Below are positions 1 to 64,000 of a stretch of 64,000 bases of DNA, in pieces (positions within the stretch are counted from its first letter, which is position 1; each line of letters starts with the position of its first letter). The stretch lies in the NCBI GenBank assembly GCA_050256135.1, contig JBFWIF010000001.1:17647-81646 (forward strand), in the 5' to 3' direction. Made by a program: the position numbers and the translations under genes. This stretch comes from Acidaminococcaceae bacterium (GTDB lineage Bacteria; Bacillota; Negativicutes; Acidaminococcales; Acidaminococcaceae). The notes beneath the pieces were generated by a model. The model worked only from the letters and a program-made list of their open reading frames with translations, ran no database searches and was not told where the DNA came from.

Positions 1-78
1 GTTGACGAAGTCAAGTTAAGATTTATTAATTACAAGTGCTTGCAATAAGTATTAACATTTTGAATTCAAACGGTGGAT

Positions 79-107
79 TTTACAATTTTTCGCAATAGGC
101 GTATCAT
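79..107 (+). promoter_or_regulatory. candidate sigma-70-type promoter for the LDH-family gene
   Basis: TTTACA (79-84), a 17-nt spacer, then TATCAT (102-107), about 55 nt upstream of the ATG at 162. Confidence 0.35.
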
Positions 108-161
108 AGAAGGGAATACTGTATAGCTGTTTATTTAATCAGCGGTAAAGGAGAGACAAGA

Positions 162-1115
162 ATGACTGCTAAAAAAAGAATTGTTGGTGTTATTGGTATA
201 GGGCACGTGGGAGCTCATGTTGCCTTTAATCTTGGCATGATGGGGATTGCAGACGAAGTTTTGCTGTGCGATAAAAATGAAAGCAAGATTATCAGCGAAC
301 GTCAGGATTTGATGGATGCTGTCAAATTCATGCCGCATCGTGTGGAATACAAGCTGGCGAAATATGAGGAACTTAAAGATTGTGATGTCATAGTCAACAG
401 TACTGGTAATATTGCCCTCTGCGCTACCGGAAATCGTGACGATGAAATGAATTTTACCGCAGTGCAGGTTGTTGATTATATTCCTAAGGTTATGGCTGGC
501 GGCTTTCATGGTATTATTCTTAATATAACGAATCCTTGTGATGTCATTACTTATCTTATTGCCAAGAAGAGTGGTTTGCCGGCAGGACACGTCCTGGGAA
601 CTGGCACGGGGCTTGATACCTCACGTCTTGTCAGCGCAATTGCTCAGCAGACAGGGTTGGAACATCATTCCTTCAATGCTTATATGATAGGAGAGCACGG
701 CAACGCACAAATGGTTCCTTGGTCATTGATGCAGTTCGGCGGCAAATCCCTGGCTGATTTGCAAAATGACCCGCGTTTTGTCTTTGACAAAGAAGAGATC
801 AAAAACAAAACGATCAAAGGCGGCTGGGTTACTTATCAAGGCAAGCAATGCACGGAGTACGGAATTGCTTCCACAGCTGCGTCGATGGTTGGCGTTATTT
901 TGCATGATGAGCACAAAATTATGCCTGCCAGTGTGCCATTCGATGGTGAATACGGTGAAACCGGCATTTTCTGCGGCTGCCCGGCAGTGCTTGGTGCTAA
1001 TGGGGTAGAGCAGGTCATGGAATACAATCTGCCTGCAGATGAAAAAGCGGAGTTCAAAAAATGCTGTGATACTATCCGCGCTAATATTGCCAAAGCAGAG
1101 AAACTGCTTGGCTAA
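162..1115 (+). CDS. L-lactate / L-2-hydroxyacid dehydrogenase (LDH/MDH family)
   Basis: N-terminal Rossmann motif VGVIGIGHVGAHVAF, a GEHG motif, about 317 aa, and RBS AAAGGAGAG before the ATG. Confidence 0.85.
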   Translation: MTAKKRIVGVIGIGHVGAHVAFNLGMMGIADEVLLCDKNESKIISERQDLMDAVKFMPHRVEYKLAKYEELKDCDVIVNSTGNIALCATGNRDDEMNFTAVQVVDYIPKVMAGGFHGIILNITNPCDVITYLIAKKSGLPAGHVLGTGTGLDTSRLVSAIAQQTGLEHHSFNAYMIGEHGNAQMVPWSLMQFGGKSLADLQNDPRFVFDKEEIKNKTIKGGWVTYQGKQCTEYGIASTAASMVGVILHDEHKIMPASVPFDGEYGETGIFCGCPAVLGANGVEQVMEYNLPADEKAEFKKCCDTIRANIAKAEKLLG

Positions 1116-1140
1116 TAACTATTAAACAGGTGAATTAAAG

Positions 1141-1177
1141 AAAATGGACCAAAGGAAAAATCCTTTGGTCCATTTTG
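1141..1177. terminator. bidirectional rho-independent terminator
   Basis: Perfect hairpin ATGGACCAAAGGA / TCCTTTGGTCCAT flanked by an A-run and a T-run, between convergent genes. Confidence 0.6.
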
Positions 1178-1206
1178 CTATTATGTAATTTTATCAGGTG
1201 TCTTTA

Positions 1207-1767
1207 TTACTTCCAGAATAATATTTCTGGGTCTCTTTTGAGAACAGCAGGAGATATCTTGGAAGGGTGACCAATGATTATTGGTGCAACGGCAATATAG
1301 TCTTTGGGAATACCGAGTTGTTCTTTGAGTTCTGGCATGTTGAGCGACATTTGCGCAAAGCCGATCCAGCAGCTGCCTAAACCAAGCTCATGAGCAGACA
1401 GCATGATATTTTGTGCTGCCAAGGCGCAGTCGCAGGCAGGGTTAGGTCCTTCCGGTTTGGCAAAAATTGTGAGCAGGACAGGAGCATGATAAAAAATATT
1501 ATACTCCGGAGTGCTGAAAAGCTGGCGATAGCATTCAAGAAATGGTTTCTCAGAGATACTGGCGAGCAAATAGGTTTTAGTATCATCGGATATTTTTTGC
1601 ATCAATTCCTTATCCTGAATCACGCCAAAAGACCAAGGTTGTACATTCATGGCACTTGGTGCCTGGATGCCGGCTTGGATCAATTTGTCGATGTCAGCTT
1701 TGTCGACGGCTTCCTCTGTATAAAAACGGACTGAATGGCGATTGTAAATTGCATCAATTAATTCCAT
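1207..1767 (-). CDS. nitroreductase family protein
   Basis: MELIDAIYNRHSVRFY start is typical of the nitroreductase fold. I chose the start at 1767 because AGGAGA lies 7 nt upstream; the ORF track extends to 1803. Confidence 0.85.
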   Translation of the reverse strand: MELIDAIYNRHSVRFYTEEAVDKADIDKLIQAGIQAPSAMNVQPWSFGVIQDKELMQKISDDTKTYLLASISEKPFLECYRQLFSTPEYNIFYHAPVLLTIFAKPEGPNPACDCALAAQNIMLSAHELGLGSCWIGFAQMSLNMPELKEQLGIPKDYIAVAPIIIGHPSKISPAVLKRDPEILFWK

Positions 1768-1818
1768 CTGATCATCTCCTGGATTTTTTAAAATTTTAAG
1801 CAAGGTGTTTAGATAAGT

Positions 1819-2289
1819 CTATTTATTTAGCAGCCAAATATGATAATTCAGGTAAGCTGCAAAGCACATCCAACAAAAATAGGGAAGTAACAAATATACA
1901 GTTCTTTTTTTGACTAAAGCAAAGAGGCAAATGGTAATCAAACTGGCAACAAGCAAGATGATAATAATATAAAAACTGGCATGGAGAAAATGAAATTGGA
2001 AAAAGAGCGCAGACCAGGCAATATTAATAAATAATTGATAAGCAAATGCCGAGATTGCCAAAAATTTGCCTGTTTCTTCGTTGCTTGCCCAGACAATATA
2101 CAAAGCAATAGCCATCAAAAAATGCAAAGCAGTCCAAACAGGTGATAAGAGCCAGTTCGGTGGAACGAGATCAGGTTTTATCAGCTGTGCGTACCAGGTA
2201 TTGGTGGCAATGCGTGTAAAAAACGTGTTTGCTATGCTGGCACTGAAGCAGATGGCGAGGCTGACAACAAATTTCATGATTTTGTCCAT
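1819..2289 (-). CDS. tspO: TspO/MBR tryptophan-rich sensory protein
   Basis: WYAQLIKPDLVPPNWLLSPVWTALH and a C-terminal LPYFCW..AAYLN motif, with five TM segments. AGGAGG precedes the ATG at 2289. Confidence 0.85.
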   Translation of the reverse strand: MDKIMKFVVSLAICFSASIANTFFTRIATNTWYAQLIKPDLVPPNWLLSPVWTALHFLMAIALYIVWASNEETGKFLAISAFAYQLFINIAWSALFFQFHFLHASFYIIIILLVASLITICLFALVKKRTVYLLLPYFCWMCFAAYLNYHIWLLNK

Positions 2290-2551
2290 CGAGAGATACC
2301 TCCTAAACGGAAAATACTGGGAATATTGAATTGGCAGCAATATCTTTCCCGTTAGTCACCACCATTATAACATGTACTCGCTAATGTTAATATAATCTTT
2401 AGGAAGTAGCTTGCGAGGTGCTGTTTGCTTATTCTTTTTTTGTGCTTTAAATTATTTTTTGCATTTTAGAGGAAACGCGGACAAAAAAGAGAAATATATG
2501 GCACATATGGGGAGTCTACGATAGTGGTTTGCATAGCAGGAGGAAATTTGT

Positions 2552-3835
2552 ATGGCAAACAATACTGTTTTGGCAATTGCTATTTTTATTGCAGCCTATA
2601 TCCTGATTATTTCAGAAAAAATCAACCGTATGGTCGTTGCGCTTTCAGGAGCTGTTATCATGATCATGCTTGGGATCATCAATCAGGAACAAGCCTTGTC
2701 CCATATCGACTTTAACACTATAGGGCTTCTTATAGGTATGATGATAACGGTTAATATTACGAGTGAAACAGGTATCTATAAGTTTATGGCTATCTGGGCG
2801 GCCAAAAAGGCGAAGGCTAGACCAATGCCGTTAATGTTTGCGTTGGCTTGTCTGACCGCTGTTTTTTCGGCTTTTCTTGATAACGTAACAACGGTGTTGC
2901 TGATAGTGCCCGTAACATTCGGTATTACTTCGCAGTTGAAGCTGGATGTCAAACCTTTCCTGGTTTGCCAGATTTTGGCATCAAATATCGGCGGCGCGGC
3001 AACCTTGATCGGTGATCCGCCGAACATAATGGTCAGCAGTGCGGCTGGATTTGATTTTATGGCTTTTATTATTAATCTGGCACCTGTCTGTATTTTTGTT
3101 TTCCTTATTTGTATGTTTATCCTCTATCTGCTGTACCGCAAAAAGCTGCATACTACGCCGGAACTGCAGGCAAAGGTGATGAAATTAAACGCCAAGAGTG
3201 AAATTCGTGACCCAGTATTGCTCAAAAAATGTCTTATTGTACTTGCCTGTACTATTTCCCTTTTTATGCTGCACTCGGTACTTCACCTAGCGACCGCGAC
3301 TGTAGCTCTCGCAGGAGCGAGTACATTAATGCTGCTTACTTTTGCGAGTGATGCGGAAAAATTGATGGTTGTGTTCAGCCGTATTGAGTGGTTGTCCATC
3401 TTCTTTTTTGTAGGTCTTTTCATTATGGTTGGTTCTTTAATAGAGACTGGCGTTATTAATATAGTTGCCGCCAAGGCAATGCATTTTACCAATGGTGATG
3501 TCAAGTCGACCGCAGTACTCATACTTTGGCTGAGCGCTATTGCTTCTGCTTTTATTGATAATATACCGTTTGTTGCAACTTTGCTGCCCTTGATTCAGGA
3601 AATGGGACAAATGGGAATAAACAATCTCGCTCCTATTTATTGGTCATTGGCTCTGGGGGCTTGTCTGGGCGGCTGCGGCACGCTCATTGGTGCCAGTGCT
3701 AATGTTGTTGTCGCTTCTATGGCAGCTCAAAGAGGTAAGCCTATTTCATTTAATAAGTTTCTTTTTATGGCGTTTCCTTTAATGATTTTAGCAATCATTA
3801 TAAGCAATCTCTATATTCTTTGGCGGTATTTCTAG
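2552..3835 (+). CDS. ArsB/NhaD-superfamily anion permease (CitMHS/YbiR-like)
   Basis: 427-aa polytopic membrane protein with the family's typical N-terminus and internal duplication. RBS is AGGAGG. Confidence 0.7.
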   Translation: MANNTVLAIAIFIAAYILIISEKINRMVVALSGAVIMIMLGIINQEQALSHIDFNTIGLLIGMMITVNITSETGIYKFMAIWAAKKAKARPMPLMFALACLTAVFSAFLDNVTTVLLIVPVTFGITSQLKLDVKPFLVCQILASNIGGAATLIGDPPNIMVSSAAGFDFMAFIINLAPVCIFVFLICMFILYLLYRKKLHTTPELQAKVMKLNAKSEIRDPVLLKKCLIVLACTISLFMLHSVLHLATATVALAGASTLMLLTFASDAEKLMVVFSRIEWLSIFFFVGLFIMVGSLIETGVINIVAAKAMHFTNGDVKSTAVLILWLSAIASAFIDNIPFVATLLPLIQEMGQMGINNLAPIYWSLALGACLGGCGTLIGASANVVVASMAAQRGKPISFNKFLFMAFPLMILAIIISNLYILWRYF

Positions 3836-3906
3836 TACGGAAAGCCAAAGACAACTAAGTCCTGCAACTGAAAGATAGTCTATATAAGCTTCTGGAGGTG
3901 TGATTA

Positions 3907-5181
3907 ATGATAACACGACAACATTATATAGATAGCTTGATAGCATATCGTGACAAGCCAATCATCAAGATAACAGCAGGTATGCGGCGCTCAGGCAAAT
4001 CAACTATCATGGCGTATTTTCATAACTATCTGGTGCAAGATGGTGTTCCCCAAAAAAATATAATAAGCATTAGTTTCGAAACGATGGAATTTGACGAAGC
4101 CGTGGGGGAGCAAGACTTATATGAACTTATAAAAAGCAAACAGCCGGTTCAGGGTAAATGTTATCTGTTGCTGGATGAAGTGCAAATGGTCAAAAACTGG
4201 GAAAAAGCAATTAGCAGACTGTATGAAGAAGATTCTTTCGATATTTACCTGACAGTCTCGAACTCTTTCCTGAAGGACTCTGATTGTGCAATTTCTCTAG
4301 CCGGTCGTTATGTTATGATCAATGTGCTGCCGTTGTCATTCCAGGAATATCTGCATTTTATCTTATGCCGGCGCCAGGAAGATGACCGCCAGTATAATTC
4401 TCTGCGCAGGATGTCAAGAAAGTTCATGAACCAGGGAGAGAACCTGGAATTGGATTTGAAACGTTATGTCAGATACGGCGGTTTACCGGCTATGCCGTTC
4501 ATACCGCCACAAAGCCGTGTGGCTGAGGAATTTCTGGAGGGCGTGTATAACAGCGTTATCGTCAAGGATGTATTGATTAACGAAAACATCCGTGATCTTA
4601 ATATTTTGCAAAAAATTGTTCGCTATCTGGCACAAAATACAGGCAAGATTATTTCCCCGGCAATTGTGAGCAGTTATCTGGACATCTATAACCCGAATGG
4701 AAATCACAAGGAAGATATCGCAGCTGATTATCTGCTGATGCTGGAAAAAGCTTATATTTTTTACAAGTTGTGCTGTTTTGATATTGCAAAGGGCACAATT
4801 CTTCCCAACTTAAATAAATATTATGTCGTTGATACAGGCATCCGTAATATGATTTTGTCTTTCTCCGATACCGGTAGGGGGCATAATCTGGAAACGATAG
4901 TCTATTTCGAGCTGCTGCGCCGAGGTTACCAGGTATTTTGCGGCCAATATGACGGCACAGAAATAGATTTCTATGCTGCCAGACAGGAGGAAAGAAAATG
5001 CTTTCAGGTTATTGCGAATCTCGACGACGCGGAAGCTGGTAAACAAAAAATCACTGCGCTGGCGAACCTTCCTGTTTCTTGCGAAAAAGTAGTTATTACC
5101 AAAGATAAAGGGTACAGAACAACTGACAAAGGAATAATTTTCCTTAATTATGCTGATTTTCTTTTGAATAGTGATTCGTAA
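3907..5181 (+). CDS. AAA-family ATPase with C-terminal DUF4143-like domain
   Basis: Walker A GMRRSGKST, Walker B LLLDEVQ, about 424 aa, architecture typical of AAA_14 + DUF4143 proteins. Confidence 0.7.
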   Translation: MITRQHYIDSLIAYRDKPIIKITAGMRRSGKSTIMAYFHNYLVQDGVPQKNIISISFETMEFDEAVGEQDLYELIKSKQPVQGKCYLLLDEVQMVKNWEKAISRLYEEDSFDIYLTVSNSFLKDSDCAISLAGRYVMINVLPLSFQEYLHFILCRRQEDDRQYNSLRRMSRKFMNQGENLELDLKRYVRYGGLPAMPFIPPQSRVAEEFLEGVYNSVIVKDVLINENIRDLNILQKIVRYLAQNTGKIISPAIVSSYLDIYNPNGNHKEDIAADYLLMLEKAYIFYKLCCFDIAKGTILPNLNKYYVVDTGIRNMILSFSDTGRGHNLETIVYFELLRRGYQVFCGQYDGTEIDFYAARQEERKCFQVIANLDDAEAGKQKITALANLPVSCEKVVITKDKGYRTTDKGIIFLNYADFLLNSDS

Positions 5182-5232
5182 TATGTTAGATTAGAGGAAG
5201 CAGTGTTCGTAAGAAGAAAAAAGGAGGTAAAA

Positions 5233-6489
5233 ATGCTTGAAAAAATAAGGAAGCAGCTTTCAACTATTCATGAGCAGAGCAAAGAAGCTTCGGCTGTCTT
5301 TAAATATATTGGGCCTGGTATACTCGTGACGGTTGGTTTCATAGATCCTGGCAATTGGGCGGTGAACCTGGCTGCCGGCGCTCATTATGGGTACAGTCTT
5401 TTGTGGGTCGTCACACTTTCTACTATTATGTTGATTCTCTTGCAGCATAACGCGGCACATCTTGGTATCGTTACCGGTGAGTGCCTGGCGGAGGCAGCCA
5501 GCAAATTTCTGAAACCTTGGCTGGCACGGTTCCTTCTCGGTACGGCAATGTTTGCGACTATTGCGACGGCTCTGGCGGAATTGTTGGGTGCGGCGATTGC
5601 GCTTAACATGTTATTTGAAATCCCAATTTTGCTGGGGGCAGTCATTACCGGCATCGTCTGTACGCTGATGCTGTGGACTAACGCTTACCGCAGATTGGAG
5701 ATGTGGATCGCAGGGTTTGTGTCGGTGATTGCTTTTTCCTATCTGTTTGAACTTTCTCTGGTCCAGGTCGATTGGCCGCTGGCAGCAGTTAACTGGGTTA
5801 TGCCTAGTTTGCCGGGCGGATCAATGCTGGTCGTGATGGGTATTTTGGGCGCTGTTATCATGCCGCATAATTTGTTTTTACACTCTGAAGTTATCCAAAG
5901 CCGCCAATGGAATCTAGAAGATCCAAAATTGATTGTTAAGCAGCTGCGCTACGAATTTCTGGATACTTTGTTTTCCATGAGTATTGGCTGGGCAATCAAT
6001 AGCGCGATGATCTTGCTTGCAGCGGCGACTTTTTTTGTAACTGGCATGTCCGTTGATGAATTGCAGCAGGCGCAGGAGATGTTGGTGCCGCTTTTGGGCG
6101 CTAATGCCGCTAATGTTTTTGCTATAGCACTCTTATTTGCCGGATTTGCATCGACAACGACGGCCGGTATGGCTGGTGCCACAATATTCGCGGGTATGTT
6201 CCACGAACCCTATGATATGAAGGATATTCATTCCAGAATTGGCTTGATTCTTACGTATATACCGGCAGTGGTTATCTTGCTGTTTGTGGCAGATCCTTTC
6301 TTTGGGCTGATTTTGTCGCAGGCCCTTTTAAGCGTGCAGCTGCCATTTACTATATTCATGCAGATTTATTTGACTTCGTCGGAGCGCATCATGGGCAAAT
6401 ATGCTAATAAGCCATCGACGAGATTGACGCTGGTTGTCTTAGGCGTTATCGTCACTCTGCTGAATTTGTTTTTGATTTACGAATTGTGA
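5233..6489 (+). CDS. mntH: Nramp-family divalent metal (Mn2+/Fe2+) transporter
   Basis: GPGILVTVGFIDPGNW Nramp signature and the MPHNLFLHS motif. I chose the start at 5233 because AAGGAGG precedes it. Confidence 0.9.
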   Translation: MLEKIRKQLSTIHEQSKEASAVFKYIGPGILVTVGFIDPGNWAVNLAAGAHYGYSLLWVVTLSTIMLILLQHNAAHLGIVTGECLAEAASKFLKPWLARFLLGTAMFATIATALAELLGAAIALNMLFEIPILLGAVITGIVCTLMLWTNAYRRLEMWIAGFVSVIAFSYLFELSLVQVDWPLAAVNWVMPSLPGGSMLVVMGILGAVIMPHNLFLHSEVIQSRQWNLEDPKLIVKQLRYEFLDTLFSMSIGWAINSAMILLAAATFFVTGMSVDELQQAQEMLVPLLGANAANVFAIALLFAGFASTTTAGMAGATIFAGMFHEPYDMKDIHSRIGLILTYIPAVVILLFVADPFFGLILSQALLSVQLPFTIFMQIYLTSSERIMGKYANKPSTRLTLVVLGVIVTLLNLFLIYEL

Positions 6490-6497
6490 CCACCAAA

Positions 6498-6530
6498 GTG
6501 GTACAAAGGGGACTGTCCCCTTTGTACCAC
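6498..6530. repeat. 33-nt perfect palindrome (copy 1), probably also the mntH terminator
   Basis: GTGGTACAAAGGGGACTGTCCCCTTTGTACCAC; an identical copy is at 28862-28894. Confidence 0.8.
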
Positions 6531-6746
6531 AACTAATAATTTTTTTTGGCAATTCAAGTTGCATTTTTTAGCTTAATTGGTTACAATGCATAGTGTATTA
6601 AAAATATACTCCGGCGGCCTTTTATGGTCCCGGGGTTTTGTTTTGAACTATAAGGATATCAGAAAAGGGGAAAAGTTATTACATTAGGTAAGCAGATTTA
6701 TAATGTCAAAAGAAACAGTGAAAAGAAAAGATTTGTTGTTTTTGTT

Positions 6747-7577
6747 TTGCGTACATTAGTTAAACGCAAACAAATGGCAGCATTAACCAAATTTTTTGAT
6801 GAAACAAAGATTAAAAAAGAAATTGTCAAAGCAAAACCGTATTTTTTTGAACAGGCAACAAGACAATTTTTTTACAAGGGTTCTCAATTTGATGAACGTG
6901 TAAAATTAATAAAAGAAAACATGGATTTTCTAACAGAAACTTTTTCTGAGGATAGTCTTCGCCATATTTATGTAGATGGCAGTGGTATAGAATTATGGAG
7001 CGAGGAATATCTTGGGAAAAAACTTTCTTTTCAGCTTAAATTTAGCGGTGGGCAACAAAAAGAGGGAACTTTATCAATTATACTGAAATGGGATAAGACT
7101 TATCTTTACCAAATGATGTTCTGGATAGCCAAAGATATGAAGACGGATCAATATGACCTTTTTATAGGGGCTATGCAGGGGCCGAATGTTGATAATGCCA
7201 ATGAAATAATCAAAGTTCTCACAAAACAGTTTTTCGGTTATCGAACCAAAAATTTAATACTTTATGCAACAAGGGCTTTTGCCAGAGCTATTGGCGTAAC
7301 AAGAATTTATGCCGTTACCAATGAAGGATATTATGCCAATAACCATATACGCATAGATAGAAAATTAAAAACTTCTTTCAACGATTTTTGGGCGGAGACA
7401 GGCGGCACACCTTGCGAAGATAAACGTTTTTACGAACTGCCGCTTACGGAATATAGAAAAACATTAGAAGAAGTCAAAACTCACAAACGCAATCTATACC
7501 GGAAACGTTTTGAGGTTTTGGATAGAATTGATCTGGCAATACATAATGCTATTAAGAAATGTTTACGCGCAAAATAA
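6747..7577 (+). CDS. VirK/YbjX (DUF535) family protein
   Basis: Central and C-terminal blocks (LFIGAMQGPN, YRTKNLILYATRAFA..IGV..IYAV, NNH) match the DUF535 pattern as I remember it. The start is uncertain: TTG at 6747 or ATG at 6774. Confidence 0.65.
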   Translation: MRTLVKRKQMAALTKFFDETKIKKEIVKAKPYFFEQATRQFFYKGSQFDERVKLIKENMDFLTETFSEDSLRHIYVDGSGIELWSEEYLGKKLSFQLKFSGGQQKEGTLSIILKWDKTYLYQMMFWIAKDMKTDQYDLFIGAMQGPNVDNANEIIKVLTKQFFGYRTKNLILYATRAFARAIGVTRIYAVTNEGYYANNHIRIDRKLKTSFNDFWAETGGTPCEDKRFYELPLTEYRKTLEEVKTHKRNLYRKRFEVLDRIDLAIHNAIKKCLRAK

Positions 7578-7582
7578 AAAAG

Positions 7583-7630
7583 TATCTCAGAGGCGAGAAT
7601 AATTTATTCAGCCTTTGAGATACTTTTTTA
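7583..7630 (+). terminator. rho-independent terminator
   Basis: GTATCTCAGAGGC ... GCCTTTGAGATAC hairpin followed by TTTTTT. Confidence 0.6.
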
Positions 7631-7707
7631 TATTAAAAGGAAATGCTGATAAAATAGCGAATTATATTGGAATATTATAGATTGCAGTTCAGCTGGGAGG
7701 TTATCAA

Positions 7708-8670
7708 ATGAAGAAGGTATTATTAATATTTTCACTGTTAATGATTTTTATGAGTTGCAATATTGCACTGGCTGAAGAGCAGCAGACGACCAAACTTCAA
7801 TCGTCAGCATCGGGCTGGTATTACAATAATGTTATTTTTACCAGAGGTCAGTTTACAGAGATCGGCAAGGACAATGTCAGAGTTGAAGGAGATGGCGGTT
7901 ACCGCGATATAGTGCTGAACATTTCGGCAACTACCCATATAGTTAATGCTGAGGACGGGACGCCGGTCCTTTTTAGTTCTCTGCAGAAAGGCGGATCTGT
8001 AACAGCTTATTACGGACCGGGCGTTAGCAAAAGTATGCCTCCGCAGGGTAATGCCTTTGCGTTGGTTGTCGGCACACCGACTCAAGGCAATTCTGCAGGT
8101 ATCTATATGAAGGCTGGCAGCGTGCAGAAGGTTGATGACGATAGAATCAAGGTTCTATCTTCTAACGGCGATAGATTAATAACTATCACTAGTGAAGTGT
8201 TTCCCAACCTGAACTCTATCAAGGAGGGTTCCGATTTGCTTGTCTGGTATGAAATGATGACCATGAGCCTGCCGGGGCAGGCAGCCGCGACTAAGGCTGT
8301 ACTGCTTCCTGCGACGATTAAGGTCTATCTTGGCGCGGAAGTTGTTGTGGTCAATGGCAAAGAGGTTGTCTTAGGAGGAAAAGAAGGCATTGTCAAAAAA
8401 GATATGGTTGTCTTTCTGCCTATTAGAAAGATAGCAGAAGCTTTGGGCTACAATATTATTTGGCATACAGAACAACAACAGATTGAATTGAAAGACGGTA
8501 CCAATACAGTGGCGGCATGCAAAATAGGCAGCAACAGCTATCAGAAAGGGCAGTCGGTTGTTGGGCTTGCAAAAGTGCCGGAACTTATTAACGGTAAAAT
8601 GTTTGTGCCGCTGAATTTTTTCACTGATGTGCTAAGCGTTAAGGTAGATGTGAGCTATAGACCTGTCTGA
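7708..8670 (+). CDS. secreted protein with C-terminal copper-amine-oxidase N-terminal-like (stalk) domain
   Basis: Signal peptide MKKVLLIFSLLMIFMSCNIALA. The C-terminal VFLPIRKIAEALGYNIIW...GKMFVPLNFF pattern is typical of the Cu_amine_oxidN1 domain. Confidence 0.65.
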   Translation: MKKVLLIFSLLMIFMSCNIALAEEQQTTKLQSSASGWYYNNVIFTRGQFTEIGKDNVRVEGDGGYRDIVLNISATTHIVNAEDGTPVLFSSLQKGGSVTAYYGPGVSKSMPPQGNAFALVVGTPTQGNSAGIYMKAGSVQKVDDDRIKVLSSNGDRLITITSEVFPNLNSIKEGSDLLVWYEMMTMSLPGQAAATKAVLLPATIKVYLGAEVVVVNGKEVVLGGKEGIVKKDMVVFLPIRKIAEALGYNIIWHTEQQQIELKDGTNTVAACKIGSNSYQKGQSVVGLAKVPELINGKMFVPLNFFTDVLSVKVDVSYRPV

Positions 8671-8694
8671 AGATAAAACTACAGGAGATGCAAA

Positions 8695-9513
8695 ATGAAG
8701 AAAATTACGATAGGTTTGGTTCAGATGGCTTCGCTGTGTGGTGATATTGAATATAACCTAAAAAAAATAGAGGGGTTTGTTCGTCAGGCAGCTGCCAAAC
8801 AAACTGACATCATCTGTTTTCCTGAGCTTTCGCTTACAGGGTATTGTCTGGAAAAAGATTGGACGGCGCAAGAGTCAAAGATCAAAGAAGCAGTTAAAGA
8901 ATTGCTTAATCTTTCCATGCAGCTGAAAATCGTAATAATGGTCGGCATGGTTGAAGTGTCAGACAGCAGCGACGCATACATAAGTCAGCTGATATGTTTG
9001 GAGGACGGAAGTTGTAAAAATTACCGCAAAACTCATCTTGGTCAACGAGAAAAGAAGGTTTTTGCTGCGGGCAACAGACTTCCTGTTTTTAAATTGGAAG
9101 CTGGCTTGAACATTGGCGTGGAGTTATGCTATGACACACATTTCCCTGAGGTTACAGGCAAGCTTTCGCAAATGGGTGCGCAGATAGTATTTGCACCGCA
9201 TGCAGTGCCGCTCGTTTCGGCAGGTAGCCGTGAGGAAATTTGGGGAAAATATATACCAGCGCGTGCTTATGACAATCGAGTTTATTTCGCCTGCTGCAAT
9301 CAGCTGGGCGGCAATGGCAGGGGCAGCGAATTTGCCGGGGGCTGTGTCGTTTACGGTCCGGACGGAAGCGTTATTGCCAAAGATTTTTCCAATCAGGAGG
9401 GGTTACTTACCACTAAACTTTCTTTAACGGGTTTAGAGCGTTATCGAAATCAAGGTAAAGGAAAGATGGGTGCACGGTTTTTCCTGCAGGATAGGAGACC
9501 AGAGTTGTATTAG
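8695..9513 (+). CDS. carbon-nitrogen hydrolase (nitrilase superfamily) protein
   Basis: CFPELSLTGY (catalytic Glu region), the Lys region and the VELCYD catalytic Cys motif. Confidence 0.85.
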   Translation: MKKITIGLVQMASLCGDIEYNLKKIEGFVRQAAAKQTDIICFPELSLTGYCLEKDWTAQESKIKEAVKELLNLSMQLKIVIMVGMVEVSDSSDAYISQLICLEDGSCKNYRKTHLGQREKKVFAAGNRLPVFKLEAGLNIGVELCYDTHFPEVTGKLSQMGAQIVFAPHAVPLVSAGSREEIWGKYIPARAYDNRVYFACCNQLGGNGRGSEFAGGCVVYGPDGSVIAKDFSNQEGLLTTKLSLTGLERYRNQGKGKMGARFFLQDRRPELY

Positions 9514-9552
9514 AAAAAATAGCTGGCTAAAATAAGAAAACGAAATCAGCCA

Positions 9553-9591
9553 AAAGTGCTTTTTCTCATAGTGAGAAAAAGCACTTTTTTT
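9553..9591 (+). terminator. rho-independent terminator
   Basis: GTGCTTTTTCTCA / TGAGAAAAAGCAC hairpin plus a T7 run. Confidence 0.65.
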
Positions 9592-9783
9592 GTGCAGTAT
9601 TCAAAAAAGGTAAAAAACACGCAAAAACGGTAAAATACTAGGAAATATGGAAGGAAGAATTTTTATCGATGTCGAAAGTTGCAAAAAGTATACTACACCT
9701 TCAGACCTGCCCAAAGCTGGGAAAGGGTCTTTTGGATAATTTTAAGGTTTCTATGAGAAAATCTTACCAAACGGTGGTGAATC

Positions 9784-10989
9784 ATGGTCAAGAGAATTTT
9801 TATATGTATAGTTGCAATAACTTTATTTTGTGCTTCCAGTGTTTCGGCAGCGGCAGCTAATCCTTTTGCTGATGTACCGAAAGGCCACTGGGCTTATGCT
9901 GCTTTGGCAAAACTGGAACAAGGCGGTGTTTTGCCGAACGGAAAAGAGTATGACGGCAGCAAAATAATCACGCGCTATGAAATGGCTCAATTGGTTGGTA
10001 CAGCACTAGCCAATAAGGATAAGTACAGCGCAGACATTCAACAACATATTTTACCAAAACTGACGGATGAGTTTGCTGATGAACTGAATAATTTAGGCGT
10101 GCGGATTGCCAAACTGGAAGCTGCCAGTGATAATATCAATCTCAATGGGCAGATACGATGGCATTACGTCGATAACGATCGGAGTGAACATGCCGGCAGT
10201 TATGCGCATCAGCTACGTTCCCGCATTTACATTAACGGCAAAGTTAATAAAACCTGGGACTATCATGCTATGCTGGAAAACAAGCAAGATTTGCGTACGA
10301 ATGCTGAAGAGGGCAAAACTGGTTTTGAACGTGCTTATGTAACCGGTCCGCTAGGCGGTGCGAAAGTTAAGGCTGGCGTTTTCGGCAATCTGATGGCAGA
10401 GGGTAATATTTATGATACAAGTTTTGATGGCATTAAATTTGAATTCGGCGATATTATAAAATACAGTCTTCTCTATGGTGAGGCTGATATTGCGCGCGAC
10501 AATAAGATGTTTGTAGCGGCAGCTTCTTACAAAGATTATGACTATGATGCCGCGGTGGGTTATCATAGGATTAATTACGATGAAGGAAAGCCTTCTGCTA
10601 ATACTATCTGGAGTGGCGGTGCTAATTACGACTTTGGCAATTACTCTTTGGGAGCTATGTATCTGAGGGCGAGTGAGAAAGATGCCAAGGGTGACCGCGA
10701 TGGTTATGTGTTGACGCTGACTCACGGCAGGCTGAAAGAATGGCGTGCCAATACATATGAAATTTATGCCAAATACTACGATCAGTCTGCTACCACCTAT
10801 TTGGCTCATACGATGAACGGCTTGGCAGGTTATATGGACGGTTTTAAAGGTTACAGCGTGGGAGTAAATTATGCAGTGGCGGAAAACATTGTGTTTGGTT
10901 TGGAGTATTACGATCTGAAGGATAAGATAACAGATGAAAAGAACAGAACGATTTGGATGCAGTTTGTTTTTGACTTTAGTACGGATTAA
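9784..10989 (+). CDS. SLH-domain outer-membrane porin (OmpM-like)
   Basis: Signal peptide ending SVSAAAA, an SLH motif (FADVPKGHWAYAALAKL...ITRYEMAQLV), a coiled-coil linker, then alternating aromatic/hydrophilic beta-strand pattern through to the C-terminus. Confidence 0.8.
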   Translation: MVKRIFICIVAITLFCASSVSAAAANPFADVPKGHWAYAALAKLEQGGVLPNGKEYDGSKIITRYEMAQLVGTALANKDKYSADIQQHILPKLTDEFADELNNLGVRIAKLEAASDNINLNGQIRWHYVDNDRSEHAGSYAHQLRSRIYINGKVNKTWDYHAMLENKQDLRTNAEEGKTGFERAYVTGPLGGAKVKAGVFGNLMAEGNIYDTSFDGIKFEFGDIIKYSLLYGEADIARDNKMFVAAASYKDYDYDAAVGYHRINYDEGKPSANTIWSGGANYDFGNYSLGAMYLRASEKDAKGDRDGYVLTLTHGRLKEWRANTYEIYAKYYDQSATTYLAHTMNGLAGYMDGFKGYSVGVNYAVAENIVFGLEYYDLKDKITDEKNRTIWMQFVFDFSTD

Positions 10990-11001
10990 GAGGCGATAAA
11001 T

Positions 11002-12324
11002 GTGGGAATATATGAAAAAATAATTAACAGAGAAGCAAATATAGCAGTTGTTGGACTCGGATATGTGGGACTGCCGATAGCGGTTGCTTTTGCCGATAAG
11101 GCAAACACTATTGGTTTTGATACTAATGCGGAGAAAATTTCTAGTTATAAAAGCGGTATTGATCTGACCAATGAAGTTGGAGATGAAAAAATAAAGGAAA
11201 CGCCTTTGCAATTTACTACGGAAGAAAAAGACTTACAGAATGCTGATTTTATTATTGTCGCGGTACCAACACCGGTCAATGGTGATGAAACACCTGATTT
11301 GAACCCAGTTGTTAGCGCGAGCAGTATTGTCGGCAGAAATCTGACTAAGAATACTATCGTCGTCTTTGAATCGACTGTTTATCCGGGTGTGACAGAAGAC
11401 ATCTGCATACCGATTTTGGAAAAGGAGTCTGGCCTGCAATGCGGCACAGATTTCAAAATTGGCTATTCACCGGAAAGAATCAATCCTGGTGATAAAGTGC
11501 ACCGTTTGGAAAACATCACGAAAATTGTTTCAGGGATGGATGAAGCAACATTGGAAGAAATTGCTGCGGTCTATGAACTGATTATCAAAGCTGGGGTTTA
11601 TAAGGCGGAAAGTATTAAGGTTGCCGAAGCGGCGAAACTAGTGGAAAATTCACAGCGCGATATCAATATTGCTTTTATGAACGAATTCGCGATGGTTTGT
11701 GAATTGATGGGTATCAACACAAAAAGCGTTATCGACGCGATGAATACGAAGTGGAATGCACTAGGCTTTTTTCCTGGGTTGGTAGGCGGACACTGCATAG
11801 GTGTCGATCCCTATTATTTTATCTACAAGGCCAAAATGCTGGGTTATCATTCCCAGATTATTGCAGCCGGCAGAAAAATCAACAACAGTATGGGTAATTT
11901 TGTAGCAGATGCAGTAATCAAAAGTTTGATCCAGGCTGATCAAAATGTCCGCCATGCTAATATCTACGTTTTTGGCATTACTTTTAAAGAAGATTGTGCG
12001 GATATTCGTAATTCCCGGGCTTTTGATGTTTTGAAAAGATTGGCGGAATATGATATTCATCCAAAGGTTGTTGACCACGTTGCTGATAAGCAGGCAGCAA
12101 AAAATGAATTTGGTATTGACCTCGTCAGGATGGAGGAAGTGCAGAATGCGGATTGTCTGATTTTCCTGGTTGCCCATAAACAATTCAAGGAAATGTCTTT
12201 GGCAGAGGTGGATTCTTTGTATAATTTACAACTGCCACGTGAAAAAAGGGTAATTATTGATGTGAAAAGCATTTTTGCGGCAAATGCCTTTAAAAATAAC
12301 GGGTATATCTATTGGAATCTTTAA
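11002..12324 (+). CDS. nucleotide-sugar 6-dehydrogenase, TviB/WbpA type (UDP-GlcNAc 6-dehydrogenase-like)
   Basis: VVGLGYVGLP, ESTVYPGVTED, YSPERINPGDK.HRL, YKAESIKVAEAAKLVENSQRD and PGLVGGHCIGVDPYY closely mirror Salmonella TviB as I recall it. GTG start. Confidence 0.85.
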   Translation: MGIYEKIINREANIAVVGLGYVGLPIAVAFADKANTIGFDTNAEKISSYKSGIDLTNEVGDEKIKETPLQFTTEEKDLQNADFIIVAVPTPVNGDETPDLNPVVSASSIVGRNLTKNTIVVFESTVYPGVTEDICIPILEKESGLQCGTDFKIGYSPERINPGDKVHRLENITKIVSGMDEATLEEIAAVYELIIKAGVYKAESIKVAEAAKLVENSQRDINIAFMNEFAMVCELMGINTKSVIDAMNTKWNALGFFPGLVGGHCIGVDPYYFIYKAKMLGYHSQIIAAGRKINNSMGNFVADAVIKSLIQADQNVRHANIYVFGITFKEDCADIRNSRAFDVLKRLAEYDIHPKVVDHVADKQAAKNEFGIDLVRMEEVQNADCLIFLVAHKQFKEMSLAEVDSLYNLQLPREKRVIIDVKSIFAANAFKNNGYIYWNL

Positions 12325-12342
12325 TTGGGAGGGTTGCGGCGG

Positions 12343-15018
12343 ATGAAAAGTAAAAGAACGCTGATTTACTTGGCTGTGGGTGCTGCAGCATTAGTAATGA
12401 TCATGTATATTTTTGTATCTTTGTTTTCTTCGAGCCCTTTGGGTCAGGGCAGAAATATTAATGCAAATTTATCGTCTTTATATAATGCTGAAGCCGAAAT
12501 CAAAGCAGCAAAAGCAAATTTGCGCAATAAACCTGCCAAAGCCCAGCTCATGACCAGTATGAATTTGGCTTCTAATGGTATTGCTATAACCTTCGACGGT
12601 CTTGCGGATATTGCTACGACCAGACAGATTTTGGACTTATTGCAACGGTATGACATCAAGGCCGCTTTTTTCGTTGAGGGTATGCGCGCAGCTGAGGAGC
12701 CTGAGCTCATTGCGGAGATTATCAAAGCTGGACATAAAGTTGAAAACTATTCATTGTCGGGGCGGAGATTTTTAGAGAAAATGCCGCAGGACGAACTGAT
12801 AAAAGATTTATGCACTGCTCAGAAAATCATTAAGGTGACAAGCAATACTTCACCTCTGTTCTTGAAGACTGAGGAAACTGCTTATACTGATAACTTGCTG
12901 CAGGTTGTCAGGGCCTGTGGTTTGACTGCCGCAGTAAAAACGGACAGGGTGTTAAATGCTAGCAGTTTGGTAAGCTATGACGCAGCAGTTGGTTATGTAA
13001 GAAATATTAAAAAAGGCAGCATCGTTTCTTTCCAACTGGAACGGCCTAAGGGAGAAAAGCCGCCAGCGGCAAAGATAGAAGAGCAGGTACCTGCAAAAGA
13101 TAAGCAGCCGGGTTTGAAAGAACTGAATAAGGAGTCTCTCAAGGACAATGAACAACCGAAAATCGTCAAAACTGTCGAATTGTTTTTTAAAGCATGCAAG
13201 AATGAGCAAGTGCATACGGTATTGCTTGCAGTGCCAAAACAGAAGTTGGCAGCAGCAAATTCCTGGCAGGCGCATTTATGGGCTAACCTTGCTTTGTTAA
13301 AGGATAAGGCTGGCGAGGTTCTCGGCTGCAAAACGGCTTATGCCGCAGCGCCTGCTCAGAAAGACTTGGAAGCTTTACGTGCTCAAAATAAGGGGAAACT
13401 AAGGCAGGAGATAAAAAGCATTCATACTACTGAAAAGGCGTTGAATTACAGCTTTGCAGGTATTTCTAATGAAGCCGCCCTTGATGCCGTATTGAATACG
13501 TTGGATATGCTGCACGGTAAAGCTACTTTTTTTGTCACAGATAAAGATATTAGGAAGTATCCTGGTGCAATCAGCAAAATAATTAATTCGGGTAATGAAA
13601 TCGGCATCGGTATCGGCTTGGATGCGGGCGACAATTTCTACACGGAAGCAGCGGAAATTTTGCGCTGTGATGAATTACTGCGGGCTAAGTTCGGTATTAC
13701 TACCGACATCGTCAAGCAATTATGGGGAGTAGTACCGCAGGAAACGATGGAAGCGGCTTCCGCGACCGGCAAATATCTGGTAGGACAGGTCTATACGATT
13801 GCCAAAAAACAGCATAAGGATTACACTTCCGCACAGGCTATCAGGGAAGAGCTTTTTCCTAAAGGCATTATTTCTTTTGGTATCGGGCAGCAGATTTTCT
13901 TCCGCCTGGACCTGTACTCTGATCCTTTAATGTGCAGTAAGCTGCTAGAAGAATTTCAGAAAACGTTGGTAGATAATATTGCATATGCTACCTTAAATGA
14001 TAATCCAGCAATCAATCCGCAGAATGACTCAAGTTATAGTTTGAAAACTGTAGGAGAAATATTGCATAATGAGCGTTACACCTATGAATATCCTGTGCCG
14101 GAGACAAATGTTCCTGAGCGCTTAAAAAGCGATTTCAGGAAGCTGCATGTTAATAAGGATAACTTTATCGAAATGGTCAATACTCGTTATATAGGAACAG
14201 ATTGGGTCAACGACGTGCATAAGGCACTCGGTTTTTCCAGGCAGGAAATAAAACGTCTGGATACCAGCGGTGTCATCCATACTAACGATAATGTCGTCTT
14301 TTTTACCTTTGATGACTGGGGCGGTGATGCGCCTATTAACAATATTTTGTATGTCTTAAAGAAACACAATGTGCCTGCTACCTTTTTTATCAGGAGCAAT
14401 AAGGTGCAGAATCACCCAAACCTTTTGCGTATGATAGCAGCCAGCGGACATGAAATAGGCTCACATACTGATCAGCATCAACTGATGGCTATGTATGATA
14501 AAAATACCAAAAAATATGTGCCGACTCAAACACGAGAAGAATACATGCAGGATTTAAAGACCTGTTATGATAAATTGGTGAGCATAGTCGGTGATGTCCA
14601 AATTGACGGACACTATTCCTTGACGAGATATTTCCGGCCGCCGGCATTGGCAGTTAGCAAGATGGGGCTGGAATGTGTTTTTGCCAGCGGTTATGAGTAT
14701 ATTGTTTCCGGCTACAGCCCAGGCGATTATCAGGCTAACAGTGCTATGCAGGTCAGACATACGATAGAGGAAGACCTTTATACAGATGATGGCAAAGTTA
14801 ACAAAGGTACCATTTTTGTTCTGCATATGGGCGATAAGAATGGCAAGCTGACGGCAGAGGCTCTTGATTCTTTGCTGACAAAAAACGAACAAAAAGATGA
14901 TGCTGATCCCAGCAAGTTTAAGGCTGGCAGACTATCAGATTATTTGCGTGATGGCTATGACCAGGGCAATCCGAAAAAAAGTTTAAGGCTTGAGACAGAG
15001 AGAAGAGCGGTACCATGA
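12343..15018 (+). CDS. membrane-anchored protein with three NodB (polysaccharide deacetylase) modules
   Basis: N-terminal TM helix. Module 1 has ITFDG..GHKVENYS, module 2 has ATFFVTD..GNEIGIGIG, and module 3 has the canonical FTFDDWG, GHEIGSHTDQH, YFRPP and FVLHMGD. I chose the start at 12343 because GGGAGGG precedes it. Confidence 0.8.
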   Translation: MKSKRTLIYLAVGAAALVMIMYIFVSLFSSSPLGQGRNINANLSSLYNAEAEIKAAKANLRNKPAKAQLMTSMNLASNGIAITFDGLADIATTRQILDLLQRYDIKAAFFVEGMRAAEEPELIAEIIKAGHKVENYSLSGRRFLEKMPQDELIKDLCTAQKIIKVTSNTSPLFLKTEETAYTDNLLQVVRACGLTAAVKTDRVLNASSLVSYDAAVGYVRNIKKGSIVSFQLERPKGEKPPAAKIEEQVPAKDKQPGLKELNKESLKDNEQPKIVKTVELFFKACKNEQVHTVLLAVPKQKLAAANSWQAHLWANLALLKDKAGEVLGCKTAYAAAPAQKDLEALRAQNKGKLRQEIKSIHTTEKALNYSFAGISNEAALDAVLNTLDMLHGKATFFVTDKDIRKYPGAISKIINSGNEIGIGIGLDAGDNFYTEAAEILRCDELLRAKFGITTDIVKQLWGVVPQETMEAASATGKYLVGQVYTIAKKQHKDYTSAQAIREELFPKGIISFGIGQQIFFRLDLYSDPLMCSKLLEEFQKTLVDNIAYATLNDNPAINPQNDSSYSLKTVGEILHNERYTYEYPVPETNVPERLKSDFRKLHVNKDNFIEMVNTRYIGTDWVNDVHKALGFSRQEIKRLDTSGVIHTNDNVVFFTFDDWGGDAPINNILYVLKKHNVPATFFIRSNKVQNHPNLLRMIAASGHEIGSHTDQHQLMAMYDKNTKKYVPTQTREEYMQDLKTCYDKLVSIVGDVQIDGHYSLTRYFRPPALAVSKMGLECVFASGYEYIVSGYSPGDYQANSAMQVRHTIEEDLYTDDGKVNKGTIFVLHMGDKNGKLTAEALDSLLTKNEQKDDADPSKFKAGRLSDYLRDGYDQGNPKKSLRLETERRAVP

Positions 15019-15049
15019 CAACAAAATAGATAACCATGGCAGGTATACT

Positions 15050-16870
15050 ATGAAGAATCTATTCAATAACAAAAAAATAAAAGATGTGTTGCTGGCTATT
15101 AAACCTGACCGTAGGCTGCTGTCCAAAGTGCCAGATGAGGAAGGACTGCGGGTCAACAAGGAAAGGCGTGGTTTTGATTCGTCTAATGGCGCATATGACA
15201 TTAAGACCTTAATGGATCAGGAGCACAGCGGAACGCGCTATCTGATCGATTATGATGTTGCTGTCCAATATTTCAATGCAGACAGAAAGAAAATGTATTG
15301 TCAGGCTGTCGGCAAGGACATTTCATCGACAGGTATGTTGTTGGAAATTGCGGCGGCAGATGCCGAAACTCTCGACCGCGCTAAAGCGATGGAGCTTTCT
15401 TTTGAAATCATTGAAGGGACGATGCCGGAAGGCTACGAAATGTCGGTGAATATAGGTGCGGAGGTCGTCCGCTGGCAGGAAGGTGAAGATGGCAAAATCC
15501 TTTGCGGTGTCCGCTTTAATGAAACTTTGGCGCAGTATGCCGGCAAAAAGAAGGGCAGGTATATTTCTGCAGTTTCTTTTGCGTTACTGCTGATGATTGC
15601 TGCTTTCATCATTTTGATGCGCAGCGAAAGCGTCATCTATTTCAAATTCAACAAAAGCCTTTATCTGTATAGCATCATAGCAGCTGCTTTCTTGCTGACG
15701 AGATATTTGTTTGGTGCTCTTTACAGGACAGTGCCAATTAAGGAAGATTTTACTCCCGGCGTGACTATTATTATTCCTTGTTTCAATGAAGAGGAATGGA
15801 TTAACAGAACGATTTTAAGCTGCATCAATCAATCTTATCCGTCAGAAAAGCTGGAGGTTATCATTGTCGATGACGGTTCAACAGACCAATCAGTAGCTAA
15901 AATCAAGGAAACCATTGACAGCATTGCTGAAACTGTTGGTGAGAAAGTGCGGGAACGGCTGTTTTTTCTGGTGCAGGAGCAGAATGCCGGCAAGCGGGAA
16001 GCGCTGGTAAGGGGTGCCATGGCAGCTAAACATGAACTGGTTGTTTTCGTCGATTCTGACAGTTTCGTTGATCCTTTTGCTATCTATAATCTTGTGCAGC
16101 CGTTCCAGGATGCCAACATGGGCGGGGTATCTGGACGAACTGATGTTGCCAATACCTATACCAATGTTTTGACTAAGATGCAGGCTGTCCGTTATTATAT
16201 TGCTTTTCGCATCATGAAGGCGGCCGAGGGTTATTTTGATGCGGTTACCTGCTTGTCTGGACCGCTTTCCTGCTATCGCAAGGAGCTTGTCTTGCAGCAT
16301 AAGGAGGCTTGGTTAAACCAAAAATTCTTAGGCCAGAAGGCAACCTTCGGTGACGACCGCAGCTTGACGAACTTTATCCTGCGTGAGCATAGGACAGGTT
16401 ATCAGGACACGGCTGTCTGCTCCACGATAGTGCCTAATACTTATGGCATGTTCCTCAAACAGCAGATGCGCTGGAAACGTTCCTGGCTGCGGGAATCACT
16501 GATTGCGGCTAAGTTCATGTGGAAAAAAGAACCTTTTATGGCGCTTTCGTTTTATATGGGACTGTTGGTGCCGGTAGCAGCGCCTATTGTTGTCTTATAC
16601 AATTTGGTCTATATACCGGCAGTTTACAGGGTTTTTCCAACGACTTTCCTGGTCGGCTTGCTGATGATGGCACTGATGATGAGTATGGCACAGCTATTTC
16701 TGCGGAAGAGTTCGACTTGGATTTTTGGCATATGGTTTTGCCTTTATTATGAAGCCGTCTTGCTGTGGCAGATGCCGATTGCCTGGTTTACTTTCTGGAA
16801 GTCAGAATGGGGAACCAGAATGACGCCAGCTGATAGTGCAGCACTAGAAAAGAAGAAAAGTGGGAAATGA
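15050..16870 (+). CDS. PilZ-like domain fused to a class-I hyaluronan-synthase (HasA)/NodC-like processive GT2
   Basis: IIIPCFNEE, VDDGSTD, VDSDSF, CLSGPLSCYRKE, GDDRSLTNF, QQMRWKRSWLRES and C-terminal SEWGTR parallel S. pyogenes HasA motifs. The N-terminal roughly 170 aa carries DISSTG (DxSxxG). The start at 15050 is my choice; the ORF opens at 14990. Confidence 0.85.
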   Translation: MKNLFNNKKIKDVLLAIKPDRRLLSKVPDEEGLRVNKERRGFDSSNGAYDIKTLMDQEHSGTRYLIDYDVAVQYFNADRKKMYCQAVGKDISSTGMLLEIAAADAETLDRAKAMELSFEIIEGTMPEGYEMSVNIGAEVVRWQEGEDGKILCGVRFNETLAQYAGKKKGRYISAVSFALLLMIAAFIILMRSESVIYFKFNKSLYLYSIIAAAFLLTRYLFGALYRTVPIKEDFTPGVTIIIPCFNEEEWINRTILSCINQSYPSEKLEVIIVDDGSTDQSVAKIKETIDSIAETVGEKVRERLFFLVQEQNAGKREALVRGAMAAKHELVVFVDSDSFVDPFAIYNLVQPFQDANMGGVSGRTDVANTYTNVLTKMQAVRYYIAFRIMKAAEGYFDAVTCLSGPLSCYRKELVLQHKEAWLNQKFLGQKATFGDDRSLTNFILREHRTGYQDTAVCSTIVPNTYGMFLKQQMRWKRSWLRESLIAAKFMWKKEPFMALSFYMGLLVPVAAPIVVLYNLVYIPAVYRVFPTTFLVGLLMMALMMSMAQLFLRKSSTWIFGIWFCLYYEAVLLWQMPIAWFTFWKSEWGTRMTPADSAALEKKKSGK

Positions 16871-16875
16871 CGTAG

Positions 16876-18741
16876 ATGATTAGTGCGGATGATAAATATA
16901 CAACAAAAAAGAATAGCAGAAAGCGAAGGCGTGTTATCCTGCAGCTGGTAATACTGGCAGCTATTGTTGCTGTTTTTTATCTTACTTTATTCGCTGTTGG
17001 TAAGTACAAACCTTATGATCCGACTGCAATTAACATGGCGCAGGACAAAGGTTTTATTGCTTTGTCCTATTTCGGTGTTGATCGCGTCGGTGTTCAGCCG
17101 TTGATCAGTGAAGACCGTCTGGCAGAACATTTGGCAGCATTACGCAAACAAGGCTATGTGACGATCACACAAAAGGATATTGTTGATTTTTATAAAGATG
17201 GTAAGCCTTTGCCTGCCAGGGCTTTATTCCTGATGTTTGAAGACGGACGTCGCGACACGGCTATTTTTTCCACGGCTAAATTAGAGAAGTTCAATTATAA
17301 AGCGACAATGGCAACCTACCCGGAAAAATTTGCTCAGAAAGACACTAAGTTTTTGAAACCGCGGGAACTCAGGGGTCTTGTCGATACAACCTTTTGGGAG
17401 TTGGGTACTAATGGTTACCGTCTTTCCTTCATCAATGTTTTTGACCGCTATGATAATTATCTTGGGGAATTAACGCCGCTGGAATATGCGATGATTTCAC
17501 CCTATCTGGGCCGACGGTATAATCATTATCTGATGGATTATATTCGTGATGAGTATGGTGTACCGAAAGAATCCTATGAAATGATGAAAAAGCGGATTGA
17601 TTATGATTACCAGAAACTTCGTGATGACTATCGGGAAGGTCTTGGCAGCGTGCCGCCATTGCATGTCCTGATGCATGCGAACACGGGCAGCTTCGGCAAT
17701 AATGACCGCGTCAGCGCAGTCAATGAAAAATGGATCAAAGAACTTTTCAGCATGAACTTCAACCGCGAAGGCTATGCTCTGAATGACCGTAAAAGCAGCA
17801 TTTATGATTTGACACGTATGCAGCCTCAGGCCTATTGGTATCCAAATCATTTGCTGATGCGTATCAAATATGATATTAATGAATATATTATTTTTAATCA
17901 TGGGGATGAAGCCCGTTATAACCTCTGGGATGTTGAGGAAGGTGCCGCTGAGTTCCAACCGGAAAAGATCATTCTGACTTCGCTGCCGGAAAAACGCGGT
18001 TTGCTGTATTTAAAAAACAGCAAAGCATTTAAAAATCTTAATCTTTCAGTACTACTGACAGGTAATAAGCTCGGTACACAAAAAATCTATCTGCGTGCCG
18101 ATCAGAAACTGGAGCGCTATCTTGCGGTGAATGTCAGCAGTAACATGCTTTTTATCACCGAAAAAACAAGCAGCGGCACTAAGAATCTTCTGAAACTTGA
18201 TCTTGACCGCCATGATGGTAAAGAGAGGCTGTCCATAGCCGAGGATAAGCAAAATGCCGAAGTCAGGGAATTGGAAACTTTTGCCAAATATGCTAATTCG
18301 CCTGCCATGGCCAGACAGTATCTCAAACAAAGCAAGCAAAGGGAATCTGCCGATGCGGCGACGATTGAGCAGGGGGGAAAGGAATACATTCCTAACATCA
18401 GTGTGCACGCAAAAGGGAAACGTTTGCTTAATATTGTCCTAGAAGATAACCAACTTCAAGTTATAGTTGATGGTAAGGAAGCTTTCAACGGTACAATTAC
18501 TGACGCTGCTGCCGGCGGTGTTGCTCTTGAAAGTGCCTGGGGTGGCTATGGCTGGAGTCAAAGAAACCTTGCCGATGATGTTTATGACGGTGTTTTTGAA
18601 AGTCTTGTCATCAAAGCAATGCCTGCCGATGGACAGGAGAAAATATTGTACAGCGATAAATTAAGCGGTTTTGAAGCATTTAAGTATCAAGTAAAAAAAG
18701 CCTGGAATTCGGTTGTCAATTGGTTTATAGTGCATTTATAA
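16876..18741 (+). CDS. single-pass membrane protein with degenerate NodB-like domain and beta-rich C-terminal domain, function unknown
   Basis: TM helix LQLVILAAIVAVFYLTLFAV. LMFEDGRRD replaces TFDDG and FWELGTNGY replaces GHEIGNH. The gene is translationally close-coupled to the synthase, with a 5-nt gap. Confidence 0.5.
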   Translation: MISADDKYTTKKNSRKRRRVILQLVILAAIVAVFYLTLFAVGKYKPYDPTAINMAQDKGFIALSYFGVDRVGVQPLISEDRLAEHLAALRKQGYVTITQKDIVDFYKDGKPLPARALFLMFEDGRRDTAIFSTAKLEKFNYKATMATYPEKFAQKDTKFLKPRELRGLVDTTFWELGTNGYRLSFINVFDRYDNYLGELTPLEYAMISPYLGRRYNHYLMDYIRDEYGVPKESYEMMKKRIDYDYQKLRDDYREGLGSVPPLHVLMHANTGSFGNNDRVSAVNEKWIKELFSMNFNREGYALNDRKSSIYDLTRMQPQAYWYPNHLLMRIKYDINEYIIFNHGDEARYNLWDVEEGAAEFQPEKIILTSLPEKRGLLYLKNSKAFKNLNLSVLLTGNKLGTQKIYLRADQKLERYLAVNVSSNMLFITEKTSSGTKNLLKLDLDRHDGKERLSIAEDKQNAEVRELETFAKYANSPAMARQYLKQSKQRESADAATIEQGGKEYIPNISVHAKGKRLLNIVLEDNQLQVIVDGKEAFNGTITDAAAGGVALESAWGGYGWSQRNLADDVYDGVFESLVIKAMPADGQEKILYSDKLSGFEAFKYQVKKAWNSVVNWFIVHL

Positions 18742-18760
18742 AAATGAGAGGTAACACAGC

Positions 18761-19801
18761 GTGAATAAGATGCTGAGGAATAGTTTGAAAATAATTTTAC
18801 TGTCGTTATTGTTATTTTTGTTCGCCGGCTGCTATGGGGACAGTAAAGCTGATGTCAAGGCGGCTGAACAAACGAAAAACCAGCTTTCTGCCTGGACCGT
18901 TTACTGGGATATGGAAGATGGCAGCAAGGCTTTTAAAAGCGTTGAAAAGCGGGTCGATGAAGTATGTTTCTTTGGTGCCTATTTTAATGAAGATGGTAGT
19001 TTGTTTTTGCCTGAAGAATTGACTTTTGCCAAGCGGGCGGTGAAGAGAAAAAAACAACTGGTCGAGTACCTTACGGTCGTTAACGACAGGATGATTGCTG
19101 ATGGTTGTAAGGAATACAAAAGCACGGATTTTCTCCGGGAGTTGTTGAATAATCCGGAAAGACGCAAGGAACATATCGAGGAAATCATAGACTTGGCACA
19201 AGCAGGACATTTTGATGGTGTGGAAATCGATTATGAAAGAATCTGGCGGGATTGCGAAATTAAGGACTCTTTTATTCCCTTCATCAAGGAACTCTATGCT
19301 GCATCTGCTGCCAAGAACTTGAAACTAAGGGTAGTGCTGGAGCCTGGCGCACCATTTAATGATATTGTGCTGCCGGCTGGACCGAAATATGTCGTGATGT
19401 TTTACAACCTTTTTGGGATGCACAGCGGACCGGGTCCAAAAGCCGATGCCATCTTTATTAAAAAGATCCTGGGTAAAATGGCTGATATGCCTGAACCAAA
19501 GGCAGTAGCCTTTGCTACCGGCGGCTGCCTGTGGAGCAGCGATGGTGAAAAGAGATTTCTTACGGAAAAAGAGGCTAGAGAGCTGCTGACACAATATAAG
19601 GCCGATGCCAAAAGGGATGAGACCAGCAAAGCTGTCAAGTTCAAATATCGCAAAGGAACTAAAGTCTATGAAGTTTGGTATGCCGATGCGGCTACCATTG
19701 ATTACTGGATCAGCTTAGCGGAGGATGCCGGTATTCGTGATATCGCTATCTGGCGTTTAGGAAGCAATGTTACACTGCAAAAAATCAAGCGGCTTAGATA
19801 A
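18761..19801 (+). CDS. GH18-like lipoprotein (chitinase/YaaH-like fold)
   Basis: Lipobox LFAGC. FDGVEIDYE matches the GH18 DGxDxDxE catalytic block. The overall pattern resembles Bacillus YaaH/YdhD-type GH18 proteins. Confidence 0.7.
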   Translation: MNKMLRNSLKIILLSLLLFLFAGCYGDSKADVKAAEQTKNQLSAWTVYWDMEDGSKAFKSVEKRVDEVCFFGAYFNEDGSLFLPEELTFAKRAVKRKKQLVEYLTVVNDRMIADGCKEYKSTDFLRELLNNPERRKEHIEEIIDLAQAGHFDGVEIDYERIWRDCEIKDSFIPFIKELYAASAAKNLKLRVVLEPGAPFNDIVLPAGPKYVVMFYNLFGMHSGPGPKADAIFIKKILGKMADMPEPKAVAFATGGCLWSSDGEKRFLTEKEARELLTQYKADAKRDETSKAVKFKYRKGTKVYEVWYADAATIDYWISLAEDAGIRDIAIWRLGSNVTLQKIKRLR

Positions 19802-19814
19802 AAATCTTAAAAAA

Positions 19815-19849
19815 ATGAGCCAAAAGGGCGTTGCCCCTTTGGCTCATTT
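19815..19849. terminator. bidirectional rho-independent terminator
   Basis: TGAGCCAAAAGGGC / GCCCCTTTGGCTCA hairpin with flanking A-run and T-run, between convergent genes. Confidence 0.65.
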
Positions 19850-19871
19850 GGTATCTTAAAATAATATTTGT

Positions 19872-20423
19872 TTAAAAATTATCAGGGTCGAAGTGCCAGG
19901 CAATGCGCCTCATCAATTTTGCGGCACCTTTGCGGAAGGCTGATGTTTCATCTTTGGCATTACCGTCAGCAAACAGGTGGTTTGCGTAGAGCAGGCTGTT
20001 TTGCTCAACATCATAATATTTAATGTCGGCACTCAGCATAGCACGGTAAGCTGACTTGAAGAAGACCCGGTCATGCTGCAGTTCATCAAGGTTGAAATTC
20101 ATGAAGCAGAGATAGTCGAGGTCTTGCTCTTTAGCAAATTTGAGCAGTATATCATCGGTAAGCTGATTATTATTTTGAATATTATTCATATCAAGAAATG
20201 CTCCGAAGTCCGCTTCCAGTTCTCCAAAGGCTTCATAGTTATATTTATCACCGGCAAAAAGGGAAGCAGTCTTATCCTCAACAATCCAGCTGATTTCATT
20301 GTCACTCAGTAAGTTGCCGTCATCAACGCGAATAATTCCGATTCTTGGACTGGAACTCTGCGCAAAACAGGCAACCGGTAAAATAAAAAGCAAACATAGT
20401 ACAAAAGCGAATATTTTTCTCAT
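19872..20423 (-). CDS. secreted hypothetical protein
   Basis: Signal peptide MRKIFAFVLCLLFILPVACFA. I recognise no family. Confidence 0.55.
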   Translation of the reverse strand: MRKIFAFVLCLLFILPVACFAQSSSPRIGIIRVDDGNLLSDNEISWIVEDKTASLFAGDKYNYEAFGELEADFGAFLDMNNIQNNNQLTDDILLKFAKEQDLDYLCFMNFNLDELQHDRVFFKSAYRAMLSADIKYYDVEQNSLLYANHLFADGNAKDETSAFRKGAAKLMRRIAWHFDPDNF

Positions 20424-20587
20424 CTGAACACTTCCTCAATTATTTTCTGCCGTAGGTAAGTCGGCTTTATTCTCATGACTATCCATTACCGTATGTTATA
20501 AATTATAGCGCAAAATCAATAAAAAACAATTGACATATTTTTGACAAATTCCACTTTTATTTTGCAGGGTATAGATTCTATGATAAA

Positions 20588-20697
20588 ATGAGCTTACAAG
20601 ATAGGTGTTGTCCTGTTTGCCGATGTGCAGGCAGCAGAAAATAAGAGAACTCACACGAAGAGGTGCCTATTGCGAAGGAACCTCTTTCTTCTTTTTG
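20588..20697 (+). promoter_or_regulatory. candidate 5-prime leader: 18-codon Cys-rich mini-ORF followed by an intrinsic terminator
   Basis: ATG at 20588 encodes MSLQDRCCPVCRCAGSRK. The hairpin GAAGAGGT / ACCTCTTT (20657-20687) is followed by CTTCTTTTTG, about 60 nt upstream of the AEC transporter start. The mini-ORF has no clear SD. Confidence 0.3.
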
Positions 20698-20754
20698 TGC
20701 GTGGTCAAAAGGGTTTCTTTTCGGGTATTAATGTGTTAGGAGGCAGGTAGTTGA

Positions 20755-21705
20755 ATGGAATACTTTTATCGCGTGCTTACACAACTGGAAATATTTTCGG
20801 TAATGATTCTTTTGGGAGTTTTTGCTGTTAAAACTAACGCTATGAATGAAAAATCGTTAGGTGATTTGTCAAAATTGATTATGCGTTTGATCCTGCCTGT
20901 GATGATTTTTCATAAATCAATCAATGGTGCTACGAAAGACGATATGATGTCTTCTTTCGCAGAGGTGGTTTTGGCCTCTTTTTTTATGTTCGTGGTGCTG
21001 TTTACTGTTGGCTATTCATTGAAAAAGGCTTTTGCTCTCAAAGGCAATTATGGACGTGTTTATCAAGCGGCAACAATGTTTGGTAATGTAGGGTTTATCG
21101 GCATTCCTTTGATTCTGGGTATTTTACCGGAAAGAGGAATGCTCTATATGGCCCTTTTCTTCATTGTTGACCAAATTGTATTATGGAGTCTTGGCTTTTA
21201 TATGACGCTGCCGGAAGAAAAACTGGCACATGCTTCCTTAAAATCTAATCTCAAAAATATTATGAGTCCGGCGATGATCGCTATCATGATTGCATTATTC
21301 TTCATCATGACGGAGTGGAAATTACCGGCAACTTTGAATAAAGCGCTTAGCGCTGTAGGAGCTGCAACAACACCTTTGTCGTTGATGTATATCGGCGGTA
21401 GTTTCTGTTATAGTAATGTAAGCCAATTTATAACCAGATTGGAGTATTATGCAATTGTTATCGGGAAGATGATTGTTGCACCGGTAGTAGTATTCATCGC
21501 TTTGAGGGCGGTGAATATACAGGAAGAAGTCGTTACTGTGATCACTACGCTGACAGGTGTACCCAGCATGGCGGCCATTGCGATGTTTGCGAGGACGAAC
21601 GGTTCAGATGAGGATTGCGCGATTGGTGCTATCCTGATTACGACAATTTTAAGCTTGTTTACCTTGCCACTAGTGGCGTATATTACGAGCAACCTTTTGT
21701 CATAA
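20755..21705 (+). CDS. AEC (auxin efflux carrier) family transporter
   Basis: 316 aa, about 10 TM segments, N- and C-terminal halves typical of the AEC/malate-permease family. RBS is AGGAGG. Confidence 0.8.
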   Translation: MEYFYRVLTQLEIFSVMILLGVFAVKTNAMNEKSLGDLSKLIMRLILPVMIFHKSINGATKDDMMSSFAEVVLASFFMFVVLFTVGYSLKKAFALKGNYGRVYQAATMFGNVGFIGIPLILGILPERGMLYMALFFIVDQIVLWSLGFYMTLPEEKLAHASLKSNLKNIMSPAMIAIMIALFFIMTEWKLPATLNKALSAVGAATTPLSLMYIGGSFCYSNVSQFITRLEYYAIVIGKMIVAPVVVFIALRAVNIQEEVVTVITTLTGVPSMAAIAMFARTNGSDEDCAIGAILITTILSLFTLPLVAYITSNLLS

Positions 21706-21843
21706 AAAAGTCCAAAGAAAGAATACAAAGATGATTGTCGCATTAATGCGGACTTTTTGATTATTTATACATCTTTTACTGGACACTGCCAAATGTTGAT
21801 GTTAAAATTATTTGGAATTTAAAAAAACTTAGGGGGACTGTAA

Positions 21844-22665
21844 ATGAAAAACTGGATAAGGAAGATTGCTGGAGTTACGGCTCTGTGTGTGTTAGCAGCG
21901 GCAATGGCCGGTTGCGGCGGTACGAAAAAAGAATCCGCCCTTGATGCACTGAAGAAAAAAGGCACGATTGTTGTAGGTACTGCTACCGGTTACTATCCTT
22001 TTGAAATGGCTGACAAAAACGGTGAATTAGTCGGTTATGACATTGATGTTGCTAAGGCACTCGGCAAAGAACTCGGCGTAAAAGTAGAATTCCAAAACTA
22101 TGCTTTCAGCGGTTTGATTCCTGCTTTGCAAGCAAAGAAAGTTGACCTTGTTATTGCTGGTATGACGATTACCGACAAACGCAAACAGGTAGTAGATTTT
22201 TCCGATTCTTATTTCACTTCCGGACAAGCAATGTTGGTTAACAAGAAATATCCGAATGTTACAAAATGGGAAGATCTTGATAAAGCCGGTAATGTAATTG
22301 CGGTTTCTATGGGCACTACAGCTGACCAGACTGCTACCAGAATGTTCAAGAATGCTGAAGTTAAAAAGTTTGAAGGTTCTGCTCTTGCAGGCCTGGAACT
22401 TTTGAATGGTAATGCTGTTGCTGTTATTCACGAAGTACCTTGGGTTGCTATTTATAACAAGATGCATACGGACACTACTTACGCGGTGCTTAAACCTTTT
22501 ACCACTGAAGAACTTGGTATTGCCGTACCAAAAGGCAATCCAGAATTAGTGGCTGAAATAAATAAATTCGTCAAAAAATACAAAGCAAGCAAAGACTACA
22601 AGAAAACCTACGATTATTGGTTTGTTGACATGAAGTGGTGGGATATGGTTCCGGCCAAGAAATAA
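21844..22665 (+). CDS. amino-acid ABC transporter substrate-binding lipoprotein
   Basis: Lipobox MAGCGG and a type-3 SBP pattern (GYDIDVAKALGKELG, AGMTITDKR). Confidence 0.85.
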   Translation: MKNWIRKIAGVTALCVLAAAMAGCGGTKKESALDALKKKGTIVVGTATGYYPFEMADKNGELVGYDIDVAKALGKELGVKVEFQNYAFSGLIPALQAKKVDLVIAGMTITDKRKQVVDFSDSYFTSGQAMLVNKKYPNVTKWEDLDKAGNVIAVSMGTTADQTATRMFKNAEVKKFEGSALAGLELLNGNAVAVIHEVPWVAIYNKMHTDTTYAVLKPFTTEELGIAVPKGNPELVAEINKFVKKYKASKDYKKTYDYWFVDMKWWDMVPAKK

Positions 22666-22688
22666 GCTTTGAATAGGAGATTTGCGCC

Positions 22689-23345
22689 GTGTATCAGTTG
22701 GATTTCAGTATTTTAAATGAATATATGCCAGCCATTATGGATGGCTTATTGATGACAATTAAGATTTCGATCCTGTCGATTATATTGGGTAGTCTTATGG
22801 GTGTTGGCGGTGCGCTCTGCCGTATTTCCAAGTCTTTTGTGCTGCGTACTATCGGTAATGTTTACGTAGAATGGATCAGAAATACGCCGCTCTTGATTCA
22901 GATTTTATTTATTTATTTTGGATTGGGCGTATTTTTCAACTTGACTCCAATGGTTTCTTCTGTGCTGGCATTATCTTTTTTCTCCGGTGCTTATATTACG
23001 GAGATCATCCGTGCTGGTATTCAATCAATTCACCGGGGGCAGCGTGAAGCAGCTCTTTCCATTGGCATGACAGATTGGCAGGTAATGCGCCTTATTGTTT
23101 TGCCGCAGGCGATTAAGAGAATTCTGCCGCCGCTGGCTGGTCAGTTCATTACGCTGATCAAGGACTCATCGCTTGTTTCGGTTATTGCAGTTACTGATCT
23201 AACTTATGTAGCTAAAAATATCGTTACAGTTACTTTCCGTGCTTTTGAAGTATGGCTGGCTATTGCCGCTTTCTATTTCATTCTGTCTTTTGGATTGTCG
23301 TTAGCTGTAAGGAAACTGGAAGAGAGGCTGGCAGAAAGTGATTGA
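22689..23345 (+). CDS. amino-acid ABC transporter permease (His/Glu/Gln/Arg family)
   Basis: EAA-loop region [23 protein letters not shown], 218 aa, GTG start. Confidence 0.85.
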
Positions 23346-24066
23346 ACTGAAAAATATCTACAAAAATTATGGATCTTTGGAAGTTTTGAAGGATGTCTCT
23401 CTGCAGGTTGCCCAAGGGGAAGTCGTTGTCGTTATCGGACCCAGCGGATCTGGTAAAAGCACGCTGCTGCGGACAATCAACGGTTTGGAGACAGTTCAAA
23501 AAGGTGAGGTATTTGTTGACGGTATTGCAGTGAATGCTTCGGACGCGAATTTGCATAAGGCGCGGCAACTGACCGGTATGGTTTTCCAGCAATTCAATCT
23601 TTTTAATCATAAAAACGTGCTCGACAACGTTACTATGGGACCTATTCATGTGCAGAAGAAATCCTGCCAGGAAGCGGAACAGATAGCAAAAGAGCTTCTG
23701 GCCAAGGTAGGTTTGCCGGAAAAGGCTTTAGTTTATCCGTCAAAACTGTCAGGCGGCCAGCAGCAGCGTGTCGCGATTGCTCGTGCTCTTGCTATGCATC
23801 CGCAGGTGATGCTTTTTGATGAGCCGACTTCTGCTCTCGATCCTGAGATGATTGCCGAAGTATTAGAGGTAATGAAAGGATTAGCAAGGGATGGCATGAC
23901 GATGATAGTTGTGACTCATGAAATGGGTTTTGCCCGAGAAGTGGCCGACCGTGTAGTGTTTATGGATGGCGGCGTTATTCTGGAAGAAGCTACGCCGGAG
24001 GAATTTTTCTCAAACCCGCAAAATGAGCGTGCTAAGCTTTTCTTAAGCAAGATATTAAATCATTGA
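23338..24066 (+). CDS. amino-acid ABC transporter ATP-binding protein (GlnQ-like)
   Basis: Walker [10 protein letters not shown], signature LSGGQQQRV, Walker [12 protein letters not shown]. Confidence 0.9.
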
Positions 24067-24075
24067 TAAATAGTT

Positions 24076-24123
24076 GTGAACAAAAAAAGGTTCCGCTCTG
24101 AGAGCGGAACCTTTTTTGTTCAC
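24076..24123. terminator. bidirectional rho-independent terminator
   Basis: Long palindrome GTGAACAAAAAAAGGTTCCGCTC / GAGCGGAACCTTTTTTGTTCAC. Confidence 0.7.
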
Positions 24124-24128
24124 ATGTT

Positions 24129-25241
24129 TTAACCGAGTATCTTTTTGGTAGCGGTTTTAAAGATATTTACACCTATTTCCAAGGCATCCGTATCGAAGTG
24201 CATGTCAGGGTGGTGAAGGCCTGGAACAGCATTGACGCCAAGACCGAAGAAGCCGGCTTTGATGGACGGCTTATGGCGTGTATAGAAGAAGAAGTCTTCT
24301 CCGCCGGCAGTTTTGAATGGTGCCATTAGTGCATCTTTGCCCATTACATCTGTAATAGATTCAGCAAGCAGGTTGGTCATGTCATCATCAAGCTCAGCAG
24401 CAGGCAGTTCTTTAATGAATTTTATATCAGCAGTTGCGCCTACTGTGGAAACACCACCTTCAATTGCCTTGACAATTTTTTCCTGCAATAGGGCCATAAC
24501 GTCATTCTGTGCTGCGCGAATGTCCCAATTAACGTGGGCCTCGGAAGGAATAGCATTAGTTACCCCAGAGTCACAGATAAAGCGTGTAGCTTTAGCGCTG
24601 TAGGAGAAGTTAGGATTAAGATGAATAGCATTAATGGCAGTAATAGCAGCGGCGGCCGCATCAATAGCATTGACGCCGAGATGAGGACGAGCACCATGAG
24701 CCGGTTTGCCGTGTATGATAACGTCAACAGTGCCGGAAGCAGAATACCACATGGCCGGAATGGCAAAGCCTTTTTTACATTCTTCTTCAGGACGAATATG
24801 GGAGCCTATAATCATATCAACATCGTCGATAGCTCCGCCCTTAATCATGGTTAAAGCACCTGCGGCAATTTCTTCTGCAGGTTGGAAAAGAATTTTCAGA
24901 CGGCCTTTTTTAATGGCTTTTTCCTGCATAAGGTCTTCAGCAACAGCAAGGACCATGGAAGAATGAGCATCATGGCCACAAGTGTGACGAGCACAAGGAA
25001 CACCGTCAATTACGTGTCCAAGCGCATCCATGTCAGCGCGGAGTGCCAAAGTAGGTCCTTCGACGCCGCTGTCATAAATGCCGATAACGCCGGTAGCGCC
25101 ACCGACATTTCTTGTAACTTTAAAACCTGCTTTTTCCAGTTGTTCCGCCAGATAAGCAGAAGTTTTCACTTCTTCGAGGCCGACTTCCGGTATGGTGTGC
25201 AGATATCCGTAATGCTTGAGAACGTTTGACAAAATTATCAC
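24129..25241 (-). CDS. M20-family amidohydrolase (N-acyl-amino-acid amidohydrolase / hippuricase-like)
   Basis: LHTIPEVGLEE, RADMDAL and ARHTCGHDAH metal-ligand motifs. The start is uncertain: GTG at 25241 or TTG at 25232. Confidence 0.85.
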   Translation of the reverse strand: MIILSNVLKHYGYLHTIPEVGLEEVKTSAYLAEQLEKAGFKVTRNVGGATGVIGIYDSGVEGPTLALRADMDALGHVIDGVPCARHTCGHDAHSSMVLAVAEDLMQEKAIKKGRLKILFQPAEEIAAGALTMIKGGAIDDVDMIIGSHIRPEEECKKGFAIPAMWYSASGTVDVIIHGKPAHGARPHLGVNAIDAAAAAITAINAIHLNPNFSYSAKATRFICDSGVTNAIPSEAHVNWDIRAAQNDVMALLQEKIVKAIEGGVSTVGATADIKFIKELPAAELDDDMTNLLAESITDVMGKDALMAPFKTAGGEDFFFYTRHKPSIKAGFFGLGVNAVPGLHHPDMHFDTDALEIGVNIFKTATKKILG

Positions 25242-25387
25242 CTCATTATAGTACTGGCTGTTTTGTCTTTAAATAAAGTACTTAACAGTCTCACAATGTA
25301 ATTGTATACAATTCGATGCAATTTTTCAAGAAATACTGTTATTTTTTGCAAACGAAGTATTTCTGATAAAAATAAATTGGGTTATTG

Positions 25388-25417
25388 TTGACACGTTAAA
25401 GAATGAAAAAGTATAAT
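25388..25417 (+). promoter_or_regulatory. candidate sigma-70-type promoter for the yjiH/yjiG-like pair
   Basis: TTGACA (25388-25393), an 18-nt spacer, then TATAAT (25412-25417). Confidence 0.5.
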
Positions 25418-25463
25418 TATAATTGTCTTACTACATAATAGAACAAAAAAAGGGGGATATTTT

Positions 25464-26120
25464 ATGGAGCAGGAAAAAAGCGTAAGCAAAGTAGGCGTCG
25501 GCGGCTACATTGCTTTAGCAGTAGCAATTTTATTTTTCTCGGGCCTTCTTATGAAGGTGGATGGCATGAAATGGTTGAGTGCATTTGATTTTACTACTTT
25601 AGGTGGTAAATTCGGCACAATGAAAGATCCGATAAAGAACACCTTTCTTGGTGCAGGCGGCGTAAGTGCCAAGGCAGGTTTCCTTTTTGCACTTTCTTTA
25701 GCACCTACTGTTATGTTGGCACTTGGTTGTCTGGAAGTGCTTACACATTACGGTGCAATTCGTGCGGCACATAAACTGATGACTCCGTTGTTGCAGCCTT
25801 TATTAAGTCTGCCTGGCAAAACCGGTCTTGCTTTGATTACTGACTTGCAAAGTACCGATGCTGGTGCGGCTTTGACGAAGGAATTGTACGACGAAGGTGA
25901 AATTAACAAGAAAGAATTGACCATTATGGGTGCTTGGCAGTATTCAGGCGCTGGTTTGATCAACAACTATTTCACTATCGGTTCAGCTTTATTTGCGGTA
26001 CTTAAAGCACCAATAATTTTACCGTTGGTTTTAATGTTTGTTATGAAATTTGTCGGCGGTATGTTTGTACGTTTTGTATTGAGCACTGTGTATAAGGAGG
26101 ATTTCAAAGATGAGCAATAA
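25464..26120 (+). CDS. YjiH-like nucleoside-recognition (Gate) domain membrane protein
   Basis: 218-aa membrane protein paired with and overlapping a 156-aa partner, as in E. coli yjiH-yjiG. Confidence 0.6.
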   Translation: MEQEKSVSKVGVGGYIALAVAILFFSGLLMKVDGMKWLSAFDFTTLGGKFGTMKDPIKNTFLGAGGVSAKAGFLFALSLAPTVMLALGCLEVLTHYGAIRAAHKLMTPLLQPLLSLPGKTGLALITDLQSTDAGAALTKELYDEGEINKKELTIMGAWQYSGAGLINNYFTIGSALFAVLKAPIILPLVLMFVMKFVGGMFVRFVLSTVYKEDFKDEQ

Positions 26121-26580
26121 TGATAAAACAACCACTAATAATCCTTTCGATATATTCGTTATTGGCGCACGCAAAGGTTTTACTGTTGCTACTCAGAACC
26201 TGCTGCCAAATGTATTGATGGCTTATACTATTGCTCAGATACTGACTATTTTGGGCGTTATGAAGTTCCTTGGCAGTGTTTTTGGTCCTGCTATGGCATT
26301 ATTTGGTCTTCCCGGAGAAGCAATTACTGTTTTGCTTACGGCTTGGCTTTCTTCTTCTGCCGGTACCGGTATAGCTGTAAGTCTTTTAAGCAGCGGAATA
26401 ATCAACGGTACGCATGCAACCATATTGCTTCCGGCTATATTCCTTATTGGCGCACAGCTTCAATATATGGGCCGTTTGCTTGGCGTTGCCGATGTTCCTA
26501 AGAAATATTGGCCGCTTTTGATGCTGACAAGCATTTTGAATGCTTGTGTGGCAATGGTTATTATGCACCTCTTTGTTTAA
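26110..26580 (+). CDS. YjiG-like nucleoside-recognition domain membrane protein
   Basis: 156-aa membrane protein overlapping the upstream gene by 11 nt. Confidence 0.6.
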   Translation: MSNNDKTTTNNPFDIFVIGARKGFTVATQNLLPNVLMAYTIAQILTILGVMKFLGSVFGPAMALFGLPGEAITVLLTAWLSSSAGTGIAVSLLSSGIINGTHATILLPAIFLIGAQLQYMGRLLGVADVPKKYWPLLMLTSILNACVAMVIMHLFV

Positions 26581-26610
26581 TAATTAAATCAAAATTTAAT
26601 ATGTATGTTG

Positions 26611-26643
26611 AAACGCAGGGACATTTCGTCCTTGCGTTTTTTG
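26611..26643 (+). terminator. rho-independent terminator
   Basis: AACGCAGGGAC / GTCCTTGCGTT hairpin plus a T-run. Confidence 0.6.
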
Positions 26644-26729
26644 TTTCAGCAGGAGAATTATAACTTCATGTCGAAATCAAGAATTATTATTTGTTATGAT
26701 GCGCAAACGGCAGGAGGGCAGATAGAGGC

Positions 26730-28244
26730 ATGAAGAAATACGATGTTATCATTATCGGGACTGGTGCGGCAAATATTGTTTTGGACGCAGCATTGCAGCA
26801 AGGTCTGAGCTGTGCTGTTATAGAAAAAGGCAAATTTGGCGGTACTTGTCTGACGCGTGGCTGTATACCGACGAAAGTATTGGCTACGGCAGCCGATTAT
26901 ATAAGAGAAATTCAGGATTTGCCGAAAATTGGCATCGAAGTTGAACCGGCTAAAATGAATTGGGACCTCATATCCAGCCGGGTCTGGAAAAAAATCGATG
27001 AACACGAGAGCGTTCTTCGTTATTATCAGAAATATGCTAACCTTGTCATTTATCAGGGCAGTGCTTTTTTTACCGGTGAAAAGATTTTGCAGGTCAAGCT
27101 GCACGATGGTTCGCTTTCGGATGCGATGACGGCGGAGAAAATTATTATCGATGTCGGTGCGAGGACTAACCTGCCAGAAATCCCTGGCCGGGAGGAAGCC
27201 GGCTATATCTGTTCGGAAACTTTGTTTGGTAATAAATACCCCAAACGTCCATATAAAAGCCTGATTATTGTTGGCGGCGGTCCGATTGGCTGCGAATTTG
27301 CCCATATCTTCGCGGCGGCTGGTACGAGCGTAACTGTTGTGCAGCATAATAGCAGGCTGTTGCCGCGTGCGGATGACGAGATTTCAGTACAACTCAGACA
27401 AAATATGGAGGCCTTTGGCATTAAAACATATGTGAATGCTGATTTGCTGGAGGTGCAAAAAGAAAACGGACAAAAAAAATTGCTGTTTGAGGATAGGGAA
27501 ACAGGCACAATAAGTGAAATAACTGCGGAAGAAATAATGTATGCGACTGGCATTAAACCTGTCAGCAAAGAACTGCAAGTTGAAAATACTGCTTTGGCAA
27601 CTGATGAAAGAGGCTGGATTAAAACTAATGAGTTGCTGGAAACAAACGTCAGCGGTATTTGGGCAATTGGCGATATTAATGGACAGCCGGCTTTTCGCCA
27701 CAAGGCTAATTATGAGGCTGACATTCTCGTCCACAATTTGTTTAGCCATAACGAGCCGGAGAAGTGGCGCTGGGCAAGTTATGATGTTGTGCCGGCCGTT
27801 ACTTTCACTTATCCGCAGGTTGCTCAGGTTGGCATGACAGAAACAGAAGCAAGAGAAAAAGGCTACACCGTGAAAACAGGCAAACAATTCTACCGCAATA
27901 CAGCTAAAGGGTACGCACTTGGACTGACAGCGGAAGCTGGCATGGATGGTTTTGTAAAACTTGTCGTCGATGGAAAGACAAACAATATTCTTGGCGTGCA
28001 TGTTATTGGTGCACAGGCTTCGCTTTTGATTCAGCCTTTTATCAATATGTTGAATATTGGAACATTTACCATTAAGGCCATTAACGAAACAATTGGTTCT
28101 GAAACTGCGAAAGAACTGCGTAAGCTAGGTTTGACAAGAACGCTTGATCCTCATTCCGTAGTCAGTGTCGGTGAAATTATGACGCCGCATCCATCTTTGG
28201 CAGAAGTAATTATGTGGACGCAGTATTATTTTGAAGTCAAGTAA
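26730..28244 (+). CDS. class-I pyridine-nucleotide-disulfide oxidoreductase (dihydrolipoyl dehydrogenase / mycothione-reductase-like)
   Basis: GxGxxA FAD motif IIIGTGAAN, redox-active GGTCLTRGCIPTK, a second Rossmann VGGGPIGCE, and a C-terminal HPSLAE interface motif. Confidence 0.8.
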   Translation: MKKYDVIIIGTGAANIVLDAALQQGLSCAVIEKGKFGGTCLTRGCIPTKVLATAADYIREIQDLPKIGIEVEPAKMNWDLISSRVWKKIDEHESVLRYYQKYANLVIYQGSAFFTGEKILQVKLHDGSLSDAMTAEKIIIDVGARTNLPEIPGREEAGYICSETLFGNKYPKRPYKSLIIVGGGPIGCEFAHIFAAAGTSVTVVQHNSRLLPRADDEISVQLRQNMEAFGIKTYVNADLLEVQKENGQKKLLFEDRETGTISEITAEEIMYATGIKPVSKELQVENTALATDERGWIKTNELLETNVSGIWAIGDINGQPAFRHKANYEADILVHNLFSHNEPEKWRWASYDVVPAVTFTYPQVAQVGMTETEAREKGYTVKTGKQFYRNTAKGYALGLTAEAGMDGFVKLVVDGKTNNILGVHVIGAQASLLIQPFINMLNIGTFTIKAINETIGSETAKELRKLGLTRTLDPHSVVSVGEIMTPHPSLAEVIMWTQYYFEVK

Positions 28245-28347
28245 AAGTTTCACAAAAAGATAACAATAAGGTTTATCAGGAAGAATCGGCTTGACAACCG
28301 TTTCTGATATAATAATTATGTAAGCTAAATTAAAGGAGAGTGGTTTT

Positions 28348-28833
28348 ATGAACAAGAAAATGCAAGCGGCAATCAATGACCAGATTCAAAAGGAGTTTTA
28401 TTCAGCCTATCTATATTTGGCCATGTCGGCTTATTGCGCAGAGAGTAATTTACCTGGTTTTGCTAAATGGCTTAAAGTGCAGTCTAATGAAGAAACTGAG
28501 CATGGCATGAAATTGCTCGGTCATCTCCTGGAAAGAGGCGGTAAAGTTCAATTAGGAAAAATTGAAGCACCGGCAGCTGAATTTGGTTCACCCAAAGCTA
28601 TGTTTGAAGAAGTACTGAAACATGAACAATTTATTACAGCAAGCATTAATAAACTGTATGAACTTGCTGTTGCTGAAAAAGACTATCCTGCACAAATCTT
28701 GCTGCAGTGGTATATTTCTGAGCAGGTTGAGGAAGAGGGTAACGCCACTGCTATTCTGGAAAGCTTGAAGATGGTTGGCGAAAAAGGCGCTCCGCTGATG
28801 TATATTGATAAAGAACTTGGCAAACGCGAATAG
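28348..28833 (+). CDS. non-haem ferritin
   Basis: 161 aa, with ferroxidase-centre residues in [12 protein letters not shown] ... [10 protein letters not shown] ... EQVEEE. Confidence 0.85.
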
Positions 28834-28861
28834 AATAAATTAGCTGTTAGTGTGACTAGAA

Positions 28862-28894
28862 GTGGTACAAAGGGGACTGTCCCCTTTGTACCAC
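28862..28894. repeat. 33-nt perfect palindrome (copy 2), serving as the ferritin terminator
   Basis: Identical to 6498-6530, here followed by TTTTTGG. Confidence 0.8.
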
Positions 28895-29001
28895 TTTTTG
28901 GTTATTTTTTCGTTGCTGGCAGGCAGGAAGAAGTACTTTTGTTGTCGAAGTTAGCTATATTTATGATGACTGCCACGGGCGAAAAAGGGGCGGATTTCTG
29001 G

Positions 29002-29892
29002 ATGAAGCTGTATGTTGGGATAATTGACTTTGACCTGTTCCAGACGCTGAAGGAAGCAAAATGTTCAGAGGTTAATTTTTGGCGGCCCAGCGGCAATACT
29101 AACTTCAAAGCTTTAAGCAGGGGTGAACTGTTTTTGTTTAAACTGCACAGCCCCTATAACTTGATTGTCGGCGGCGGGTTTTTTCAGACTTTTAAGCTTT
29201 TACCAACTTCGTTGGCCTGGGAGGCTTTTGGTAAAGCAAATGGCGCAGATAGCTGCGCAGCGATGTTGGAACGGATTTATAAATACCGCAAAACTGATAG
29301 TATAGCAGAACCTGATCCGGAAATAGGCTGCGTCATTCTCTCGTCAGTATTTTATTTTGATGAAGGCGACGAAATCCCGGTTCCGGAAGACTGGAGCAGC
29401 AAGATTGTTCAAGGTAAACTATACAGCAGGACAGAACCAATAGGCTCAGCACTTTATGAACAGGCACAAACGAGGCTGAATAAGCAGGAGTGCCGCTACT
29501 ATCAGGACACGCTGCTGGCACCGGAGATTGGCTTCGGGCATTTCAAGCTGCTTGTCATGGAAGCTTATAAAAGGCAGTGTGCAATTTCAGGTGAGCAGGC
29601 CGCACCGGTTTTGCGAGTTGCCCAAATCAGGCCCAGCCGGTTTGGCGGGCTCAAAGATATTTCGAACGGCTTGCTTTTGCGCAGTGATTACTGCACTTTG
29701 TTTGAGCGTGGTTATATAACGGTTACACCGGATTATAAAGTAGCAGTGAGTAAAAGAGTTGCAGCGGCTTTTGGCGCAAACAGCGAGTATAATAAAATTG
29801 ATGGATGTCAGATAGTGTTGCCTGACAACAAAGAAAAATGGCCATCCCATGCGTATTTAGAATGGCATAATAAAAGAGTTTTCCTTGGTTAA
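29002..29892 (+). CDS. HNH_2-type endonuclease-family protein with substituted catalytic histidines
   Basis: The N-terminal block (VNFWRPSG...GELFLFKLHSPYN.IVGGGFF) and C-terminal block (CAISG...VLRVAQIRP...NGLLLRSDYCTLFERGYITV) follow the family pattern. I chose the start at 29002 because the upstream part of the ORF reads through the terminator palindrome. Confidence 0.65.
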   Translation: MKLYVGIIDFDLFQTLKEAKCSEVNFWRPSGNTNFKALSRGELFLFKLHSPYNLIVGGGFFQTFKLLPTSLAWEAFGKANGADSCAAMLERIYKYRKTDSIAEPDPEIGCVILSSVFYFDEGDEIPVPEDWSSKIVQGKLYSRTEPIGSALYEQAQTRLNKQECRYYQDTLLAPEIGFGHFKLLVMEAYKRQCAISGEQAAPVLRVAQIRPSRFGGLKDISNGLLLRSDYCTLFERGYITVTPDYKVAVSKRVAAAFGANSEYNKIDGCQIVLPDNKEKWPSHAYLEWHNKRVFLG

Positions 29893-29894
29893 AT

Positions 29895-29941
29895 AAAAAA
29901 AGCTATCGCAAACAGGTTTACCTGTGAGCGATAGCTTTTTG
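29895..29941. terminator. bidirectional rho-independent terminator
   Basis: AGCTATCGC ... GCGATAGCT hairpin with an inner ACAGG/CCTGT stem, flanked by an A-run and a T-run. Confidence 0.65.
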
Positions 29942-29950
29942 CTGTCTGTT

Positions 29951-30598
29951 TTATTTTCGACGAAAACTTTTATAAGTTTCCTGGATTCTTTCATGTTGGA
30001 TTTTAGTAGGGTCAAACTTCAGAAGTTTAAAGGTTATCTGGATACAGAACCCGATAGCAAAGGCGGAAACTACGGTGCCGATACCGACAAGTCCGCCGAG
30101 ATACCAGCCGATGATGACAGCTGTCAGTTCAATACCGCCGCGGCAAACTCCTATCGGCAGACCAGTCTTACGGGTCAGTAAGACCATCAGGCCGTCACGT
30201 GGTCCTGCGCCGAAAGCGGATGCAATGTAAAAATAACTGCCGAGCGCAATCGTGAAGAGGCCGGTAATCAACATCAAGAGTCCTGAAAAAATATTCCCGG
30301 CAACCGGCAGAAAATCAAGATAAAGAATTAAATCAAGTACTAATCCGATAACAATCATGTTAGCAATGGTGCCGATGCCGATATCTTCACCGCAGTAGCC
30401 GGTAATCAGCAGAATCAGAAAACCGACGATGATGGAAATTTCGCCAATCGTCATGCCGAAGGTTTTTGCCATACCTACATGGAGCACTTCCCAAGGCGCG
30501 TAACCAATCTGGGCATTCAGGCTTAGAGCGATACCGAGAGAGTAAAGAAAGAGTCCTATATGCAGGACCAAGAGACGCGAAAAAAATTGTTTTGTCAT
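29951..30598 (-). CDS. YczE/YitT-like membrane protein
   Basis: N-terminus GLFLYSLGIALSLNAQIGYAPWEVLHVGM is typical of the YczE family; 215 aa, multi-TM. Confidence 0.7.
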   Translation of the reverse strand: MTKQFFSRLLVLHIGLFLYSLGIALSLNAQIGYAPWEVLHVGMAKTFGMTIGEISIIVGFLILLITGYCGEDIGIGTIANMIVIGLVLDLILYLDFLPVAGNIFSGLLMLITGLFTIALGSYFYIASAFGAGPRDGLMVLLTRKTGLPIGVCRGGIELTAVIIGWYLGGLVGIGTVVSAFAIGFCIQITFKLLKFDPTKIQHERIQETYKSFRRK

Positions 30599-30696
30599 GT
30601 AATACCTCGTTTTTACGGAATAAACAGCTATGATAATAATTATATAGATAATGACCGCGAAGTCAATCAGATGTAGGAGGGAAGCAAATAGAAATG

Positions 30697-30728
30697 AAAA
30701 AAGCTGGTTCCTTTTAAAAGAACCAGCT
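30697..30728 (-). terminator. rho-independent terminator of the ALDH-lyase-transporter operon
   Basis: AGCTGGTTC / GAACCAGCT hairpin with a T-run on the minus strand. Confidence 0.6.
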
Positions 30729-30745
30729 AATCTCAGTCACATTAT

Positions 30746-32065
30746 TTATGCTGCTCTTTTTCGTAATAGAAGGTAACCTACTACCAGAGGTAAGAAACAT
30801 AAAGCAGCGCCAATGCCGAGAACAGAAGTAATTGATGTAGTAAAAAGAATTGGAATGAATGCCGGCGCTGTCCCGAATACCGGTGTGAAAAGTGTAGAAC
30901 CTACACCTTGAGCATCTGGTGCACTGGATTTTCCTTCCGGATCAACGCAGCGTACAAGTGCTAATCCTGTAGGAACAGCACCGGACGCCATGCCGAAAAG
31001 GCAGCAGGCTTTTTCAAACCATTCATGAGCACATAATTTTCTGCAGAAGTAGATTGCCATCCACATTGTGATAGCAAGAAGCACCACGCTGTAAATAATA
31101 ATCGGGAATAAGAACTCTGTGACCAAGCTGAGTTTTATAGTAGCAACGGCGGAGATGATAACGAGGTCAAGAGTCATACCGGAAATTGAGGAAACTGTGC
31201 CTTTGTCCACGAAATCAGTTAGATGTAATTTATGCATAACCAGTCGTACAACTGCCGCTCCTAACATGCCATGAACCAGAGCAGGCACTTTGCCGAAAAA
31301 AGGTGCCAGTAAGCTGAGTGCCGCTAGAATTTTGGAACCAACAAGGATGCAGACCATGATCATTGAAAGTTGGAAGACGAGAGCATTAATACCGCTTGAG
31401 GAAGTTTTTGCCAGCCCGATTGGTTTTTGCATTTCTTTCGGCAGAACACCGCATAAGGTTGGATCGTCAACACCTTTGACGGGTACTTTGGTATAAGCAG
31501 CGTAACCTTTGCGGATACCCCAGTTTACCATTACGATACCAACTGTTACAGCTGCCATCAGGCCTATGGTGGATAAAATCATGCCGAGGCCGAAGTTTCC
31601 ATCAATACCAAGTTTATCAAAAGTAGCGCCAGCAGCACTTGCTGTGCCATGACCACCCCAAAAAGAGAAGACTCCCATTGTTCCCCAGCCATTTGGCAAA
31701 GTAGGCCAAAACTTTTGCAGGAAAATGCCAAGTGGTACACCAACTAACAATTGCGCGCCATAAACAGAAATGATAACCATGGTGTAGTCTATATAGTTTC
31801 TTATTCTGCTTTTTTCGAAGGTTATACCATAAACAATACAGGTCAGGACTATGCCAATCAAGTTGCCTGGCAGTGTGGCTAATGATTTTGGTATATCAAT
31901 CAGTCCAAGCACCTGATTGCCGGCAATAAGTGCAAGAAAACCGCCTAGCATTGAGGTTGGGATATAGAGCCTTTGAAAAGGTTTGAAAACTTCTCTGGCA
32001 ATAAAGCCCAGAATCATAAACACGGAAATAATCTGGATATCTACTAGCAAGGTTTTTACTGTCAT
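30746..32065 (-). CDS. GltS-like (ESS family) sodium/solute symporter
   Basis: WGGHGTASAAG and FGMASGAVPTGLA blocks parallel the E. coli GltS GGHGTGAAW and FGLGATPTAIA blocks; 439 aa polytopic. Confidence 0.7.
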   Translation of the reverse strand: MTVKTLLVDIQIISVFMILGFIAREVFKPFQRLYIPTSMLGGFLALIAGNQVLGLIDIPKSLATLPGNLIGIVLTCIVYGITFEKSRIRNYIDYTMVIISVYGAQLLVGVPLGIFLQKFWPTLPNGWGTMGVFSFWGGHGTASAAGATFDKLGIDGNFGLGMILSTIGLMAAVTVGIVMVNWGIRKGYAAYTKVPVKGVDDPTLCGVLPKEMQKPIGLAKTSSSGINALVFQLSMIMVCILVGSKILAALSLLAPFFGKVPALVHGMLGAAVVRLVMHKLHLTDFVDKGTVSSISGMTLDLVIISAVATIKLSLVTEFLFPIIIYSVVLLAITMWMAIYFCRKLCAHEWFEKACCLFGMASGAVPTGLALVRCVDPEGKSSAPDAQGVGSTLFTPVFGTAPAFIPILFTTSITSVLGIGAALCFLPLVVGYLLLRKRAA

Positions 32066-32146
32066 CGTAAGTGCCTCCTTATAATTATGAGTTAAGAGGG
32101 GGTGACTATTTTAACATGCCAATACGTAGAGGTATCTTTTTAAAAA

Positions 32147-33058
32147 TTATTTAACTAAATCTTGGCAGCGGCCGGCTTTTAAAATAAAACTCTCGGTAAT
32201 ACGGCCGGCAAATGATTGGGCAAGTCTTGCCGTTTCAATGGCGTCCAACATATCAACATTTGTTTCTATGCCCATTTCATCAAGCATATGTATGATATCT
32301 TCAGTTGCTACATTGCCGGAGGCACCCGGTGCAAACGGGCAGCCGCCAAGACCGGCAAAAGAGCCGTCATAAGTTGTTATTCCTGCCTGCATGCCGGCAA
32401 GTATATTAGCGAGAGCCATACCGCGTGTGTTATGAAAATGCAGTATCCAGCGTACTTGCGGATATCTAGTTTTCAGCATAGTGCAAAGATTGTAAACTTG
32501 CTTAGGGTTGGCCATGCCGGTTGTATCTGAAAGTGAGAGTTCAGTTATACCCAATTGCAGAAATTCTTTAACAACATTTTCAACTTGTAAAGCTGGAACT
32601 TTGCCTTGGAATGGACAACCGAAAGCAGTTGATATTGCACCGGACAGCTGCAAACCATTTTTATGTGCATATTCTACGCAGTCTTTAAAACCGTGAATAA
32701 TTTCTGCAGGTAATTTATTCAGATTGCTTAAACAATGAGCTTCACTGGCAGAAACAGTAAGTTTTGTTTTGCTGATGCCACATTCATGGGCGCGCTGGAC
32801 TCCTCGCAGATTGGCGACTAAGGCACGGTACTCTATGCCGTTGGATTTCGGCATAAGTTTTGCCAATTCATCGGTATCTGCCATGGCAGGTACTGCTTTA
32901 GGATTAACGAAAGAGCCAATTTCAATTATTTTAATACCGGATTTTACAACATTATTTAACAAAGCAAGTTTTTCCTGAAGGGAGAACAAGCGCTTTTCAT
33001 TTTGCAGACCGTCGCGTAAACCGACTTCACAGATGGTAACTTTGTCAGGCAGGTTCAT
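32147..33058 (-). CDS. hydroxymethylglutaryl-CoA lyase family (HMGL-like) protein
   Basis: ICEVGLRDGLQNE signature, the HFHNTRG metal site, 303 aa. Confidence 0.85.
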   Translation of the reverse strand: MNLPDKVTICEVGLRDGLQNEKRLFSLQEKLALLNNVVKSGIKIIEIGSFVNPKAVPAMADTDELAKLMPKSNGIEYRALVANLRGVQRAHECGISKTKLTVSASEAHCLSNLNKLPAEIIHGFKDCVEYAHKNGLQLSGAISTAFGCPFQGKVPALQVENVVKEFLQLGITELSLSDTTGMANPKQVYNLCTMLKTRYPQVRWILHFHNTRGMALANILAGMQAGITTYDGSFAGLGGCPFAPGASGNVATEDIIHMLDEMGIETNVDMLDAIETARLAQSFAGRITESFILKAGRCQDLVK

Positions 33059-33089
33059 ATTTCACCTCTTCTTTTCTAGTGACAAGAAT

Positions 33090-34502
33090 TTATTTGTCTA
33101 GTTCGGGATCATAGAAGTCGCCGAACAATTCTTCAGGTGAAGGCATATCAGCCGGAATAGGTTTGGAAACCCAAGTGGTGTTCATGTAATGTTTCAAACA
33201 GATATTTTCTGATACAATATTTCCGCCCCATGTGCCGCAGCCGAGAGATGAAGTCATTGGCATGCCATTGGTTGCCGAACCTGCGTTGGCTTTGGATTGA
33301 GGCTGTCTTACCATGATGCGGCTGACAGGGGCTGCCATAGCAAGACGATGAATATGACCTTCGTCATAGGAATAAATGCCGCACGAGTGCCCTTTACCGC
33401 CAACTTCATAAATACCGCGCATAGCGTCGAGCGCATTTTCGAATTCACCTTCGTATTTGTGAACGGCTAGTAAGGTTGTGAGCTTTTCACTTGAGAAGAA
33501 ATGTTCTTTACCTATACCATCACCAATAACATAGATGAATTTTCTGTCGGCAGGTATTTCAAAACCTGCTGCTTTTGCCAGTTCCTGCGGTGGAACTGCT
33601 ACAGTGTCTGACAAACGATGTCCTTCGGCATCCCACATAACTTTTTTAAGAGCTTCGCTTTCTTCTTTGCTGGCCAAATAACCGCCTTCAACCTCAAATT
33701 GCTTGATAACTGCATCATAAATTTTGTCAGAGACTATGACATTGCCGTCAGCAGAACAACCAGAGCCGAAATCAGAAGTTTTGCTCAGCATGGTATTGTG
33801 ACAGGCTTCGACAACGTCAGCTGTTTCGTCAAAAATCATAGTTGAGTTGCCGGCCCCTGAACCATAGGCAGGAGTGCCGGAGCTATAAGCTGATTTAACC
33901 ATATCTTTGCCGCCCGTGGCAATTACAAGATCAGCGCGACGCATTAGTTCCTTGGTCATGGGAATGCTCGGGAGGGTGATGCACTGAAGAAGATCGGCTG
34001 GTGCGCCTTCTTTTTCTAAAGCTTCACGCATAATGCGAACTGTTTCAAAGGTAGTTTTTTTCGAACGTGGATGTGGTGAAAAGATTACAGCATCGCGTGC
34101 TTTGATTGCGTAAACTGCTTGTCCGCCAGGAGTCAGATCCGGGTTTGTAGTTGGAACTAATGAAGCAATGATGCCTACGGGTTTGGCGTATTTAACGATT
34201 CCTTTTTCAGGATTTTCTTCTATGATACCTACACTTTTTTGACGAAGGGCATCGCGTAAAATACCGCGAATTTTGAAACGCTTGTTCTGACGGGAAACCG
34301 GATCGCCTAATTTACTTTCTTCTATACCCATATCTACTAATCGGAGAAAAGTTTTCTTATTGGTCACTGCCCAAGCAACAGCCTGACATAAACGATCAAG
34401 TTTTTCCTGAGAATATGTCTCAATAATACGCTGTGCTCTTTGTGCCCGTTCAAACAAAATATTTAATTCTTGTAGTTGCTCCTGAGAGATTTCTGCTGCC
34501 AT
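33090..34502 (-). CDS. CoA-acylating aldehyde dehydrogenase (SucD/EutE-like)
   Basis: Collinear with Clostridium kluyveri SucD as I recall it (PTTNP, VIATGG, AYSSG.PAYG.G.GN, catalytic Cys GSGCSA, LGCGTWGGN.VSEN). Confidence 0.8.
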   Translation of the reverse strand: MAAEISQEQLQELNILFERAQRAQRIIETYSQEKLDRLCQAVAWAVTNKKTFLRLVDMGIEESKLGDPVSRQNKRFKIRGILRDALRQKSVGIIEENPEKGIVKYAKPVGIIASLVPTTNPDLTPGGQAVYAIKARDAVIFSPHPRSKKTTFETVRIMREALEKEGAPADLLQCITLPSIPMTKELMRRADLVIATGGKDMVKSAYSSGTPAYGSGAGNSTMIFDETADVVEACHNTMLSKTSDFGSGCSADGNVIVSDKIYDAVIKQFEVEGGYLASKEESEALKKVMWDAEGHRLSDTVAVPPQELAKAAGFEIPADRKFIYVIGDGIGKEHFFSSEKLTTLLAVHKYEGEFENALDAMRGIYEVGGKGHSCGIYSYDEGHIHRLAMAAPVSRIMVRQPQSKANAGSATNGMPMTSSLGCGTWGGNIVSENICLKHYMNTTWVSKPIPADMPSPEELFGDFYDPELDK

Positions 34503-34686
34503 TTAGCCACAACTCCCTTTATCATATTTTGGAATAGCTATATCCTTTAAATGCATTTTAACTTTAATATCTTCTTATCGTCTAATACTTAATTTAAATT
34601 AAAATTATAAATAAATTCTATTGAAGAAAAAAGTTCAGTTTGATAGTATGAATGTAACGATAGAAAAAAGAGGATAGGAGAAAACT

Positions 34687-35589
34687 ATGACTCTCATGCA
34701 ATTACAGTATTTTAGGGTTTTGGCGAAGGTTTTGCACTATACGAAAGCTTCTCAGGAATTGCATATATCCCAACCTAACTTAAGTTATGCGATAGCAGAA
34801 CTGGAAAAAGAATTAGGTGTCAATTTATTTGAAAGGGTAGATAAAAAAATCAAGTTAAGCCAATACGGAGAATATTTTCTTACTTATGTAGAGCAGGCAC
34901 TAGACATAATGGACGAGGGCGTTAAGCGCGTTATGGACATAAAAGGCGCGATGTCAGGAGAAATCTGCCTTGGTTATATATATAGTCTGGCTTCATCTTT
35001 AATACCTAAGATTATCGAAGGATTTCAAAAAGAAGAAGATACGGCAGCAATTTCTTTCAAGTTTAAGCAAAATCTGCAGAATAATCTTCTGGAGGATTTA
35101 AAAACAGGGGAAATAGATTTAGCTTTGTGCGTTGAAGAAGATCCGCTTACTGTTTCGATTCCAATATTTGAGCAGGAATTATATGCTGTTGTTGCTAAGG
35201 AACATCCTTTAGCAAACCGCCAAGAAATAGAAATTGAGGAAATAGCAGACCTGCCTTTTGTGTTATTACATAAAGACAGTGGTTTGCGTAAATTAATCAT
35301 GAGTGAATTCAAAAAACACGGTTTAACGCCAAATGTTGTTTTTGAAGCCTATGAATGTAATGCTACCTTACAATTTGTTTCATTAAATTTCGGTGTTACT
35401 ATTATACCTGACGTACCGGGAATAAATTACGCACCGGTTGCTAAAATTAGAATAAAAACTCCTGGTTTTAAACGAAAGATATATCTTTCGTGGATGAATA
35501 AAAAAACATTGATTCCGCCGGCACGTAAAGTCAGAGATTATATTCTCGAGAATTTTGCAATTAATGGCTTGGAAAAGACAGGTTTATAA
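34687..35589 (+). CDS. LysR-family transcriptional regulator
   Basis: N-terminal wHTH MQLQYFRVLAKVLHYTKASQELHISQPNLSYAI. Divergent from the ALDH operon. Confidence 0.9.
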   Translation: MTLMQLQYFRVLAKVLHYTKASQELHISQPNLSYAIAELEKELGVNLFERVDKKIKLSQYGEYFLTYVEQALDIMDEGVKRVMDIKGAMSGEICLGYIYSLASSLIPKIIEGFQKEEDTAAISFKFKQNLQNNLLEDLKTGEIDLALCVEEDPLTVSIPIFEQELYAVVAKEHPLANRQEIEIEEIADLPFVLLHKDSGLRKLIMSEFKKHGLTPNVVFEAYECNATLQFVSLNFGVTIIPDVPGINYAPVAKIRIKTPGFKRKIYLSWMNKKTLIPPARKVRDYILENFAINGLEKTGL

Positions 35590-35876
35590 AAATAGGACAA
35601 AAACAAACTTGCTGATTTTTAGGAAGTTTGTTTTACATGAGCTTCCATCATAGGTTATTATATTCATAGAGACTATATTTATAATGCAAAGGTGCATCTT
35701 CTCTAATCAAAGATGTTACCTTTTTTGTTATGTATAAGGTAAAAGGTTATCGTCTGCAATAAGCATAATTATGGACTGAAAAAATCTATAGGGTGAGAGA
35801 ACCGACAGTTTTGCAATTGTTTTTTATTTCATAAGTTGTTATATTGTATTTCAAAACTAATTAGAGATATTGGGAG

Positions 35877-37172
35877 TTGTTGGATTTGGATAAAAATATA
35901 TATGAAAATTATTTGGCAATCTTGAATAAGGAATTAGTCATTGCGCTTGGCTGCACCGAACCGATTGCAATAGCTTATGCTGGTGCGAAAGTGCGGAGTA
36001 TCCTGGGGCAGATGCCGGAGCATATAACTGTTTATTGCAGCGGGAATATCGTCAAAAATGTTAAAGCCGTGACCGTTCCGAATTCCGGTGGCAATAAAGG
36101 AATTGATGTTGCTGCTGTACTGGGTGTTTTAGGCGGCGATGTTTCTAGGGAACTTGCTGTTTTGGAAACAGTGACACCAGCAGATATAGAAGAATGCAAG
36201 AAACTTCTGGCAAGAGGGTTCTGCTCGTGTGAACTAATTGAAAATGTCGCTAACCTGTATATTGTCATTCAAGCCAAGGCAGGTAAAGAATCAGCTGAGG
36301 TCGTAATTAAGGATTATCACAGCAACATAACTAAAATTATGAGAAACGGTGAAGTCTTGATGACGAAGGAAAATGATAATAAGCAGGATGACAATGCTTT
36401 TCCCAATAAAAACTTACTGAATGTGAAAGATATACTTGAATTCGCAGACAGTGTAAAAATTGAAGATGTCAAGGAAGTTTTGGACAGACAGATTAAATTC
36501 AATTCTGCAATCGCGGATGAAGGAATGAATAACAGCTATGGTGCCGAAGTCGGCCGTACGCTTATGGATGATTTTGACAAAAGTAATGTTAAACTGAGGG
36601 CAAAAGCAAGAGCGGCGGCAGGATCAGACGCGAGGATGAGCGGGTGTCCGCTGCCGGTCGTTATTAATTCCGGAAGTGGCAACCAGGGTATCACCGTATC
36701 TGTACCGGTTATTGAATATGCCAAGGAATTGAATGCCAGCGAAGAAAAACTTTATCGCTCTTTAGTTGTAAGTAATCTCATAGCAATTCATCAGAAACGA
36801 TTTATTGGAAGTCTTTCAGCCTACTGCGGTGCTGTTAGCGCAGGATGCGGCACTGGTGCTGGGATTGCCTATATGATGGGAATGGATTATAGGAGAATTT
36901 GTGATGTTATAACAAATAGTATAACTAATGTAGGCGGTATGGTCTGTGACGGGGCAAAACCTTCCTGCGCTGCTAAAATCGCCATATCAGTTGAAGCAGC
37001 TATTATGGCTTTGCACTTGAGTAAAAAACATCATGTATTCCAGTCCGGAGAAGGACTTGTAAAAGACGATATTGAAAAGACAATAGCAAGTGTTGGCCAT
37101 ATGGGTCGCGTCGGTATGCAATCTACTGATATTGAAATTCTCAATATCATGTTAGATAAAATAAAAATATAA
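35877..37172 (+). CDS. L-cysteine desulfidase family protein (YhaM/CyuA, UPF0597)
   Basis: ALGCTEPIAIAYA N-terminal motif, SGSGNQG, and the C-terminal GMVCDGAKPSCA motif. TTG start. Confidence 0.8.
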   Translation: MLDLDKNIYENYLAILNKELVIALGCTEPIAIAYAGAKVRSILGQMPEHITVYCSGNIVKNVKAVTVPNSGGNKGIDVAAVLGVLGGDVSRELAVLETVTPADIEECKKLLARGFCSCELIENVANLYIVIQAKAGKESAEVVIKDYHSNITKIMRNGEVLMTKENDNKQDDNAFPNKNLLNVKDILEFADSVKIEDVKEVLDRQIKFNSAIADEGMNNSYGAEVGRTLMDDFDKSNVKLRAKARAAAGSDARMSGCPLPVVINSGSGNQGITVSVPVIEYAKELNASEEKLYRSLVVSNLIAIHQKRFIGSLSAYCGAVSAGCGTGAGIAYMMGMDYRRICDVITNSITNVGGMVCDGAKPSCAAKIAISVEAAIMALHLSKKHHVFQSGEGLVKDDIEKTIASVGHMGRVGMQSTDIEILNIMLDKIKI

Positions 37173-37257
37173 TCTTTCAATATTTGATATATGCTGATAA
37201 AAAAGAAAGAAGTGGCTATTGTACCTGCCTTTGCAGGCAGTCAATAACCACTTCTTT

Positions 37258-37360
37258 TTATAGTTTCAAAAAATATTCGTGTATAGTGGTATCTTCTGTC
37301 AGTTCCGGATGAAAACTGATGGCAAGCAAACGGCCTTGCTGGGCGGCAATGATTTTGCCT
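37258..37360 (-). pseudogene. remnant of a pdxT paralog (3-prime roughly 100 nt only)
   Basis: In my hand alignment 37258-37359 matches 40425-40526, the 3-prime end of intact pdxT, at about 92 of 102 positions. It encodes ...[31 protein letters not shown]. Confidence 0.8.
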
Positions 37361-37527
37361 TTGTTGCTAAGGATCATCCGGTGGACAGCCTCAAAGAAAA
37401 TAGAAAGAAAGGAAAGGGCAAACCTGCCGTTTGTTTTATTACACAAAGACAGCGGCTTGCGTAAACTTAGCTTCCACCTGCCCGCAAAGTGAGGGATTAT
37501 ATTCTCGATAATTTAGCAATTCATGCT
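37361..37527 (+). pseudogene. internally deleted remnant of a lysR-family paralog
   Basis: 37363-37468 aligns to lysR 35188-35295, and 37468-37527 aligns to 35509-35568. About 215 nt between those segments is missing. There is no start codon or HTH region. Confidence 0.7.
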
Positions 37528-37555
37528 GTGTAATCGACAAGTTTAAAAGAATAAC

Positions 37556-37588
37556 AAAAAGGCTTCCTTCAAACAGGAAGCCTTTTTG
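37556..37588. terminator. hairpin terminator (relic, after the lysR remnant)
   Basis: GGCTTCC / GGAAGCC stem flanked by an A-run and a T-run. Confidence 0.5.
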
Positions 37589-37755
37589 TTCTGACAAATT
37601 ATGGTAATAATTATATAGGTAATACTCTTGAAGTCAACCAGAAAAACAAGGCGAGAATAATATAAATAAAATTATTTATTAAAAAGGTAAAATTATTTTT
37701 AGAAGGAATATATTAAATTATAGTAATAATAATCATAGGTATCTGAGAGGAGGTA

Positions 37756-39510
37756 GTGATTTTGCAAAGCAATGAAATTACCTGGCAGGCTGGTGGTCAG
37801 CAGGGTGAGGGGTTGGAGAGCCTGGGATCTATACTGGCAGCCGTATTGAGCCAACAAGGGTATGATCTGTATGGCTTTCGTCAATTTTCTTCACGTATTA
37901 AAGGTGGACATACTAATTACAAAATAAGGATAGCAAATCAGCCTGTTGGTACTATCAATAAAGAGTGTGACCTTTTGATTGCTCTGGATCAGGATACGCT
38001 GACAAATGAAGCACTTGCCATAAGTGATGAGGGCATTATTCTTGCGGAAAGGGCTTTTGCTGATAGCTATACCGGTAAAGGTAGGCTGCTGGCAGTGCCT
38101 TTTATCGATATTGCCAAACAATATGGTACCGTGTTACAGAAAAATATAGTTGCTCTCGGCTGCACGGCGGCTATTTTGGGACTTGGTGAAGATTGTTTTG
38201 CCGTGCAATTGGAAAAGGAATTTGCTAAAAAAGGTGAAGAAGCAGTAGCTGTCAATCTGAGAGTTTTCAAGGCGGGAGTGGAATTCATAAGGACGGCAGC
38301 GCCAGAGTTATTAGCTAAAAAGCAATTGCCGGTGCTTTCCGATAGTAAACCAAAATTATTTATGCTAGGTAATGAAGCAATGGCATTTGGGGCTTTAAGT
38401 GCAGGTGCTCGCTTTATGGCTGCTTATCCGATTACGCCTGCCTCGGAAGTTATGGAATATATGGTGAAAAAGGTCAGACAATTCGGTGGTCAGATGCTGC
38501 AGGCGGAAGATGAGATTGCTGCCTGTACGATGGCAATTGGTGCCTCCTATGGCGGAGCCCGTGCCTTCACGGCAACATCAGGACCAGGGCTTTCGTTGAT
38601 GGCTGAAGCTATTGGGCTCGCTTCAATGACAGAGACTCCGCTCGTCATCATCCATTCCCAGCGCGGAGGACCAAGCACAGGCTTACCGACAAAGCAAGAA
38701 CAGTCTGATATTTTGGCAGCTATTTACAATACACATGGTGATACGGCTAAAATTATTCTTTCACCAAGTACAATGGAAGAGGCATTTTATGATGTTTTTG
38801 AAGCTTTCAATCTTGCCGAAGAATACCAATGCCCGGTTATTGTTTTGGCCGATGCTCAATTGTCACTGGCAACACAGACGATGCCTGTACCAGAATACGA
38901 AAAACTGACAATCAGACGCGGCAAATTAGCTGACATTCAGACTTTACCGCCAATTAAAGCACCGGAATACTTTCCGCGCTATAGCTTAGATACGCTTGAT
39001 GGCATTTCTACGCGCATATTACCAGGCACGCCTAACGGTATCTGTCTCGGTACTGGCTTGGAACATGATGAAAGCGGGCGGCCGAGTGAAGCAAAATTGA
39101 TGCGTACCAAACAATCTGAAAAAAGGCTTAAGAAAATGCAGACACTTCTGGCGAACTATAAGCATGCTCTGTTTGTCGACGCACCTTACGAAGAGGCTGA
39201 TCTTCTTTTGGTAGGTATGACTTCTACACACAGTTGTATCACAGAAACAGCGTCTGCTTTGCGGCAGGCAGGCAAAAAAGTCAACCATGTGCAGATACGT
39301 CTGTTGTCACCATTTCCAGCGCAGGAAATTCTGCCCTATCTGCAAAAAGCAAAAAAGATTATTGTGATTGAACATAATTGTACTGCGCAGCTGACACATC
39401 TTCTGCGGATGCAGCTTGAAGGATGTCCGCATTTGGAAAGTATCCTGCAGTATGATGGGGATATCATGTATCCGGAGCAGTTGCTTATGCGTTGCAAGGA
39501 GGTGCTGTAA
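37756..39510 (+). CDS. korA: 2-oxoacid:ferredoxin oxidoreductase subunit alpha (fused gamma-alpha)
   Basis: 584 aa, with an N-terminal gamma-like domain and an alpha domain (AYPITPASE). Immediately followed by the beta subunit. Confidence 0.85.
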   Translation: MILQSNEITWQAGGQQGEGLESLGSILAAVLSQQGYDLYGFRQFSSRIKGGHTNYKIRIANQPVGTINKECDLLIALDQDTLTNEALAISDEGIILAERAFADSYTGKGRLLAVPFIDIAKQYGTVLQKNIVALGCTAAILGLGEDCFAVQLEKEFAKKGEEAVAVNLRVFKAGVEFIRTAAPELLAKKQLPVLSDSKPKLFMLGNEAMAFGALSAGARFMAAYPITPASEVMEYMVKKVRQFGGQMLQAEDEIAACTMAIGASYGGARAFTATSGPGLSLMAEAIGLASMTETPLVIIHSQRGGPSTGLPTKQEQSDILAAIYNTHGDTAKIILSPSTMEEAFYDVFEAFNLAEEYQCPVIVLADAQLSLATQTMPVPEYEKLTIRRGKLADIQTLPPIKAPEYFPRYSLDTLDGISTRILPGTPNGICLGTGLEHDESGRPSEAKLMRTKQSEKRLKKMQTLLANYKHALFVDAPYEEADLLLVGMTSTHSCITETASALRQAGKKVNHVQIRLLSPFPAQEILPYLQKAKKIIVIEHNCTAQLTHLLRMQLEGCPHLESILQYDGDIMYPEQLLMRCKEVL

Positions 39511-40374
39511 ATGGCTGTTTTGCAAGATTTCAAAAATAATGTGAAACCTAACTGGTGCCCTGGCTGCGGTGATTATGCCGTACAGGCAGCTTTGCAGCAA
39601 GCGGCAGTCAAGCTGGGTTTAGAACCGCACCAACTTACTATTGTCTGCGGTATCGGCTGTAGTGGTCGGCTTTCCGGCTATGTTTATGCGTATGGTATGC
39701 ATACGACACATGGCAGAGCATTGCCTTTTGCCCAAGGGCTGAAACTGGCTAATCCGGAATTGACGGTCATTGCCTGCGGCGGTGATGGCGATGGCATGGC
39801 TATTGGGTTAGGACATACCTATCATGCCATCAGACGCAATGTTAATTTAACCTATATCCTGATGGATAATCATGTTTATGGTTTGACGAAAGGCCAGACC
39901 TCACCACGCAGCGATTGGGGTTTTAAAACGAAGACCACGCCGGAAGGTAATATCGAAACACCGGTGGCAACTTTGGAAATGGCCTTGTCTGCCGGAGCAA
40001 GTTTTGTAGCACAAGGATTTTCCACTCGATTGCAGGAACTTACTGATTTGATTGTGGCGGCAGTTAAACACCCTGGTTTTTCATTGGTTAATGTTTTCAG
40101 TCCTTGTGTTACCTTTAATAAAGTAAATACTTATGATTGGTTCCAGGAGAGATTGATTGACATCAATGGTATTGAGAACTATGACAGATATAATAAAGGT
40201 AAGGTGCTGCGGAATATCCTGGAGCATGAAGGTTTACTTACGGGATTGTTGTATGAAGATAAAGGCAAGAGAAGTTACGAAGAAGTATGCGGCTTGGCGA
40301 CTAATAACCAAATGCAGTCAGTGCGCAAGTTTTCAAAGCAAGAATTTGATAAATTGTTAGGAGACTTTCGTTAG
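39511..40374 (+). CDS. korB: 2-oxoacid:ferredoxin oxidoreductase subunit beta (TPP-binding)
   Basis: NWCPGCGDY, GIGCSGR and GGDGDG TPP motifs. The ATG directly abuts the korA stop. Confidence 0.9.
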   Translation: MAVLQDFKNNVKPNWCPGCGDYAVQAALQQAAVKLGLEPHQLTIVCGIGCSGRLSGYVYAYGMHTTHGRALPFAQGLKLANPELTVIACGGDGDGMAIGLGHTYHAIRRNVNLTYILMDNHVYGLTKGQTSPRSDWGFKTKTTPEGNIETPVATLEMALSAGASFVAQGFSTRLQELTDLIVAAVKHPGFSLVNVFSPCVTFNKVNTYDWFQERLIDINGIENYDRYNKGKVLRNILEHEGLLTGLLYEDKGKRSYEEVCGLATNNQMQSVRKFSKQEFDKLLGDFR

Positions 40375-40384
40375 GGCTGTATGT

Positions 40385-40427
40385 AAATAAGAAAAGCTGG
40401 ACCATCAGGTCCAGCTTTTCTTATTTA
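40385..40427. terminator. bidirectional rho-independent terminator
   Basis: AAATAAGAAAAGCTGGACC / GGTCCAGCTTTTCTTATTT palindrome between convergent korB and pdxT. Confidence 0.7.
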
Positions 40428-40988
40428 CATCTTTAAAAAATATTCATATATAGTGGTATCTTCTGTCAGTTCCGGATGAAAACTGGTGGCAAGCAAACGG
40501 CCTTGTTTTGCGGCAATGATTTTGCCGTTATATTCAGCAATAGCTTCTGCTTTAGGACCGACAGATTCAATCCAGGGAGCACGGATGAAGACCAAGGGAA
40601 TGGGCTTTACGCTGATGGCAGGAATGACCTGCGCGCAGCGGAAACTGTCGAGCTGTCCGCCATAAGCGTTGCGCCTTACAGCAATATCCATTGCGTCCAG
40701 ATAGGGTTCCTCACCGACGATTTCTTTTGCCAGCAAAATAAGACCGGCGCAGGTTCCCCAAACTGGCATACCCTCATTAATACGTTTTTGCAATACGGGT
40801 AGCATACCGGTTTTTTTGAGCAGCTTGCCAATAGCGGTACTTTCTCCGCCCGGTATTATTAATCTGTCAACTGCTTCTAACTGAGCTACAGTTTTTACTT
40901 CGACAGGTTCGATGCCGGCGATCCTGCTTAAAACAGCAAGATGTTCGGCAAAGGAGCCCTGCAGAGCTAATACGCCAACCTTCTCCAT
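40425..40988 (-). CDS. pdxT: pyridoxal 5-prime-phosphate synthase glutaminase subunit
   Basis: VGVLALQG, catalytic GTCAG, FHPELT; 187 aa, directly downstream of pdxS. Confidence 0.95.
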   Translation of the reverse strand: MEKVGVLALQGSFAEHLAVLSRIAGIEPVEVKTVAQLEAVDRLIIPGGESTAIGKLLKKTGMLPVLQKRINEGMPVWGTCAGLILLAKEIVGEEPYLDAMDIAVRRNAYGGQLDSFRCAQVIPAISVKPIPLVFIRAPWIESVGPKAEAIAEYNGKIIAAKQGRLLATSFHPELTEDTTIYEYFLKM

Positions 40989-40990
40989 GG

Positions 40991-41869
40991 TTACCAGCCT
41001 CTTTTGGCGAAGGTTTGCTCTTCAGAGATGGTCGCTATTTCGATGCCTGGCATTGCTTCGCCCAAATCTTCGGATACTTCAGCAAGTACTTTCGGGTCAT
41101 TGTAATAGGTAGTAGCCATAACGATAGCACGGGCACGTTTAGCAGGATTTGCGCTGCGGAAGATACCGGAACCAACAAAAACGCCTTCGCTTCCGAGCTT
41201 CATCATCAAAGCAGCATCTGCAGGTGTTGCGATACCACCGGCGGAAAAGTTTACAACGGGTAATTTGCCGTTCTTTGCTACATTTACGACCAAATCATAA
41301 GGGGCGCCGTTTTCTTTAGCAAAAGTCATTAATTCTTCACTTGGCATATTAGTCAGTTGACGGATTTGAGACATAATGGTGCGCATGTGGCGTACAGCCT
41401 CGACGACGTTGCCGGTGCCGGCTTCGCCTTTGGTACGCATCATGGCAGCGCCCTCGCCGATGCGGCGCAAAGCTTCACCTAAGTTACGGGCACCGCAGAC
41501 AAAAGGAATATTGAATTGGTGTTTATCGATATGGTACATATCATCGGCAGGAGTCAATACTTCGCTTTCGTCGATATAATCAATGCCGAGAGCCTGAAGG
41601 ATTTCAGCCTCAACAATATGGCCAATTCTGGCTTTAGCCATAACTGGGATGCTGACTGCTGCTTTAATTTCTTTAATCATTTTCGGATCGCTCATGCGGG
41701 CGACACCGCCTTCTTTACGAATATCAGAAGGAACACGTTCCAAAGCCATTACTGCAACAGCACCAGCTTCTTCAGCGATTCTTGCTTCTTCTGCATTGGT
41801 GACGTCCATGATAACGCCGCCTTTCAACATTTGCGCTAAATTCCTATTTAATTCTGCACGATCTGTCAT
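40991..41869 (-). CDS. pdxS: pyridoxal 5-prime-phosphate synthase lyase subunit
   Basis: [28 protein letters not shown]; 292 aa. Confidence 0.95.
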
Positions 41870-41993
41870 GTTTTATTCCTCCAAAATTTTATTATTTTTA
41901 CAGTACACTATGTGACTAGAATACAATAAATCTGTCACAGATAAAAGTGCCAGTTTTAATAATTTAAAAGGGGACAGTTCGAACGAAAAGACA

Positions 41994-42030
41994 AATAAAA
42001 AACGCAACGTTCCTTAGGGAACGCTACGTC
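41994..42030 (-). terminator. rho-independent terminator
   Basis: On the minus strand, a GTAGCGTTCC / GGAACGTTGC imperfect hairpin followed by TTTTTT. Confidence 0.5.
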
Positions 42031-42048
42031 AAAAAACAAAACAAAAAA

Positions 42049-42522
42049 TTAATTAAATAGGGCCCTGAGATCCGGAGAAACGAGGATTTCCTCATTGTTT
42101 AATCCTCTAGCCTTCAGATTGGATAAAGTATCCAATACGGTTTGTGCCCAAAAGCAGAGAGCATACTCTTCTGTAGTGAATGGGGAATCTTCTGCAGTGA
42201 CATCATAAAGCAGATCAAGCAGGCTTCTTTCACCTGCCAGTGACAAATAAATCAGGGTGTTGCGGGTAGGACCCCAGACAGCATCGTCAGGTGCCATCAT
42301 AAAAAGTGCTGTGACAGCTTCGTCACCGCCCTTTTCATATTTCCATTCTGTACCGCTGATGTTCTCTGTCAGCAATTTGTTCAGCACGACCGCATCAAAT
42401 AGTGGAAGAAAGAGCTCCACGCCTTTGCGTGTGGCGTCATCAATAACCTCACAGGCGCAAACGGCATTAAGTTTTTTTGAATTCGGATGTTGTGCCGTTT
42501 TCAGAAACTTACACGTAATCAT
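42049..42522 (-). CDS. hypothetical protein
   Basis: ORF with AGGAGG 6 nt upstream of the ATG at 42522; the ORF track extends to 42570. I recognise no family. Confidence 0.5.
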   Translation of the reverse strand: MITCKFLKTAQHPNSKKLNAVCACEVIDDATRKGVELFLPLFDAVVLNKLLTENISGTEWKYEKGGDEAVTALFMMAPDDAVWGPTRNTLIYLSLAGERSLLDLLYDVTAEDSPFTTEEYALCFWAQTVLDTLSNLKARGLNNEEILVSPDLRALFN

Positions 42523-42624
42523 CTTGGTCCCTCCTTTGACAGCTAAAACAAAAAGTAATCCGACAATCAATATTAATTTGCCTATAATATCAGTAGACTT
42601 CGACGGCTGGGATAAATATCCTTT

Positions 42625-43056
42625 TTATCTATTTAAAATACTTTCCAATATTTCTTGAAAACGTGAATCATCCGCGGCGCTTCTTTTTTTAGGTCCTTTT
42701 GTTCGGCCGCCGCCGCGCCTTAATTTTGCTTTAACTTCGCGTTCTTCCAATAAAAAATCCATTTTGCCGCTTTTGTATTCAACTCCAGCAGGGCTCAGGC
42801 AATAGGCATTTTTACTTAAGATAAGTGCTGCAAGTCCCCAATCTTGCGTAATAACTAAGTCACCGGGACTTGTCAGATTAAAGATCTTTAAATCAGCCTC
42901 CTGCGAGTTGGTATCCACGCTGAAGTGTTTACTATTTTCAATGTTATGGTCCAAGCTCGATATTGTATAAACATCGAAGTTATGTTTTGCTCCTGCTTCC
43001 TGACAGATTTTTAAGACTTGTTTTGGACAAGCGTCAGCATCAATAATTATTCGCAT
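42625..43056 (-). CDS. YaiI/YqxD family protein (DUF188)
   Basis: [13 protein letters not shown]-terminus and the ITQDWGLA motif. Confidence 0.8.
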
Positions 43057-43274
43057 TTTATCCTCTTTCGGTTGTATTGATATAGTTGTTTTTGCTTTAT
43101 TTTAACATATCCAACCTAATTTATAAGGAGGATAAGGAGAAATAGAAAAACAATTCACAGAATTTTCAAAAATAAAATCCAGAATGTTGCAGGTATCTTG
43201 CTTATTTTGTCGTAATAGAATGGAAAAACGGAATGCAAAAAATAAGACGGTGAAAGCTGTCAGTCAGGAGGAAA

Positions 43275-44276
43275 ATGATGAGCAAGTATCTGATCACCAT
43301 TACAACAGTTCTGCTATTGGGAGCTTCGCCAATTGTTTACGGTCAGTATAGTCAGCTTCTAGGACCGGTGGACACTCAAATACATATAATGCAAACATTG
43401 GATGAGCTGTTGACGGGAACGCAATGGCAAGTCAAACCTTTGCAGCAAAACTCGCAGCAGCAGGAAGAGGAGCTTCCGCCTAAAAAACAACCTCCGCAAC
43501 AACAGCAACAGCAGCAGCCGAAGCAGCCGCCTAAACAACAACAAGGGCAGCATCAACAGCAGCAACCAAAGCAACCGCCTAAACAACAGCAGGGGCAGTA
43601 TCAGCAGCAACCGCAGGAGCCACCAAAACAACAACCGGGGCAGCACCAGCAGCAACAGCCGAAGCAGCCACCAAAACAACAACAAGGGCAGCATCAACAG
43701 CAGCAACCAAAGCAACCGCCTAAACAACAGCAGGGGCAGTATCAGCAACAGCAACAGCCGAAGCAGCCACCAAAACAACAACAAGGGCAGTACCAGCAGC
43801 CACAGCAGTATCCTAAACAGCACCAGGAGCAATACCATAAACTGCCAAAATACTTTGAAAACCACAACGATTGGGGACACACTTATTATCAGCAGTTTAC
43901 CTGGCACCAACGGCAGCACCATCACAAGAGATATATTTCACCATTTAAATGGTACGATCCATGGGATTTTTGGTATGATAGGTTCCACTATTCCGACCTT
44001 TATTTCTTTGGTTTAGTTTATGATGATGATTGGGCATGGATGTTCCCTGGCTGCTATACTTATTATTGGTATGATTATGAAAGGGATGATCATGGTTTCT
44101 ACTATAGGGGCAAGCGGATTACCAAATTGATCATGGTCTTCCATCCGCATGATGGATTGATAGGTATCGGGTTTATGTACAAGGGCATCTTTGTTTTCCT
44201 GCGTGATGACATGGAAGAATATTATTTTGACGATGAGCCGACTTTGATTATCGTGGCCCGTATTTTTCATCGTTAA
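43275..44276 (+). CDS. secreted protein with Q/P-rich tandem repeats and an aromatic/His-rich C-terminal domain
   Basis: Signal-peptide-like N-terminus, seven repeats of about 16 aa (PKQPPKQQQGQ[HY]QQQQ), then a W/Y/F/D/H-rich domain of about 140 aa. RBS is AGGAGG. Confidence 0.7.
   Translation: MMSKYLITITTVLLLGASPIVYGQYSQLLGPVDTQIHIMQTLDELLTGTQWQVKPLQQNSQQQEEELPPKKQPPQQQQQQQPKQPPKQQQGQHQQQQPKQPPKQQQGQYQQQPQEPPKQQPGQHQQQQPKQPPKQQQGQHQQQQPKQPPKQQQGQYQQQQQPKQPPKQQQGQYQQPQQYPKQHQEQYHKLPKYFENHNDWGHTYYQQFTWHQRQHHHKRYISPFKWYDPWDFWYDRFHYSDLYFFGLVYDDDWAWMFPGCYTYYWYDYERDDHGFYYRGKRITKLIMVFHPHDGLIGIGFMYKGIFVFLRDDMEEYYFDDEPTLIIVARIFHR
43518..43847 (+). repeat. tandem repeats of about 48 nt inside the Q/P-rich gene
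   Basis: Seven consecutive units with a higher-order block of about 144 nt repeated nearly verbatim (CAGCCGAAGCAGCC.CC.AAACAACAACAAGGGCAGCATCAACAGCAGCAACCAAAGCAACCGCCTAAACAACAGCAGGGGCAGTATCAGCA). Confidence 0.8.
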
Positions 44277-44481
44277 AAAAGATACCGGCCGTTAGTGCAG
44301 CGGCCGGTATCTTCATCATAAAACCTTTGCGATACATGTTTGTTTGGGGATGGGTAATGTATGTGAAAAGGCTGTCCTTGTTAATAATTATTAGTATATA
44401 TGTTGCAAACATTTTTTGCCAAAATTGGTTATGTATAGTATAATAATAGCCATTAAAATGTTTTGAAAACTTCATATGATG

Positions 44482-44740
44482 AAAACAGGTGACCTTGGTC
44501 TTAATAGATAAGCCGGTGTGAGTCCGGCGCGGTCCCGCCACTGTAATGAGGAGCGAACCCATAATATGCCACTAAGATAGTTCTTGGGAAGGTATGGGTA
44601 AGCGATGATCCAGAGTCAGGAGAACTGCCTGTTTTGCATTCACCGATATACCTACGAGCGATGGGAGGGGTGGCACAAACGTGAGCAAATATCACTTTTG
44701 TATTTTATCTTCCCTGCAATTATTGCAGGGATTTTTTATT
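44482..44740 (+). promoter_or_regulatory. cobalamin (B12) riboswitch with terminator expression platform
   Basis: P1 AAACAGGT / GCCTGTTT, B12-box GGTCCCGCCACTGTAA, conserved GCCACT...GGGAAGG and AGTCAGGAGAACTGCC, then a CCCTGCAAT / ATTGCAGGG hairpin plus a T-run at 44712-44738. Confidence 0.85.
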
Positions 44741-44784
44741 TCTTGGTTTTGGTAAGTGGGTTCATATAATGAAAGGAATAAGGT

Positions 44785-45435
44785 GTGAAAATGGTTGTTT
44801 ACCCAATAAACCTAAAGATTGCCGGTAAAAGCTGCGCTGTTATCGGCGGCGGTATGGTTGCCTGCCGCAAGGTAAAGTCACTTCTTGCTGCAGGAGCAGA
44901 TGTCACTGTATTAAGTCCCCATTTAATGACAGAACTTGCTGAAATGGCCGAGAAAAAACAATTTAAATATATTGCAAGGCCTTACCAAAAAGGCGATTTA
45001 ACGGGATTCTATCTTGTAATTTGCGCAACTGATAATTTTGTTGTTAATCAAATGGCAGCTTCTGAGGCAGAGAGTCTGGATATCTTGGTCAACGTAACGG
45101 ATGCGCCGGAACTTGGCAATTTTTCAGTGCCGGCCCAGATTAAGCGTGGGGATTTGCTGCTTACAGTTTCTACCGGCGGCAAAAGCCCGGCAATGGCAAA
45201 AATGCTGAGACAGGAACTAGCTGAGCATTATGGAGAAGAATATGCGTTATATCTTGATATGATTGATAAAGTACGTCAGGAAACAAAGCAGAAACTGGCA
45301 ACGCCTAAGCAGCGTGAGCTCTTTTGGCGTGAAACAATAGATGAAGAAATTCTGGCCTTATTAAGGCAGGGGTTAATTAAAGAGGCGGAGGCAAAGATTT
45401 GTCATGCAGCTAGTAGTATTGGGATTGAATCATAA
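44785..45435 (+). CDS. sirC: precorrin-2 dehydrogenase / sirohydrochlorin ferrochelatase (SirC / CysG N-terminal type)
   Basis: Rossmann GKSCAVIGGGMVACRK, 216 aa, first gene of the hem operon. The start is GTG at 44785 or ATG at 44791. Confidence 0.8.
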   Translation: MKMVVYPINLKIAGKSCAVIGGGMVACRKVKSLLAAGADVTVLSPHLMTELAEMAEKKQFKYIARPYQKGDLTGFYLVICATDNFVVNQMAASEAESLDILVNVTDAPELGNFSVPAQIKRGDLLLTVSTGGKSPAMAKMLRQELAEHYGEEYALYLDMIDKVRQETKQKLATPKQRELFWRETIDEEILALLRQGLIKEAEAKICHAASSIGIES

Positions 45436-46717
45436 AACCGCACCGGTTGAGGTGAGGGAATGTTTTTCTTTTTCGGAGGAGCAAGTTAAACAGGCTTTGA
45501 AGGAGGTTCGCAGCTGTGAGGAATTCCGTGAGTGCGTTTTGCTATCGACTTGCAACCGTACTGAGCTTTATGCTGTCGTCGAGGATGCTGAAACAGCATT
45601 GCCGTTTATGAAGAAATTTTTGCAGCGTGTAGCGGTAAATCCGCCTGCAGCAAATAATTACCTGTTCTTTTATACGGATGAGGATTGCATCAACCACCTG
45701 TTTAGAGTCGCAGCAAGCTTGGATTCTTTGATTATAGGAGAAGGACAAATTCTTAGCCAGGTCAAAAAGGCTTATTCGCTGGCGCGTGATGTTCAGGCGA
45801 CCAGCACTGTTCTCAATACGTTATTTAACAGAGCTATTGCTGTTGGTAAAAAGGTGCGTACTGTGACACATATAGCTTATAATGCCGTGTCAGTAAGTTA
45901 TGCGGCAGTAGAGATGGCGAAGAAGTCTTTTGGAGATTTGAGTGAGTCTACGGTTTTGATTGTCGGTGCAGGACAGATGAGTGAATTAACGGCCAAACAT
46001 CTCGTTGCTAATGGTGTAAAAACTGTGTTTGTTTCTAACCGCAACTATAATAGGGCAGTTGATTTAGCGAAAAAGTTTAGTGGCATAGCTGTACATTTCG
46101 ACGATTATATGCAGGCGGCCAGTAAGGCTGATATTGTAATTACCTCAACTGGTGCACCGCATTATATAGTTCGTTCCTGGGATGTTGCCCATTTGATGCC
46201 AAAAAGGGAAGGGAAACCGCTCATCTTCATTGATATTGCGGTACCGCGGGATGTGGAGCCGGAAGTAGGCGCAATCAAGGGGATAACATTGTATAATATA
46301 GATGATTTGGAAGCAGCTGTAGCTACGAATATCAAATTGAGGAAAAAAGAAGCGCAGGCAGCAGAAAAGATAATTGTTGCTGAACGTGCTGAATTAGTAG
46401 AAAAATTCCAGTATCTTTCTTACCAGCCTGTATTGGCTAATCTGCGTGATAAAGCAGAACGAATGCGGCTTCGGGAAGTTAAACGTGCTTTGGCGAAGCT
46501 GCCGCATATCTCGCCGGAAGAAAGAAAAATCATGGAAAATATGTCAAAGATGATCGTGCGCAAATTGATGCGTGATCCTATGATCAGCATGAATGAAGCA
46601 ACTGGAACAAATAAAGAGAACTTTTATCTTGACGCTATTTGTGGTTTATTCAAACTTGATTCAATAGAGGAGAATAGCAATAATGAAGAAAAAAATTGTT
46701 ATCGGTACGCGCGGTAG
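45404..46717 (+). CDS. hemA: glutamyl-tRNA reductase
   Basis: VLGLNHKTAPVEVRE, LSTCNRTELY, GEGQILSQVK. Confidence 0.95.
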   Translation: MQLVVLGLNHKTAPVEVRECFSFSEEQVKQALKEVRSCEEFRECVLLSTCNRTELYAVVEDAETALPFMKKFLQRVAVNPPAANNYLFFYTDEDCINHLFRVAASLDSLIIGEGQILSQVKKAYSLARDVQATSTVLNTLFNRAIAVGKKVRTVTHIAYNAVSVSYAAVEMAKKSFGDLSESTVLIVGAGQMSELTAKHLVANGVKTVFVSNRNYNRAVDLAKKFSGIAVHFDDYMQAASKADIVITSTGAPHYIVRSWDVAHLMPKREGKPLIFIDIAVPRDVEPEVGAIKGITLYNIDDLEAAVATNIKLRKKEAQAAEKIIVAERAELVEKFQYLSYQPVLANLRDKAERMRLREVKRALAKLPHISPEERKIMENMSKMIVRKLMRDPMISMNEATGTNKENFYLDAICGLFKLDSIEENSNNEEKNCYRYAR

Positions 46718-47609
46718 TAAACTAGCTTTATGGCAGGCAGAACACATCGCCAGTCTTATTCGCGAAAAGTTCCCGACAATTGAGGTTCAATTAAAAAAGA
46801 TAGTTACTACTGGTGATAAGATACTCGATGTGCCGCTGGCAAAAATCGGCGGTAAAGGATTGTTTACGAAAGAACTGGAAAATGCGATGCTGTCCGGTGA
46901 AATTGACTTGGCTGTACACAGTTTGAAGGATATGCCGACTGAGTTGCCTGAAGGTTTGATATTGGCGGCTATTACTACTCGTGCTGATGCCGGCGATGCC
47001 TTCGTCAGCTTGCGTTACCGATCTCTCGCTGAATTACCGCCTGGTTCTAAAGTAGGTACATCCAGTTTGAGGAGAAGAGCGCAGATTCTTAAATACCGCC
47101 CTGATTTGCAGACTATCGATCTGCGGGGCAATCTTGATACCAGGATCAAAAAACTGGAAAATCAGGAAATGGATGCTATTATTCTGGCTGTCGCAGGATT
47201 GAAACGCTTAGGCCTTGAGCAATATATTACGCAGGTGCTGCCTTATGAAATTTGTTTGCCGGCAGTTGGTCAGGGAGCTTTAGCCATTGAAACCAGACAG
47301 AATGATGCTGAGACAATGGCAGTACTGGCATTTTTGAATGACCAGGAAACGATTGCGGCTGTCAGTGCCGAAAGAGCTTATCTAAGAGAAGTACAGGGCG
47401 GCTGTCAGGTTCCTGTAGGTGTGCATGCTGAAGTCCAGGATGAGAAATTGATTTTGGAGGCAACGATTCTGAAAGTGGATGGGTCAAGAGAAATACGTGA
47501 GCAGATTTGCGGAAGCTGCAGTGAAGCAGAAGAACTTGGTATCAAGTTGGCACAAAAAATGCTGGCTGTCGGCGGCAAGGAAATCTTGGATGAATTGATT
47601 GAATATTGA
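46683..47609 (+). CDS. hemC: hydroxymethylbilane synthase (porphobilinogen deaminase)
   Basis: IGTRGSKLALWQA, GGKGLFTKELE, GGCQVP. Confidence 0.95.
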   Translation: MKKKIVIGTRGSKLALWQAEHIASLIREKFPTIEVQLKKIVTTGDKILDVPLAKIGGKGLFTKELENAMLSGEIDLAVHSLKDMPTELPEGLILAAITTRADAGDAFVSLRYRSLAELPPGSKVGTSSLRRRAQILKYRPDLQTIDLRGNLDTRIKKLENQEMDAIILAVAGLKRLGLEQYITQVLPYEICLPAVGQGALAIETRQNDAETMAVLAFLNDQETIAAVSAERAYLREVQGGCQVPVGVHAEVQDEKLILEATILKVDGSREIREQICGSCSEAEELGIKLAQKMLAVGGKEILDELIEY

Positions 47610-47671
47610 TGAGGCAAAATCTTATGTTTGCAGCCTCTAAGGCGCTTACGTATATATTAGGAGGAAAAAAT

Positions 47672-49195
47672 ATGCCAGGAATGGTTTATCTAATAGGGGC
47701 AGGCCCCGGTGATTACAAGCTTATCAGTTTGAAGGGGCACGAATATATTCAGATTGCAGATACTATCGTTTACGATAGGCTGGCCGATGAACGTTTGCTT
47801 GCGGCTGCGCGCCCCGATGCTGAAATGATTTATGTAGGCAAAGCTTCCAGCAAACATACTATGCGTCAGGAAGAAATAAATCAGGTGCTGGTGAACAAAG
47901 CGCAAGAAGGCAAAATTGTTGTGCGCCTAAAGGGCGGTGATCCGTTTGTCTTTGGCCGCGGCGGCGAAGAAGCTCTGAAACTGGTTGAAAATGGTATTCC
48001 TTTTGAAGTTGTGCCAGGTATAACTTCTGCAATTTCTGTGCCTGCGTATGCCGGCATTCCGGTCACGCACAGGGGTATAGCGACTTCTTTTGCGGTGATA
48101 ACCGGGCATGAAGACCCGACGAAGAGTGAATCAACGATTAAATGGGACAAATTGGCGACAGGTGTAGATACGCTTGTATTTTTGATGGGTGTGGAAAATC
48201 TGCCGCACATAACTGCAAAACTCATCGAAAACGGACGTCCGGCAGCAACACCGGCAGCTGTTATTCGCTGGGGTACAAAGCCGGAACAGCGTGTGCTGGA
48301 AACGACGGTAGGCAGAGCTGCACAGGATGTAGCAGAGCAAGGACTAAAACCTCCTGCTATCTTCCTGGTGGGTGAGGTAGCTGCTTTGCGGCAGCAATTG
48401 GCATGGTTCGACACCAAGCCTCTATTCGGCAAAACCGTATTGGTAACCAGGGCCAGGGAACAGGCCAGTGTTTTGACTAACGAATTGGAAAAACTAGGCG
48501 CACGTTGTATTGAGGCACCGGCTATCAAAATTGTAGAACCGGAAAGCTTTCAGCCTTTGGATGATGCTTTGAAAAAGCTTGCACAATATAATTGGGTGAT
48601 CTTCACCAGTGCTAATGGTGTCGAACGCTTTTTCGAACGTCTCTGGTCAGAAGGCTATGACTGCCGTATGCTAAGCAATGCGAAAGTTGCAGCTATTGGC
48701 TCGCAGACTGCAGCAAAATTGAAAAATTACGGCATCAAAGCCGATATCATACCGCCGGAATTTCGCGCCGAAGGTATTGTGGATGCGCTGCAGGGAGAAA
48801 TCGAGCCGGGCATGAATATATTGCTGGCACGGGCACTGGAGGCCAGAGATGTGCTGCCGGAAAAATTGCGCGAGATGGGTGCGAGTGTTAATGTAGTGCC
48901 GGTCTATCGGACAGTAACTGGTACTGCTGATCGTGATTTGGTGCGCGAACAGCTGCAGTCTGGTGCGATTGATATAGTTACTTTTACCAGCTCTTCCACA
49001 GTAACCAATCTTTTGCAGCTGTTGGGTGACGAAGGTGTTAATCTGCTTAAGAAAGCTAAGGTAGCCTGCATTGGACCGATTACAGCTGAAACCTGCGAAG
49101 AACATGGTATCAAGACGGATGTTAAAGCTGAAGAATATACTATTACTGGCTTAGTGAAAGCCATTCGCGAATTGTATGGGGAGGAAGAGAAATGA
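47672..49195 (+). CDS. cobA/hemD: bifunctional uroporphyrinogen-III C-methyltransferase / uroporphyrinogen-III synthase
   Basis: N-terminal [10 protein letters not shown] and [13 protein letters not shown] (SUMT), with a C-terminal HemD-like half. I chose the start at 47672 because AGGAGG precedes it. Confidence 0.9.
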
Positions 49196-50169
49196 CAACA
49201 CCTTTTATTCGCCCCCGACGCCTGCGGGTATCGGCCGGTGTACGTACGCTGGTGCGTGAAACTGAATTATCCGCAGCAGATTTTATTTTTCCGCTGTTTG
49301 TAGTGCCAGGAACAGGCATCAAGGAAGAAATCACCTCTTTACCGGGGATTTACCATCTTTCTCCGGACATGGCGGTGAAGTTAGCCAAAGAAGCTTACGA
49401 GGCAGGCATTCCTGCTGTTATTGTCTTCGGTTTGCCAGAGTATAAGGATGAACAAGGCTCCAGCGCCTGGGATGCTGCGAGCCCTGTGCAGGAGGCAATT
49501 CGCCGGATCAAGGCAGCGCTGCCGGAACTCGTTGTTGTCAGCGACGTTTGTCTCTGCCAATATACCAGCCATGGCCATTGCGGCATGCTGAACGGTGAAA
49601 AAATTGACAATGATTCCACGCTGCCGCTTTTGGCACAAACTGCGCTCAGCCATGCGGAGGCAGGAGCAGATATTGTCGCTCCTTCCGATATGATGGACGG
49701 CCGCGTACTGGCCATTCGGGAAAAATTAGACGAGCATGGTTTTCAGGATGTGTCCATCATGTCTTATTCTGTCAAATATGCATCGGCCTATTACGGACCT
49801 TTCCGCGAAGCAGCGGATTCTGCTCCGCAGTTCGGTGACCGCCGTTCTTACCAGATGGACCCAGCGAATGCACGCGAAGCAGTAAGAGAAGCTGTTTTGG
49901 ATGTAGCTGAAGGTGCTGATATGCTGATGGTCAAGCCGGCACTCGCTTATCTTGATGTGGTGCGCCAGATTCGCGATAATTTTGATCTGACTTTGGCAGT
50001 TTATAATGTCAGTGGCGAATATGCCATGGTCAAGGCTGCAGCAGCCAACGGTTGGATTGATGAGAAACGCATTGTTTTGGAAACGCTGCTCGGTATGAAA
50101 AGAGCAGGTGCAGATATTATTATTACATATCATGCTTTGGATGCAGCACGCTGGCTGCAGGAGCAATAA
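49192..50169 (+). CDS. hemB: porphobilinogen synthase (delta-aminolevulinate dehydratase)
   Basis: RPRRLR N-terminus, the Zn-type Cys cluster [14 protein letters not shown], and active-site Lys regions. Confidence 0.95.
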
Positions 50170-50209
50170 GCCTTTTTAAATTTGAGGAATGAAGGAGTAC
50201 GGAAAAGCT

Positions 50210-51523
50210 ATGACATTAAATCTGGAAAAATCAGCGGCAGCTTTTGCCGAAGCAAAACAAGTCATCCCCGGCGGGGTTAACAGCCCGGTGCGTTCTTTCC
50301 GCAGTGCCGGCGGTACACCGCCTTTCATTGCCAAGGCTAACGGCAGTCATATATATGATATTGATGGCAATAAATACATTGATTATATTGAATCCTGGGG
50401 CCCGATGATTTTGGGACATGCTCATCCTGTGGTGACGGAAGCTTTGCAGAAAGCATTACTTTTAGGAACGAGTTACGGTGCGCCGACTTTGCTGGAAACG
50501 GAACTCGCTGAGCTTGTCACAAAAGCGGTTCCTTCCATTGAGATGGTGAGAATGGTCAACTCCGGTACAGAAGCGACAATGAGTGTTTTGAGACTCGCCA
50601 GGGCTTATACGAAACGTAATAAAATTATTAAATTTGCCGGCTGTTACCACGGCCATCATGACAGTCTTCTGGTGAAAGCCGGTTCAGGTGCAACTACTTT
50701 CGGTGTACCGGACAGTCCTGGCGTGCCGCCAAGTGTTGCTGACGGTACGATTGCGGTTGAATATAATGACGCAAAACAGCTGGCAGAAGTTTTCAGCCGT
50801 ATGGGAGAAGAAATTGCTGCCGTAATTATTGAACCGGTGCCCGGTAATATGGGTATGGTGCTGCCGAAGACCGGTTATTTGGAAAAAGTCAGGGAGCTGA
50901 CAAGCCAATATGGAGCTCTCTTGATTTTTGATGAGGTTATGTCCGGTTTCCGTGTCGCTTATGGCGGCGCGCAGTCAATTTTTGGTATTAAACCTGATCT
51001 GACCTGTCTAGGCAAAGTAATCGGCGGCGGGCTGCCGGTAGGTGCTTACGGCGGGCGCAGGGATATTATGGAACACATCGCACCGGCTGGACCTGTTTAT
51101 CAGGCGGGTACCTTGAGCGGTAATCCGCTGGCGATGACGGCAGGCATTGCTACGTTAAAAATTATTAATTCTGACCAGGATTTCTATCAAAAACTAAGTG
51201 CCAAAGTACAGGCATTAAGTGCTGGTATCAAGCAGCAAGCTGAAAAACATGGTTTGACGCTGCAATATCACAGCCTTGGTTCCATGATGTGCATTTTCTT
51301 TAGCGAAGAGCCGGTCTATGATTATGAGAGTGCCAAAAAATCAGATGTCGGTGCTTTTAATACATATTTCCATGCTATGCTGGAAGAAGGAATTTACCTT
51401 GCTCCTTCCCAGTTTGAGGCTGGTTTTATGTCAGCGGCTCACAGCGAAGCTGATATTGCGGCTACTATTGAAGCCAGCGGCAAGGCCTTTGCCAAAGTTG
51501 CCGAATATTACAGCAAAAAATAA
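50210..51523 (+). CDS. hemL: glutamate-1-semialdehyde 2,1-aminomutase
   Basis: [10 protein letters not shown], the GTEA motif and the PLP-Lys region LGKVIGGG. The start is uncertain: 50210 or the upstream ATG at 50189. Confidence 0.9.
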
Positions 51524-51544
51524 AATATTGCTTAGAGAAGAAAT

Positions 51545-51572
51545 AGCCCTCGCAAAATTTGCGAGGGCTTTA
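51545..51572 (+). terminator. hairpin terminator after hemL
   Basis: AGCCCTCGC / GCGAGGGCT stem with a weak T tail. Confidence 0.5.
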
Positions 51573-51637
51573 AAGTTGTGGCAGGGAAAGAAAATTAGGC
51601 GTATAATAGATGAATCAAAACAAAGAGGTGATGCAAA

Positions 51638-52330
51638 ATGGATATGCCTGCAATAACATTGCCGGCAGCCGTAACAGATACGATTCAGAGCTGGAGTACC
51701 GAAAGCCCCGTACTGGATTTATCCGACAGACTTGGCGTAGTGAAAGAAACTTGGGATCTGCAGACCTTCAGTGATTTGCAGGATGGTAAAGTCGCTGTGC
51801 CTGACGAAGTAATTAACGACACTTTAGCGAAGGCTATTGATGATAGCGAGCGCGTGAAGGAACTTACGATAGAGTCCCTGGAAAACCATCAGTTGAAAGT
51901 GACGGCTGTCACAGCAAAATCAGGAAAGCTTGTTATGATTTGTCAGCTGGAGCAGTTCGAACATGATAAAGACCACTCTGTGATTAAATTAAAAGCCTTG
52001 AGTAAACAATTGCCGGACAGACCAATGATGTCTTGGATTTTTTCCCGCATCAGTTTGTCTCTTGCTGCTAAACTTGTAGGTCATATTGATCCTGGTAAAG
52101 GCGTAAACATACAATTTAATGGCAACGAGATAACTGTTGACTTTCATCAGGCTTTGTATCAATCAGCTATCGGCGGCGTGGAATTGTTTGGCTATAGGCC
52201 GCTTGATTATCTGACTGTCTATAGTGCGATGCCGAATAAAGGCTATGTAGAATTTCAAACCAATCTGGCTTTGCCGGATAATATCAAAGGAATAATTCAG
52301 AATTCATTGCAGTTGGCACAAAACTCTTGA
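51638..52330 (+). CDS. hypothetical protein
   Basis: 230-aa ORF with RBS AGAGGTG. I recognise no family. Confidence 0.5.
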   Translation: MDMPAITLPAAVTDTIQSWSTESPVLDLSDRLGVVKETWDLQTFSDLQDGKVAVPDEVINDTLAKAIDDSERVKELTIESLENHQLKVTAVTAKSGKLVMICQLEQFEHDKDHSVIKLKALSKQLPDRPMMSWIFSRISLSLAAKLVGHIDPGKGVNIQFNGNEITVDFHQALYQSAIGGVELFGYRPLDYLTVYSAMPNKGYVEFQTNLALPDNIKGIIQNSLQLAQNS

Positions 52331-52331
52331 T

Positions 52332-52369
52332 AAAAAAGCATCCCACACTTTTTGTGTGGGATGCTTTTT
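52332..52369. terminator. bidirectional rho-independent terminator
   Basis: AGCATCCCACAC / GTGTGGGATGCT perfect hairpin flanked by an A-run and a T-run. Confidence 0.7.
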
Positions 52370-53252
52370 AAGTATGTGCTTTATTTTTATAAAACAAGAA
52401 TAAACCGAGACCTACCAAGGTGACTATGATGCCGATACCTTGCCGCAGAGTTATAAGTTCGCCGAGAATAAAATAGGCCAAAATACAGGTGCCGATTGTT
52501 TCGCCCAATATACTCATGGAGATAACGGAGGTGCTGAGCCATTTTAACAGCCAGTTAAGCAGCATTTGCCCTAAGATGGTCGAGATGAAGGCTATACCGA
52601 GAAAGGCAGCCCAGGTATTTTGAGAGTAATCAATGAAAGATAGCTGTTGACTGATGGCATAGAATGCCAAGAAAAATGTGCTGGCGGCATAACCTAAGAT
52701 AGAATAAGGCACTACCGCTAGTTTTTGCCGCATATGCTGTCCAATAAAAAAATAGGCAGTGATAAAACCAGCAGCAATGAAAGCAAGCAGATCGCCGTAG
52801 AGAGCCTGCATACTGATTTGAAAATCTCCCCAGGCAATAATGAAACTGCCAAGCAAAGCAACGATACTGCTGATAATCGCACCAAAATTAAACCGTTCTT
52901 TAAATAAGAAATAGCCGCCTACAAACGAAAAGAGTGGTTGTAAGGTCACGATAACGGTTGAACTGGCAACAGACGTGTAGTTGAGCGATTCAAACCATAA
53001 GATGTAATGTATAGCAAGAAAGAGCCCTGATAACAGTCCTGTCTGGAATTGACGCCTGGAAAGAGAACGCAGATCATGCCAATAAGTTTTATCCAAAAGC
53101 AAAAGCGGCAAGAGCAATAGCAGTGCGAAGAGAAGACGGTAGAAAGCCGTAATTGCAGAGGGAGCAGCTGCTAGTTTTACAAAGATGGCCGAAGTCGATA
53201 GGGCCAATACGCCTAAAAATAAAGTTAGATAATGTAGAATTCCTGCTTGCAT
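52368..53252 (-). CDS. EamA/DMT-family transporter
   Basis: Ten-TM pattern with two EamA halves. I chose the start at 53252 because AAGGAG lies 7 nt upstream. Confidence 0.8.
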   Translation of the reverse strand: MQAGILHYLTLFLGVLALSTSAIFVKLAAAPSAITAFYRLLFALLLLLPLLLLDKTYWHDLRSLSRRQFQTGLLSGLFLAIHYILWFESLNYTSVASSTVIVTLQPLFSFVGGYFLFKERFNFGAIISSIVALLGSFIIAWGDFQISMQALYGDLLAFIAAGFITAYFFIGQHMRQKLAVVPYSILGYAASTFFLAFYAISQQLSFIDYSQNTWAAFLGIAFISTILGQMLLNWLLKWLSTSVISMSILGETIGTCILAYFILGELITLRQGIGIIVTLVGLGLFLFYKNKAHT

Positions 53253-53352
53253 CAGATGACTCCTTATGTTGCTGATTATAAAATGCATTATATTATATTT
53301 GCGGTCGCAATTACAACATTATTTAATAACTATCATATAAGACTATTAAGAT

Positions 53353-53388
53353 AAAAATCCTCTGCATTTAAACGCAGAGGATTTTTTT
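53353..53388 (-). terminator. rho-independent terminator
   Basis: AATCCTCTGC / GCAGAGGATT hairpin with T-runs on both strands. Confidence 0.6.
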
Positions 53389-53809
53389 ATCTTAGAAGCG
53401 GTAGGAAACCAGTTAGTTTATTTACTTTTTTCTTGTCGCCATAAATGGCTATGCCCAGATAGTTATGTTTTTCTTCCTGCACAGAGGCTGCTTTTGCAAC
53501 ATACTCGCTGTAAATGTTGCAGCTCTGCGCTACGTCAGAAAAATCGACAGCAACTAAATTACTGAATTCTTCATTGTACAATTTTTCTCTCAGCATTTTG
53601 AGACTTTCCTGATTTCCTTTTAACATAGCCACAGGTATCGATATAATACCAAGGTGTGTTTTGTGTGAAGCATCAAGCACATTAGGCCCTACCTGCTCTG
53701 GTACCTGCTTGCCAAGAGTAATACCCAATATCGCAGAAGTATTAGCAATAACACCTAGTGGTAATTCTGCATCTATAACCATCACACATTTTTTTGCTGA
53801 ATCTGACAT
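53387..53809 (-). CDS. DUF2000-family protein
   Basis: KCVMVIDAELPLGVIANTSAILGITLG N-terminus is typical of DUF2000. Confidence 0.7.
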   Translation of the reverse strand: MSDSAKKCVMVIDAELPLGVIANTSAILGITLGKQVPEQVGPNVLDASHKTHLGIISIPVAMLKGNQESLKMLREKLYNEEFSNLVAVDFSDVAQSCNIYSEYVAKAASVQEEKHNYLGIAIYGDKKKVNKLTGFLPLLR

Positions 53810-53824
53810 TGCAAGCGCTCCTTA

Positions 53825-54637
53825 TTATTTGAAAATTTTCATGTATTGTTTTGGTGTTAAACCAATGAATTTTTTGAAAAAATTGGAAAAATGACTTTGG
53901 TCGGTAAAACCAGTCTGCAGAGCTGTTTCAAGTGGAGAAATACCTTGTTCCAGAAGTTTTTTTGCTTTGACGATGCGAATCGTTTCTAAGTAACTATAGG
54001 GAGAAATTCCTTTTTGTTTGGTAAAAGAACGCAATAGGTGGTATTTGCTGAGCCCAGTCAGGCTGCTTAACTGATTCAAAGTGATATTTTCTTTATAGTT
54101 TTTTTCTAAAAACTCACATATGGCATTGATTTCTGCGCTTAGTTCAAGTTGTGGAGATGTAGTTTTTTGCTCAGTAAATTCTGCAATCAGCTGTTCTAAG
54201 AGAAAGAAAAACAACTCTTCCTTGCGAAAATCTTTTTCTTCGTGCATGATGATTAAATGCAGTTCTCGTAACAGCGTGACAAGTTCACTATGAAAGACAA
54301 CCTGTGTTGTAAAATAGGGCAGATAATCTTTACCAGTTATTTCTAAAACCGCTTTCTTCATGATTTCCGGTTGAATATTTAGACAGCGATAATCCAAAGT
54401 CCTGTCATCTATTTGAACGCAAGTATGATTATCACCAGGATTAAACAATAATAAATCGCCAGGTTCAACAGTATACTCGTTGTTTTTACAGGAGAGATGA
54501 CGTTGTCCGTTTTCGATGAAACCTATAACATAATGTTCATGAAAATGGTTAGGAAATTTTTGCATGATACCTTGGAAATGATAGGCTTCAACATTGAGCT
54601 CAAAGTCATACTTTACTGTCCGAATTTCATTTTTCAC
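53825..54637 (-). CDS. AraC-family transcriptional regulator (cupin + HTH)
   Basis: C-terminal AraC HTH (LSSLTGLSKYHLLRSF...TGFTDQSHFSNFFKK) and an N-terminal cupin-like domain. GTG start. Confidence 0.9.
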   Translation of the reverse strand: MKNEIRTVKYDFELNVEAYHFQGIMQKFPNHFHEHYVIGFIENGQRHLSCKNNEYTVEPGDLLLFNPGDNHTCVQIDDRTLDYRCLNIQPEIMKKAVLEITGKDYLPYFTTQVVFHSELVTLLRELHLIIMHEEKDFRKEELFFFLLEQLIAEFTEQKTTSPQLELSAEINAICEFLEKNYKENITLNQLSSLTGLSKYHLLRSFTKQKGISPYSYLETIRIVKAKKLLEQGISPLETALQTGFTDQSHFSNFFKKFIGLTPKQYMKIFK

Positions 54638-54772
54638 CCAATAATCCTCCTTCCTTATTACTCTGATACTTAGTGTAGCATCAGTGATAAGAGATTTTCT
54701 TGTATGATGTTGCTTTATTTTTCTAAAAAAAGAGGAAAACGAAAAAATCTCCCTATGAAGGGAGATGAAATC

Positions 54773-54940
54773 TTATTTTACTTTTTTGTCTTTCTTTTTA
54801 TTTTTCATGTATTCTGTGAAGAAGAGCAGAGCCCGATAGGCACCATAAAGTGATTGAACAACAAATAATATTACAAGCAAGGCAAGTAAAACAGGAGATA
54901 GCCCTGAACCCGTCTTGAAAATAGCATCTTTAGCAAACAT
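54773..54940 (-). CDS. small (55 aa) single-TM protein, not in the supplied ORF track
   Basis: Encodes MFAKDAIFKTGSGLSPVLLALLVILFVVQSLYGAYRALLFFTEYMKNKKKDKKVK. AGGAG lies 8 nt upstream, and a TCTCCCT / AGGGAGA hairpin plus T-run follows on the minus strand at about 54744-54766. Confidence 0.4.
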   Translation of the reverse strand: MFAKDAIFKTGSGLSPVLLALLVILFVVQSLYGAYRALLFFTEYMKNKKKDKKVK

Positions 54941-55146
54941 ATGAAGGACTCCTAACTCTCAAGCATTAAAATGCTTTTATAGATATAATTAACAACAAGA
55001 AAATAATGTGAAATATTTTAGTTGTTTGAAAGATTAGTTAAGAAATATTAAATGATATTTTATTATAGCATTTGCACAAGTGGTTGTTCGAAAAATTCTA
55101 TTGTCGAATTAAATTGTCCGGAAAATCGACGGTGATATTTAAAAAA

Positions 55147-55542
55147 CTATTTTTTAGTCAGGTATTCTTTTTCGATAGAATCAATATCTTTAATGACGTC
55201 TTGCCCAAAAAGGCTGATCATTTTTGACTTGGCCTTTTCTTTTACAGACTTATCTATATATATCAAGCAAACTGCTACTGCAAATACAAGTACACCTAAG
55301 TCATCGCTATATCCGACTGCCGGTATTAGGTCAGAAATTGCATCCAAAGGTAAGATGAAGTAGCCAAGAGCACTTAATACGGTTCCTTTAACTTTTAGCG
55401 GGACTCCCGGTTTTAGAGCGGCATAATATAGGAGCAAAGCCAGATATATTACTGATGTACCCGCCATCTTGGCATATTTAGCAATCTTATCAAAAAATGA
55501 TTTTTCGGAATAATTATCTTCGTAATTCATATAATTCTTCAT
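55147..55542 (-). CDS. YkvA/DUF1232-family membrane protein
   Basis: ILPLDAISDLIPAVGYSDDLGVL motif. Confidence 0.75.
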   Translation of the reverse strand: MKNYMNYEDNYSEKSFFDKIAKYAKMAGTSVIYLALLLYYAALKPGVPLKVKGTVLSALGYFILPLDAISDLIPAVGYSDDLGVLVFAVAVCLIYIDKSVKEKAKSKMISLFGQDVIKDIDSIEKEYLTKK

Positions 55543-55740
55543 CTGCCTTTCAGTTTATATTAATTTTGTCTGAGTAGTTTTTTCTACAAAATTTATAAAA
55601 ATTCCTTCTCTGCCTGTGAATTACAACAAAAAAGCTCCCGTTAGAGGGAGCTAACATCATGAACATTATTGTTATGATGCATTTTGCTGAACAAGCATAT
55701 TATTTGGTATTCGTATATTGATACTGGCTCTTCATAGATT

Positions 55741-56577
55741 TTATGATGCTAACCGAAGAGTTATTACGCCAGAAACTATTAAAAAGGATGCTATCATATT
55801 TGCGATTGTTAGTTTTTCTTTCAGGAAGACTGCGGAAATAATCATAGCAAATAAGATTGAAGTTTCTCTTAATGCGGCTACTACAACAACAGGTAAAAAT
55901 GTCATTGCCCATAAGGCTAAACCGTATGACGCCATCATACCCAGCCCTCCAATTATTCCCAAATGCCAGTAAACCTTAGTGTAGTTAATAAAATCTGAAT
56001 AATTATCAATAAAACGCCAGCCAACCAAAAGGATACCTTGAAATAACATTATCCATAACACATAAGATATCGGTGAATGTGATAAACGAACACCTATACC
56101 ATCAACAAGAGTATATGCTGCAATAATTAATGCATTTAAGAGTGCTAACCATATTCCTTTTGTTGAGGAATGATCGGATTTTAATGCTATTACAAGTATT
56201 CCGATACAAATAAAAAAAATACCAACCCATGCTTGCAATGTAATATTTTCTCCTATAATGGCTATTCCTAAAAAGGCTACCAAAAGGGGAGCTGTACCTC
56301 GCATCAGCGGATATGTCTGGCTCATTTCTGCGATGCGATAAATATGCCCAACCAAGGTAAAGTAGATAACCTGCAAAATAACCGATGCAAAAATAAAAAG
56401 CCAACTTTCTCTGTCTGGTTGGATTGTAAAAGGTAATACACAAGCAGCGATCAGGGTGCCAAAGGCTGCTACTAATACTGTCGTTAAAGTTGAATTAGCA
56501 CCATTTTTAACTATTGCATTCCAAGCTGCATGTGAAAAAGCAGCAAAAATGACAATTGCAAAAACAAAAGTATCCAC
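55741..56577 (-). CDS. EamA/DMT-family transporter
   Basis: 278 aa, ten-TM pattern, N-terminus FAAFSHAAWNAIVK. GTG start after GGAGG. Confidence 0.75.
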   Translation of the reverse strand: MDTFVFAIVIFAAFSHAAWNAIVKNGANSTLTTVLVAAFGTLIAACVLPFTIQPDRESWLFIFASVILQVIYFTLVGHIYRIAEMSQTYPLMRGTAPLLVAFLGIAIIGENITLQAWVGIFFICIGILVIALKSDHSSTKGIWLALLNALIIAAYTLVDGIGVRLSHSPISYVLWIMLFQGILLVGWRFIDNYSDFINYTKVYWHLGIIGGLGMMASYGLALWAMTFLPVVVVAALRETSILFAMIISAVFLKEKLTIANMIASFLIVSGVITLRLAS

Positions 56578-56637
56578 GAATTTGTTTCCTCCAAGTTATT
56601 TTTGTATTTTAATTTATTATATTATCCATTATTTAGT

Positions 56638-56704
56638 CGAATCGAGCCATCAACAAAAAAGCCCCTCGAAAAGAGGAGCACATAATCATTGGAGCGGATG
56701 GCGA
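56638..56704. repeat. direct repeat: copy of the tRNA-Gly terminator plus the last 15 nt of the tRNA
   Basis: Matches 58737-58803 at 64 of 67 positions in my hand alignment. It ends in TGGAGCGGATGGCGA, the complement of the tRNA 3-prime end including CCA. Confidence 0.8.
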
Positions 56705-56733
56705 CACATGCAATACGAGATCGGCGAGAGCGA

Positions 56734-56830
56734 AGCGAGGCGCAGATGAAGTAGGGCAGCGGTTACGAGCGTAACGAAGTGTAGAGAGATAACTTCAAAC
56801 AACCGAATCGAGCCATCAACAAAAAAGGTC
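56734..56830. repeat. direct repeat of the tRNA-Gly downstream flank (unit X)
   Basis: 97 nt, differing from 58667-58763 at a single position. Confidence 0.8.
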
Positions 56831-57494
56831 ATCATTTATATGGAGTAATATGAACAAACTATTGCTAGAAGATTATTCCTTTGTCAGAAAGAATTTTTAT
56901 GTAAATTTCTGCATTTTGTAAAGGTTTTTTGAAAATAAACCAAAGAAACGAGTCACTACACCTGTGCCAAATTGAAAATTTAAATAAGTCATGGTTACAT
57001 GTGACTTGGTCTCAATAGGATATTCGGAGACCATAAGAAATATTTAAAAGCCATTCGGTTGGAATTGAGGACTATAACAAATTTTACTATTTTTGCCGAA
57101 AATTGGCCCAAACAATAGATTCTTTATGATGTTACTTGTTCTTTGAGGTTTTTTGCCATCAGCAATCAGAGTCTTCACTGTTTTTGAATATGCAGTAGCA
57201 GAGCATATACACTATAATTAAAGTAATAATAGTCTTGCTATAGGAGTTGGAACGTTACGCACAGACCATTTTGGAGGCAGTCCGGAACGGTAATTTTTTA
57301 TTTAAAAGAATCTTAACCCCAACATTTTTCAGAACGACATACTGTGCAACGAGGAGTTTTAATGAAAATATAACACGGAATATAGAGGAAAATCCATTAA
57401 TAATAGTATGGACAAATTAATGGATTTTCTTAGGACTTACCTGTCTTTGACAGTATTGGCAATAGATAATATAAAACAATTCCAATTATATATA

Positions 57495-58442
57495 TTAATC
57501 AAAAAAACTGGTTAAAGATGTCGTTATTTTTTGGTTAGAAATATTATTCACATGATTTTTATCGTATAAATGAAGAACTTCATGCCCGATAATTCTCCAA
57601 TGCTCTACGGAGGTTTTTCCATATAATGCAACTATCTTTTTATTAAGAGCGCCGGCAATATGACCTAGCCCGCCATCACCGCAAAGAACAATGTCAGCTG
57701 CGTTAACGTAAGAAATGAAATTATGAATATTAGGAGTTGTATATATTTCTGTATCTACTTTTAACAAGGATTTTAAATCAACTGCTTTGGGAAGATCGCT
57801 TTCCTTTGCCGTAATCAAGACCGAAAAAGGATAATTATTAGAAAAAGAATTGAGTATATCAGCTGTTTTCTGATTAGATAATTGAGACGTTTCACGATTG
57901 TTAGACACTTCAACCATAATATGTTTTTTACCGGTATATTGGCATTTATAAGGTTGAATAAGTTCCTGATTGAATTCAGGATAAACTTCATCAGGAATCT
58001 TTTCGATGCTGTGATCGAAAAATTTTAAGCTGCAGAGAGCTACAGAAGTCTTATATAATTCATCTTCGCTGCAACTATATGGATGATTTACCGTTTTTGA
58101 TATAATGCTGGTTACACGGCCATATCTTTCTTTAGCACCAATCAAATACAGAAACAAATTATTTAGTTTGGGATAATCCGGCATAGGGGAGAACCCTATA
58201 TCAGGTTGAATATATCTGTATTTCAAAGCAGTTTTAAGGGTTTTAAGATATTTATTACCTTTTGGTATGCAATAGACATGGGCATCTGGAAAAAAATATC
58301 TTACAAGCTCAACGTTTCTATAATTCATAAAAAAGTAAAAATCGCATTTGCCATAAGCTATTTGCAAATAATTGCAAATAGGTACCATTCCGGCGAGAAA
58401 ATCACCTAGACCAGTACGCCTGATCATAACAATTTTTTTCAT
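57495..58442 (-). CDS. glycosyltransferase family 9 (heptosyltransferase-like) protein
   Basis: MKKIVMIRRTGLGDFL N-terminus and the C-terminal CGDGGLGHIAGAL motif, typical of GT9. Visibly AT-rich. I chose the start at 58442 because GAGGTG precedes it. Confidence 0.75.
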   Translation of the reverse strand: MKKIVMIRRTGLGDFLAGMVPICNYLQIAYGKCDFYFFMNYRNVELVRYFFPDAHVYCIPKGNKYLKTLKTALKYRYIQPDIGFSPMPDYPKLNNLFLYLIGAKERYGRVTSIISKTVNHPYSCSEDELYKTSVALCSLKFFDHSIEKIPDEVYPEFNQELIQPYKCQYTGKKHIMVEVSNNRETSQLSNQKTADILNSFSNNYPFSVLITAKESDLPKAVDLKSLLKVDTEIYTTPNIHNFISYVNAADIVLCGDGGLGHIAGALNKKIVALYGKTSVEHWRIIGHEVLHLYDKNHVNNISNQKITTSLTSFFD

Positions 58443-58666
58443 GCAATCACCTCTAAAAAAATTCTCTAACAAGCAAACCTTTCTGACTACTTTGCAATAT
58501 TTATTTTCTTATCGGTAAATATACGTGCAGGATATTTTTAGCTAGCTGCTTCTATGACTAGAAAGTAGTTCTGATATTGTAGTTTTAGCATGTCGTCTTT
58601 TCTCTCAATTACAACGAGGTAATTTTTCTATAAATCGATCTATGAAGCGGCAAAATACTGGAACGG

Positions 58667-58803
58667 AGCGAGGCGCAGATGAAGTAGGGCAGCGGTTACG
58701 AGCGTAACGAAGTGTAGAGAGATAACTTCAAACAGCCGAATCGAGCCATCAACAAAAAAGGTCCTCGAAAAGAGGAACACATAATCATTGGAGCGGATGG
58801 CGA
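58667..58803. repeat. right-hand copy of the repeat units (X + terminator + tRNA 3-prime end)
   Basis: Contiguous X (58667-58763) and Y (58737-58803) units adjoining the intact tRNA. Confidence 0.8.
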
Positions 58804-58863
58804 GATTCGAACTCGTGACCCACGGCTTGGGAAGCCGGTACTCTACCACTGAGCTACATCCGC
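58789..58863 (-). tRNA. tRNA-Gly (anticodon CCC), CCA encoded
   Basis: The reverse complement GCGGATGTAGCTCAGTGGTAGAGTACCGGCTTCCCAAGCCGTGGGTCACGAGTTCGAATCTCGCCATCCGCTCCA folds as a cloverleaf with anticodon loop TTCCCAA. My fold shows C27-U43 and A49-C65 terminal mismatches. Confidence 0.85.
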
Positions 58864-58938
58864 ATATGAAGCTGATACACCGAATAGTATAGCGCATTTT
58901 AGACATTTTGACAACAGCGGTAGCTGGGCGTAAAGGCG

Positions 58939-59481
58939 CTAAGCCTGTTTTGAGAAAAAACTTTTTTGGTTGAGCTGTAAGTTATTCGCCAATAAATGAA
59001 TTAATAATTCTTCAAAAGCAGAGAGAAGGGCAACACTACATAAGATATAAGGAAAGAACCCTAAATGAACAACAGGCATTAATAGTGGGAAAAGCAAGAG
59101 CAGAAATCCAGTTATCTTATTTCCATAAGTATGAAGTATCGCGAACGTTTTATATTTGATCAATACCACCAATAGTGACAGCAACCTTATAACGGCAATA
59201 ATTACTATCGAGATAATGATTTCGGTATTTAACATTACTTTGATGAACGGATATAGTGAGATTATAACTGTGAAGAACATAATTAAGTCAGCCAGGGAAT
59301 CAAGTCTGCTGCCTAATTCGCTTACGGTGTTACTTCTTCGCGCTAGATAGCCATCAAGAATATCGCTGACTCCACAAGCACGATAAATAAAAATATACGC
59401 TGTGCTTAATGGCAGTACTAAGAGTAAAGCCAAAGAGAGCAATATTCTAGTAAATGAAATGTAATTTGCTAATGTAGCCAT
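58939..59481 (-). CDS. CDP-alcohol phosphatidyltransferase family protein
   Basis: DILDGYLARRSNTVSELGSRLDSLADL matches D(x)2DG(x)2AR...G(x)3D(x)3D. The start at 59481 is my choice; the ORF track has TTG at 59499. Confidence 0.8.
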   Translation of the reverse strand: MATLANYISFTRILLSLALLLVLPLSTAYIFIYRACGVSDILDGYLARRSNTVSELGSRLDSLADLIMFFTVIISLYPFIKVMLNTEIIISIVIIAVIRLLSLLVVLIKYKTFAILHTYGNKITGFLLLLFPLLMPVVHLGFFPYILCSVALLSAFEELLIHLLANNLQLNQKSFFSKQA

Positions 59482-59777
59482 AGTACCATAACCTCTCAAA
59501 TGCTGGTTAGATTTTGCTGTTGTATAATTCTGCAGAAATTTACTGAGGCAGTCCGTCGCTTTATTTTTTATTATGATAACCTCAAAATTTTGCTATGTAA
59601 AGATTGAATTCAGTTTCGTATGGTGCAGCTTATTTTCATATAGCATTGGCTGCCAGAAAGTGTTTGGGATAAGGTGACCTTCAATGTTTATATGGACTTA
59701 AGCCTTGTCATGGGATAAAATGAATTAACAAGAAAAATTCTGAGGGAGTTGTATACCACGTGGAAGGAGAACCTTCG

Positions 59778-61079
59778 ATGGGCATCGAGATATTGATTAT
59801 TTTAATTCTGATTATTGCCAACGGCGTTTTTGCTCTTACGGAAATAGCTATTGTCTCTTCGCGTAAGCCTAGGTTGGAAAAATACGCGGCTGATGGCAGC
59901 AGCGGCGCTAAAGCGGCACTGGAGCTGGCCAATGATCCTACTCCTTTGCTTTCGACTGTTCAAGTAGGTATCAGCCTTATTGGCATTGTAACAGGTGCTT
60001 ATGGAGGAGCAACGATAGCACAGGGTTTGACGGAATATTTGAGACCACTTCCATATATTGGGCCTTATGCAGGCACAGCTAGTATGGCGCTTGTTGTTGC
60101 TATTATTACCTATGTTTCCTTGATTATTGGTGAATTGGTCCCTAAAAGAGTGGCTCTTAATAATCCTGAGCCAATTGCTATTGTTATTGCTCGACCTATG
60201 GGATTTTTATCAAAACTTTTTATGCCAATGGTCAAGCTGCTCAGTCTTTCTACGGAATTCGTGCTGAAAGCTGCCGGTGTAAAAAAGCCAACTGATGCAG
60301 GTGTGACAGAGGACGAAATCAAAATCATGATTGCAGAAGGAACGCTGATGGGTACTTTCGAGGAAACTGAGAAGGATATCGTTGGCAGGGTATTTCGGCT
60401 TGGTGATATGCGTGCCGCCGCTTTGATGACACCAAGAACGCAAATCGATTGGATTGATCTTGATAGAGATAACGAATATTTGTGGAATGTGATAACTGAA
60501 AGCTCACATTCGAAGCTGCCAGTAGCTCGCGGCAGTCTTGATGAAATAGTTGGCATTGTTTATGTGAAGGATCTTTTGTCTAAACGTAATGCTGATAAAT
60601 TGCCGATAGAGGAGAACATTGAACAGCCACTGTTTGTTCCCAGAAGTTTGCGTGCTTTCAAATTATTAGAACAATTTCAACAGTCAGGAACCCATGTTGC
60701 TTTTGTTATGGATGAATTTGGCGGTACGATGGGTTTGGTGACGCTCCACGACATTCTTGAACATCTGGTAGGTGAATTGCCTGAGGAAGATGAAGAAGAA
60801 AAGAGTATTGTCAAAAGGGATGATAATTCCTGGCTTATTGACGGGTTGCTGCCTATTGACGAATTCAAAGATTTCTTTGATTTGGAAACAATGCCGGGTG
60901 AAGATAAGGATCATTTTCAGACGTTGGGAGGTTTTGTCACATCCTTTCTTGGGTATATGCCAAAGACAGGTGAAACATTTGAATGGGAAGGCCTAAAGTT
61001 TGAAATAGTTGATATGGATAGAATGAGGATAGACAAAGTAATTGTAACAAAATTATATTTTGATGAGATTACCGAATAA
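59778..61079 (+). CDS. hemolysin-family / CNNM-type protein (DUF21 + CBS pair + CorC_HlyC)
   Basis: N-terminal DUF21 TM domain (ANGVFALTEIAIVSSRK), a CBS pair, and a C-terminal FEIVDMDRMRIDKV transporter-associated domain. I chose the start at 59778 because GGAAGGAG precedes it. Confidence 0.85.
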   Translation: MGIEILIILILIIANGVFALTEIAIVSSRKPRLEKYAADGSSGAKAALELANDPTPLLSTVQVGISLIGIVTGAYGGATIAQGLTEYLRPLPYIGPYAGTASMALVVAIITYVSLIIGELVPKRVALNNPEPIAIVIARPMGFLSKLFMPMVKLLSLSTEFVLKAAGVKKPTDAGVTEDEIKIMIAEGTLMGTFEETEKDIVGRVFRLGDMRAAALMTPRTQIDWIDLDRDNEYLWNVITESSHSKLPVARGSLDEIVGIVYVKDLLSKRNADKLPIEENIEQPLFVPRSLRAFKLLEQFQQSGTHVAFVMDEFGGTMGLVTLHDILEHLVGELPEEDEEEKSIVKRDDNSWLIDGLLPIDEFKDFFDLETMPGEDKDHFQTLGGFVTSFLGYMPKTGETFEWEGLKFEIVDMDRMRIDKVIVTKLYFDEITE

Positions 61080-61094
61080 TTTTTTATATTAATT

Positions 61095-61139
61095 AATGTG
61101 GGGTTAAGATTTCCATTCGTGAAATCTTAACCCCACATT
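61095..61139 (+). terminator. hairpin terminator
   Basis: AATGTGGGGTTAAGATTTC / GAAATCTTAACCCCACATT perfect 19-bp stem. Confidence 0.6.
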
Positions 61140-61286
61140 TAGTTAGTATTATATTAAATAAAAATATTTTTCAGAATCTTCGCAATTGAAGCAGGAATTT
61201 CTTTTTTGTGAAGAAGATGGGAAGAACATACAGAAATATCAGAATAAAAAAACTATTTTAAATATTTATGTAAAGGGAGGGTTAAT

Positions 61287-63089
61287 ATGTTATCCAAGAC
61301 GTATACCTTAAAAATTACCAATAGTACGCAGGGGGCAAGAAATATTAAAATTCCTCTTGATGTTGAGGCACAGCCCATACGTATTGTCTCTCAGGCTGGT
61401 GACGCTTATCAGATAATTGATGATAAAACAGGTCTTGCTCCGCATAAGGTACTAGTGAAAAAAGTTGATAACGATTTATATATAAGGATTGAAGACGAAG
61501 GAGATGCGAATATCCCTGACATAATAATTGATAACTATTATGACGATACGCATCATGTACTTGTCGGAGAATACAAACCAGGGCATTTTTCAGATTATGT
61601 TGCTGATGTAGAGGAAAACGCAATTACGACTATGCAGATAGCTGCTGAAAATCAGGAAGGCTGGTTTCATCTGACACATGAAACAAATGATAATGCGCTT
61701 TTAGGTGTTCTCGGCGGTATCGGAATAATTGCTGCGGCAGCTGGTGGTGGCGGCGGAGAAGGCAACCACGCACCTGTAATTACCAGCGATGGCGGCGGCA
61801 GTACTGCCGCTGTAAGCGCCAGTGAAAATCAGGAAACAGCAACAGATGTAAATGCCACTGATTCTGATGGCGATACTATTACCTATAGTATTGTCGGTGG
61901 TGAAGACTCTGGTAAGTTTACTATTGATACAAGCACAGGTGTTTTAAGTTTTACAAGTGCACCAAATTATGAAAACCCGGGCGATTTTAATAGCGATAAT
62001 GCATATGTTGTAATAGTTCAGGCCAGTGATGGCAAGGGGGGAATTGATACCCAAACGATTACGATAAATGTTACTGACGCTAATGATGCGCCTATTATTA
62101 CCAGCAATGGCGGGGGAGAAGAGGCCGCAATTAATGTTCCGGAAGATTCGACGCCAGTAACGACAGTGACGGCAACCGATGCCGATGTGCCGGCGGATAC
62201 TTTGACTTTCAGTATAGTTGGTGGTGCAGATGCGGCAAAATTTACCATTAATTCCAGTACCGGTGAATTAAGCTTTATTACAGCGCCTAATTATGAAGAA
62301 CCTACAGATGCAAATGAAGATGGAATTTACCATGTCAATGTACAGGTAGCTGACGGACATGGCGGAATTGACATTCAAACAATTAGTATTACTGTAACTG
62401 ATGCTAACTTTGCCCCTGTAATCACGAGCAACGGCGGTGGTGACACAGCCACGATCAGCGTTGCGGAGAACACAACGGCAGTGACGACGGTAACCGCAAC
62501 CGATGCTGACCAGCCACCGGATACCTTGGTCTACGATATCATAGGCGGAGCGGACAGCAACAGGTTCGTGATCAATTCAAGTACGGGAGCACTAAGCTTT
62601 AATTCAGCTCCTAACTATGAGGCGCCGTTTGGAGCTGATAACAGTTATGAAGTGATAGTACAGGTTTACGACGGACATGGTGGAACAGATATACAGACAA
62701 TCACGGTCAACGTGACGGACGCGAATGACGCCCCGATCATCACGAGCAATGGCGGCGGAACAAGTGCGGCTGTAAGCATAGTAGAAGATACGACGGCAGT
62801 AACGACGGTAACGGCAACCGATGCCGATGTGCCGGCGGATACACTTACCTATAGCATAACAGGCGGAGCGGATGCGGCGAAATTCACGATCAACTCCAGC
62901 ACAGGAGCATTGAGCTTTATTACGGCGCCAAACTATGAAGCACCTACAGATGCAGGCGGCAATAACGTCTACGATGTCATCGTGCAGGTAAGTGATGGGC
63001 ATGGCGGAACGGATACCCAGGCTATTGCGGTAACGGTGACAGACGGCAACTTTGCACCGGTAATCACGAGCAATGGCGGCTCAAGTTAA
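61287..63089 (+). pseudogene. 5-prime portion of a giant T1SS-type adhesin (BapA/LapA-like prefix + cadherin-like repeats), truncated
   Basis: Prefix domain (IVSQAGDAYQIIDDKTGLAPHKVLVKKVDNDLYI...IIDNYY), then about 4.5 repeats of about 100 aa (AP[VI]ITSNGGG...TA[TS]D.D...L[TV][FY]SI.GG.D..KF.I...TG.LSF...PNYE.P.D....Y.V.VQV.DG.GG.D.Q.I...VTD.N). It ends at ...ITSNGGSS* with no RTX or secretion-signal region. Confidence 0.7.
61770..63089 (+). repeat. tandem repeats of about 300 nt encoding cadherin-like domains
   Basis: Long near-identical stretches recur, for example ACGGCAACCGATGCCGATGTGCCGGCGGATAC at about 62170 and about 62815. Confidence 0.75.
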
Positions 63090-64000
63090 TGGCCTTGAAA
63101 CAGTTCGTTCCTTTTTTTCGTCTTCGATAGTTTTTGCTTTGGCGGATTGTCCTTTTGCATTGTTTTTTATAGCATGTATTGGCATTATTGGCGGTTCAAT
63201 GGGTTGGGTTTATTTGCTGTTATTAATTTTTGGCTTGATAATTGGTATAGTTTTTCAATTTAGAATGAGAGAATTATCGCACAAGGAAATTCAGCGCGGA
63301 CATGAAAGACATGGTTTACTGGTTGATACTATCCAGGGGTCGGAAACAATTCAATCGTCAGGAGCCGAATGGCGTTTTGCGGAAATGTGGCGTGATTTGA
63401 CGACGGCTATTTCAGGTTATACCAATAAAAGCCGTAAACTATCAAATATGACTCAGATTACTACAGGAACATTAGGAACTATAGCTTATGTAAGCGCTGT
63501 TGTGGTAGGTGTTTTTGAAATTGAGGCAGGACACTTAACTACTGGCGGCATCATTGCTTGTACTATTTTAGGCGGGCGAGTGATAGGGCCTGTAGCCCAA
63601 GGTGTACAGCATATGATGCAGTGGCAATATGTTCGTGAGTCACTGCAAATGGTAGATAATCTTTTGGAACATCAACCGACACGCAGCGAAGAACAGGATT
63701 TACTGGCTCCCGAAAGATTAGAGAGCAATATGCAGCTCGAAGGAGTGCGGTTTGCTTATCAAGGAACTCCTGTTCTCAGACTAAACGTTAATCAACTTGC
63801 TTTTAAGGCTGGTGACAGGGTGGCTATTGTCGGTGCCAATGGATCTGGCAAGTCAACTCTCTTAAAAATTATGGCAGGTCTTTACCGTCCTGCCAGCGGG
63901 CAGATTCGCCTGGGAGGAGCAGATCTCTGGGAACTTGAGCCACAGATAATTAACCAATATATAGGCTATTCACCACAGGATGTTCATCTTTTTAAGGGAA
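63073..64000 (+). pseudogene. type I secretion ABC transporter (HlyB/LapB-like) lacking its N-terminal third; runs off the window end
   Basis: The frame opens at 63064. The product aligns from roughly HlyB residue 255 onward (ETVRSFF...LADCPF..., then Walker A GANGSGKST about 256 codons in). There is no C39-like domain and the first TM helices are absent. Confidence 0.7.

Follow-up and report, generated by a model that had tools for sequence, protein, structure and literature searches.

Six genes at positions 9784–19801 of the window (the whole stretch of DNA that was analysed, 64 kb) probably encode a synthase-dependent exopolysaccharide (EPS) secretion system of a type so far without a name. 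As far as can be read from the sequence, the operon most likely serves to make, modify and export a surface polysaccharide based on N-acetylglucosamine. The system formed by g1–g6 is probably gated by c-di-GMP, which the PilZ-like domain of the synthase, the main regulatory feature of the locus, is predicted to bind. The product is likely a beta-linked, partly de-N-acetylated GlcNAc polymer, which may carry 2-acetamido-uronic acid residues. The features of the locus are as follows:

9549..9595, + strand: hairpin, terminator of the upstream nitrilase-family gene and 5' boundary of the unit
9596..9783, + strand: leader and promoter region, 188 nt
9784..10989, + strand: g1, OmpM-type outer-membrane porin of 401 aa, the proposed outer-membrane exit channel (signal peptide; SLH, aa ~26–80; coiled-coil stalk, aa 83–114; 16-strand beta-barrel, aa 118–398)
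11002..12324, + strand: g2, nucleotide-sugar 6-dehydrogenase of the 2-acetamido-sugar clade
12343..15018, + strand: g3, membrane-anchored extracytoplasmic protein with three NodB (CE4) modules
15050..15553, + strand: N-terminal PilZ-like domain of g4 (aa 1–168) with a conserved Arg-rich arm and a DxSxxG motif
15554..16870, + strand: membrane-embedded HAS-like GT2 synthase part of g4 (aa 169–606)
16876..18741, + strand: g5, N-terminally anchored extracytoplasmic protein of 621 aa (non-canonical CE4-like domain, aa ~55–330; ConA/CBM66-like jelly roll, aa ~340–600; conserved C-terminal amphipathic helix)
18761..19801, + strand: g6, GH18 lipoprotein with the lipobox LFAGC
19813..19849, unstranded: hairpin, bidirectional terminator common to the convergent gene at 19872–20423 and 3' boundary of the unit

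Operon boundaries and the outer-membrane porin

The genes g1–g6 are a real six-gene operon. The coordinates given above are those of the ORF list, which offers two starts each for g3 (12325 or 12343) and g4 (14990 or 15050); with 12343 and 15050 the successive intergenic gaps are 12, 18, 31, 5 and 19 nt, and the public gene call of g4 (P0001, 606 aa, 100% identical) likewise starts at 15050. Upstream of five of the six starts lies a purine-rich stretch resembling a Shine-Dalgarno sequence, though only weakly so at g4 and g5. The upstream hairpin has a folding energy of -22.7 kcal/mol (z -6.0), and a T run comes after it. The downstream one, placed between convergent genes, reaches -24.1 kcal/mol on the + strand (z -5.9) and -26.1 kcal/mol on the - strand (z -7.1), with the better T tail on the latter. 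A simple terminator scanner flagged neither hairpin. ORF list and folding agree with the sequence-only reading, which had placed six closely spaced same-strand genes between two good terminators, and its reading as most likely one operon is supported: the unit behaves as a single conserved functional cluster. Apart from hairpin noise, the leader matched no Rfam family at the gathering threshold or at E<=1, and no c-di-GMP riboswitch was found in its 188 nt. All four non-cytoplasmic products (g1, g3, g5 and g6) carry a signal peptide, a lipobox or an N-terminal anchor.

Profile and structure comparisons identify g1 as a divergent OmpM paralogue tied to the locus in diderm Firmicutes only. A Pfam search of g1 itself gave no SLH match, while the profile of g1 and its homologues matched Veillonella OmpM1 (8bys) at E 2e-73, and the AF2 model (pLDDT 72.8) had V. 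parvula OmpM1 (8bys) as its top Foldseek match (E 1.6e-19). The two are clear homologues with the same arrangement of SLH, coiled-coil stalk and 16-strand barrel (8bys, 8bym); however, g1 is shorter (401 aa versus 428 aa in the 8bys chain) and lies in an EPS operon instead of an Lpt/outer-membrane cluster. OmpM-type porins are general diffusion channels and membrane tethers, abundant and with several paralogues per genome, and we know of no OmpM that exports a polymer. Together with a neighbour-joining tree without support values, in which the g1 group of the window stands apart from the other operon-linked porins, this speaks for an alternative that we consider unlikely: that g1 is an ordinary housekeeping OmpM which merely lies upstream of a five-gene unit, whose polymer would cross the outer membrane by other means or not at all. 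Against it, g1 and g2 are separated by 12 nt without a terminator, and a porin gene adjoins the dehydrogenase gene in each of the 15 Negativicutes loci with sufficient flanking sequence; these represent four orders, and the linkage survives a rearranged g1–g2 order and a shifted position of g3. Moreover, the two close g1 homologues whose context was checked (P0350 and P0300) belong to the housekeeping OmpMs and are not part of an EPS locus: both sit in tandem pairs, one of them beside Lpt genes, and they form with OmpM1 a separate clade outside which g1 falls.

The distribution of the porin follows the envelope type: 15 Negativicutes loci have it and no monoderm locus does, and its linkage to the locus is confined to Negativicutes. 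The porin role proposed earlier, export through an OmpM-like barrel, fits. In the classical diderms, all three full-length Solidesulfovibrio-type loci have instead a 1619-aa TPR protein with a C-terminal beta-barrel signal (...INYTF), which again argues against a housekeeping porin.

The synthase and its PilZ-like domain

Sequence features assign g4 to the membrane-embedded GT2 synthases of the hyaluronan/chitin-synthase lineage, with a PilZ-like domain at its N-terminus. Hydropathy and domain searches resolve aa 169–606 into a pair of TM helices at the N-terminus, a GT-A domain and a TM/gating region at the C-terminus, and the domain matches of the protein are GT2, Chitin_synth_2 and a sub-threshold PilZ. 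The hyaluronan synthase (HAS) motifs quoted in the sequence-only reading (VDSDSF, CLSGPLSCYRKE, GDDRSLTNF, QQMRWKRSWLRES and SEWGTR) were all recovered in g4 and are invariant or nearly so across 53 homologues, with DSDS, GDDR, QQxRW, WGTR and the switch-loop Cys fully invariant; the defining HAS motifs are DxDT-like, GDDR, QxxRW and WGTR (PMC11750622). The best PDB matches are Xenopus HAS1 (147 bits) and the Chlorella virus HAS, CvHAS (121 bits), and identity falls from 37% to B. anthracis HasA through ~31% to NodC to ~25% to PgaC. Alignment places Y382, F386, C401 and S478 of g4 at the acceptor-collar residues Y288, F292, C307 and S385 of XlHAS1. XlHAS1 R287, which adjoins GlcA-2 in the channel, aligns to the invariant R381, a position taken by Glu in NodC and a PgaC-like protein. 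The grouping of the synthase, which had been put forward as a check, places g4 closest to class I HAS and not among the non-processive GT2s.

The Pfam PilZ model scores g4 at 21.0 bits, under its cut-off of 22.5, and matches 12 of 14 family members with a best E of 5e-6. Within this domain S92 and G95 show no variation and the preceding Asp almost none. R21, R22, R34 and R63 do not change between phyla, and members from Bacillota to Solidesulfovibrio retain the Arg-rich arm. The arginine spacing is RxxxxR versus the canonical RxxxR, and a PDB search with the family profile of the domain found no PilZ structure. GGDEF/EAL genes lie within 10 kb of 12 of ~55 related loci, several of them directly adjacent, which is a modest enrichment only; the 64-kb window has none. 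The sequence-only reading had listed PilZ among the HMM searches worth running, but had left it out of both its title and its mechanism.

The conserved core and the accessory enzymes

The comparative set comprised 57 related loci from Negativicutes, Clostridia, Bacilli and Solidesulfovibrio. Their fixed core is g4–g5–g6, whose order is kept in ~47 loci from four classes and at least two phyla; a deacetylase gene is usual. Hence the six-gene neighbourhood proposed earlier is conserved as a cluster, but it is really a three-gene core with accessory modules, and it extends beyond Negativicutes. Judged by these comparisons, the core is an uncharacterised system across Firmicutes, with its own outer-membrane porin in double-membraned Firmicutes, and g5 and g6 appear as the constant partners of g4.

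In the related loci g5 always lies immediately downstream of the synthase gene; it is an obligate partner of g4 whose role is a guess. Its family counts 185 representatives at E<=1e-30. The CE4-like domain is similar to the N-terminal part of PgaB over aa 58–146 and aligns to CE4 by hhalign at E 3e-4; both metal-binding His are replaced, while a conserved residue set of its own is kept; g5 is thus no canonical NodB module. The top Foldseek match of the protein was CBM66 (E 7e-7), with the catalytic region at aa 119–321 modelled poorly (pLDDT below 50). For g6, the Glyco_hydro_18 score of 46 bits exceeds the cut-off of 29.6, in line with the GH18-like lipoprotein recognised before, and the catalytic motif ExD[YF]E (ExDxE) is invariant in 48 sequences. 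A role as cognate polymer hydrolase would fit.

Among the accessory enzymes, Polysacc_deac_1 matched g3 in three stretches behind an N-terminal TM segment. Modules 1 (TFDG/HKVEN) and 2 (SFAG/NEIGIG) are degenerate, and the full catalytic set occurs in module 3 only (TFDD/HEIGSH/RPP/LH; nt ~14257–14964); the motifs therefore indicate one intact CE4 deacetylase module. De-N-acetylation by NodB modules remains a fitting role, with catalytic and metal residues in one of the three g3 modules. The dehydrogenase g2 gave three UDPG_MGDP_dh matches, passed the cut-off of TIGR03026 with 388.6 bits, scored best on the TviB model (429 bits, under the 592-bit cut-off) and reached at most 146 bits on UDP-glucose dehydrogenase models; its top PDB match was Cap5O (185 bits). 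These scores confirm the earlier statement that it is not of the HasB type and support the TviB assignment at clade level only. Probably g2 converts UDP-GlcNAc to UDP-GlcNAcA. However, a dehydrogenase gene is present in 33 of the 57 loci and missing within 10 kb in ~20, about a third; the uronic acid component is therefore optional or supplied from elsewhere, and the GlcNAcA-containing product suggested before is not established.

Put together, g4 would polymerise UDP-GlcNAc and push the chain through its own channel, opened by c-di-GMP binding to the PilZ domain as in BcsA; where g2 is present, the synthase may also take the UDP-GlcNAcA made by it. Anchored beside the synthase, g5 might play a BcsB/PgaB-like part, its CE4-derived pocket and lectin-like domain taking up or processing the chain as it emerges. 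The third NodB module of g3 would strip some N-acetyl groups while the two degenerate ones hold the chain. Cuts made by g6 at GlcNAc residues would serve to release the chain, control its length or clear stalled polymer. Finally, g1, tethered to peptidoglycan by its SLH part, could pass the polymer across the outer membrane.

Relation to known polysaccharide systems

No characterised system of this architecture, nor any name for it, was found in the literature searched, and RefSeq gives the products of the locus generic names only, in line with the earlier remark that the gene combination matches none of the architectures compared there. PNAG loci (pgaABCD, icaADBC) share with it a GlcNAc-polymer synthase, a CE4 deacetylase for the exported chain, a TIM-barrel hydrolase, a 16-strand porin and, in E. 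coli, c-di-GMP control. The N-terminus of g5 resembles the PgaB deacetylase domain, and the Solidesulfovibrio TPR protein weakly matches the PgaA model (39.8 bits). A variant pga/ica-type system making beta-1,6-GlcNAc, with g5 and g6 as a split PgaB, is nevertheless improbable: g4 scores 122 bits on PgaC_IcaA (cut-off 422), is nearer to HAS and NodC than to PgaC and bears the HAS-specific GDDR and WGTR; PgaD/IcaD is missing, the c-di-GMP receptor would be the fused PilZ, g6 is GH18 and not GH153, g5 lacks the metal-binding histidines of PgaB, and the porin is of another type.

Class I HAS (Streptococcus and Bacillus hasABC, Chlorella virus and vertebrate HAS) are the closest sequence relatives of g4, with DxD(T/S), GDDR, QxxRW, the WGTR gating loop, the switch-loop Cys, the acceptor-collar residues and the channel Arg in common. 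Several sources label g4 homologues 'hyaluronan synthase', and a nucleotide-sugar 6-dehydrogenase gene stands alongside the synthase as in hasAB. A true hyaluronan capsule locus of the has type, HasA plus a precursor dehydrogenase, is still very improbable, given that g2 belongs to the acetamido-sugar clade and not to the UDP-Glc type, that the locus has no hasC and that the constant partners, CE4 deacetylases and GH18, have no role in hyaluronan biology. B. anthracis pXO1 HasA aligns to the GT core only, without the ~168-aa N-terminal PilZ-like domain, and has loci hold no counterpart of g5, GH18, CE4 or the outer-membrane porin.

Very improbable as well is a nodBC-like signalling locus whose product would be short chito-oligosaccharides or a diffusible GlcNAc oligomer and no polymer. 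NodC is indeed the top curated NCBIfam model for g4, and a NodB-type deacetylase is encoded alongside, but the 177 bits fall far under the cut-off of 550, and in its C-terminal TM region and WGTR gating loop g4 can be aligned with HAS, which are processive and translocate their product; the deacetylases are extracytoplasmic, versus the cytosolic NodB, NodA is lacking, and a dedicated outer-membrane channel and a hydrolase suit a polymer better. A sporulation or cell-wall remodelling cluster acting on peptidoglycan, with PdaA/PdaB-like deacetylases and a YaaH/YdhD-like GH18, is likewise very improbable: spore deacetylases are the best NCBIfam models for g3 (PdaB, 179 bits) and the spore enzymes YaaH and YdhD the nearest solved structures to g6, but all spore-model scores are below their cut-offs, a polymer synthase is central to the locus, an outer-membrane component is included, and the locus occurs in Acidaminococcaceae, Selenomonas, Dialister and Solidesulfovibrio, which we take to be non-spore-forming.

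The proposed EPS secretion system resembles Bcs (BcsA–BcsB–BcsZ–BcsC) in its PilZ-bearing processive GT2, cognate hydrolase, 16-strand outer-membrane barrel and obligate extracytoplasmic partner that is anchored in the membrane and carries carbohydrate-binding jelly-roll domains. It differs in that PilZ is C-terminal in BcsA and N-terminal in g4, the GT2 homology is distant (26 bits to 4hg6), BcsB is not homologous to g5, the hydrolase is GH8 versus GH18, and a TPR-barrel stands against an OmpM-type porin with SLH. The Gram-positive c-di-GMP EPS loci (Listeria pssA-E, B. subtilis ydaJ-N, clostridial ccsABZ and Gram-positive pel) likewise belong to Firmicutes, are synthase-dependent and pair a c-di-GMP receptor with a cognate hydrolase. 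Their receptor is a degenerate GGDEF or a BcsA-type C-terminal PilZ, their synthases are BcsA- or PelF-like, and their hydrolases are of the GH8, GH5 or GH114-like kind; to our knowledge, none of them has a HAS-like synthase, g5 or GH18. Eukaryotic and viral clusters without PilZ, g5, GH18 or porin are likened here by enzyme set: in chlorovirus and fungal genomes the gene of a chitin synthase related to HAS (CHS8 or CV class) is clustered with those of UNGD and a chitin deacetylase (PMC5122149, PMC7053769), a trio that parallels the HAS-like synthase, putative UDP-GlcNAc 6-dehydrogenase and polysaccharide deacetylase of the present locus.

Layout and surroundings of the six-gene locus

Six open reading frames follow one another on the forward strand between 9784 and 19801. 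They encode, in order, an OmpM-type porin (g1), a nucleotide-sugar 6-dehydrogenase (g2), a protein with three NodB modules (g3), a hyaluronan synthase (HAS)-like GT2 synthase with an N-terminal PilZ-like domain (g4), a partner protein of the synthase (g5) and a GH18 lipoprotein (g6). With the start codons chosen in the sequence-only reading, the intergenic gaps are 12, 18, 31, 5 and 19 nt. A purine-rich Shine-Dalgarno-like stretch precedes five of the six starts, being weak for g4 and g5, and the ATG of g4 at 15050 is also the start in the public gene call P0001, a 606-aa, 100% identical protein from an Acidaminococcaceae MAG. The ORF list and the folding energies thus bore out the earlier description of six close-set same-strand genes between two hairpins, which are the following:

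9549–9595, hairpin at the 5′ boundary, −22.7 kcal/mol, z −6.0, with a T run
19813–19849, hairpin at the 3′ boundary between convergent genes, −24.1 kcal/mol on the forward and −26.1 kcal/mol on the reverse strand

A simple terminator scanner picked up neither of these hairpins. The 188-nt leader yielded no riboswitch in Rfam searches, run at the gathering threshold over the whole window and at E ≤ 1 over 9450–9850. The GC content across the locus (41–45%) is close to that of the window (42%), so there is no compositional break, and horizontal acquisition was rejected on this ground. Long antisense ORFs inside the locus (e.g., 10351–11211, reverse strand) were dismissed as mechanical; those of the related loci merely shadow conserved forward-strand genes.

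Several features of the surroundings were also recorded. A lipoprotein-like ORF of 183 aa (19872–20423, reverse strand), which had no Pfam or NCBIfam match, runs toward g6 from the opposite side, and the bidirectional hairpin is common to the two. A DUF535 protein is encoded 2 kb upstream of the locus (6747–7577, forward strand), and a second DUF535 gene of a related genome (locus L082, 14889–15221) lies just downstream of a housekeeping OmpM pair and an Lpt cluster; DUF535 may be a recurrent envelope-associated neighbor. Elsewhere in the window there are a cobalamin riboswitch aptamer unrelated to the locus (44471–44646, forward strand; 112.9 bits, gathering score 31.5) and a tRNA gene (58792–58863, reverse strand; 63.5 bits).

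A synthase of the HAS lineage with a PilZ-like domain

Judged from its sequence, the 606-aa g4 synthase is a relative of HAS. Its best PDB matches are Xenopus HAS1 (XlHAS1) and the Chlorella virus HAS, and, among annotated plasmid genes, its identity is 37% to B. anthracis HasA, ~31% to NodC and ~25% to PgaC. The motifs which define HAS are the GT2 catalytic motifs DxD(T), GDDR and QxxRW, together with the WGT(R/S)G gating loop (PMC11750622). Every HAS motif quoted for the synthase in the sequence-only reading was found in g4, and its VDSDSF, FGDDR and QQMRWKRS are invariant in 53 homologues. The same is true of WGTR within SEWGTRM (aa 585–591), a segment located after the last interface helix and aligning to the HAS gating loop. 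Residues Y288, F292, C307 and S385 of XlHAS1, which form the acceptor collar and switch loop, align to Y382, F386, C401 and S478 of g4, and the channel arginine R287, which adjoins GlcA-2 in XlHAS1 (PMC11750622), aligns to R381. All five g4 residues are invariant among 14 Negativicutes members (alignment A1), and across the 53 homologues only S478 falls slightly short of invariance. At the R381 position, NodC and a PgaC-like protein have Glu. Hydropathy indicates two membrane helices on the N-terminal side and at least two on the C-terminal side. The synthase remained below the equivalog cut-off of the NodC model TIGR04242 (177.3 vs. 550 bits) and below the cut-off of the PgaC/IcaA model TIGR03937 (122.5 vs. 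422.3 bits).

The first 168 residues of g4 are PilZ-like and, as predicted here, would be the key regulatory feature of the locus, with c-di-GMP gating the synthase. The Pfam PF07238 score of this domain in g4 is 21.0 bits against a gathering score of 22.5; at E ≤ 0.01, PilZ matched 12 of the 14 family members, with a best E of 5e-6, and some g4 homologues have a precomputed PF07238 match. The (D/N)xSxxG motif is present as DISSTG (aa 90–95), whereby neither S92 nor G95 varies, and position 90 is always D or N, in 17 diverse sequences ranging from Bacillota to Solidesulfovibrio. Also invariant are R21, R22, R34 and R63, with an arginine arm of the RxxxxR type (R34...R39R40), as opposed to the canonical RxxxR which PilZ has just ahead of its β-barrel. 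This arm is separated from the barrel by an insert of ~20 aa in Bacillota and directly abuts it in Solidesulfovibrio. The family profile searched against the PDB gave no PilZ structure, its sole match being filamin (E 1.4).

Scanning the 64-kb window for motifs revealed neither GGDEF nor EAL genes. Among the related loci, 12 of ~55 have such genes within 10 kb, and GGDEF or GGDEF-EAL genes directly beside the locus include:

L003, 3042–4004
L034, 2910–6014
L051, 14905–17709
L010, 16018–17787

Histidine kinases and response regulators also recur near the related loci.

Partner protein, modifying enzymes and porin

The g5 protein (621 aa) has one N-terminal TM helix. It is not a canonical NodB protein, which corrects the sequence-only reading: no Pfam family matched, and, although FEDG is present, W174 and R213 stand at the positions of both metal-binding histidines. 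One region is similar to the initial third of the deacetylase domain of PgaB, and over its whole extent this region shows weak homology to CE4 (hhalign E 3e-4). A strongly conserved set of polar residues is particular to g5. The C-terminal half is predicted to be a ConA/CBM66-like jelly roll, to which the Foldseek matches of the AF2 model (built on a 30-sequence alignment) are confined; aa 119–321 of this model have pLDDT <50. The C-terminal helix (aa 598–621, 18667–18741) is amphipathic and too little hydrophobic for a TM segment, and its W610, N615, W616 and F617 are invariant or nearly so in the 30-sequence alignment A2. With this helix, g5 may contact the synthase. In a library clustered at 50% identity, the g5 family numbers 185 representatives at E ≤ 1e-30 and 619 at E ≤ 1e-10.

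The NodB modules of g3, which follow an N-terminal membrane anchor, were confirmed only in part, since a single one of the three keeps its catalytic residues. Module 3 has the full CE4 set (TFDD, HEIGSH, RPP and LH(MG), against the CE4/NodB reference motifs TFDD, H(S/T)xxH, RxPY and LxH); modules 1 and 2 are degenerate, having lost the Asp and His ligands. The g6 lipoprotein belongs to GH18 (Glyco_hydro_18, 46.0 bits vs. a Pfam gathering score of 29.6), with YaaH and YdhD as the nearest structures. Its catalytic motif is DGVEIDYE (reference DxxDxDxE), and ExD[YF]E is invariant in 48 sequences, so that the D-x-E pair is kept and the middle Asp is always Glu.

For g2 (440 aa), the best curated model was TviB NF011729 with 429.3 bits, below the equivalog cut-off of 592 bits. 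The UDP-ManNAc dehydrogenase model gave 223 bits and the UDP-glucose dehydrogenase models at most 146 bits, while the nucleotide-sugar dehydrogenase subfamily TIGR03026 was passed with 388.6 bits (cut-off 189.8). The top PDB matches are Cap5O and other acetamido-sugar dehydrogenases. The simplest substrate would be UDP-GlcNAc because the operon is without an epimerase gene. That g2 is not a UDP-glucose dehydrogenase argues against a supply of UDP-GlcA from the operon. Although its synthase is related to HAS, the locus differs from has in this dehydrogenase type and in the extra partners.

The g1 porin (401 aa, with a signal peptide) is modeled with the OmpM architecture of an SLH domain, a coiled-coil stalk and a 16-strand β-barrel. 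In the AF2 model (pLDDT 72.8), a helical domain of the SLH type and a long helix (aa 83–114) accompany 16 main β-strands; the best Foldseek matches are 8bys, 8bym and 8byt, all of them OmpM1 of Veillonella parvula, and a profile of g1 and its homologues matched OmpM1 at E 2e-73. In a neighbor-joining tree without support values, g1 falls outside the housekeeping OmpM clade of OmpM1, P0350 and P0300. The latter two proteins (~40% identical to g1), the two non-operon relatives whose context was checked, are housekeeping OmpMs: they cluster with OmpM1 and away from the porins linked to the operon, both stand in tandem pairs of SLH porins, and one adjoins an Lpt cluster.

Distribution and proposed function

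Scanning a single genome for each species gave 57 loci that contain a synthase relative, either full-length or truncated, and their gene content was assessed by tblastn with the six products. In the light of these loci, the claim of a six-gene polysaccharide unit holds in outline, but the unit resolves into a three-gene core (g4-g5-g6) with accessory modules. The g4-g5-g6 order is kept in Negativicutes (Sporomusa, Selenomonas, Mitsuokella, Dialister, Acidaminococcus and Phascolarctobacterium), Clostridia (Lachnospiraceae, Clostridium, Desulfosporosinus and Oscillospiraceae), Bacilli (Brevibacillus, Paenibacillus, Cohnella and Fontibacillus) and Solidesulfovibrio, and a short contig of Planctomycetota has g4 and g5. 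Among the full-flank loci, L017 of Lachnospiraceae bacterium ZAX-1 alone departs from the core triad: it has a synthase and a deacetylase, and within 10 kb there is no homologue of g5 or g6. Among the accessory modules, a NodB-type deacetylase occurs in ~50 loci and a dehydrogenase in 33 (all Negativicutes, all Bacilli and some Clostridia), with ~20 loci lacking the latter nearby. The OmpM-type porin is found in 15 loci, all from Negativicutes, and stays with the locus despite a varying g1-g2 order and g3 position.

The window locus has no TPR scaffold, whether as a fusion with the porin or as its separate partner, of the kind seen in synthase-dependent exopolysaccharide (EPS) systems; it encodes no TPR protein, and the g1 barrel is preceded by the SLH domain and the coiled-coil stalk. 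In contrast, all three full-length Solidesulfovibrio-type loci have a 1619-aa TPR protein between the g5 and g6 homologues:

L047, 13727–18586
L046, 12586–17400
L044, 9370–14178

Its C-terminus has an alternating β-strand pattern, ends in ...INYTF and looks like a β-barrel, which corresponds to the PgaA/BcsC/PelB arrangement. Upstream in L047, there is an 811-aa β-helix + CE4 protein.

On this predicted gene content, the locus fits the pattern of synthase-dependent EPS secretion (bcs, pga, pel and alg), encoding a processive inner-membrane synthase, a predicted c-di-GMP receptor, an extracytoplasmic modifying enzyme, a cognate hydrolase and an outer-membrane β-barrel. It would work in a manner like bcs and pga: the processive membrane synthase g4 would carry the second-messenger domain, g5 would be its obligate extracytoplasmic partner, the modifying enzyme and the cognate hydrolase would be further parts, and the outer-membrane barrel would be present only where an outer membrane exists. 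Two other readings were considered. The synthesis of an SLH-binding secondary cell-wall polymer was rejected on the ground that monoderms and Solidesulfovibrio have the core but no SLH protein with it. A catabolic chitin-uptake locus, for which the porin and GH18 would speak, was rejected since a synthase and a nucleotide-sugar dehydrogenase stand at its center.

The synthase lineage of g4 uses UDP-GlcNAc, GH18 catalysis needs the sugar where cleavage takes place to bear a 2-acetamido group, and NodB enzymes remove N-acetyl groups; from these three traits, we infer a GlcNAc-based polymer. There are hints of 2-acetamido-uronic acid residues in the polymer, namely the conserved Arg of the channel, as in HAS, and the frequency of the dehydrogenase, although ~20 loci have no dehydrogenase nearby. 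With more doubt than confidence, we propose a distinct, unnamed EPS class in which a PilZ-gated HAS-like synthase and g5 might produce an acidic, partly de-N-acetylated GlcNAc/GlcNAcA glycan ("amino-hyaluronan"), with a specialized OmpM paralogue possibly serving as the export channel in diderm Firmicutes. A notable parallel exists in chloroviruses and fungi, where a HAS-like chitin synthase, a UDP-GlcNAc 6-dehydrogenase and a deacetylase form a cluster (PMC5122149, PMC7053769). A full-text literature search found no characterized bacterial counterpart.

The carriers of the locus include gut and rumen Negativicutes, Lachnospiraceae, Clostridium, Paenibacillus and Brevibacillus, for whose matrix polysaccharide the full-text search found no description. 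Synthase-dependent polysaccharide systems (cellulose, PNAG, Pel and alginate) underpin biofilm biology and make up a short list, to which the locus would add a widespread member. To our knowledge, no polymer exporter has been described for diderm Firmicutes, and the locus offers a testable candidate route for a polymer across their outer membrane. If the polymer does pass through g1, the outer membrane of Negativicutes would have its first defined polysaccharide exporter, and polymer secretion would have enlisted a protein that is otherwise a general porin and tether, where Proteobacteria use TPR-barrel proteins. A natural experiment is provided by the core itself, which monoderms have without a porin, Negativicutes alongside one of the OmpM type and Solidesulfovibrio alongside a TPR-barrel. 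Moreover, g4 is a tractable bacterial HAS relative with a fused predicted second-messenger switch, which could serve mechanistic work and the production of tailored GlcNAc-based or uronic-acid polymers.

The RefSeq names for a Paenibacillus copy are generic only. In Paenibacillus cellulositrophicus, a copy of the locus (L081, NZ_CP045296.1, 261845–269475) is located on an 897-kb megaplasmid, in the order deacetylase, an unannotated gap at the place of the dehydrogenase, synthase, g5 and GH18, followed by an AraC regulator and a GH172 gene.

Follow-up and report, generated by a model that had tools for sequence, protein, structure and literature searches.

In the window analysed here (64,000 nucleotides, positions 17,647 to 81,646 of contig JBFWIF010000001.1 from the Acidaminococcaceae bacterium assembly GCA_050256135.1), the DNA behind a tRNA-Gly(CCC) gene is an array of trailer modules anchored to this tRNA, with a cargo that lies inside one of the modules and is probably gained and lost by recombination between the repeats B and B', and with a module core that is likely a structured RNA. 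Read in the direction of the tRNA, each gene-less module consists of the last 15 nt of the tRNA (the tail), followed by an intrinsic terminator, some 30 nt of linker and a conserved core of roughly 100 nt. The 57-nt hairpin of the core ends exactly where the next tail copy starts, and the array always closes with a partial unit composed of the tail, the terminator and about 30 nt. The low-GC cargo of 1.83 kb interrupts the single full module between two 106-nt duplicates.

Apart from the inverted repeat behind the GT9-like gene, the features of the locus listed below are located on the minus strand. The tRNA-Gly(CCC) gene (58789–58863) was identified by ARAGORN and as an Rfam tRNA (63.5 bits), and a promoter-like site is present ahead of it (58914–58886). 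Its tail (58789–58803, TCGCCATCCGCTCCA) occurs a second time at 56690–56704 in direct orientation, with no such occurrence expected by chance. Copy A (58734–58803), which adjoins the tRNA, comprises the tail, a weakened terminator hairpin (58762–58776) and a 24-nt motif M. Copy A' (56635–56704), far from the tRNA, comprises the tail copy, a strong terminator (56661–56679) and the same motif, and it is identical to copy A at 66 of 70 positions (64 of 67 in the shorter span recognized in the initial annotation). The second pair of repeats, B (58661–58766, on the tRNA side of the cargo) and B' (56728–56833, on its far side), are 106-nt module segments consisting of motif M and the 5' part of the core. 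They form direct repeats with 96% identity (102 of 106 positions); a 97-nt span within them, the one noticed previously, contains a single mismatch, and B and B' share an identical stretch of 68 nt. The 24-mer CGAATCGAGCCATCAACAAAAAAG (motif M) is found exactly three times, at 56638, 56804 and 58737, with 0 occurrences expected (100 shuffles). Thus, the duplication of the tRNA 3' end, the terminator and the flank, as well as the threefold occurrence of the short motif, were found as initially described, and none of the repeats is expected by chance. No further copies of these repeats were detected anywhere in the genome, and a genome-wide check of the other tRNAs for tail repeats revealed none besides tRNA-Gly(CCC), the two other matches being whole-gene duplicates.

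The intact core was located at 56700–56796 (model R2, 98 bits, E = 2.5e-19). Its conserved 57-nt hairpin occupies 56705–56761, with the 3' arm formed by a 23-nt piece (56705–56727) which abuts the tRNA-tail copy. Copy B contains the 5' arm of the hairpin only, the 3' arm being cut off by the cargo, and model R1 matches it solely with model positions 1–72 (58658–58729).

The same tRNA-Gly(CCC) gene is followed by one to three cargo-less units in seven related genomes or metagenome contigs (G002, G005, G017 and L042–L045), whereas G001 has no unit at all. The units encompass the last 15 nt of the tRNA, the terminator and the conserved core of about 100 nt; they are 166–177 nt long in the relatives and 166 nt long here. 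The gene order hemB-hemL-...-array-tRNA-CNNM is conserved, and in all species the end of the array falls at the same position, beyond which the flanks differ. Copy A' corresponds to the last, partial unit of the array and is retained in the relatives as well as in the empty-site allele described below. The cargo-less relatives show 100% conservation where the 23-nt piece meets the tail, and the core (92 nt compared) is 82–93% identical to that of the relatives, in comparison with 71–85% for the neighbouring CNNM coding DNA. Some units of the relatives additionally hold a copy of the T-stem 5' strand with TTCGA (GCGAGATTCGAA). A decayed tRNA gene as the source of the unit was rejected, as no similarity to the first 60 nt of the tRNA was found and ARAGORN detected nothing. 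Since the relatives without cargo carry the same tRNA and units, the distal tRNA 3' copy predates the insert; the array is older than the cargo and common to two genera.

A cargo-less variant was also found within the species. The initial annotation had predicted an empty site lacking 56705–58666, and an empty-site allele does exist in a contig of this species from a different sample (L062), although the missing part is different: 1,933 nt are absent, corresponding to the cargo and one 106-nt repeat, in the register of the 106-nt repeats, and the distal tRNA 3' copy is kept. The order of elements in L062 is tRNA, tail, terminator, M, core, 23 nt, tail, terminator, M and an EamA gene. Its variant bases are those of B towards the tRNA and those of B' at the distal end, which makes it an exact B × B' recombinant; all four differences between B and B' adjoin the cargo and are derived relative to the family consensus. 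The cargo lies in the single full module, flanked by B and B', and the cargo-less population variant is the product expected from recombination between them. This allele is represented by one 1,169-nt short-read scaffold, in which an assembler could in principle have crossed the 68-nt identity of B and B'; such mis-crossing is less expected because in a sister sample, assigned to this project by its naming scheme, the contigs with cargo break at B. A search for further empty-site contigs using the CDP-alcohol transferase gene yielded none, every contig stopping in the tRNA or in B.

The cargo (56834–58660, 1,827 bp) has a GC content of 32.3% relative to a genome mean of 40.5 ± 3.4% in windows of the same size, which places it in the lowest 1.1%. 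The insert is therefore AT-rich, as had been stated, but the low-GC block is broader than the insert and extends from about 53.3 to 59.6 kb (35% GC). The single gene recognized in the cargo (57495–58442) encodes a GT9-like glycosyltransferase of 315 aa. The protein scored 44 bits with Pfam PF01075 (cut-off 22), over residues 227–305 only, and the best NCBIfam heptosyltransferase equivalog gave 32.8 bits against a cut-off of 185, the protein staying below all such cut-offs. On the basis of these matches it is classified as a divergent member of the family with a predicted GT9 fold. A perfect 14-nt inverted repeat just 3' of its stop codon (57388–57429) is probably the terminator of this gene. 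The remaining stretch (56834–57494) is devoid of a convincing ORF, in agreement with the earlier description of an ORF-poor region between the copies.

A remnant of a transposase, the search for which had been proposed, was indeed found: about 180 nt (approximately 56860–57039) resemble the N-terminus of an IS3-family orfA, contain stop codons and end about 25 nt from the junction of the cargo with B'. The remnant shows 69% nucleotide and 50–55% amino acid identity to an intact IS3-family element from another contig of the same genome (C14:13176–14512), in which both ORFs are preserved. A full IS3-family insertion sequence, with orfA (HTH_Tnp_1) and orfB (rve) between inverted repeats, was considered for the cargo and rejected, only the remnant being present. 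As noted initially, no integrase is present in the insert, and no integrase remnant was found there beside the GT9-like gene and the IS3 orfA piece. Of 30 relatives, only 2 have a GT9 homologue, and in one case it lies within an integrase island at tRNA-Arg; a 79%-identical homologue adjoins genes for a resolvase, SSB, TopB and a MobA relaxase. The homology to the GT9-bearing relatives is confined to the gene and about 100 nt upstream. The low GC content, the IS3 remnant and the patchy distribution of a GT9 gene whose relatives sit in integrase/relaxase elements support the view that the cargo represents foreign-looking DNA of a mobile type. A fit to an integron attC site was not seen by eye, as the GTT... 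sequence following the T-run differs from GTTRRRY.

Searches with the covariance models R1 and R2 revealed relatives of the core in two further contexts. Behind tRNA-Val(TAC), the core is part of 171-nt tandem units, each of which ends in the 26-nt tail of that tRNA and a terminator. In at least five further genera, including those of other families, the core is convergent to 5S rRNA genes. Overall, the core relatives were found in three families of one bacterial class, with two different tRNAs and 5S rRNA. The core is pyrimidine-rich on the tRNA strand and contains a conserved C/U-rich apical region, with GCGCGUCGCUYYGCUCCUUC in most clades.

In the 57-nt hairpin, 93.8% of cells pair, in comparison with 31–53% when the partners are slid; these counts come from a 33-sequence alignment fitted to the model, which favours pairing, and the weakest members of this alignment have per-genome E-values of 5e-4 to 8e-3. 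Compensatory changes were observed for 9 of 15 pairs, with up to five pair types per position, and the frequent G-U pairs fit the tRNA-sense strand only. Because of the compensatory changes and the strand-specific G-U pairs, selection on a folded strand is indicated. The stems of the hairpin are visible by eye in a structure-blind MAFFT alignment, and RNAalifold applied to such an alignment recovered only three apical pairs. The close homologues alone were too conserved to be informative in RNAalifold, the signal appearing only after the distant homologues had been added, and the single-sequence fold was unexceptional (z-score of -1.4). Rfam scans of the locus at the gathering threshold, at E ≤ 1 and at E ≤ 10 detected the tRNA only, and a promoter scan showed no convincing promoter ahead of the core here or at a 5S-type copy. 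We infer that the core most likely corresponds to a structured RNA which is read in the same direction as the tRNA and stops at the terminator of the module itself.

The closest known architecture is that of the RtT repeats from the tyrT/tyrV operon of E. coli (gene rttR; PMC3318445; bioRxiv 10.1101/2024.07.17.603846; Rfam RF00391). In E. coli K-12, the tyrV-rttR locus was checked and found to contain 3.14 repeats of a 178-nt unit, each starting with a 19-nt tRNA tail and the partial unit coming last. Both systems have gene-less tandem units of about 170–180 nt (166–177 nt here) directly behind a tRNA in the same orientation, with the tRNA's own 3' tail in the units (19 nt in E. coli, 15 nt here and 26 nt in the tRNA-Val form), and both arrays end in a partial unit starting with the tail. 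In both systems, the T-stem 5' strand with TTCGA is additionally copied in some of the units, AAGGTTCGA in E. coli corresponding to the sequence given above for the relatives. In contrast to the E. coli repeats, a terminator is present in every unit here, the core, rich in pyrimidines on the tRNA strand, also occurs convergent to 5S rRNA genes, and one unit is split by a gene-bearing insert. Homology between the two was rejected, as local alignment with the E. coli unit was no better than with shuffles, and the RF00391 covariance model gave no match at E ≤ 1 over 4.5 kb or at E ≤ 10 over 261 nt. A small basic peptide resembling E. coli Tpr was also sought; an 18-codon frame is present on the opposite strand, but it was rejected by eye, with only 3 nt separating the GGAG from the ATG and with amino acid replacements resulting from the differences between species. 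By analogy of architecture, the core may be a functional analogue of RtT. As a tentative proposal, to which we give rather less than even weight, the core would define an uncatalogued family of structured 'trailer' RNAs in Negativicutes-type bacteria, positioned 3' of tRNA-Gly(CCC), tRNA-Val(TAC) and 5S rRNA. Its tRNA-linked form would end in a copy of the host tRNA's tail with a terminator and multiply in tandem, as a convergent counterpart of RtT, its C/U-rich apex possibly pairing with Shine-Dalgarno-like sequences and its repeats serving as a landing pad for cargo genes.

Other explanations of the locus have to be weighed against the trailer-module array. That the flank duplication and the insert are mis-joined strain variants would be conceivable for a metagenome-assembled genome of 134 contigs, in particular as related MAG contigs break at these repeats. 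However, the two copies of each repeat differ at four positions, and the arrangement or its junctions were recovered in six independent contigs from five other assemblies, so an artefact is hardly credible. One 12-kb contig (L052) is collinear, 99.6% identical and contains both repeats and the cargo; contigs of four more assemblies (L053–L056) are 100% identical across each of the junctions they cover, namely tRNA/A/B/cargo and cargo/B'. The initial annotation had regarded the partial tRNA 3' copy as the footprint of site-specific integration, in which case a classical islet in tRNA-Gly would be bounded by the tail copies as attL and attR and would have lost its integrase by decay. The direct orientation of the tail copy and the low GC content between the copies agree with this, and integration into this tRNA is proven for sister species: G005 carries a tyrosine integrase and a 12.4-kb defence island behind it, bounded by a 47-nt tRNA copy, and L045 has a tRNA copy of the same kind. 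This reading is nevertheless largely refuted and very improbable. The empty-site contig keeps the distal tail copy, the identical junction (23 nt followed by the tail) occurs without cargo in sister species and metagenome contigs, the actual borders of the cargo are B and B', the insert holds the IS3 orfA piece and neither an integrase nor a remnant of one, and the genuine island of G005 uses a different, 47-nt core placed upstream of the units. Of the alternatives proposed at that time, local segmental duplication comes nearest, except that what was duplicated is in its turn a unit from a conserved family of repeats. With tRNA islands, tandem accretion and CIMEs (PMC4383910; PMC5704250) the locus shares the displaced 3' tRNA fragment in direct orientation, a hot spot with several piled-up events, an integrase-less cargo of foreign composition and the genuine integrase island at the same tRNA in the sister species. 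It departs from Islander-type islands in that no integrase or remnant lies between the tRNA and the fragment and the cargo does not end at the fragment, as seen from L062 and the cargo-less relatives. A further difference from these systems is that 106-nt homologous module repeats, and not a short att core, border the cargo, and that the units are only 166–177 nt long without a gene. Searches of relatives, phages, plasmids and IMG/VR revealed neither a cognate integrase nor an attP-bearing element that uses the 15-nt core.

A less easily dismissed, though still unlikely, alternative is that the units are inert scars of ancient T-stem-type integrative elements (CIME-like) which decayed to attP arms and were copied by unequal crossing-over, the hairpin being a recombinase or ssDNA site or an accident and not an RNA. 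An array of n units plus a fraction ending in a tail copy is expected from Campbell-type integration, the tail copies begin in the T-stem 3' strand, as in the T-stem att class (PMC4383910), and both CIME decay and tandem accretion are documented (PMC5704250). The array also ends at one position in all species with differing flanks beyond, and the tRNA-proximal unit of G017 is closer to the units of other species (88–96% identity) than its distal unit (82–87%), as if the newest unit were nearest the tRNA. Against inert scars, no match to the unit or core was found in phage records, plasmid records or IMG/VR contigs, and none of the 8 loci shows an integrase linked to the units. A second tRNA is followed by this core as well, there combined with the tail of that second tRNA, and further copies are convergent to 5S rRNA, which integrases do not target. 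Moreover, conservation of the core exceeds that of the adjacent coding DNA, and the core shows the compensatory changes and strand-specific G-U pairs described above.

Within the trailer-module array, the cargo would be gained and lost by homologous recombination across 106 nt rather than at the tRNA tail. The gain could have occurred by allelic replacement from a donor, or a circle with a diverged copy of the module could have entered by a Campbell-type crossover. The known gain and loss of islets between direct repeats by Campbell-type events is similar in that the cargo lies between 96%-identical direct repeats, the empty allele is a recombinant of the two repeats and the cargo-linked variant bases adjoin the cargo; it is dissimilar in that the repeats here, instead of being ordinary gene ends, belong to a conserved structured module that follows a tRNA. 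As to gain versus loss and the first origin of the 106-nt duplication, the sequences appear compatible with either. The first tail copy may go back to a tandem duplication or to the ancient action of an integrase at the T-stem region.

Island finders routinely take a partial tRNA 3' copy beside low-GC DNA as an integration scar. Here, the copy is a part of a conserved module and the cargo would move by homologous recombination instead, which calls for caution in such predictions. To our knowledge, trailer repeats bearing a tRNA tail have been catalogued only for the enterobacterial RtT. If the present interpretation is true, there is an unrelated RNA family with RtT architecture and a structure supported by covariation, which suggests that such trailers are a recurrent solution and not an oddity of E. 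coli. It would also provide a second system for asking what trailers do and how tail copies arise.

The tRNA-Gly(CCC) gene (58789-58863, minus strand) lies at the head of an interleaved set of repeats. In the direction of the tRNA, its first 60 nt are followed by repeat copy A, made up of the tRNA tail (last 15 nt), a terminator and a 24-nt motif M, then by the remainder of copy B, a cargo of 1,827 bp (56834-58660), copy B' (M and a core), a 23-nt piece (56705-56727), copy A' (again tail, terminator and M) and an EamA-family gene. A' and A were identical at 66 of 70 positions (56635-56704 and 58734-58803), B' and B at 102 of 106 (56728-56833 and 58661-58766). M occurred three times (56638, 56804 and 58737) and the tail twice, with zero occurrences of each expected from shuffles, which confirmed the duplication of the tRNA 3' end, terminator and flank described in the initial annotation. 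No further copies of A/A', B/B', M or the tail were detected anywhere else in the genome. Two changes in the terminator adjoining the tRNA (58762-58776) left five contiguous pairs, compared with seven in the distal copy (56661-56679) and in the family consensus.

The same tRNA was followed by one to three units in three species (two of the same genus and one of a second genus) and in four metagenome contigs; one species, G001, had zero units. In the relatives, each unit consisted of the tail, the terminator, a linker of ~30 nt, the core and the 23-nt piece, with a period of 166-177 nt and no gene between units. Where the 23-nt piece meets the tail, the sequence was identical in all three species and all four contigs. 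Every array terminated in a partial unit, beyond which the flanks differed. The order hemB-hemL ... array-tRNA-CNNM was conserved, with variable intervening DNA. The distal tail copy predates the cargo. Most of the relatives' units carried GCGAGATTCGAA ~20 nt past the terminator (e.g., L043, 9520-9535), with a degenerate form at 56804-56815 of the window, and arrays stopped 3 nt beyond this motif. It can be read as the reverse complement of TTCGAATCTCGC from the tRNA and just as well as the T-stem 5' strand copied together with TTCGAA. The unit of genome G003 (L029, G003:C92, 387-530) had lost the 3' half of the core and the tail through a deletion between two CGCTC microhomologies.

The 92-nt core was 82-93% identical across species, compared with 71-85% for the adjacent CNNM gene. 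Its relatives were sought first with a sequence model (R1) and then with a structure model (R2). Together they found such relatives convergent to 5S rRNA, ~80-120 nt past the two-way terminator of that gene, in five further genera of two families, and behind tRNA-Val(TAC) in a third family, as one to three tandem units of 171 nt, each closing with the last 26 nt of tRNA-Val itself and a terminator. A 57-nt hairpin (56705-56761, minus strand) was retained throughout. Among 13 sequences aligned with MAFFT, 94% of hairpin cells could pair and three pairs switched between two clades. In a model-fitted alignment of 33 sequences, which is biased towards the structure, 93.8% of cells paired as against 31-53% with the partners slid, 9 of 15 pairs were compensatory, and as many as five pair types were seen at a position. 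The stems were discernible by eye in a structure-blind alignment, from which RNAalifold recovered apical pairs only. G-U pairs were frequent and are compatible with the tRNA-sense strand only. The module is probably transcribed and probably has a function. The cargo interrupts the tRNA-proximal core copy just 3' of the hairpin tip, the distal copy being the sole intact one.

At 32.3%, the GC content of the cargo ranked among the lowest 1.1% of windows across the genome, and the low-GC block extended beyond it, from ~53.3 to 59.6 kb. The GT9-like protein (315 aa) matched Pfam GT9 in its C-terminal part only and scored far under every heptosyltransferase equivalog cut-off. Homologues were present in only two of 30 relatives, one of them inside an integrase island adjoining tRNA-Arg; a 79%-identical homologue neighbored genes for a resolvase, SSB, a topoisomerase and a MobA relaxase. 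Similarity of the cargo to the relatives with GT9 homologues stopped within ~100 nt of the gene. The stretch initially annotated as free of ORFs of 60 aa or more contained the decayed remains of the N-terminal part of an IS3-family orfA (~56860-57039), cut ~25 nt from the B' junction; a transposase remnant was present in the cargo and no integrase remnant was found there. An intact relative of this orfA belonged to an IS3-family element on contig C14 of the same genome (13176-14512; orfA and orfB with a frameshift). The ends of the element recurred at three contig ends (C31, C40 and C94), indicating that several copies exist and that they interrupt the assembly. No promoter-like site was detected between the weakened tRNA-adjacent terminator and the GT9 start, so transcription from the tRNA promoter may extend into the gene.

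The insert-bearing arrangement is real and polymorphic. An identical GT9 protein was recorded in five other assemblies, a 12-kb contig of 99.6% identity carried the entire arrangement, and four short contigs of 100% identity spanned the junctions and broke off within B or B', as is usual for DNA bounded by repeats. A look-up of the neighboring EamA protein revealed a contig from another sample (L062) which starts within the tRNA, crosses one unit and reaches the EamA gene, with the cargo absent. An empty site of the kind envisaged in the initial annotation exists as far as the cargo is concerned, but neither the 23-nt piece nor the distal tail copy is missing from this contig. On its tRNA side, the M-plus-core segment of L062 had the variants of B, and on its far side those of B', so that it matches the product of a B x B' crossover. 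All four B/B' differences were located at the cargo-adjacent ends and deviated from the family consensus. Gain of the cargo by a crossover of the Campbell type with a module copy that had diverged would fit this pattern, and loss by deletion would fit it equally.

Genuine integration at this tRNA was observed in genome G005, from a sister species. There, a Xer-like tyrosine integrase lies downstream of the gene together with a 12.4-kb island (L033, G005:C100, 7100-19345) encoding AbiU2-like HEPN, SIR2-like and BglII-like nuclease proteins and a resolvase. The far end of the island is a 47-nt tRNA copy starting in the anticodon loop, after which cargo-less units come. The att sites of this defence island are classical. 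A similar tRNA copy was seen at locus L045. tRNA-Gly(CCC) is a true integration site, with the G005 core and element distinct from the units. The reading of the insert in the window as a classic footprint of such integration does not hold, since the distal tail copy is also present in the cargo-less contig and in relatives. The tRNA-island model (PMC4383910) and the model of CIMEs with accretion (PMC5704250) both account for a displaced tail copy; the first such copy may have arisen by an ancient integrase event or by a tandem duplication. The two models leave unexplained the 170-nt gene-less units at two tRNAs and 5S rRNA, the covarying hairpin and the absence of a matching element, none having been found for the units in phage and plasmid records or in IMG/VR contigs.

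A low-GC CDP-alcohol phosphatidyltransferase gene (58939-59481, minus strand, 35% GC) separated the tRNA from CNNM in this lineage only; CNNM lay within a few hundred nt of the tRNA in every relative examined. The gene may represent a second insertion, on the side of the tRNA away from the array. Distal to the array, the EamA-family, DUF1232 and 55-aa genes (54773-56577) had no counterpart at this locus in relatives. The position was occupied by a 137-aa ORF in G005-type genomes and by a gene beginning MFAKE in G002, G003 and G006, indicating that the far flank is also a swap site.

A second tail-plus-terminator repeat array is present in the same genome (L074, C30:136-1032). Behind the 5S rRNA gene come one unit of 174 nt and 2.7 tandem copies of a 248-nt unit. 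Every unit repeats the 5S terminator and also contains a GTTGCCGG(C)TT piece, which resembles the 3' end of 5S, and 12 nt of the 5S 3' region in inverted orientation (AACTTTCTATCC).

The architecture of the tRNA-Gly array is that of tyrV-rttR in E. coli K-12, the locus sequence of which comprises 3.14 units of 178 nt, the final one partial, each beginning with a 19-nt tRNA tail and containing AAGGTTCGA; the array gave no Rfam hit and had no sequence similarity to these RtT repeats. The locus is best accounted for as a conserved array of trailer modules with a small mobile-type cargo lodged inside, which would be exchanged by homologous recombination.

What the first reader, a model, noticed from the sequence alone, without database searches (positions are those of the whole stretch)
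63040..63110. Abrupt junction: the adhesin repeat array is cut off and fused to the middle of a T1SS ABC-transporter gene
The cadherin-repeat ORF follows its repeat consensus up to ...GCACCGGTAATCACGAGCAATGGCGG (compare ...ATCACGAGCAACGGCGGTGGTGAC at about 62420). It then diverges and stops at 63089 (ITSNGGSS*). It has no RTX nonapeptides and no C-terminal secretion signal.

An overlapping frame that opens at 63064, with an ATG at 63073, immediately encodes the region that follows roughly residue 255 of HlyB-type exporters (ETVRSFF...LADCPF...). Walker A lies about 256 codons in. The C39-like domain and the first TM helices are therefore missing.

Two readings are possible: a real deletion removed the 3-prime bulk of a giant adhesin gene plus the 5-prime third of its exporter, or repeat-driven misassembly collapsed the region.
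Basis: partly seen in the sequence, partly recalled or inferred. Interest (0 to 1): 0.6.

Follow-up and report, generated by a model that had tools for sequence, protein, structure and literature searches.

The report
Deletion scar in adhesin secretion operon
A deletion of about 4 kb, real rather than an assembly error, has joined the fifth repeat of a surface-adhesin gene to the middle of the gene for its export pump. It disabled the only type I secretion system of this sewage-associated Acidaminococcaceae bacterium and is an ordinary case of recent gene loss.

Summary
The 600-aa cadherin-repeat ORF (61287-63089) follows its repeat consensus up to CAATGGCGGC (63071-80), then ends as ...ITSNGGSS*. 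In the +1 frame, the ATG at 63073 opens a 485-aa ABC protein. That protein matches T1SS exporter profiles only from position about 247 onward. It lacks the N-terminal domain, TM1 and TM2.

The junction is a real deletion, not a misassembly. The same 100-nt junction occurs in three other public assemblies. Two of them are different strains (6 and 42 SNPs).

Sister lineages in the same genus carry the intact syntenic locus: CNNM, adhesin with RTX C-terminus, TolC-like OEP, ABC of 733-736 aa, MFP, Mem_trans, Rnf. The deletion therefore removed three things:
- the 3' part of the adhesin gene;
- 248 codons of the ABC gene.

This equals 4,341 bp in the closest relative. The breakpoints share 7-10 nt of microhomology, too little for any assembler to join.

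The loss is derived and recent. The remnant sits inside a clade of full-length ABCs, with no excess branch length, no elevated dN/dS and no further lesions. No RTX motif and no second HlyB-like ABC exist elsewhere in the genome.

This is ordinary and of low interest.

The parts
59760..61079 (+). CNNM/CorC-type transporter gene (439 aa). It is the upstream syntenic anchor of the locus.
   Evidence: Pfam CNNM+CBS+CorC_HlyC. 86% identical to the gene just upstream of the adhesin N-terminus in sister genome G003:C92.
61287..63089 (+). Truncated adhesin ORF (600 aa). It has an N-terminal module (aa 1-136, no family hit), a hydrophobic/oligo-Gly segment (aa 137-160) and about 4.4 cadherin-like repeats. 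The last 3 codons (SS*) are read out of frame from ABC sequence.
   Evidence: The N-terminal 260 aa are 83% identical to the 952-aa RTX adhesin of sister lineage A. It has no RTX repeats and no secretion signal.
63071..63080 (+). Deletion junction: CAATGGCGGC. This is the stretch common to the adhesin repeat start (AGC AAT GGC GGC = SNGG) and ABC codons 248-251 (ACA ATG GCG GCT = TMAA). The crossover lies within it.
   Evidence: Window repeat copy at 62739 reads ...AGCAATGGCGGCGGAAC. The ABC site reads ACAATGGCTGCTCAAGT in lineage A and ACCATGGCGGCCCAGGT in G003. The 100 nt around it are identical in L002, L003 and L004.
63073..64000 (+). 5'-truncated T1SS ABC exporter gene. The remnant is 485 aa and ends 530 nt beyond the window at L001:4177. 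It retains TM3-TM6 and the NBD. It lacks the N-terminal roughly 150-aa domain, TM1, TM2 and the first part of the intracellular loop.
   Evidence: It is 85-87% identical to residues 249-736 of full-length orthologues. The intact MFP (393 aa) follows at L001:4164-5345.

Best explanation
This is the scar of one real chromosomal deletion in the adhesin/T1SS operon of an uncultured Acidaminococcaceae species (Negativicutes, seen in sewage and wastewater metagenomes).

The ancestral locus, still intact in sister species of the same genus, was: CNNM | RTX adhesin (N-terminal module, cadherin repeats, RTX nonapeptides, C-terminal signal) | TolC-like OEP | LssB/LapB-type ABC | HlyD-type MFP | Mem_trans ... 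Rnf.

Illegitimate recombination or replication slippage joined two copies of a 7-10-nt sequence, (CA)ATGGCGGC. One copy lies at the start of an adhesin repeat and the other at ABC codons 248-251. The event excised about 4.3 kb, measured in the closest relative.

Inferred consequences:
- The 600-aa adhesin stub has no C-terminal secretion signal and cannot be exported.
- The dedicated OEP is gone.
- The ABC remnant lacks the substrate-binding N-terminal domain and TM1-2, so it cannot form a type IV-fold exporter.
- The MFP is orphaned.
- The genome has no other T1SS of this type, so the pathway is lost.

The event is recent on the scale of species divergence and is shared by all sampled strains of the species.

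Shown: the junction, its reproducibility, the intact homologous locus, the microhomology and the missing parts. Inferred: the slippage mechanism, loss of function, and fixation in the species.
For: Junction is reproducible:
- It is identical in L002 (ERZ15185769 NODE_1419; 42 SNPs and 2 indels over 11.9 kb versus the window's contig), L004 (ERZ28614878 MUNK22-1; 6 SNPs over 6.8 kb) and L003 (Logan SRR27751818; identical).

Intact syntenic locus in relatives:
- It is present in 8 contigs of sister lineage A (L005-L012).
- It is present in G003, the MAG Acidaminococcaceae bacterium WFFMC_MAG_561.
- Homology on the adhesin side reaches the junction. Window 62900-63079 is 80.6% identical to G003:C11:4-183.
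- Homology on the ABC side resumes at L001:2715 (window 63068), which matches L006:5383.
- The distance between the two sites in G003 is 4,341 bp.

Junction sequence:
- Microhomology of 7-10 nt.

Missing parts are absent from the genome:
- The bin is 98% complete.
- It has no cadherin-repeat DNA elsewhere and no HemolysinCabind motif.
- It has no ABC residues 1-233.
- Only one unrelated TolC, on C5, is present.

The loss is derived and recent:
- The remnant is nested (100% SH-aLRT) among 15 full-length ABCs of 717-736 aa and is sister to G003 (96%).
- Its end branch is 0.082 against 0.069 for G003.
- dN/dS is 0.047 for the ABC remnant and 0.038 for the MFP, against 0.03-0.09 for neighbouring genes.

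No intact allele of this species:
- Among the best hits in 5.8 billion protein clusters there is nothing between 100% and 87% identity.
Against: - A minority intact allele in the populations cannot be excluded.
- L003 is identical to the window and may come from the same sample. The firm count of independent observations is therefore three genotypes, not four assemblies.
- All 13 within-species SNPs in the ABC remnant and MFP are synonymous third-position changes. Taken alone, this would suggest continued purifying selection on genes I call dead. They are tightly clustered (5 in 58 nt, 8 in 145 nt at a contig end), which fits recombination tracts or strain mixing.
- The ancestral repeat number is unknown, so the deletion size is an estimate.
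Confidence: 0.92

Rival explanations
1. Assembly artefact. Either a repeat-driven collapse or a chimeric join of two contigs created a junction that does not exist in any cell.
For: The genome is a fragmented MAG of 134 contigs. Contigs of relatives regularly break inside the adhesin repeats. No read-level check was possible.
Against: - The same junction appears in three other assemblies from different samples and pipelines, and two carry different SNPs.
- The two sides share only 7-10 nt, below any assembler k-mer.
- Both flanks show equal divergence (about 76% nt) and the same synteny to one locus in sister species.
- No contig in the 98%-complete bin holds the missing parts.
Confidence: 0.03
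2. The deletion is real but polymorphic. An intact allele persists in the same species or population, and the deleted form is one variant. This could be a loss-of-adhesion variant under frequency-dependent or host or phage pressure.
For: Clustered, purely synonymous SNP tracts lie in the ABC remnant (63324-63381) and in the MFP. They look like imports from a lineage about 6-9% diverged in which these genes were under selection. The locus is patchy in the genus: intact in G003, a fragment in G001, absent in G002 and G004-G006.
Against: No full-length ABC more than 87% identical to the remnant was found among the best hits of 5.8 billion clusters. All three genotypes of the species carry the deletion. 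An exact search for the species-specific 31-mer just 3' of the junction found no further contigs in JGI metagenomes.
Confidence: 0.1
3. The 485-aa ABC remnant (TM3-6 plus NBD) and the MFP are still expressed and keep some function. In that case the short ABC is a working gene rather than a pseudogene. Translation could start at the ATG that the deletion placed 14 nt before the adhesin stop.
For: - Both ORFs are free of stops and frameshifts.
- dN/dS is as low as in neighbours.
- 13 of 13 within-species SNPs are synonymous.
- The in-frame native Met249 sits exactly at the junction and overlaps the upstream ORF, as in translationally coupled genes.
Against: - Low dN/dS over a saturated dS (about 2) mostly reflects history before the deletion.
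- There is no Shine-Dalgarno sequence before 63073.
- The two short relatives examined are cut by a contig end or a scaffold gap.
- TM1-2 and the N-terminal domain are integral to the HlyB fold (alignment to 7SGR/8DCK over residues 66-695; established knowledge of type IV ABC exporters).
- The SNPs are clustered as in recombination tracts.
Confidence: 0.05

Closest known systems
RTX/T1SS repeat adhesin operons (LapA-LapBCE of Pseudomonas fluorescens, SiiE-SiiCDF of Salmonella, FrhA, MpIBP)
   Same: The intact form in sister lineages has:
- an N-terminal module;
- tandem cadherin/Ig-like repeats;
- RTX nonapeptides (PF00353) and a C-terminal end;
- adjacent TolC-like OEP, ABC and HlyD-type MFP genes.
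JGI annotates related ABCs as LapB.
   Different: - The host is a diderm Firmicute (Acidaminococcaceae).
- The adhesin is modest in size (952 to at least 1,114 aa).
- No LapG protease (PF06035) is present in this genome or in G001 and G003.
- The N-terminal module hits no Pfam or NCBIfam family.
- In the window, the operon is a deletion remnant lacking RTX, OEP and a third of the ABC.
LssB/HlyB subfamily T1SS ABC exporters (TIGR03375, TIGR01846; HlyB structures 7SGR, 8DCK)
   Same: The best NCBIfam match is TIGR03375. The NBD has Walker A and LSGGQ. The full-length orthologue aligns with HlyB over residues 66-695.
   Different: The window's copy starts at profile position 247 and lacks the C39-like domain region, TM1 and TM2. 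Even the full-length orthologue scores 617 bits, below the curated 693-bit cut-off.
Microhomology-mediated (illegitimate) deletions that create pseudogenes in bacterial genomes
   Same: A short direct repeat of 7-10 nt sits at both breakpoints and one copy is retained. The two ORFs are fused out of frame. The remnants are otherwise intact.
   Different: Nothing unusual. One breakpoint lies in a tandem-repeat gene, where the motif recurs in every repeat unit (4 copies remain). This gives multiple targets for such events.

Membership tests
T1SS ABC exporter, HlyB/LssB type | N-terminal C39-like or peptidase-like domain preceding the TMD | tested here: not met
   Profile matches start at TIGR03375 position 247 of 696 and TIGR01846 position 240 of 694. 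Residue 1 corresponds to Met249 of the 736-aa orthologue.
T1SS ABC exporter, HlyB/LssB type | Six transmembrane helices per half-transporter | tested here: not met
   Hydropathy places TM1 at 157-178 and TM2 at 186-204 of the orthologue, both before residue 249. The remnant keeps only the later helices. Pfam ABC_membrane matches from position 106 of 274.
T1SS ABC exporter, HlyB/LssB type | Nucleotide-binding domain with Walker A and ABC signature | tested here: met
   GANGSGKST at residue 254 and LSGGQ at residue 357. PF00005 is matched.
T1SS ABC exporter, HlyB/LssB type | Score above the curated family cut-off | tested here: not met
   The remnant scores 461 bits and the full-length orthologue 617 bits, against a cut-off of 693 for TIGR03375.
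RTX T1SS adhesin | Tandem Ig/cadherin-like extender repeats | tested here: met
   PF00028 at 1.3e-42 in 4 stretches, plus Big_9 and Cadherin_4. The DNA period is about 324 nt.
RTX T1SS adhesin | C-terminal RTX nonapeptide repeats and secretion signal | tested here: not met
   The ORF has no PF00353 and neither does the genome. The feature is present in the orthologues of L005-L007 and G003.
RTX T1SS adhesin | Cognate OEP-ABC-MFP genes alongside | tested here: not met
   Only a truncated ABC and an intact MFP remain. The OEP is deleted, whereas relatives have a 420-429-aa OEP between the adhesin and ABC genes.
LapA-type (LapG/LapD-regulated) adhesin | LapG periplasmic protease (Peptidase_C93) in the genome | tested here: not met
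   PF06035 has no match above cut-off in G000, G001 or G003.
LapA-type (LapG/LapD-regulated) adhesin | N-terminal retention module with a di-alanine cleavage site | tested here: inconclusive
   An ...IIAAAAGGGGG segment follows a 136-aa module that is 83-86% conserved in the orthologues of lineage A and G003. No family model matches the module. No structure was predicted.

The most novel reading that the evidence does not exclude
The deletion did not simply kill the operon. The 485-aa four-helix ABC remnant and its MFP are still translated, by coupling to the adhesin stub through the ATG created at the junction, and are kept by selection for some residual or new role. All 13 within-species SNPs in them being synonymous would suggest this.
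Probability: 0.05. Interest if true: 0.5.

Novelty: new member of a known kind. Interest (0 to 1): 0.15.

Why it matters
The main value is for annotation.
- The 600-aa 'cadherin protein' and the 485-aa 'ABC transporter' of this species should be labelled as remnants of one deletion, not as functional genes.
- The contig is correctly assembled at this point.

The finding also gives a clean, datable example of how a surface-adhesin secretion operon is lost in a diderm Firmicute. The loss took a single microhomology-mediated event that used a motif recurring in every adhesin repeat.

It shows as well that intact T1SS/RTX-adhesin operons exist in Acidaminococcaceae. A 2016 survey predicted pT4SS and T5SS in Negativicutes and did not mention T1SS there (PMC4793230).

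None of this would surprise a specialist.

Tried and rejected
- Search for the missing parts on other contigs of the bin: no cadherin-repeat DNA, no ABC N-terminus and no RTX motif. 'Parts sit on unjoined contigs' is rejected.
- Exact 31-mer scan of JGI metagenome contigs for further alleles of this species found nothing.
- The GTDB genome scan returned only G003 as a close relative.
- A conserved short-ABC family was tested on two short hits. P0044 starts at base 3 of its contig. P0036 is split by a 200-N scaffold gap, with the N-terminal part upstream in another frame. Rejected.
- Relaxed selection on the remnants: pairwise dN/dS and tree branch length show none, so the event cannot be dated beyond 'recent'.
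- LapG/LapD-type regulation: no Peptidase_C93.
- An IS element as the cause: no transposase lies at or near the junction in the window. One sister contig (L007) has a Transposase_mut gene upstream of its adhesin, but that is unrelated to this junction.
- The promoter and terminator scan gave counts at the level of shuffled sequence and was not used.
Full report
**What is in the sequence**

The ORF at 61287..63089 encodes 600 aa. It consists of:
- an N-terminal module of about 136 aa with no Pfam or NCBIfam match;
- a hydrophobic/oligo-Gly segment (ALLGVLGGIGIIAAAAGGGGG);
- about 4.4 cadherin-like repeats (PF00028 at 1.3e-42, plus Big_9 and Cadherin_4).

Repeat starts of the form ATCACGAGCAA[CT]GGCGG recur at 62097, 62421, 62739 and 63063. 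The last copy follows the consensus through GGCGGC (63075-63080). It then reads TCA AGT TAA, giving ...ITSNGGSS*.

In the +1 frame, TAA at 63061-63 is followed by an open frame with ATG at 63073. That frame runs beyond the window for 485 codons (L001:2720-4177).

The 485-aa protein matches exporter profiles only in their later part:
- Pfam ABC_membrane from profile position 106 of 274;
- TIGR03375 (LssB-type T1SS permease/ATPase) from position 247 of 696;
- TIGR01846 (HlyB) from position 240 of 694.

Walker A lies at residue 254.

**What lies around it**

The window is C1:17647-81646 of a 2.32-Mb assembly of 134 contigs, estimated 98% complete.

Downstream of the ABC remnant come:
- an intact HlyD-type MFP of 393 aa (TIGR01843, 308 bits, above cut-off);
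- a Mem_trans gene;
- an Rnf operon.

Upstream lies a CNNM/CorC gene.

**The intact form of the locus**

The closest full-length relatives of the ABC remnant are 733-736 aa and 85-87% identical. One is named 'MAG: Acidaminococcaceae bacterium'.

Their contigs (L005-L012) all show the same order: adhesin with Cadherin and HemolysinCabind, OEP (420 aa), ABC (736 aa), MFP (392 aa), Mem_trans..., Rnf. This order is colinear with the window's downstream genes.

G003 is the species representative of the same genus (MAG WFFMC_MAG_561). Its locus is split across two contigs:
- C92 carries a CNNM gene (86% identical) followed by the adhesin N-terminus (86% identical), and ends inside the repeats.
- C11 carries the adhesin C-terminal part with RTX repeats, then OEP (423 aa), ABC (733 aa) and MFP.

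G001 has OEP plus the ABC N-terminus at a contig end. Four other species of the genus have no such ABC.

The ancestral operon is therefore clear. The window lacks three of its parts:
- the adhesin 3' part, including the RTX region;
- the whole OEP gene;
- ABC codons 1-248.

**The junction**

DNA homology to the sister locus runs on the adhesin side up to the junction. Window 62900-63079 is 80.6% identical to G003:C11:4-183. Homology resumes on the ABC side at L001:2715, which is window 63068 and matches L006:5383.

The relevant sequences are:
- window: AGCAATGGCGGCTCAAGTTAATGG;
- its own repeat consensus (62739 copy): AGCAATGGCGGCGGAACAAGT;
- the ABC site in lineage A: ACAATGGCTGCTCAAGTCAATGG;
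- the ABC site in G003: ACCATGGCGGCCCAGGTAAATGG.

The two parents therefore share (CA)ATGGC(G)GC, 7-10 nt depending on the ancestral state. One copy remains at 63071-63080.

The motif is SNGG in the adhesin frame and TMAA in the ABC frame. That frame difference explains two things. The adhesin frame dies three codons later. The ABC frame begins with a Met, which is the native Met249.

In G003 coordinates the two sites are 4,341 bp apart. The true size depends on the unknown ancestral repeat number.

This is the signature of a microhomology-mediated (slippage or illegitimate-recombination) deletion. The mechanism is inferred. The sequence relationships are shown.

**Real or artefact?**

Three lines of evidence nevertheless make misassembly very unlikely.

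1. The exact 485-aa and 600-aa products, and the identical 100 nt around the junction, occur in three other public assemblies:
   - ENA ERZ15185769 NODE_1419 (L002);
   - ENA ERZ28614878 MUNK22-1 scaffold_8519 (L004);
   - Logan SRR27751818 (L003).

   L002 differs from the window's contig by 42 SNPs and 2 indels over 11.9 kb. L004 differs by 6 SNPs over 6.8 kb. L003 is identical and may come from the same sample. At least three genotypes therefore carry the junction.
2. The parents share at most 10 nt at the breakpoint, below any assembler k-mer. A join requires reads that span it.
3. Both flanks are about 76% nt-identical to, and syntenic with, one locus of the sister species. The contig is therefore not a chimera of two organisms.

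The missing pieces are also nowhere else in the bin:
- no other cadherin-repeat DNA;
- no ABC residues 1-233;
- no HemolysinCabind motif.

**Age and polarity**

In a tree of the 26 best ABC hits, the remnant is nested (100% SH-aLRT) in a clade whose other 15 members are full length (717-736 aa). It is sister to G003 (96%). Its end branch is 0.082, against 0.069 for G003.

Pairwise dN/dS against lineage A is 0.047 for the ABC remnant and 0.038 for the MFP. Neighbouring genes give 0.03-0.09, and dS is saturated at about 2.

There are no secondary stops or frameshifts. The truncation is thus derived, confined to this species and recent relative to species divergence.

Among the best hits in 5.8 billion protein clusters there is nothing between 100% and 87% identity. 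No intact allele of this species is on record.

**Consequences (inferred from established knowledge of T1SS)**

- Substrates are recognised through a C-terminal signal and RTX region, which the stub lacks.
- The ABC remnant lacks the N-terminal domain, TM1 (157-178) and TM2 (186-204) of a fold that aligns with HlyB 7SGR/8DCK over residues 66-695.
- The dedicated OEP is gone. One other TolC-like gene exists on C5.
- No other HlyB-like ABC is present in the genome at E<=1e-50.

The species has most likely lost this adhesin and its secretion route.

**An observation that does not fit neatly**

All 13 within-species SNPs in the ABC remnant (5, at 63324-63381) and the MFP (8, at L001:4436-4580) are synonymous third-position changes. 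Other genes on the same contig show 5 nonsynonymous and 4 synonymous changes, and the adhesin stub shows none.

The 13 SNPs are tightly clustered, and the MFP cluster sits at the end of contig L002. I read them as recombination tracts or strain mixing from a lineage about 6-9% diverged, not as proof that the remnants are still selected. They keep the 'remnant still functional' and 'intact allele still circulating' rivals alive at low probability.

The criterion was a conserved family of short ABCs starting at this point. It is not met. Of the short hits, two were examined:
- P0044 starts at base 3 of its contig;
- P0036 is an artefact of a 200-N scaffold gap, with the N-terminal part upstream.

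**Comparison with known systems**

The intact operon in relatives works like the RTX-adhesin T1SS operons (LapA/LapBCE, SiiE/SiiCDF). It has repeats, RTX, OEP, ABC and MFP. JGI names related ABCs LapB.

It is not LapA-type in regulation, since no LapG (PF06035) is present. Its N-terminal module matches no curated family.

The window's copy fails the defining features of both a T1SS exporter and an RTX adhesin, because the deletion removed them.

A 2016 survey of secretion systems predicted pT4SS and T5SS in Negativicutes and did not mention T1SS there (PMC4793230). The intact operon in Acidaminococcaceae is therefore mildly noteworthy, but that is a separate matter from this junction.

**Verdict**

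It needs extending, because the OEP gene was also lost. This is an ordinary, recent, microhomology-mediated pseudogenising deletion, of low interest beyond correct annotation.

Noticed in passing
window 63324-63381; L001:4436-4580 (MFP, beyond the window): Strains L002 and L004 differ from the window by 5 clustered SNPs in the ABC remnant. L002 also differs by 8 clustered SNPs in the MFP. All 13 are synonymous third-position changes. Other genes on the contig show 5 nonsynonymous and 4 synonymous changes. They look like recombination tracts or strain mixing at a contig end.
   Followed up: partly
L006:255-3113, L007:1634-4492, L009:3-3347: The intact adhesin of sister lineage A is 952 aa in two samples, but a 5'-incomplete copy of at least 1,114 aa occurs in another. 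This is either strain-level variation in repeat number or partial collapse in assembly.
   Followed up: no
L007:282-1448: In one sister-lineage contig a Transposase_mut (IS256-like) gene lies directly upstream of the adhesin gene, where the window and G003 have CNNM.
   Followed up: no
G003:C197:1780-2235 (L027): The sister species has a second, paralogous adhesin whose N-terminal module is 39% identical to the window's. The window's genome has only one.
   Followed up: no
window 61287-61766: The 136-aa N-terminal module plus hydrophobic/oligo-Gly segment of the adhesin is 83-86% conserved in the orthologues of lineage A and G003. It matches no Pfam or NCBIfam model. No LapG protease exists in these genomes, so it may be a retention module of an undescribed type.
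   Followed up: partly
genus level (G000-G006): The T1SS/RTX-adhesin operon is patchy within the genus: intact in G003, fragmentary in G001, a deletion remnant in G000 and absent from four other species.
   Followed up: partly
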